From NCBI GenBank assembly GCA_048885925.1, contig JBHLLG010000049.1:1-21537 (forward strand): a DNA stretch of 21,537 bases, given 5' to 3'. Position 1 is the first letter of the stretch. The number at the start of each line of letters is the position of its first letter. Made by a program: the position numbers and the translations under genes. Source of the stretch: Candidatus Hermodarchaeota archaeon (GTDB taxonomy: Archaea; Asgardarchaeota; Lokiarchaeia; Sigyniarchaeales; SOKP01). Below the pieces are notes generated by a model, which made no database searches, had not been told where the DNA came from, and saw nothing but the letters and a program-made list of their open reading frames with translations. Below, one piece after another: positions 1-21,537 of the stretch.

Positions 1-237
1 TTTAGCGCAAGAGCTAAGGACTCTTTTGAATCTAAAATGATCGAAAGCCTAAGTCTTGGACATAAACATCATAAACCAATAATTCCAATCATCCAACGAT
101 TAATTAATCCAGAGGATAGAGACCATATAATTAAACAATTAACTCAGAAAAAAGTACCAGTTTTTGGAGATCCTCTTGAATTTATTCCTTTATTACCTAA
201 GATTTCAAATTATAAAAAAAGATTAGATAGTTCGTAA
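1..237 (+). CDS. 3' end of a gene running in from the left edge; possibly the C-terminus of an NDP-forming acyl-CoA synthetase / CoA-binding protein
   Basis: Frame 1 is open from base 1 (FSARAKDSFESKMIES...) to TAA at 235-237. The KPII...L..KKVPVF.DP pattern loosely resembles the C-terminus of ACD alpha subunits. The product call is weak. Confidence 0.45.
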   Translation, partial: FSARAKDSFESKMIESLSLGHKHHKPIIPIIQRLINPEDRDHIIKQLTQKKVPVFGDPLEFIPLLPKISNYKKRLDSS

Positions 238-274
238 TAACTTTTTTAATAAAAATAAAAGCAATATAGAATTT

Positions 275-1951
275 TTAAAAAATTTGGGGGCTTTGGTATT
301 CTCCAAAGACTTCTCTTAGGATATCACAAATTTCTTGTATTGTAGCATACGATTTTACTACTTCAATCATTATTGGCATTATATTTTCGGAGGATTGAGC
401 AACTCTTTTTAACTCCTTCAACTTCACATTTACCAAATTATTATTTCTTGCTTTCTTGAGTTCTTGAATAGATCCTATTATTTGCTTTTCACTATCCTCA
501 TCATGTTTAAAAGTAGGTATTTTTTGTTTCTCATTCATTCCATAGATATTTACACCAACAACCTTATTTATACCTTCTTCAATTTTTTTCTGTTCATTAT
601 AAGCATTGTTTTGAATCTCTTGCTGAATATACGCATTTTCAATAGCAACTGACATACCACCCATTTTATCTATTTTTTTAATATATTCCATTGCTTTTTC
701 TTCAAGTTGATTCGTGAGATATTCTACATAATAAGAACCACCTAAAGGATCAACGACATCAGTAACCCCTGTTTCATATGCAAGTACTTGCTGAGTTCTT
801 AATGATAATCTTACTGAATCTTCAGTCGGAATTGCTAAAGCTTCATCAAAACCACATGTATGTAATGATTGAGTACCACCAAGAACGGCAGCCATTGCTT
901 GATATGCAACTCTCACAATATTAACATTGGGTTGCTGAGCAGTTAAAGAAACTCCTGCTGTTTGAGTATGAAATCTTAATCTTAGGGATTCTGGATCTTT
1001 AGCATTGAATCTTTCTTTCATAATTTTAGCCCATAATCTTCGAGCAGCTCTTAATTTTGCTATCTCTTCAAAAAAGTAATTATGTGTCGTAAAGAAAAAG
1101 GATAATCGGGGAGCGAAATCATCAACATTTATACCACGTTTAAGAACCTCTTCCACATATGCAATACCATCGGCTAAAGTAAAAGCAATTTCTTGAATAG
1201 CATTACACCCAGCTTCACGCATATGATATCCACTAATACTAATACTATTAAATCTTGGTAAATATTTAGAACAATACTCTATTATATCAGCAGTTAATCT
1301 TAAGGATGGTTTTGGTGGAAAAATATATGTTCCTCTTGCAACATATTCTTTCAAAATATCATTTTGAACTGTTCCCATTAATTCTTCAGTTTTTACACCC
1401 TGCAACTCGCCTACAGCAATATACATTGCTAAAAGTACGGCTGTTGGTGCATTTATTGTCATACTGGTTGATACCTTATCTAAAGATATACCTTCAAATA
1501 CCTTTTCAAAATCTTTCAATGAATTTATAGTAACCCCAATACGTCCTACTTCGCCCAAACAAATTTTATTATTAGAATTATACCCCATCTGAGTAGGTAG
1601 ATCAAAAGCGATTGAGAGACCCTTTTGACCTTGAGATATTAAATATTTAAATCTTTCATTTGTTTTTGAAGCATCAGCAAATCCAGAATATTGTCGCATA
1701 GTCCAAATTCTCCCTCTATACATATTTGGATATACCCCTCTTGTAAATGGAACATCTCCAGAAAAACCGATATCTTCTAAGTAATCAAGATTTTTAATAT
1801 CTTCAGGATTATAAATATGTTTTAGATGAATTCCTGACGGGGTCTCAAACTTTTTCTTAGTCTCACCTTTATCAGTAAATTTAGATAAAGTATTTTCTTC
1901 CCATTCTAACCTTTTATTCTTTATTTTTTCTAATTTTTCATTAGAGAACAT
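275..1951 (-). CDS. Methylmalonyl-CoA mutase, substrate-binding (large) subunit, split type lacking the B12-binding domain
   Basis: Motifs PFTRGVY, WTMRQYSGF, GLSIAFDLPTQMGYNS, SMTIN, QNDILKEY, SISGYHMREAG, FFEEIAKLRAAR, LGGTQSLH, DPLGGSYYVE. Tyr in RQY and Arg in QNDILKEYVAR match the methylmalonyl-CoA specificity residues. No DxHxxG domain. AGGAG upstream (1961-1965, minus strand). Confidence 0.93.
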   Translation of the reverse strand: MFSNEKLEKIKNKRLEWEENTLSKFTDKGETKKKFETPSGIHLKHIYNPEDIKNLDYLEDIGFSGDVPFTRGVYPNMYRGRIWTMRQYSGFADASKTNERFKYLISQGQKGLSIAFDLPTQMGYNSNNKICLGEVGRIGVTINSLKDFEKVFEGISLDKVSTSMTINAPTAVLLAMYIAVGELQGVKTEELMGTVQNDILKEYVARGTYIFPPKPSLRLTADIIEYCSKYLPRFNSISISGYHMREAGCNAIQEIAFTLADGIAYVEEVLKRGINVDDFAPRLSFFFTTHNYFFEEIAKLRAARRLWAKIMKERFNAKDPESLRLRFHTQTAGVSLTAQQPNVNIVRVAYQAMAAVLGGTQSLHTCGFDEALAIPTEDSVRLSLRTQQVLAYETGVTDVVDPLGGSYYVEYLTNQLEEKAMEYIKKIDKMGGMSVAIENAYIQQEIQNNAYNEQKKIEEGINKVVGVNIYGMNEKQKIPTFKHDEDSEKQIIGSIQELKKARNNNLVNVKLKELKRVAQSSENIMPIMIEVVKSYATIQEICDILREVFGEYQSPQIF

Positions 1952-1978
1952 AATTTTTTTCTCCTGTTTTATTTAATT

Positions 1979-2341
1979 TCAGATTGGTTGAAAAGTATAA
2001 GCATAAACTTCTTTACCATCTAAATTATCACATATCTTCTTATAAACAGGTTTTAAAGTCATTCCAGTTTTTAAATTTTCTTTAGATGTTATTTGTCCAA
2101 GTGCTTTAATTCCATTTTCAAATTCTACAACTCCAATAGCGTAAGAATTTTGTTCGCGAAATTCAGCAGGAGGTTCTGTTAAGATTGTATATGTTAATAA
2201 TTTACAATTACCAGAAGCTTCAAATAAAGAAAATTCCTTATTTTTACAATTCAAACATCTTATATGAGATCTGTGTTGTAGAAAACCACACTTAATACAT
2301 TTTTTCCATTCAATTTTTTTATTATTTGTCATTAGTTTCAC
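1979..2341 (-). CDS. DUF35-family Zn-ribbon + OB-fold protein (acyl-CoA-associated)
   Basis: CIKCG...CLNC zinc ribbon followed by G.LLTYTI...P.EF...YAIGVVEFENG...GQI OB fold. Start uncertain (GTG 2341 or ATG 2332). Confidence 0.85.
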   Translation of the reverse strand: MKLMTNNKKIEWKKCIKCGFLQHRSHIRCLNCKNKEFSLFEASGNCKLLTYTILTEPPAEFREQNSYAIGVVEFENGIKALGQITSKENLKTGMTLKPVYKKICDNLDGKEVYAYTFQPI

Positions 2342-2658
2342 ATTCGTAATAATGAAAACCTCCTAAATAATAGAATGGAGATTTAATATATGTTATATTA
2401 AAAACAAGAATATAAAATTTAGCAAGGATCGCAAAAGAATTAATTGAAAATCTAACATCATCATCATATAGGAATTATTAGTTTATATACTTCATCAGAA
2501 AAGTCAAAATCATTATTTAAATCTCTAAAATAGTTAATTTCTGATGCATTCAATAACATTAAATCTTTTTATACACTATTCTGAATTATATTGATTAATT
2601 AGTTTTGAAATACATAAAATTGAAATTATAGTATATTGTATAAAAGAAAGGAATCTAA

Positions 2659-2883
2659 ATGGCAATTGAAATTGAAGCAGCTTTATGTAAAGGATGTGGC
2701 TATTGCATAGAAATTTGTCCAGAGCAACATCTTAAAGAATCTAAAAAGTTAAATAATCGAGGCTATAGATTACCTGAAGTTGATAGTTCAAACAATTGTA
2801 CATTTTGCAAAAGATGTGAATTAATATGTCCTGAAATGGCTATTAAAGTAGAAAAGGAGGTAAAAATTAATGCGTCCTCCTAA
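2659..2883 (+). CDS. korD: 2-oxoacid:ferredoxin oxidoreductase delta subunit (2x[4Fe-4S] ferredoxin)
   Basis: CKGCGYCIEICP and CTFCKRCELICP motifs; first gene of an overlapping OFOR operon. Confidence 0.85.
   Translation: MAIEIEAALCKGCGYCIEICPEQHLKESKKLNNRGYRLPEVDSSNNCTFCKRCELICPEMAIKVEKEVKINASS
2856..2860 (+). promoter_or_regulatory. Shine-Dalgarno site for the OFOR alpha subunit
   Basis: GGAGG 9 nt upstream of ATG 2870, inside the preceding ORF. Confidence 0.6.
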
Positions 2884-4066
2884 TGTGGATGAAATTATAA
2901 AACCAAAACTACAATTTGCTAATGGAAATGAAGCAATTGTCTACGGTGCATTATTAGCAAATTGTCGTTTTTTTGCTGGCTATCCAATCACACCTGCAAC
3001 TGAAATATTGGAGTTAATGATGAAATATTTACCTATTTTAGAAGATGGTTATTGCTTGCAAATGGAAGATGAGATAAGTTCACTAGCAGCAATTATCGGA
3101 GCAAGTTGGAATAATTTTCGTACAATGACAGCTACTTCTGGACCGGGATTCTCTCTTATGCAAGAAAATGTTGGATACGCTTGTATGACGGAAACTCCAT
3201 GTGTAATTGTGGATGTCCAGAGATCAGGGCCATCCACAGGGCAGCCTACTAAAGCTGCTCAGGGAGATATCATGCAAGCAAGATGGGGAACTCACGGAGA
3301 TCATTATATAATAGCTCTCTATCCTAATAGTGCACAAGAAAATCTATGGCTCACAATAAGAGCCTTTAATTTAGCAGATAAATATCGAGTTCCAGTTATT
3401 TTACTTTCTGATGCTGCTATTGCCCATACTAGGGAAAAATTGGTTATACCTTTACAAAAGGATGTTAAAATTGTAAATCGAGTACCTGTTACTATAGATA
3501 AGGAAAAATATCACCCTTTTAGAACAGGTTATACTCATCCAACTAAAGTACCAGAAATGGATAAACTAGGAGACAAATATTATACTTATTTAACAGGTTT
3601 AACGCATGACATTAAAGCTTATCCTTCTACAGATAGTGCTGAGATCCATGAAAAATTAGTTAAGCGTTTCTATGAAAAAATTGCTGATCATAGAAATGAT
3701 ATTATTACCTACGAAACAAAAGATATAGAAGAAGCCGAAATAATCATCGTATCTTATGGAATTACATCACGAACTGCTCTCATGGCTGTTAAAAAGGCAC
3801 AAAATAAAGGATTAAAAGTAGGATATTTACGATTAATAACTATATGGCCCTTTCCTCACGATATAATTCATAAATTATCTTTAGATATTGAGAAGTTTTT
3901 AGTAGTAGAAATGAATCTGGGACAAATTTACCACAAAATAAAAGAACATAGTGGAGGAAATTGCGAAGTAGATCGCTTAAATAAAATTGGAGGTAATATA
4001 CCGTCTCCGAAAGAAATTTTTAATAAAATAAAGGGAGGAAGATTAAGCAGTGAAATCATCTACTGA
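2870..4066 (+). CDS. korA: 2-oxoacid:ferredoxin oxidoreductase alpha subunit (2-oxoglutarate/KorA-like)
   Basis: GNEAI, FFAGYPITPATE, QMEDEI, TATSGPGFSLMQE, QRSGPSTGQPT, QGD..QARWGTHGD, EMNLGQ motifs. Substrate specificity not established. Confidence 0.9.
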   Translation: MRPPNVDEIIKPKLQFANGNEAIVYGALLANCRFFAGYPITPATEILELMMKYLPILEDGYCLQMEDEISSLAAIIGASWNNFRTMTATSGPGFSLMQENVGYACMTETPCVIVDVQRSGPSTGQPTKAAQGDIMQARWGTHGDHYIIALYPNSAQENLWLTIRAFNLADKYRVPVILLSDAAIAHTREKLVIPLQKDVKIVNRVPVTIDKEKYHPFRTGYTHPTKVPEMDKLGDKYYTYLTGLTHDIKAYPSTDSAEIHEKLVKRFYEKIADHRNDIITYETKDIEEAEIIIVSYGITSRTALMAVKKAQNKGLKVGYLRLITIWPFPHDIIHKLSLDIEKFLVVEMNLGQIYHKIKEHSGGNCEVDRLNKIGGNIPSPKEIFNKIKGGRLSSEIIY

Positions 4067-4931
4067 ATTAAGAGAAAAATATTTACGTAAAGATTTATTA
4101 CCAACACTTTTTTGTCCCGGATGTGGTAATGGGCAGGTATTGAATTATACAATTAGAGCCATTGATGATTTAGAAATTCCCCAGGAGAAATTAGTGTTTG
4201 TATCTGGTATTGGTTGTTCTTCTAGATTACCTGCTTATATTGAAGCAGATGGTATTCACACTACACATGGACGAGCTATTGCATTTGCCACTGGAATAAA
4301 AATAACAAATCCAGATCTGACTGTAATTGTGTTTACAGGAGATGGAGATTTAGCTGCAATTGGATTAAATCATTTTCTTCATGCAGTAAGAAGAAATATT
4401 GATATTAAAGTTATTTGTATAAACAATGAAACATACGGAATGACCGGGGGTCAACTATCGCCTACAACTCCAGTTGGATATTCAACAACAACTTCACCTT
4501 ATCGAAACATCGAGTTTGCTTTTAACCTATCTTTTTTAGCAAAGGCAGCTGGGGCTGCTTATGTTGCGCGATGGACTACAGCTCATTCGATGCAAGTTAT
4601 CAATTCTATAAAGAAGGGTATAAAAAAGAAAGGATTAGCCTTTATAGAAGTTATTTCTGCTTGTCCTGTGAATAAGAAATTATTTAAAAATCCAAAAGAA
4701 TATTTAGAATTTTTTCTGGATAATACTATTCGTTATTCATCTAAAGTTCAAGATGAGACTTCGGCAAGGGTATTTAACGATTTAAGTGAATGTTTTACAG
4801 CAGATTACGTAGGAAAGATTATTGTTGGAGAGATTGCTGATAAAGAAAAGCCATCTTTCCATGAATTTTATCAAAAATTGAAGGAGAGAAGTCAGAATGA
4901 GTTCTGGGAAAAAGAAAACAAAGGAAACTAG
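4050..4931 (+). CDS. korB: 2-oxoacid:ferredoxin oxidoreductase beta subunit (ThDP-binding)
   Basis: FCPGCG, SGIGCSSR, HTTHGR, GDGD, NNETYGMTGGQLSPTT motifs; GTG start preceded by GGGAGG. Confidence 0.9.
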   Translation: MKSSTELREKYLRKDLLPTLFCPGCGNGQVLNYTIRAIDDLEIPQEKLVFVSGIGCSSRLPAYIEADGIHTTHGRAIAFATGIKITNPDLTVIVFTGDGDLAAIGLNHFLHAVRRNIDIKVICINNETYGMTGGQLSPTTPVGYSTTTSPYRNIEFAFNLSFLAKAAGAAYVARWTTAHSMQVINSIKKGIKKKGLAFIEVISACPVNKKLFKNPKEYLEFFLDNTIRYSSKVQDETSARVFNDLSECFTADYVGKIIVGEIADKEKPSFHEFYQKLKERSQNEFWEKENKGN

Positions 4932-5442
4932 CATCAGATTTTGTGGTCTTGGTGGAATGGGCGTAATTATTACAAGTACAATCCTTGGTAAATCAGCTAT
5001 TTACGATAATAAAAATGCAATTCAAACTCAATCTTATGGTCCAGAACAAAGAGGAACCAAGGTTAAAAGTGATATAATAATTTCTGAAGGTGAATTAATA
5101 TCTTATCCCACTGATAGCAAGGTTGATATTTTAATTGCGTTCAGTCAAGAAGCTTATGACTTTTATTCATTACAAATTAAAAAAAAAGGATTCATATTCA
5201 TAAATTCAGACTTAGTTAATATCAAAGGAGAAGGAGGTAATATTTTTAAAATACCAGCTAGTACCATCGCTAGGGAATTAAAAAATGAAAGGATTCTAAA
5301 TATTGTCATATTAGGAGCGGTAATTAAAATTACTAAGATAGTCTCAAAAGAAGCAATTATTAAATCTATCAAAGAAACTGTTCATTTGCGATTTATTGAT
5401 TTGAATATCAATGCTTTTAATAGAGGATATGAATTTTTATAA
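4897..5442 (+). CDS. korC: 2-oxoacid:ferredoxin oxidoreductase gamma subunit
   Basis: IRFCGLGGMGVI, QTQSYGPEQRG, NIVILGA, NINAFNRG motifs; overlaps the beta gene. Confidence 0.88.
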   Translation: MSSGKKKTKETSIRFCGLGGMGVIITSTILGKSAIYDNKNAIQTQSYGPEQRGTKVKSDIIISEGELISYPTDSKVDILIAFSQEAYDFYSLQIKKKGFIFINSDLVNIKGEGGNIFKIPASTIARELKNERILNIVILGAVIKITKIVSKEAIIKSIKETVHLRFIDLNINAFNRGYEFL

Positions 5443-5472
5443 AGAAAAATTCTCTAAATAATGATTAGATAA

Positions 5473-6447
5473 ATGAAAGAATCTTTAACGCCAGAAAAGA
5501 TCGAGAAAGATTTCTTAATGGGGATTTTAAGTAAAGAAAATACTCTTGAATTACTAAATTCATTAATTGAAAGTAGTGATAATACCGGAATTCGTGTGGA
5601 AAGCATTAAATTACTAGAAAAAATAGGTACTCATGATGAAAAGATCTTCAAAACTTTAGAGAATCAGTTAATCTCTGATGAAAATGCATTTATCAGAGCA
5701 TCAGTAGCTAATTACATAATCCTTACCTTTCTGGAGGAAGGCATTCCTGCTCTAAGATGGATAATTCAAAATGAAAAGTCTCCCTTAGTTTTGAAAATAA
5801 TTTTTAATTCTTTAAATAGATTCGATAATCCCCAATTAAATTTAATAAAAAAAGATTTAATAAATTGGAATAAGAATTATGCTTCAAAAATCGGAATTGA
5901 TCCTCAAGAAGCAATATTTTTTTTTGATCTTGAATCTTTATTTGCTAAGGATAAACAAAATTATGAGATTAACCCCTTATGGTTTAAGAATTTTCAGAAA
6001 TTAAGCAATGTTAAAAATGGGGAACCTTGGCTCGTTATAAAAAATAAACACGTTGAAATTTTAAACTTTAATTTCTTTAAGTGGAAATTCATTAAAGACA
6101 ATCTAGACCTTGTTAATACTCTTTCTAAACTTCAAGATCTTGATTTATATTTGAACTTATTGAAAAGATATGACAATAATGCATTTGAATTATCAGAAAT
6201 TCCAGAATCAATTGGATATTTAACTTATATAAAGAAATTAATTCTGAGAAATAACAATTTAACGAAATTACCTTTTTCTTTCAAAAAATTAAACCTTATA
6301 GAAGTTTTAGATTTGAGTTACAACAAATTTAAGCAAATTCCAAAGGTTCTTAATTCAAATAAGACACTAAAAATAATTAATATAAAACATAATTTAGTCC
6401 AAAATATTCCAGAATCTCTAATTAATAATGTTAAAATAATTAGATAA
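5473..6447 (+). CDS. Protein with N-terminal HEAT-like helical repeats and C-terminal leucine-rich repeats
   Basis: C-terminal LRRs (IPESIGYLTYIKKLILRNNNLTKLP; LNLIEVLDLSYNKFKQIP; LKIINIKHNLVQNIP). N-terminal HEAT-like segments (IRVESIKLLEKIG; LISDENAFIRASVA). Confidence 0.8.
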   Translation: MKESLTPEKIEKDFLMGILSKENTLELLNSLIESSDNTGIRVESIKLLEKIGTHDEKIFKTLENQLISDENAFIRASVANYIILTFLEEGIPALRWIIQNEKSPLVLKIIFNSLNRFDNPQLNLIKKDLINWNKNYASKIGIDPQEAIFFFDLESLFAKDKQNYEINPLWFKNFQKLSNVKNGEPWLVIKNKHVEILNFNFFKWKFIKDNLDLVNTLSKLQDLDLYLNLLKRYDNNAFELSEIPESIGYLTYIKKLILRNNNLTKLPFSFKKLNLIEVLDLSYNKFKQIPKVLNSNKTLKIINIKHNLVQNIPESLINNVKIIR

Positions 6448-6514
6448 TTATTTAAACTAAAAAATCTAAAATTTTAATCAAAATTCTTGAGCTATTTTAA
6501 TTAAGTATATAATT

Positions 6515-8227
6515 ATGACAGAAGAAAAGAAAAAGATTAATGGTGGGGATGTTTTAATAAAATGCCTTCTAAAGGAAAATGTAAGATATCTATTTGGAGT
6601 TCCTGGAGGGCAATTTTTAAATATGTATGATGCTATATATAACTGGGGTCGAGAACAAGGCATAGAGACTATTTTATTTAGACATGAAGCCGCAGCAGCT
6701 CATGCTGCTGATGCATGGGCAAGGTTAACAAATACACCAGGTGTGTGTTTTGGAACAGTTGGCCCTGGTGCAACAAATCTTATCTCGGGAGTTGGTGCGG
6801 CATGGTCAGATAATATACCTATGATAACCATTTTACCTCAAGTAAACTCTAAATTTCTAGACTCCTTTACTTTACAAGGTAACCTTGATCAGATTACAAT
6901 GTATAAGCCAGTCACAAAATATCAAAAAAGTATTCTTAAAATCAACGAGATACCAGATGCTGTTCATAAAGCATTTAGGGAAGCTATGGGTGGACGTCCT
7001 CAACCTGCATTATTAGAAATATTCGAAGATGCCTTTCTTGAGGAAATTAATGAAGACGACATACTTATTTTAAATAAGGAAAAATATCGTACCATTGAGA
7101 AACCAGCTATTAAAGATGAATTGATAGAAAAAGCATTGGATCTTTTATTAAAAGGAAAAAAACCCTTAATAATATCTGGTGGTGGTGTCTCACGAGCAGA
7201 AGCTTGGAATGAATTAGAAGAATTTGTTGATTACTTACAATTACCTGTATTAACAACTATTAGCGGAATAGGAACATTACCAGAAAAAAAAAGATTCTTA
7301 TTAGGAGCGGGAGTCGCAGGAATAGGATTGAGAGTAATCCCTGAAGCTGATGTAATTCTTGCTCTTGGGTGTAAATTTTCTTGGACCATGGCACATGGTG
7401 AGGAGCCATTTTGGAAAAATTCTCAAATATTAATTCAAGTAGACATCGATCCATCAATGATAGGCCGTGCTAAACCAATAACATTGGGTATTCATGGTGA
7501 TTGTAAGCAATTTTTAATGCAAATTCTCGAAAAAACAAAACAGATTGAAAAAATAAAAAGAAGGGAATGGTTAGAAGAGCTTGTTCAAATTCGACAGAAT
7601 AATATTGAAAAATTAAATAAGAAATTGTCCAAAGATAAAATTCCTATAATGCCAAAAAGACTTATTAAAGATATCCTTGAAGCAATGGATGAAGATGCTA
7701 TTTTGATTCTTGATGGTGGAGATATTTCAGTTTCCGTAGGAGAACAAATTTATGATTATAATATAAGAAAACCCCTTTCTACACTAGCTTCTACCTGTAT
7801 GGGTCAATTAGGTACTGCTGTACCCTACGGAATTGGAGCTAAATTAGCAAAGCCAGATAAACAGGTTGTAGCAATAGCAGGTGATGGATCATTTATGATA
7901 AATGTGCAAGATTTAGAAACTGCTGTAAGATTAAAATTAAATAACCTAGTTTATATAATAGCTAATAATAGCGCATGGGGTATGATTAAATCTGGACAGA
8001 AACTTTTTAAGGGAAAGCGTTATATTGATGTAGATCTTCCAGAATTTGACTATGCTAAATGCGCTGAAGGTTTTGGTTGTTATGGGGAAGTTGTAATTGA
8101 TCCTAACGAGATAAAGCCAGCATTCGAAAGAGCAAAAAATTCTAGAAAACCTGCAGTTTTAGATGTGAAAATTGATTTCGAAACACCGGATACAACGAAA
8201 CTTATGGGAAGTATGGGAATCTTATAG
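6515..8227 (+). CDS. Thiamine diphosphate-dependent enzyme, acetolactate synthase-like family (substrate unknown)
   Basis: LFGVPGG, RHEAAAAHAADAWAR, TVGPGATN, GQLGTAVPYGIGAKLA, GDGSF...NNSAWG ThDP motif. No ilvH/ilvC neighbours. Confidence 0.88.
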   Translation: MTEEKKKINGGDVLIKCLLKENVRYLFGVPGGQFLNMYDAIYNWGREQGIETILFRHEAAAAHAADAWARLTNTPGVCFGTVGPGATNLISGVGAAWSDNIPMITILPQVNSKFLDSFTLQGNLDQITMYKPVTKYQKSILKINEIPDAVHKAFREAMGGRPQPALLEIFEDAFLEEINEDDILILNKEKYRTIEKPAIKDELIEKALDLLLKGKKPLIISGGGVSRAEAWNELEEFVDYLQLPVLTTISGIGTLPEKKRFLLGAGVAGIGLRVIPEADVILALGCKFSWTMAHGEEPFWKNSQILIQVDIDPSMIGRAKPITLGIHGDCKQFLMQILEKTKQIEKIKRREWLEELVQIRQNNIEKLNKKLSKDKIPIMPKRLIKDILEAMDEDAILILDGGDISVSVGEQIYDYNIRKPLSTLASTCMGQLGTAVPYGIGAKLAKPDKQVVAIAGDGSFMINVQDLETAVRLKLNNLVYIIANNSAWGMIKSGQKLFKGKRYIDVDLPEFDYAKCAEGFGCYGEVVIDPNEIKPAFERAKNSRKPAVLDVKIDFETPDTTKLMGSMGIL

Positions 8228-8289
8228 GAATCTTCTTTTATTTCTTTTAATTAAATGCATTTAGTTAGAATTAAATTAAACTATGAATT

Positions 8290-9501
8290 ATGAAAGCATT
8301 AATCGCTACAGTCGAAAGATTTTTAGAGCTCTTAGGCGAAAAAATTAAAGATCCATTTTTTAAACCTAAAATTTATGAATTAGTATCGTATGAAGATATT
8401 TCTGAACCAGAAATAGTTAATGATGATTGGGTAAAAATAAAAGTAAAGCTAGGAGGTATTTGTGGTACCGATATTCATATTTTAAAAATTGAGCAGTCTA
8501 CGTTCCAACTAAATTTTGTATCAGGTCCCGCGGTTTTAGGTCACGAAATCGTAGGCGTGATAACAGAAGTAGGTGCTAATGTAAATAATATTTCAATTGG
8601 AGATCGTGTTTTAATTGATGAAGTTCTTAGTTGTGAACCAAGGGGACTTGAATTATGTGATGCATGTAAAGAAGGAAATTTTAACTTATGTCGTAATTAC
8701 GATAAAGGTAATATAGCTCCTGGATTTATAATTGGTTTATGTAAAGATACTGGTGGTGGTTGGGGAGAATATATTGTTGCCCATAAATCTCAGGTATTTA
8801 AGATTCCCAATTCTATTACTTTTGAAGAAGCCTTGATTGCGGAACCTTTAGCAGGGTCAATCCATGGAATTCTAAAACATATTCCAAAAGAAAATGATAT
8901 AGTAATTATTGTAGGTTGTGGTGTAATGGGTTTGTCAACAATATTAGCTTTAAAAGTATTTTCCAAATGTAAAATCATCGCTGTTGATACAGGACAAGCC
9001 CAACTTGATATGGCTGCTAAATTCGGTGCTGATGAGGTTTTTTTGGCTAACAAGGGCGCTTTTGCAAGAAAAATTGCCAGAAGATTAGGGACAAGAACTG
9101 TTACACCACCAATGCAAGATCCAGCTCCGATTGGTGGAGGAGCGGATACCGTTTATGATTGTGTAGGAAATTCATCGTCTTTAACAACTAGTTTTAGATT
9201 GGTTAAATCACAAGGAACTTTTGTGTTAATTGGACAACCTGCAATATTAGAACTTGATTGGACACCATTATTTATCAAAGAAATAACATTGATTGCTTCA
9301 AATACTTTTGGTTCTGAAATAATTGATGGGATAAAAAAGCGAACTCTACAAATTGCATTAGATTTGATATCAACTCGCAAGATTGATGTTAGAGACTTTA
9401 TTACTCATAAATTTTCTTTGGAAGATTATAAAGAAGCATTAAAAGTAGCTTCAAATAAGAGTATGTATGATGCAATTAAGGTAGTTTTCGAATTTGAATA
9501 A
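8290..9501 (+). CDS. Zinc-dependent alcohol dehydrogenase (MDR superfamily)
   Basis: GICGTD, LGHEIVG, four-Cys structural Zn site (CEPRGLELCDACKEGNFNLC), GCGVMG Rossmann motif with downstream Asp (AVD). Confidence 0.88.
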   Translation: MKALIATVERFLELLGEKIKDPFFKPKIYELVSYEDISEPEIVNDDWVKIKVKLGGICGTDIHILKIEQSTFQLNFVSGPAVLGHEIVGVITEVGANVNNISIGDRVLIDEVLSCEPRGLELCDACKEGNFNLCRNYDKGNIAPGFIIGLCKDTGGGWGEYIVAHKSQVFKIPNSITFEEALIAEPLAGSIHGILKHIPKENDIVIIVGCGVMGLSTILALKVFSKCKIIAVDTGQAQLDMAAKFGADEVFLANKGAFARKIARRLGTRTVTPPMQDPAPIGGGADTVYDCVGNSSSLTTSFRLVKSQGTFVLIGQPAILELDWTPLFIKEITLIASNTFGSEIIDGIKKRTLQIALDLISTRKIDVRDFITHKFSLEDYKEALKVASNKSMYDAIKVVFEFE

Positions 9502-9622
9502 AATTTTGTCTATTTTGTGTTATTCCTTTTTCTCAAAGTTTTTTGATAAACCTATTTTAATTAATAATTATTTCTTATAGTTTAATTTATAAAGCAAAAT
9601 AATTCAATAAATTATAGTTAAG

Positions 9623-10444
9623 ATGAATATTGAAAATTTAAGCGAAGTTATTTACGAAAAAGAAGAAAATGGGATCTGTACCCTTACCTTTAATACTCCT
9701 AAAAGAAGAAATGCGCTATCTTATGTTACATTTTTAGAAATTTGGACAGTTCTAGATGATATGGAAACAGATAAAAATGCTAAAGTATTGATAATGACAG
9801 GGAGTAAAGAGGGAAATGCTTTTTCTTCAGGAGGTTATTTTAATATGAAATATGTTTCTTCGATTTCTTCAGAAATAATGAAAGAAATAGATCTAATGGA
9901 TATTGCTCAAAAGAAGTTATGTCTTAAGTTTTGGAATTTTAATAAACCTGTGATTGCAGCTATTAATGGTTTAGCTGTAGGTATTGGTATCACTATGCCT
10001 TTACTTGGTGCTGATTTAATTTATATGGCAGAGGATGCATGGTTAGGATTTTATTTTGTTAAAAGAGCAGTTATTCCTGAATTTAGTTCAAGTTTTATTT
10101 TACCATTTCTTGTCGGGTTTCATAAAGCTAAAGAACTTATATATTTTGGAGATGAAATTTCAGCTCAACAAGCTAAGCATCTTGGTTTAGTAAATAAAAT
10201 TTTACCACCAGATGAATTGATGCTTTATACAAGGCAACAAGCATTAAAACTTATTCCTCCGAAAGGACCAACTGTTGCATTAAATCGTATGAAACAAACA
10301 ATGCATAATTATTTTAAGGATATTATTTCAAAAATATTAGATTTAGAAAATGAGGGATTACGTGATTTAATGAAAACTCATGACTTTAGAGCAGCAACAA
10401 AATCATTAATAACTAAAAAAGAACCTCTGTTTAAAGGTAAATAA
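9623..10444 (+). CDS. Enoyl-CoA hydratase/isomerase (crotonase) family protein, probably isomerase type
   Basis: LTFNTPKRRNAL, AFSSGG, KPVIAAINGLAVG, ADL, IPE, A.QA..LGLVNKI, K.P.FKGK. Confidence 0.88.
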   Translation: MNIENLSEVIYEKEENGICTLTFNTPKRRNALSYVTFLEIWTVLDDMETDKNAKVLIMTGSKEGNAFSSGGYFNMKYVSSISSEIMKEIDLMDIAQKKLCLKFWNFNKPVIAAINGLAVGIGITMPLLGADLIYMAEDAWLGFYFVKRAVIPEFSSSFILPFLVGFHKAKELIYFGDEISAQQAKHLGLVNKILPPDELMLYTRQQALKLIPPKGPTVALNRMKQTMHNYFKDIISKILDLENEGLRDLMKTHDFRAATKSLITKKEPLFKGK

Positions 10445-10539
10445 TAAATAGCATTATAAAAAGCCATGGAAATTCTTATTAGACACGGTTAATATTTAAT
10501 AATTTTAATTTTAATAATAAACAACAAGAAAAAGTCAAA

Positions 10540-12060
10540 ATGGATATTGAAAAAATTGGTTTTGATAACGAGAAATATCTAAACGACCAATCTAAGAGTA
10601 TTTTGGATCGATCTACTCAATTTGGGAACAAACTATATCTTGAATTTGGTGGAAAACTGGTATATGATTATCATGCAGCAAGAGTTCTCCCTGGATTCGA
10701 TCCAAATGTTAAAATGAGGCTTTTAAAGCGTCTTGGAGATAAAAGTGAGGTAATCTTATGTATCTACTCTGGAGATATAGAAAGAAAAAAGATTCGTGCA
10801 GATTTTGGAATAACTTATGACACTGATACTTTGAAATTAATTGATGATCTTCGGGATGGAGGAATTAAAGTATGTGCTGTAGTAGTGACACGGTATAATG
10901 GACAGCAAATCGTTAAGCAATTTATGAATAAACTTGAGCGTAGAGATATAAAGGTGTATACGCATCATTCAATCAAAGGCTATCCAACAAATATTGATTT
11001 AATCGTAAGTGAAGAAGGATACGGTGCAAATGAGTATGTCAAAACCTCTAAACCGATAATAATTGTTTCTGGACCTGGACCAGGTAGTGGGAAAATGGCA
11101 ACTTGCTTGTCTCAAATATATCATGAACATAAAAGAGGGATTGAGGCGGGTTATGCAAAGTTCGAAACCTTTCCAATATGGAATTTACCTTTAAAGCATC
11201 CTGTAAATATGGCATATGAAGCCGCAACTGCAGATCTAGGGGATTTTAATCAGATAGATCCATTCCATCTTGAGAATTATAATATAAAATCAACCAATTA
11301 TAATAGAGATGTAGAAATATTTCCAGTTGTCAAGAAAATTATGCTAAAACTTATGGGTAACAAATTAGTATACAAATCTCCTACTGATATGGGTGTGAAC
11401 ACGGCAGGTTTTGCTATTACTGATGATGATCTTGTGCAACAAGCATCCAAACAAGAAATAATCCGGAGATACTTTCGATATAACTGTGAGTATGCCATGG
11501 GTGTTGCAAATAAAAAAACCGTACAGAGAGCAGAATTGCTTATGAAAGAATTAAATCTCACACCATTGGATCGGAACGTTGTCGAACATGCTCGGCAAGC
11601 TTCTATAGAAGCTCAAGAAAAAGGGAAAGGGAATGAAGGTGTATTTGCTGGAGCCGCATTACAATTGAAGAATGGAACTATTATAACAGGAAATAATTCT
11701 CAATTGATGCACGCAGCCTCCGCCCTAATTTTAAATGCTATTAAAGTATTAGCTGGGATTCCTGATAATATTCATCTTTTATCTCCAAATATATTAAACT
11801 CTATAAGTAAGCTAAAATCAGATGTTTTCAACCATAAACAATTAAGTCTTAATCTTGAAGAAACTCTTATAGCATTAAGCATTAGCGCAGATTTCAACCC
11901 ATCTGCTCAAGTTGCAATGGAAAAACTTAAAGATCTTAAGGGATGCGAGATGCATTCAACCCATATACCAACACAAGGAGACGAAGCTGGTTTGAGACGA
12001 TTAGGACTTAACATAACCTCAGATCCTATTTTTTCATCAAAAAGGCTTTTTATAGCTTAA
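10540..12060 (+). CDS. DUF1846 (UPF0371) family protein
   Basis: IGFDNEKYL, KLYLEFGGKL..DYHAARVLPGF, GPGSGKMATCLSQ, GYAKFETFPIWNLPLKHPVN.AYEAATADL, NYNRDVEIFP, YKSPTDMGVN, ASKQEIIRRY. Confidence 0.88.
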   Translation: MDIEKIGFDNEKYLNDQSKSILDRSTQFGNKLYLEFGGKLVYDYHAARVLPGFDPNVKMRLLKRLGDKSEVILCIYSGDIERKKIRADFGITYDTDTLKLIDDLRDGGIKVCAVVVTRYNGQQIVKQFMNKLERRDIKVYTHHSIKGYPTNIDLIVSEEGYGANEYVKTSKPIIIVSGPGPGSGKMATCLSQIYHEHKRGIEAGYAKFETFPIWNLPLKHPVNMAYEAATADLGDFNQIDPFHLENYNIKSTNYNRDVEIFPVVKKIMLKLMGNKLVYKSPTDMGVNTAGFAITDDDLVQQASKQEIIRRYFRYNCEYAMGVANKKTVQRAELLMKELNLTPLDRNVVEHARQASIEAQEKGKGNEGVFAGAALQLKNGTIITGNNSQLMHAASALILNAIKVLAGIPDNIHLLSPNILNSISKLKSDVFNHKQLSLNLEETLIALSISADFNPSAQVAMEKLKDLKGCEMHSTHIPTQGDEAGLRRLGLNITSDPIFSSKRLFIA

Positions 12061-12167
12061 TTGATAGAATGTTTTAGAAATTCTTTTAAAAATTGGTTTA
12101 TTTTTATAATTTTGTTTATATGGTTTGATTTAATAATATATTATTTTATAAAGAATTATTATAAATT

Positions 12168-13880
12168 ATGAACACTAAAAGTAAATTTGTATTTGTAACA
12201 GGCGGTGTGATGTCTGGCATAATATTATAATATTTCATTAGAATATGCTAAGGTAAGGGCGTCGCAACAGCCAGTATAGGTAAAGTACTACAATTTCGTG
12301 GCTTTAATGTATCAGTCGTAAAAATTGACCCTTATTTGAATGTAGATCCCGGAACTCTAAATCCAGTTGAACATGGAGAATGTTTTATTACCGAGAATGT
12401 GTGGGATTTCAGACCTGTTCCTGGTTCTGATGAAAGATCATATAGAATTTCTGAAATCGATCAAGATTTTGGAACGTATTCTAGGATTTTAGGTATTGAA
12501 ATGCATCCTTCCCATAATATTACATCGGGTCAAATTTATCTTTCTACGATCCTAAGTGAGAGGAAAGGGAGATTTTTAGGAAAAACAGTCCAAATTATAC
12601 CTCATGTAACAGATATAATCAAAGAAAGATTAATGGAAATTGCTGAAAAAGAAAATTTAGATGTATTATTAATTGAATGTGGTGGAACTGTTGGAGATTT
12701 AGAATCTAGTATATTTTTAGAAGCGTTTCGACAATTAAAATTAGAATATCCGAAACGTACGGCATTTGTACATGTTACACTTATTCCATATTCTAAGGCT
12801 GTAGGTCAACAAAAATCGAAACCAACCCAACACTCTGTTAAAATGCTTCAAAGTTTGGGACTACAACCAGATATAATAATTGGAAGAAGTGAAAAATTAT
12901 TAGATAAAAATATTAAGAGAAAAATATCTTTATATTCTAACGTGCCTGAAAATGCTGTTGTCTCAAATCCCGATTTGGAGATTGTCTATGAATTACCTCT
13001 TTTATTCGAGAAGCAAGGTTTAGGAGATCTTTTATGTGAACTAATAGATCTAAAGGCAAAGTTAGTAGCTTACAATGAAGTAACAAATTACTCCGAATGG
13101 GTGAAAATGGTTGAATTGTTTAAAAATACTAAAGAATCTGTCAAAATTGCGATGCCAGGTAAATATTTTAACATTTCTGATTCATATATCTCAATAAATG
13201 TAGCTTTAGAAGATGCTGCTGCACATCTTGGATATAAAACAGATTTAAAAATGATTAATATTGAAGAAAATGTTGATATTGCAGAACAACTTAAAGATTG
13301 CGATGGAATTTTGCTTACACCTGGATTCGGAGAAAGAGCAGTAGAGGGTATGATAAAATCGGCAGAATATGCCATGGGAAAGAAAGTCCCATTCCTAGGG
13401 ATTTGTTTTGGAGCTCAGTTATTTTTTGTGGCTTTCTGTAGAAAATATCTTGGATTTGAAAAGGCAAATTCAACAGAAATAGATCCTAATACTCCATATC
13501 CAGTTATTGATCTCTTAGAAAATCAGAAAGACGTTAAAGAGATTGGGGGTACTATGAGATTAGGTGCTCAAAAAATAATAGTTGAAAAAGGTACAAGGCT
13601 TTATAATGCGTACAAGAAAGATGTGATTTATGAACGATATAGACATAGATATCATATTCAAGAGAGATTTATCACGGATGAGGCTAAAGAAAAGGGTATA
13701 CTAGTATCAAGTAGAGATGAAACTGGAAAAATTATTAATAGTATCGAATTAAATAGAGAAGATCACTGGATGGTAGGTACCCAATTTCATCCAGAATTTA
13801 AATCCCGTCCTTATAACCCATCTCCAATTTATTTTGATTTTATTAAAGAATGTGTTAAGTACAAAAATTCAAAAGTATAA
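12168..13880 (+). CDS. pyrG: CTP synthase, split gene: join(12168..12221,12252..13880), 560 aa after removing a 30-nt intron
   Basis: Exon 1 gives MNTKSKFVFVTGGVMSGI. Exon 2 begins GKGVATASIGKVLQFRGFNVSVVKIDPYLNVDPGT and continues with GKTVQIIPHVTD, ECGGTVGDLES, KSKPTQHSV, LGICFG (catalytic Cys), GGTMRLG, ERYRHRY and QFHPEF. The ORF-track start at 12336 is an artefact of the insert. Confidence 0.93.
12222..12251 (+). other. Putative 30-nt archaeal bulge-helix-bulge/loop (BHB/BHL) intron in the pyrG mRNA
   Basis: Insert ATATTATAATATTTCATTAGAATATGCTAA with in-frame TAA at 12228-30 and 12249-51. Central helix GGCA(12216-19)/TGCT(12246-49). Bulge TA^A (12220-22). Intron stem TATT-A-TAAT/ATTA-G-AATA with loop ATTTC. 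3' bulge/loop begins AA^G (12250-52). Exon-exon stem 12206-12215/12257-12266. Confidence 0.82.
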
Positions 13881-13902
13881 TAATTTTATATCATCTCTTT
13901 TG

Positions 13903-16761
13903 TTATATTATATTTGTTTTCGATATTTCTACTAGAGATTTAATGTGATTAACAAATTTTTCATTTGAGCATAGTGATAATAATTCTTTTTTAGCTAATT
14001 CAGCATTATCATTTTTTTCTCTCAAGTCGAAAGGGGATATAATGCCGTTTGAACTTTTCTTCTTTAATTCTCCAATGACATGATCGATTTCTTGATTAAA
14101 ATCATTCAAGTTTTCAAAATAATCCGATAATGCTGCTGGAAGGTTTGGATGGACACTTTTTAGTGAATTTGTAAATTTTAGTAAATTTTGAGAAAAACTT
14201 ATTCTATCTTCCATAACTTTGCTGATTTCTTCAGATTCATGAAGAAGTTTAAACATAATGTTATAAAATTTAAGTTCATTTTTATCTCGATTGAGTGAGT
14301 TTGTTAAATTTCTAATTTTAGTAGTTGTATCAAAATCATTCATTTGTTCATATTCCTTTATTTTATTTTCGGTTTCATGAATCTCTAGATTAAGTAAATC
14401 AAGCTTCTGATTACTTAGATAAGTATCCAATTTCATTATTTTCTTTTGATACTCCTGTTCATCAAGAATAATACGAGTAGTACTAAAAATTTCTGGTAAA
14501 GGATCATATAAATACTTTAATATTAAAATATATATAGTATGTTCAGTATTAGCTATAGGTCTTGTATAAAATTCTATAGCATGTATATTCTCACTAAACT
14601 CTACAAGAAATTTGAAAAATTTTCTTATTTCTAGCATATTTTTTTGAGCATCAAATGCTATAGAATACATTTCTTCGAAATACTTTTTATAGAACCTTCT
14701 TGCTAATTCAAGTTCATTTAAGAAATTATTTATTAGTTGTATTAACTCTCCTGATACGCCTGGTTTTTTGTAGTCTTCACCAATATCTTTTAAACGCTCC
14801 TCTTCTTTGACAGTGATCATTTTGGTAATAAAATCTGGAAAATCTTTTGTAACGATATCATATGTTTTAATAAAATATCTTTTCTTGTTTAATATAGGTA
14901 TAATTGTATTTATTGTCATAGTTCTCTTTTGAATTGCTTTCAAATCTTCTTCCAGTATTCTATTAATATGCTCATCAATTTTCTTTTTATTTTCTATATT
15001 TGATACTTTTCTATCTTTTAATAATTGATTAAGCCGAATTCCTCTTATTTCTGTATTTCGACCACCGAAAATCTCCACAAAAATGCCTCCAAGAATTCTA
15101 AGAGCTAAAGCTCCTGCTAATAACTTGTCCTTCGCTTCATCAACTAAAATCTGATCGGTTAACATATTCATTAACCTAAACATAAATGTTTTTTCTTTCT
15201 CCCTAGGTATCTCGTTAATTTTGATTCTGTATTTTTCGATAATTTGATCCTCTGAAAATTTATTTTCCCATAAAAAGTCTAATACTCGATCTCCTTCTGC
15301 TTTAGGAAGAATATCCAGATATCGAGGTATTATTTCAATTAATGCTTTTGCCCATTTTGAATGTTCTATAGCTAATGGTATTTCTTCATGATAATCCGCT
15401 AATAAATCATGAATCAATCCCCCTTTTTCGATAACTTTGGGACCATCATATCTACCTAGCGTGTGTACTAGTATTTCATCAAAATTAGGAGTTAGAGAGA
15501 ATGGCATGCGAATTTTAATTTTTTCTAAAAATTCAAGAAATAAATCAAAAAGACCACGAACTTTATGATTCGATCGATTTATAATGAACTGATTTATTTC
15601 TGCTTTATTTAAATCGCCAATATCAACTAAAGAGTTAGCAAACATAATTGCTCCATTAAAAATTAATTCAACTTTTTCTGGTTCATAATAGGAAGCAGTT
15701 TCTGAACATTTAAATAGATATTTTGCTAGATCAGACCCAAGATATTCTCTATGTTGCTCTGGAATTTTTCCTATTGCACTTAATAGATCCTGCATTAGCA
15801 TTTGAATCATGTCTTGTCCAAGTATAAGTGAATATTTCTTTTCTGCTCTTTTCAAAAATGCTTCTATATCTGAGAATTGAACTCGCTCTTTTTCTTCTCC
15901 AAAAAGATGAGTTAATATATCTTCAAATTTAGTACTATTTACTAATAAATTTCCTCTTTTAGCTTCTTCCAAAGATGCATCGAATACATCCAATAAAGAA
16001 TGCGACTTATTATTACTTCTCATTCTTATTTCTTGATTAATTTGGTCCCATGTTTTTCCACCTAAATCTTTTATAGAATCAGAAAATAATAAAATATGAG
16101 CTAATATATTGTCGATTGTTTCTGTAGAAAATTTATCAATATTTTGAGACAATTTAAATAAATATTTTGAAATTTCAGAGCTCATTTGATCTCTATGTAA
16201 TTCATCGATTTGTTCAAATGATTTCATAATCCTTTCTAAATAAGCGTTAAATTTCTCTTCTCCCAGTTTCATAAAAAAGCTCTTCTCAGCACGTTTAAGA
16301 AACAATTCAACATCATTCATCTGAGAGATTTCTGCCTTTCCACCAACCAGGTATGTTAATAAATCTTCAAATCTTTCGAGATTTTCAATAGTTTCCCCTT
16401 TTGTCGCTCTATTAACAAATGCACTTAATAAATCGGAAAGATTTCGCATTTCATTATTACTTCTATTTATTAGCATCTGATTTACCTGATTTCTGTCCCG
16501 ATTTACTAGATCTTTTAGCGATCTTGCAAATATGAGAATGGATTTTAAAACAGCCTCTGTAATCACAGGAGAGACATCTTCAATCTCCTGTGAATAATTG
16601 AAAAGAAATTTTGGTATTTCAGAACCAATTATACTTCTAAATTTAGCTGGAATTTCATTAGTAGCTTTCTTTATACTATTTAAAATAGCTGATGTCTTAT
16701 TCTCTCCTAGTTTTTTATTAAAAGAATGTTCAGCCCTTTTAAAAAATACTTCCATAATCAA
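13903..16761 (-). CDS. Large hypothetical alpha-helical protein with three tandem 148-aa repeats and a helical/coiled-coil C-terminal half
   Basis: 952-aa uninterrupted ORF; I recognise no catalytic motif. KRAE recurs at aa 8, 156 and 304; RSN at aa 100, 248 and 396. Confidence 0.8.
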   Translation of the reverse strand: MIMEVFFKRAEHSFNKKLGENKTSAILNSIKKATNEIPAKFRSIIGSEIPKFLFNYSQEIEDVSPVITEAVLKSILIFARSLKDLVNRDRNQVNQMLINRSNNEMRNLSDLLSAFVNRATKGETIENLERFEDLLTYLVGGKAEISQMNDVELFLKRAEKSFFMKLGEEKFNAYLERIMKSFEQIDELHRDQMSSEISKYLFKLSQNIDKFSTETIDNILAHILLFSDSIKDLGGKTWDQINQEIRMRSNNKSHSLLDVFDASLEEAKRGNLLVNSTKFEDILTHLFGEEKERVQFSDIEAFLKRAEKKYSLILGQDMIQMLMQDLLSAIGKIPEQHREYLGSDLAKYLFKCSETASYYEPEKVELIFNGAIMFANSLVDIGDLNKAEINQFIINRSNHKVRGLFDLFLEFLEKIKIRMPFSLTPNFDEILVHTLGRYDGPKVIEKGGLIHDLLADYHEEIPLAIEHSKWAKALIEIIPRYLDILPKAEGDRVLDFLWENKFSEDQIIEKYRIKINEIPREKEKTFMFRLMNMLTDQILVDEAKDKLLAGALALRILGGIFVEIFGGRNTEIRGIRLNQLLKDRKVSNIENKKKIDEHINRILEEDLKAIQKRTMTINTIIPILNKKRYFIKTYDIVTKDFPDFITKMITVKEEERLKDIGEDYKKPGVSGELIQLINNFLNELELARRFYKKYFEEMYSIAFDAQKNMLEIRKFFKFLVEFSENIHAIEFYTRPIANTEHTIYILILKYLYDPLPEIFSTTRIILDEQEYQKKIMKLDTYLSNQKLDLLNLEIHETENKIKEYEQMNDFDTTTKIRNLTNSLNRDKNELKFYNIMFKLLHESEEISKVMEDRISFSQNLLKFTNSLKSVHPNLPAALSDYFENLNDFNQEIDHVIGELKKKSSNGIISPFDLREKNDNAELAKKELLSLCSNEKFVNHIKSLVEISKTNII
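15442..16755 (-). repeat. Three tandem intragenic repeats of 148 codons (444 nt)
   Basis: Units start near 16755, 16311 and 15867. Shared pattern E.F.KRAE......LG ... S(E/D)..K(Y/F)LF..S ... F..S..D ... NQ....RSN.....L.D ... F(E/D)(D/E).L....G. Confidence 0.85.
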
Positions 16762-17206
16762 ATCACATTCAAATAATAGAAGTTATTAGAAATATAAATT
16801 CTACTTAAATTCAATTCATGAATTCAATCAGATAATTAAATAACCTAAATGATCAATTTAAATTTATGTTTAGGAATATTTGGAATTAAATTTAAAGTAT
16901 TGATTCTGAAAATCTTCAATTTTACCAAAAAAAAAATATTCATCTAAATGATTTTTTCTAATATTAGAAATAAATAATTATTAACAACTATTACTAATTA
17001 AAATTATCAAATTCCCAATAGTGGTAAATAACTAAGAATTATGATGGATAAGAACGATATTAAGATAATAAGAATCTTAATAATAATAAGAGTTATGGGA
17101 GAAAATTAGATGAATAAGATATTAAACGATTTTAAGGATTTTTGATAATGTATAAATTGGAAACAGATATATTAGTTTTTAATTGAATATTTAATTGTGA
17201 AAAAAT

Positions 17207-18181
17207 ATGATTAAGACAAAAGTAACTGAAATGTTGGGATGCAAATATCCAATAATAGTAGGAACCATGGCTAATATTACCACGCCAGAATTTGTTGCTA
17301 CATGTAGTAATGCTGGTGCTTGTGCTGTATTAGCTAGTGCGAATTATAGTACTCCTGAACAATTACGCGAGGCAATCAGAAAAACTCAATCATTAACTAC
17401 CCAACCATTTGCAGTAAATATCAATTTATTTCCCGCCCTCATGCCCCAAGATAAATTAGAGGATTATGTTGAAGCAACATTGGAGGAGGGAGCAAAAATT
17501 ATTGAAACAAGCGGCCATAAAGCCCCAGAGCATTTAGTTCCTAAAATTAAACAGGGAGGTGCTATATGGATACATAAATGTGCTGGTGTTAGATATGCAA
17601 AAAAAGGAGCCTCTTTAGGTGCTGATATAATAACAGTTGTAGGCTATGAAAATGGTGGAGCAACAGGAATTTTAGATATAGGAACTCTTGTAATGACGCC
17701 ATGTGTTGTGGATGCATTAGATATTCCCGTGATAGCTGGAGGTGGTATAACAGATGGACGGGGAGTTGCAGCAGTATTGGCACTTGGAGCTGAGGGTGTA
17801 ATTATGGGAACTAGAATGATGGCTACAAAAGAATGCCCTATTCATGATAATTTAAAACAAGCTTTTATTCAAGCCGGTGAAACTGATACTTCTTTAGTTA
17901 TGAGATCTATTAAAAACACCCACAGAGTATGGCGGAATAAAGCTGCTGAAAAAATAATTGAGTTAGAATCACAAAAAGCATCACTTCAGCAAATCGTACA
18001 AGTAGCATCGGGTCAAAATGCATTAAAAATGTATAGAGAAGGTGATTTAGATGCCGGTATGGTAAGTTGCGGTCAGGGTGTGGGATTGGTTAGGGATATA
18101 CCTACTGTTAAAGAATTATTAGATAGAATAGTGAAAGAAGCAGAAGAAGTAATCCAAAAATTAGGAAGTATTTCTAAATAA
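17207..18181 (+). CDS. Nitronate monooxygenase / FabK-like FMN-dependent oxidoreductase
   Basis: KTKVTEMLGCKYPII, PFAVNI, IHKC, GADII.VVGYENGG, IPVIAGGGITDGRG, LALGAEGVIMGTR, CGQGVGLV.DIP. Confidence 0.87.
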   Translation: MIKTKVTEMLGCKYPIIVGTMANITTPEFVATCSNAGACAVLASANYSTPEQLREAIRKTQSLTTQPFAVNINLFPALMPQDKLEDYVEATLEEGAKIIETSGHKAPEHLVPKIKQGGAIWIHKCAGVRYAKKGASLGADIITVVGYENGGATGILDIGTLVMTPCVVDALDIPVIAGGGITDGRGVAAVLALGAEGVIMGTRMMATKECPIHDNLKQAFIQAGETDTSLVMRSIKNTHRVWRNKAAEKIIELESQKASLQQIVQVASGQNALKMYREGDLDAGMVSCGQGVGLVRDIPTVKELLDRIVKEAEEVIQKLGSISK

Positions 18182-18310
18182 TCTATTTTTTTATTTAATC
18201 ATAATATGAATTTTACCCTATTAAGACAAAGAATAAAACAATACTTTCATTTCATTTTTCATTAAATTATAAATAACAATAATTAAAAATACAACATATG
18301 AAGATAAAAA

Positions 18311-19450
18311 ATGAGCAATAAAGCTGAATATGAAAAAGCTCTTAATATAATATTTAAAACTGGGGGATTTATTTACCCCTTTTCTGATACAGTGTATGAA
18401 ATATTAAAGTATACCATCAGAGATGAAAATCTAGACCTTATAATGGCTTTTGAGAATAATATTTCCCAAACATTGGAACAGTTAAAAGAGAGCAGTGATT
18501 TACCTGAAGAAGAAATATTGAAAAAAGTAGATGCTTTAGCAAAAACAGGTGTAATATTTAACCAACCTAACCGTTATGGGGTAATGGTGTATCGAATATT
18601 ACCGATGCATAGGCAATTTGAATATATTTTCATGAAAAATCTTGAAAAAACAGAGGAAAATTATAAGATCGCACAATTATTCCATAAACTTAATGAAGAA
18701 CAAAGTAATGTTATGCAATCCGATTATGATAGAATGACTTCAGATCTAGAACAAATGCCCCCCTTAGATCGTACAATCCCGATATTAGAAAATTTAGAAA
18801 CAGGTGAAGAAATTAACATTATCGTGGAAGAAGAATTACAAGTCCCTACAGAACAAATATTACCAACTCAAAAAATTAGAGAATTAATTGAAAAGTATGA
18901 TGATATTGCTGTAGGACATTGTTATTGTCGTCAACATCAAGAATTTTTAAATAATCCCTGTAAGCAGATCGAACTAACACCAAGTTGTATGACTTTAGGT
19001 AAATCTGCAAGGCATACTTCTAATCATGGTTTCTCTAAATTGGTATCTAAGGAAGAAGCCTTGAAAATTCTAAAAAAGTGTGAAGATGCGGGGTTAGTCC
19101 ATAAAGCGTATCATCTATACGGTGATATAGGCAAGGAAGAAGTAGCTATTTGCAATTGCTGTAGCTGTTGTTGCTTAAATGCAAGAGATTGTTTGATTTA
19201 TCCTGTAGTTAATGCAACTAATTACTTGTCTAGCATTGATGAAGATTTATGTATAGGATGTGGTACATGTGTAGATATATGCTATAACAAAGCAATTGAA
19301 TTAAATGATGACGATAAAGCAGAAAGAATAGAAGAATTCTGTATTGGTTGTGGTGTTTGTGCTTATCATTGTCCTGAAAATGCCATTTCTATGATTGAGG
19401 GTCCGAGACTAGTTAGGATGCTTCCTCTAAAGAAAAACAAAAAAATGTAA
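18311..19450 (+). CDS. Cys-rich iron-sulfur protein with a C-terminal 2x[4Fe-4S] ferredoxin domain
   Basis: AVGHCYCR, C...C, EEAL.IL..CEDAGLVH, ICNCCSCCC, CIGCGTCVDIC, CIGCGVCAYHCP. Confidence 0.83.
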   Translation: MSNKAEYEKALNIIFKTGGFIYPFSDTVYEILKYTIRDENLDLIMAFENNISQTLEQLKESSDLPEEEILKKVDALAKTGVIFNQPNRYGVMVYRILPMHRQFEYIFMKNLEKTEENYKIAQLFHKLNEEQSNVMQSDYDRMTSDLEQMPPLDRTIPILENLETGEEINIIVEEELQVPTEQILPTQKIRELIEKYDDIAVGHCYCRQHQEFLNNPCKQIELTPSCMTLGKSARHTSNHGFSKLVSKEEALKILKKCEDAGLVHKAYHLYGDIGKEEVAICNCCSCCCLNARDCLIYPVVNATNYLSSIDEDLCIGCGTCVDICYNKAIELNDDDKAERIEEFCIGCGVCAYHCPENAISMIEGPRLVRMLPLKKNKKM

Positions 19451-19473
19451 TTCAATATTTCTTTTCAATAAAT

Positions 19474-20313
19474 TTATTCAACTATAGCATAAGCATTTCC
19501 AAGAACTATTGCTCTTTTTGTTTTTACTTGAATTATATACCGTCCATTATCTTTCCAACCTTCTGTAGTTAATATTTCTCCAGGATATACTTCACTAGTA
19601 AATCGTGCCTGAAATTCTTTAAATCGTTCTATCTCTCCATTACAAATACCATAGATTATAGCACGTGTTGCAAAACCATATGTACACAATCCATGAAGGA
19701 TTGGTCCCTTAAACCTTCCGCTTCTACTAGCAAATTCAGGATCTATATGTAAAGGGTTTAAATCACCATTAAGTCTATACAATGCAGCTTGATTTTCAGT
19801 AGTTTTATAAGATATACTAAAATCCGGTTCTACTCCTTCAGGAGGGTTTAATGGCTCAGTTTTAGGACCTGGTTCTCCCCCAAAACCTCCTCCTTTAAGG
19901 TAAAAAAAAACCCATTTAGTGTCAAATACAGGTTCACCTTCACTATTATGACCAGAAACCTTCATATGAATAACAGCAGCTTTTCCCTTATCAAAAATAT
20001 TCTCAACCTCTCCTTGACAAATTATTTCACCAGCAGAAGAAAAAGATTTGTACAGTTTTATTGACTGCTCTCCATGAACAAAGTGTGAAAAAGAAATTTT
20101 GCCAAGCCTATTAAGTTGGAGACCAGCCCCACCAACTATACAAGCATAACTTGGGAAAACTTTTAATCCTCCAGAAATTCCTTCATATAAAAATTGTAAC
20201 TCATCAACCTGAGCTCCAATCCCTAAGGCATAAAGTATTACATCTTTCCAATCATATTTAAAAGTAACCTCTGGGAATTTCTTTCCTATAACATCAAGAT
20301 TTAATCCTGACAA
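19474..20313 (-). CDS. MaoC-family (R)-specific enoyl-CoA hydratase, double hot-dog fold (hydratase-2-like)
   Basis: DVILYALGIGA, VHGEQ, DKGKAA, GGFGG, QAALYRLNGDLNPLHIDP, PILHGLCTYG. TTG start with GAGGTGA 7 nt upstream. Confidence 0.9.
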   Translation of the reverse strand: MSGLNLDVIGKKFPEVTFKYDWKDVILYALGIGAQVDELQFLYEGISGGLKVFPSYACIVGGAGLQLNRLGKISFSHFVHGEQSIKLYKSFSSAGEIICQGEVENIFDKGKAAVIHMKVSGHNSEGEPVFDTKWVFFYLKGGGFGGEPGPKTEPLNPPEGVEPDFSISYKTTENQAALYRLNGDLNPLHIDPEFASRSGRFKGPILHGLCTYGFATRAIIYGICNGEIERFKEFQARFTSEVYPGEILTTEGWKDNGRYIIQVKTKRAIVLGNAYAIVE

Positions 20314-20375
20314 TATTTTATCACCTCTAACAAAATAATTTATTTATTTTTTATATTGAATATCAATTTTTTATA

Positions 20376-21269
20376 TTAAATAAATCCGCTTCTCTTTAAA
20401 CTATCAACAAAAAACTCCATTTGTCTTTCTAAAAATCCAATATTTCCATATTTGATAATCTTAGATTTAGGTGTGAAAGTTTCATGAAACTTGAGAGCTA
20501 AGTAATTGTATGAAGGATTTTCTTTATACCACTTAATAATTGAATCTTTTGTAGCAAAATGTAATTCTTCCATACTATTTATTATTTGTTCGAAATCATC
20601 ATCTGTCCACACACCATAATGGGCTAATGATATTGAAGTTAAATCATCTTTCATATTTCTAAGTCTCTGAAATGTTTTTAATAATTCTGCTTCATGAAAA
20701 TCTGGCGGCATAAAAGTAGGTTGGAAATAATAAATACTAGATTTATCGATAATTGCATCACCAGTGAATATATTCTTATTTTTCTTGTCAAATAGTGCAA
20801 TACAATCCATAGTATGACCAAAAAAATTCAGGACTTTTAATTCTAAACCATTTAAATCAATAATTTCACTATCTTTTAAAGGTATAACACCTTTAATTGG
20901 CTCCATTTTGGCTGCAAATACATCATTCATGTTTTGTGGATTTTTTAAGTTCTCTATTGCATTTTCCGACGCTAAAACTTCAACCTTTGTATCCTTCATT
21001 AATTTCTGTAATTCATGGACACCATCTACGTGATCAAAATGAGAATGTGTGAGGAAGATCTTATGAATGGGATAAATCTCAAATTGTTTCAACTTTTCAA
21101 TAATTTTAGGTGCTGCTACTTTCTCAGATGCATCAATCATCATTCTCCTCCCTTTATTTTCAATAATATAAATTGATAAATTTCCTTTCCCTCCAAATAG
21201 ATTTCCATCAATCAACCACGTGTTTTCATTAAATTTTCCTTCTTTATTTATAAAAACCAACATTATCAC
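20376..21269 (-). CDS. Metallo-beta-lactamase-fold hydrolase
   Basis: MIDA, THSHFDHVDG, GHT, FTGDA, LAHYG metal-binding motifs. Start may be ATG 21263. Confidence 0.87.
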   Translation of the reverse strand: MIMLVFINKEGKFNENTWLIDGNLFGGKGNLSIYIIENKGRRMMIDASEKVAAPKIIEKLKQFEIYPIHKIFLTHSHFDHVDGVHELQKLMKDTKVEVLASENAIENLKNPQNMNDVFAAKMEPIKGVIPLKDSEIIDLNGLELKVLNFFGHTMDCIALFDKKNKNIFTGDAIIDKSSIYYFQPTFMPPDFHEAELLKTFQRLRNMKDDLTSISLAHYGVWTDDDFEQIINSMEELHFATKDSIIKWYKENPSYNYLALKFHETFTPKSKIIKYGNIGFLERQMEFFVDSLKRSGFI

Positions 21270-21357
21270 CTTCTCTTAGATTTTTCTAAACTAGTATAAA
21301 TATAATGAAATGAATATTAACATAAAAAAAATAAAAAGACTCTATTAATAAATGATT

Positions 21358-21537
21358 TTAAGCGTCTAAATTTTCAATAACAGTTGCTAATCCCTGTCCA
21401 CCACCAACACATGCGTTAGCAATGCCATATTTTGCCTTTTTATCCTTTAATATACGAGCAAGAGTACCAGTTAATCGAATCACCGTAGATCCTAAGGGAT
21501 GTCCAATGGCAGTAGACCCTCCCATTACATTAACTTT
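21358..21537 (-). CDS. Acetyl-CoA C-acyltransferase (thiolase), C-terminal 59 aa; gene runs off the right edge
   Basis: Manual translation [59 protein letters not shown] contains the GHP and CVGGGQG thiolase motifs. Not in the ORF track. Confidence 0.9.

What the first reader, a model, noticed from the sequence alone, without database searches (positions are those of the whole stretch)
12168..12266. Candidate bulge-helix-bulge (tRNA-splicing-type) intron in the mRNA of CTP synthase (pyrG)
Seen in sequence: ATG 12168 gives MNTKSKFVFVTGGVMSGI, then 30 nt (12222-12251) with two in-frame TAA stops, then GKGVATASIG... in the same frame. Removing the 30 nt rebuilds the conserved PyrG motif TGGVxSxxGKG with no residue gained or lost. 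The RNA can fold as (i) an exon-exon stem 12206-12215/12257-12266 (10 pairs, several G-U); (ii) a 4-bp central helix GGCA/UGCU; (iii) a 3-nt bulge UAA (12220-22); (iv) an intron hairpin UAUU.A.UAAU-auuuc-AUUA.G.AAUA; and (v) a 7-nt unpaired 3' segment starting AAG, so the motif is a relaxed BHB/BHL. Established: archaeal tRNA splicing endonuclease (EndA) cuts after the second nucleotide of each bulge, and RtcB ligates. Applied here, the cuts UA^A and AA^G fall at 12221/12222 and 12251/12252, exactly the junctions the protein motif independently requires. The classic archaeal mRNA intron is in crenarchaeal cbf5; I do not know of one described in pyrG. Inference: an essential gene in a probable Asgard archaeon needs mRNA splicing, and automated annotation would report it as truncated or a pseudogene.
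Basis: partly seen in the sequence, partly recalled or inferred. Interest (0 to 1): 0.95.

Follow-up and report, generated by a model that had tools for sequence, protein, structure and literature searches.

The report
Mini-intron in an Asgard pyrG gene
The only CTP synthase gene of this Asgard archaeon is broken by a 30-base insert that looks like a tRNA-type intron, and similar inserts interrupt at least ten other protein genes in the same genome.

Summary
pyrG starts at 12168, and a 30-nt insert (12222-12251, two in-frame TAA codons) splits the motif that intronless orthologues read as TGGVMSGIGKG.

It is not an artefact or a dying gene:
- The same-site insert occurs in 6 of 35 congeneric genomes.
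- A 32-nt insert sits at this site in another genus.
- The gene is single-copy, and dN/dS among carriers is 0.034-0.067, as in non-carriers.

The RNA folds as a relaxed bulge-helix-bulge (HBh') motif. It has a 4-bp exon-intron helix, a 3-nt 5' bulge, and a 9-bp intron hairpin with compensatory changes. The 3' side is weakly closed. The cuts predicted from this geometry restore the orthologue sequence exactly. The genome encodes catalytic EndA and RtcB.

The same kind of 27-34-nt insert splits single Pfam domains in at least ten other genes of this genome. These include uL11, an EF-2-like GTPase, a Ras-like GTPase, UppS and ACS/CODH subunits. Three were checked in relatives, and each is present in some congeners and absent in others.

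No RNA data could be obtained, so splicing is inferred, not shown. Nine literature searches found no report of Asgard mRNA introns. Verdict: a new member of the cbf5-type archaeal mRNA intron class, and probably part of a widespread system.

The parts
12168..12221 (+). pyrG exon 1: 18 codons, from the start codon to Gly-Ile of the ATP-site loop
   Evidence: Intronless orthologues have the same 18-residue N-terminus running straight into GKG. NCBIfam CTP synthase profiles match exon 2 only from profile position 17, so exon 1 supplies the missing start.
12222..12251 (+). 30-nt intron (equivalently 12221-12250), with two in-frame TAA codons
   Evidence: The same-site 30-nt insert is found in G009, G003, G001, G227 and G216. 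It is missing without residue gain or loss in 30 of 36 congeneric sequences.
12252..13880 (+). pyrG exon 2: 542 codons plus the stop codon
   Evidence: NF003792 CTP synthase E = 5e-187, profile positions 17-532 of 534. It is the only match in the genome.
12216..12219 (+). Central helix H, exon strand (GGCA); pairs with 12246-12249
   Evidence: 4/4 pairs here. Across the six carriers the count is 4/4 in 3 and 3/4 in 3. G216 changes C-G to U-A on both sides. All 7 carriers use GGC or GGT followed by ATA here, against 10 of 57 non-carriers.
12220..12222 (+). 5' bulge U-A|A; predicted cut between 12221 and 12222
   Evidence: Geometry read. BHB cutting inside the bulge is described in the passages; the cut after the second bulge nucleotide is recalled.
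12223..12245 (+). Intron hairpin h' (12223-12231 with 12237-12245; loop 12232-12236)
   Evidence: 94.4% of cells are paired across 6 carriers, and 3 of 9 pairs change on both sides. RNAalifold recovers it independently.
12246..12249 (+). Central helix H, intron strand (UGCU)
12250..12252 (+). 3' bulge A-A|G; predicted cut between 12251 and 12252. It is closed by only one pair, 12215-12253.
   Evidence: Column 18 pairs with column 56 in 6 of 6 carriers (U-G or C-G), read from alignment A1. There is no canonical outer helix h.
12206..12215 (+). Exon-exon helix, 5' strand; pairs with 12257-12266 after a 4-7-nt loop
   Evidence: 10 pairs here and 80% of cells paired across carriers. RNAalifold recovers it. 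It is partly implied by the Gly-Gly-Val / Thr-Ala codons, so it is weak evidence on its own.
12257..12266 (+). Exon-exon helix, 3' strand

Best explanation
The 30 nt at 12222-12251 are an archaeal bulge-helix-bulge-type intron inside the pyrG coding sequence.

Proposed mechanism. In the pre-mRNA, exon bases 12216-12219 pair with intron bases 12246-12249 (helix H), and the intron forms its own 9-bp hairpin (h'). This presents the 5' splice site in a 3-nt bulge and the 3' splice site in a bulge or loop that is closed weakly. That arrangement is the relaxed HBh' form. The tRNA-splicing endonuclease EndA cuts after the second nucleotide of each bulge (12221/12222 and 12251/12252). RtcB then joins the exons and probably circularises the 30-mer. 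Only the spliced mRNA encodes a CTP synthase with an intact ATP-site loop; the unspliced mRNA stops after 20 codons.

What is shown:
- the insert and its exact position;
- its presence or absence among species;
- purifying selection on the carrier genes;
- base-pair covariation;
- the presence of endA (catalytic subunit) and rtcB;
- the same architecture in at least ten other genes of this genome.

What is inferred: that EndA and RtcB are the enzymes, the exact cut sites, and that splicing happens at all. No RNA data were available.
For: 1. Real and recurrent. Six of 36 congeneric pyrG sequences (35 genomes) carry a 30-nt insert at the same codon boundary. The other 30 read straight through with no residue gained or lost. 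One genome of another genus (G195) has a 32-nt insert at this site.

2. The gene is functional. There is a single pyrG in a 95%-complete genome. All 15 carrier pairs give dN/dS of 0.034-0.067 at dS of 0.73-1.56. Twenty-eight non-carrier pairs give a median of 0.045 (range 0.028-0.073).

3. Structure. 87% of 138 cells are paired, against 29-53% when partners are slid. Five pairs change on both sides, against 0-1 when slid. The covariation score was exceeded by 0 of 500 shuffles. At the fixed junction the motif arises in 18 of 200,000 shuffles. Carriers use GGY ATA at the exon strand of H in 7 of 7 cases, non-carriers in 10 of 57.

4. Machinery.
- EndA catalytic-type subunit at C22 and RtcB at C12.
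- 14 of 17 congeners have two EndA paralogues above the Pfam cut-off.
- PMC5829648 (passages) states that Asgard archaea have the (alpha-beta)2 EndA with the L1 loop linked to broad specificity.
- PMC2738675 (passages) says cbf5 mRNA introns often use relaxed motifs.
- ARAGORN calls an intron in 19 of 31 tRNAs.

5. Same system elsewhere.
- A 31-nt frameshifting insert lies at a second pyrG site in 8 genomes of 4 other genera. It has h of 4-5 bp, H of 3/4, and 8 hairpin pairs that change on both sides.
- In this genome, 27-34-nt inserts with the same geometry split single Pfam domains at adjoining profile positions: GTP_EFTU 2-35 / 49-187; Ras 1-34 / 38-157; ACS_CODH_B_C 1-154 / 156-242; Prismane 183-457 / 458-512; Ribosomal_L11_N 1-25 / 27-58; Amidohydro_3 1-291 / 307-472.
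- Intronless orthologues read exactly what the BHB-predicted cuts give. This holds for the EF-2-like gene (8 of 22 carriers), UppS (5 of 18) and uL11 (6 of 20, with a frameshifting 28-nt insert).
Against: - No transcript, junction peptide or cleavage data exist. No RNA run was listed.
- The 3' half is not canonical. The outer helix h is 1 bp in five carriers and 2 bp in G001, and 7 nt are unpaired in the window.
- H has only 3 of 4 pairs in 3 of the 6 carriers, and 2 of 4 in the 32-nt insert of G195.
- RNAalifold's own consensus pairs columns 20-21 with columns 56-57 instead of forming H. On that reading the one 'compensatory' H change could be coincidence.
- BHB-likeness is not specific in this AT-rich DNA. 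The true placement ranks 12th of 331 in the window. Genome-wide motif scans give no more hits than slid-register controls: 273 against 269-279, 316 against 327-340, and 64 against 55-62.
- The second (beta-like) EndA paralogue was not found in this assembly.
- pyrG is dispensable somewhere in the genus. Five congeners that are 95-99% complete lack it.
Confidence: 0.85

Rival explanations
1. Inactivating insertion. On this reading pyrG is a young pseudogene on its way to loss, and the cell lives on salvaged cytidine nucleotides.
For: - Two in-frame stops lie 18 codons into the gene.
- Five near-complete congeners have no CTP synthase N-domain, and they also lack the neighbouring DUF1846 gene. 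The genus can therefore do without pyrG.
Against: - Six species keep the insert together with an otherwise intact 560-codon frame.
- Omega among carriers is 0.034-0.067 at dS of about 1, the same as in non-carriers.
- The insert evolves by compensatory changes.
- The same kind of insert, here frameshifting, sits in single-copy uL11 in 6 of 20 congeners, and that gene cannot be dispensable.
Confidence: 0.04
2. The insert is bypassed or removed by some route other than EndA/RtcB. Examples are ribosomal hopping over the 30 nt (as in phage T4 gene 60, recalled) or a different RNA-processing enzyme that recognises the hairpin.
For: - A stop codon lies soon after the break and a stable hairpin sits in the gap. 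These are superficially like a bypass element.
- The 3' side of the BHB motif is poor.
- RNAalifold does not predict H.
Against: - No matching take-off and landing codons exist. ATA at 12219-12221 has no ATA just before 12252.
- Inserts in eleven unrelated genes share the helix-bulge geometry, not a peptide or codon signal.
- The exon wobble bases co-vary with the intron strand of H.
- The cuts predicted from BHB geometry reproduce the orthologue sequences exactly in four genes.
Confidence: 0.07
3. The insert is translated by stop-codon read-through or an altered genetic code, giving a 10-residue loop insertion.
For: The insert is a multiple of three, and the frame is kept on both sides.
Against: - The window's insert has TAA twice. 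That of G001 has TAG and TGA. All three stop codons would therefore need recoding.
- Sixteen long ORFs of the window end normally under table 11.
- Related inserts are 28, 31 and 32 nt long and shift the frame.
- The insert would sit inside the conserved GGVxSxxGKG loop.
Confidence: 0.01
4. Assembly or sequencing artefact.
For: The genome is a 181-contig metagenome-type assembly with 4.4% contamination.
Against: Independent assemblies of five other species carry diverged versions of the insert at the same site.
Confidence: 0.01

Closest known systems
cbf5 pre-mRNA intron of Crenarchaeota (Watanabe 2002 and Yoshinari 2006, seen only in reference lists; Yokobori 2009, PMC2738675, passages)
   Same: [quoted passage not shown]
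- Sporadic gain and loss among related species.
- A host with a hetero-oligomeric, broad-specificity EndA.
- Annotation pipelines mis-call the gene.
   Different: - The host gene differs (pyrG, plus at least ten others here rather than one).
- The host lineage differs (Promethearchaeota/Asgard rather than Crenarchaeota).
- Splicing has been confirmed experimentally for cbf5 but not here.
- PMC2738675 states that in 2009 no archaeal pre-mRNA splicing had been confirmed for genes other than cbf5.
Non-canonical (HBh'-type) tRNA introns of Asgard archaea (bioRxiv 10.64898/2026.10.13.758758, passages; PMC11291895, passages)
   Same: - The same motif classes. In that preprint's scheme, HBh' with 4/4 central pairs counts as canonical and 3/4 as relaxed.
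- The same presumed enzymes.
- The same pattern of repeated gains and losses.
- Similar lengths: ARAGORN-146-nt introns in most of this genome's intron-bearing tRNAs.
   Different: - The host RNA is an mRNA, with no tRNA body to help recognition.
- The exon half of the motif has to be built from codons.
- The word 'mRNA' does not occur in the preprint's main text.
HAC1/XBP1 unconventional mRNA splicing in eukaryotes (IRE1 nuclease plus RtcB-type ligation; mechanism recalled, IRE1 route mentioned in PMC13149111)
   Same: - Protein-only, spliceosome-independent removal of a short intron (26 nt in XBP1, recalled) from a coding sequence.
- Ligation by the tRNA ligase.
- Splicing decides which protein is made.
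   Different: - The nuclease (IRE1) and its stem-loop motif differ.
- That splicing is regulated by stress; no regulation is shown here.
Translational bypass of phage T4 gene 60 (recalled)
   Same: A short untranslated gap with a stop codon and a hairpin inside an ORF.
   Different: That system needs matched take-off and landing codons, which are not present here. The inserts here share RNA geometry across unrelated genes.

Membership tests
Archaeal BHB intron (EndA/RtcB-spliced) | [quoted passage not shown] | tested here: met
   - 4/4 pairs in the window (12216-12219 with 12246-12249).
- 4/4 in 3 carriers and 3/4 in 3 carriers; one pair changes on both sides.
- RNAalifold does not predict H.
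Archaeal BHB intron (EndA/RtcB-spliced) | Two 3-nt bulges on opposite strands, each holding a splice site | tested here: inconclusive
   - The 5' bulge (12220-12222) is flanked by H and h', so it is met.
- The 3' bulge (12250-12252) is closed only by the single pair 12215-12253, then 4 more unpaired nt follow before a 9-bp helix. This is the relaxed HBh' form.
Archaeal BHB intron (EndA/RtcB-spliced) | At least one outer helix (h or h') of 2 bp or more | tested here: met
   h' has 9 positions: 8 are paired in the window, 94% of cells are paired across carriers, and 3 pairs are compensatory. h is only 1-2 bp.
Archaeal BHB intron (EndA/RtcB-spliced) | Cuts after the second nucleotide of each bulge yield the functional exon junction | tested here: met
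   The predicted cuts remove exactly 30 nt and give the sequence that 30 intronless congeneric sequences encode. The same holds for the EF-2-like, UppS and uL11 genes. This was tested in silico only.
Archaeal BHB intron (EndA/RtcB-spliced) | Host encodes the splicing endonuclease and the RtcB ligase | tested here: met
   - PF01974 and PF02778 match one 198-aa ORF; TIGR00324 endA E = 3e-32.
- RtcB E = 5e-171.
- The second EndA paralogue was not found in this assembly, but is present in 14 of 17 congeners.
Archaeal BHB intron (EndA/RtcB-spliced) | EndA of the broad-specificity type (alpha-beta heterotetramer with the L1 loop), able to cut relaxed motifs outside a tRNA | not tested
   This rests only on the literature statement for Asgard EndA (PMC5829648). 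The alignment shows an N-terminal insert in the alpha-type protein relative to the beta-type one, but it was not mapped to L1.
Archaeal BHB intron (EndA/RtcB-spliced) | Spliced RNA and excised (circular) intron exist in vivo | not testable with these tools
   The look-up of sequencing runs listed no run, so read laying could not be used.
CTP synthase PyrG | Full-length match to the curated equivalog, including the N-terminal ATP-site loop | tested here: met
   - Exon 2 alone matches NF003792 (622.8 bits, cut-off 308) and TIGR00337 (597.6 bits, cut-off 462.75), in both cases from profile position 17.
- Exon 1 is collinear with the first 18 residues of the intact orthologues.

The most novel reading that the evidence does not exclude
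Mini-introns of about 27-34 nt, removed by the tRNA-splicing machinery, are widespread in the protein-coding genes of this Promethearchaeota genus and its family.
- At least 11 genes are interrupted in this one genome.
- They include ribosomal protein uL11, an EF-2-like GTPase, a Ras-family GTPase, UppS, both ACS/CODH-type subunits, a JAB/MPN protease and pyrG.
- Each intron is gained or lost rapidly between species.

If true, this would be the first multi-gene mRNA-intron system in archaea, and it would lie in the closest prokaryotic relatives of eukaryotes. It would also mean that Asgard gene catalogues systematically mis-call such genes as truncated or missing.
Probability: 0.75. Interest if true: 0.92.

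Novelty: new member of a known kind. Interest (0 to 1): 0.85.

Why it matters
- Rarity. Protein-coding introns cut by the tRNA endonuclease are confirmed in archaea for essentially one gene, cbf5. PMC2738675 (passages) says no other gene had been confirmed by 2009. My nine searches found no later case in Asgard archaea.
- A second host gene, and apparently a whole set of them, appears here in the lineage closest to eukaryotes. That bears on how intron-bearing coding genes and protein-only splicing (as in HAC1/XBP1) could arise.
- The presence/absence polymorphism gives a natural experiment on intron gain and loss.
- Practical effect. Gene callers will truncate or drop these genes. Metabolic reconstructions would then wrongly score CTP synthesis, acetyl-CoA synthase or CO dehydrogenase, or even a ribosomal protein, as defective.

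Tried and rejected
RNA evidence. The look-up of sequencing runs with window:11500-14000, kind rna, listed no run. No RNA holder was listed, so read laying was never used.

Motif-only detection did not work.
- A simple BHB score ranks the true junction first in 4 of 7 site-1 sequences and 3 of 8 site-2 sequences. It ranks 12th of 331 in the window, and the G195 insert is not ranked at all.
- Three genome-wide scans gave no excess over slid-register controls: 273 against 269-279, 316 against 327-340, and 64 against 55-62.
- The extra introns were therefore accepted only where Pfam domains or orthologues confirmed continuity.
- Hits I rejected on reading them: C5 49821-49850 (reads through as an HdrA-like protein with an in-frame TGA, possibly selenocysteine; recalled, not tested); C32 21126-21154 (reads through as L37Ae-like); C37 9726-9758 and C22 43873-43900 (starts of adjacent genes).
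- Left open: C5 13512-13538 (Arf/RagA-like), C87 1824-1850 (MetRS) and C23 32688-32764 (Zn-ADH).

Other checks that added nothing or went against my reading.
- RNAalifold on the six carriers recovers the hairpin and the exon-exon helix but not H.
- Rfam gave only a sub-threshold snoZ165 hit: 21.9 bits against a cut-off of 90.
- Of 17 metagenome contigs, 15 show the junction and none has the insert.
- A second EndA subunit in this genome was not found by Pfam at E up to 10, by phmmer against 6,929 ORFs, or by tblastn with the G003 and G009 paralogues.
- Translational hopping, recoding, a split protein and an assembly artefact were considered and rejected; the reasons are under the rival explanations.
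- The pyrG gene tree (FastTree, 40 sequences) puts all six 30-nt carriers in one subclade, interspersed with intronless sequences. I did not test single gain with many losses against transfer.

Supplements of papers were closed and not seen. The supplementary tables of 10.64898/2026.10.13.758758 and of PMC11291895 could list non-tRNA introns that I could not check.
Full report
WHAT IS THERE. The window carries one CTP synthase gene on the + strand. From ATG 12168, 18 codons end in GGC ATA (12216-12221). Then come 30 nt (12222-12251) with in-frame TAA at 12228 and 12249. The frame then continues with GKGVATASIG... to the stop at 13878-13880. Because 12221 and 12251 are both A, the insert can equally be written 12221-12250. 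Exon 2 alone matches the NCBIfam CTP synthase equivalogs from profile position 17 onward (NF003792, 622.8 bits), so exon 1 supplies the missing start.

THE INSERT IS REAL AND THE GENE IS ALIVE. The 95%-complete genome (181 contigs) has one pyrG. I scanned 399 genomes of the phylum with an intact orthologue as the query and read the junctions directly.
- Six of 36 congeneric sequences (35 genomes) carry a 30-nt insert at the very same codon boundary: G000, G009, G003, G001, G227 and G216.
- The other 30 read TGGVMSGIGKG without interruption.
- Twelve sequences from other genera of the order with a visible N-terminus are uninterrupted, as are 15 of 15 metagenome contigs with a visible junction.
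- G195, in another genus of the family, has a 32-nt insert at this site.
- The inserts differ at 3 to about 14 of 30 positions, so these are independent assemblies of diverged alleles, not an artefact.
- Pairwise dN/dS among the six carriers is 0.034-0.067 (15 pairs, dS 0.73-1.56). Twenty-eight non-carrier pairs give a median of 0.045 and a range of 0.028-0.073. A gene stopped after 20 codons could not hold that constraint, so the insert must be removed or bypassed.

STRUCTURE.
- 87.0% of 138 cells are paired, against 29-53% with partners slid by 1-3 columns.
- Five pairs change on both sides, against 0-1 when slid.
- The covariation score of 0.206 was reached by 0 of 500 shuffles.
- The intron hairpin has 94% of its cells paired, and 3 of its 9 pairs are compensatory (A-U to U-A, U-A to C-G, A-U to G-C).
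- The central helix H has 4/4 pairs in three carriers and 3/4 in three. In G216 the exon Gly codon is GGT instead of GGC and the intron has A instead of G, a double change that keeps the pair.
- All 7 carriers use GGC or GGT followed by ATA at the exon strand of H, against 10 of 57 non-carriers, which mostly use GGA. These sequences are related, so this is not an independent count.
- With the junction fixed by the protein alignment, 4/4 H pairs plus at least 8/9 hairpin pairs arise in 18 of 200,000 shuffles of the insert, and in 12 of 300,000 random genomic 30-mers.

EVIDENCE AGAINST A CLEAN BHB.
- The 3' bulge is closed by a single pair (12215-12253; U-G or C-G in 6 of 6 carriers). Four further unpaired bases precede the long exon-exon helix. 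The motif is therefore HBh', not hBHBh'.
- The minimum-free-energy fold of the window extends H to 6 bp and absorbs the 5' bulge.
- RNAalifold recovers the hairpin and the exon-exon helix, but pairs columns 20-21 with columns 56-57 instead of forming H.
- The G195 insert has only 2 of 4 H pairs in the canonical register.
- BHB-likeness alone is cheap in this AT-rich DNA. The true placement ranks 12th of 331 in the window's own sequence.

MACHINERY.
- The genome encodes one EndA (198 aa; PF01974 at 101.7 bits, PF02778, and TIGR00324 at E = 3e-32).
- By my recollection of the catalytic residues, it has the His-containing motif that the second paralogue of the congeners lacks (alignment).
- That second paralogue is present in 14 of 17 congeners, including the carriers G001, G003 and G009. 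It was not found in this assembly, which most likely reflects a gap in the assembly.
- RtcB is present.
- ARAGORN calls introns in 19 of 31 tRNAs.
- PMC5829648 (passages) reports that Asgard archaea have the (alpha-beta)2 EndA with the L1 loop that goes with broad substrate specificity.
- PMC2738675 (passages) says that cbf5 mRNA introns often use the relaxed motif, and that recognising it outside a tRNA is characteristic of heterotetrameric EndA.

A SECOND pyrG SITE. In 8 genomes of four other genera of the same family (G177, G185-G190, G198), pyrG is split near residue 93. A 31-nt frameshifting insert lies between ...DQDFGT and ERFLGI. There the outer helix h is 4-5 bp, H has 3 of 4 pairs, and the hairpin has 8 of 9 pairs that change on both sides. 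87.5% of cells are paired against 29-41% when slid, and 0 of 500 shuffles reach the score. The junction demanded by the reading frame is the one the BHB geometry predicts.

THE SAME KIND OF INSERT IN OTHER GENES OF THIS GENOME. My homology-blind scans for ORF-breaking 27-34-nt elements with this geometry were no richer than the controls. Reading the hits nevertheless showed protein motifs that continue across the predicted junction, and Pfam confirmed that single domains are split at adjoining profile positions:
- EF-2-like GTPase: GTP_EFTU 2-35 / 49-187 (C2 56851-56880).
- Ras-family GTPase: Ras 1-34 / 38-157 (C12 62467-62497, 31 nt).
- UppS: Prenyltransf from position 6 (C37 24652-24681).
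- Acetyl-CoA synthase beta: ACS_CODH_B_C 1-154 / 156-242 (C16 1810-1839).
- Prismane/CO dehydrogenase: 183-457 / 458-512 (C4 38336-38367).
- uL11: Ribosomal_L11_N 1-25 / 27-58 (C20 5250-5277, 28 nt).
- JAB/MPN: 5-97 of 117 in exon 1 (C15 18539-18569).
- Amidohydro_3: 1-291 / 307-472 (C7 85463-85492).
- A Glycos_transf_3 phosphorylase (C5 45896-45925).
- A ferredoxin whose CX2CX2CX3C motif is split (C31 18957-18988).

Three of these were checked in relatives.
- The EF-2-like insert is in 8 of 22 congeneric loci with a visible junction and in 0 of 7 loci of other genera. H is 4/4 in all 8.
- The UppS insert is in 5 of 18 loci read; 12 loci were not read by my pattern.
- The uL11 insert, which shifts the frame, is in 6 of 20 loci; 3 were not read.
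- In each case the intronless orthologues encode exactly what the predicted cuts give.
- Different species carry different subsets of introns. G009 has the pyrG and UppS introns but not the EF-2-like or uL11 ones. G006 has the UppS and uL11 introns but not the pyrG one.
- A frameshifted, single-copy ribosomal protein gene kept in six species rules out 'dispensable pseudogene' as an explanation for this class of insert.

MECHANISM, WITH ITS STATUS. The following are shown: the insert, its position, its polymorphism, purifying selection, covariation, the enzymes' genes, and the recurrence of the architecture. The following are inferred. EndA recognises H plus the bulges and cuts after the second bulge nucleotide on each side (12221/12222 and 12251/12252). 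RtcB ligates the exons and circularises the intron. Unspliced mRNA gives only a 20-residue peptide. Whether splicing is constitutive or used to regulate CTP synthase is unknown.

COMPARISON AND NOVELTY. The closest known case is the cbf5 pre-mRNA intron of Crenarchaeota. It is the same in kind, but differs in gene and lineage, and in being a single gene there. The motif classes equal those of Asgard non-canonical tRNA introns. Nine full-text searches, plus passages of six papers, turned up no report of an intron in pyrG or of BHB-type introns in Asgard protein-coding genes. Supplements could not be read. I file the pyrG intron as a new member of a known kind. The multi-gene picture is the more novel reading.

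CAVEAT ON 'ESSENTIAL'. In the phylum scan, 11 of the 52 congeners had no pyrG match. Five of these, 95-99% complete, were searched with PF06418 and had no hit. They also lack the upstream DUF1846 neighbour. pyrG can therefore be lost in this genus, but where it is present it is under strong constraint.

Noticed in passing
L036:1980-2050, L037:2020-2090, L038:843-913, L039:2050-2120, L040:1473-1543 (-), L041:612-682, L042:577-647, L043:797-867: There is a second intron site in pyrG. Eight genomes of four other genera of the family have a 31-nt frameshifting insert near residue 93. The BHB is nearly canonical (h 4-5 bp, H 3/4), and the hairpin is rich in compensatory changes.
   Followed up: yes
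L035:1725-1804 (-) (G195): A 32-nt insert lies at the window's site 1 in another genus. It shifts the frame and fits the canonical BHB register poorly (H 2/4). A 26-nt excision is also frame-compatible but would add Gly-Lys.
   Followed up: partly
G000 contigs: C2 56851-56880 (L107), C12 62467-62497 (L108), C37 24652-24681 (L109), C16 1810-1839 (L173), C31 18957-18988 (L174), C4 38336-38367 (L175), C15 18539-18569 (L176), C20 5250-5277 (L177), C5 45896-45925 (L178), C7 85463-85492 (L179): Ten further protein-coding genes of the same genome are split by 28-32-nt BHB-like inserts: an EF-2-like GTPase, a Ras-like GTPase, UppS, ACS beta, CODH/prismane, uL11, JAB/MPN, an amidohydrolase, a phosphorylase and a ferredoxin. 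Pfam domains continue across the junction.
   Followed up: partly
G000:C5:49821-49850 (minus strand): An HdrA-like ORF reads through an in-frame TGA inside a Cys-rich motif. It may be a selenocysteine codon rather than an intron. This rests on recall and was not tested.
   Followed up: no
L111:454-2496 (+) and L112:467-1432 (+): A MetRS ORF has no ATG, GTG or TTG for its first 170 codons, and the nearest upstream ATG is out of frame. A Zn-ADH ORF likewise has an out-of-frame ATG-AAG about 11 nt upstream of its conserved N-terminus. These could be very short introns or unusual starts.
   Followed up: no
G012, G014, G016, G209, G217 (whole genomes): Five congeners that are 95-99% complete have no CTP synthase N-domain and no homologue of the DUF1846 gene that precedes pyrG in the window. 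This may be a lineage-level loss of the locus.
   Followed up: partly
G227:C37:1968-3668 and G227:C214:2426-4099: One genome bin holds two pyrG copies, one with the intron and one without. They are 91% and 87% identical to the query, and the bin's contamination is about 8%, so two strains may be mixed.
   Followed up: no
G000 (whole genome); L105, L106: The non-catalytic-looking EndA paralogue found in 14 of 17 congeners is not found in this assembly.
   Followed up: yes
window 12216-12222 and L177 (uL11 junction): The pyrG and uL11 introns both follow the exon sequence GGCATA(A). This could be chance or a preferred insertion context. The other genes' junctions differ.
   Followed up: no
window 13903-16761 (-): A 952-aa ORF directly downstream of pyrG has no Pfam family at E up to 0.001.
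   Followed up: no
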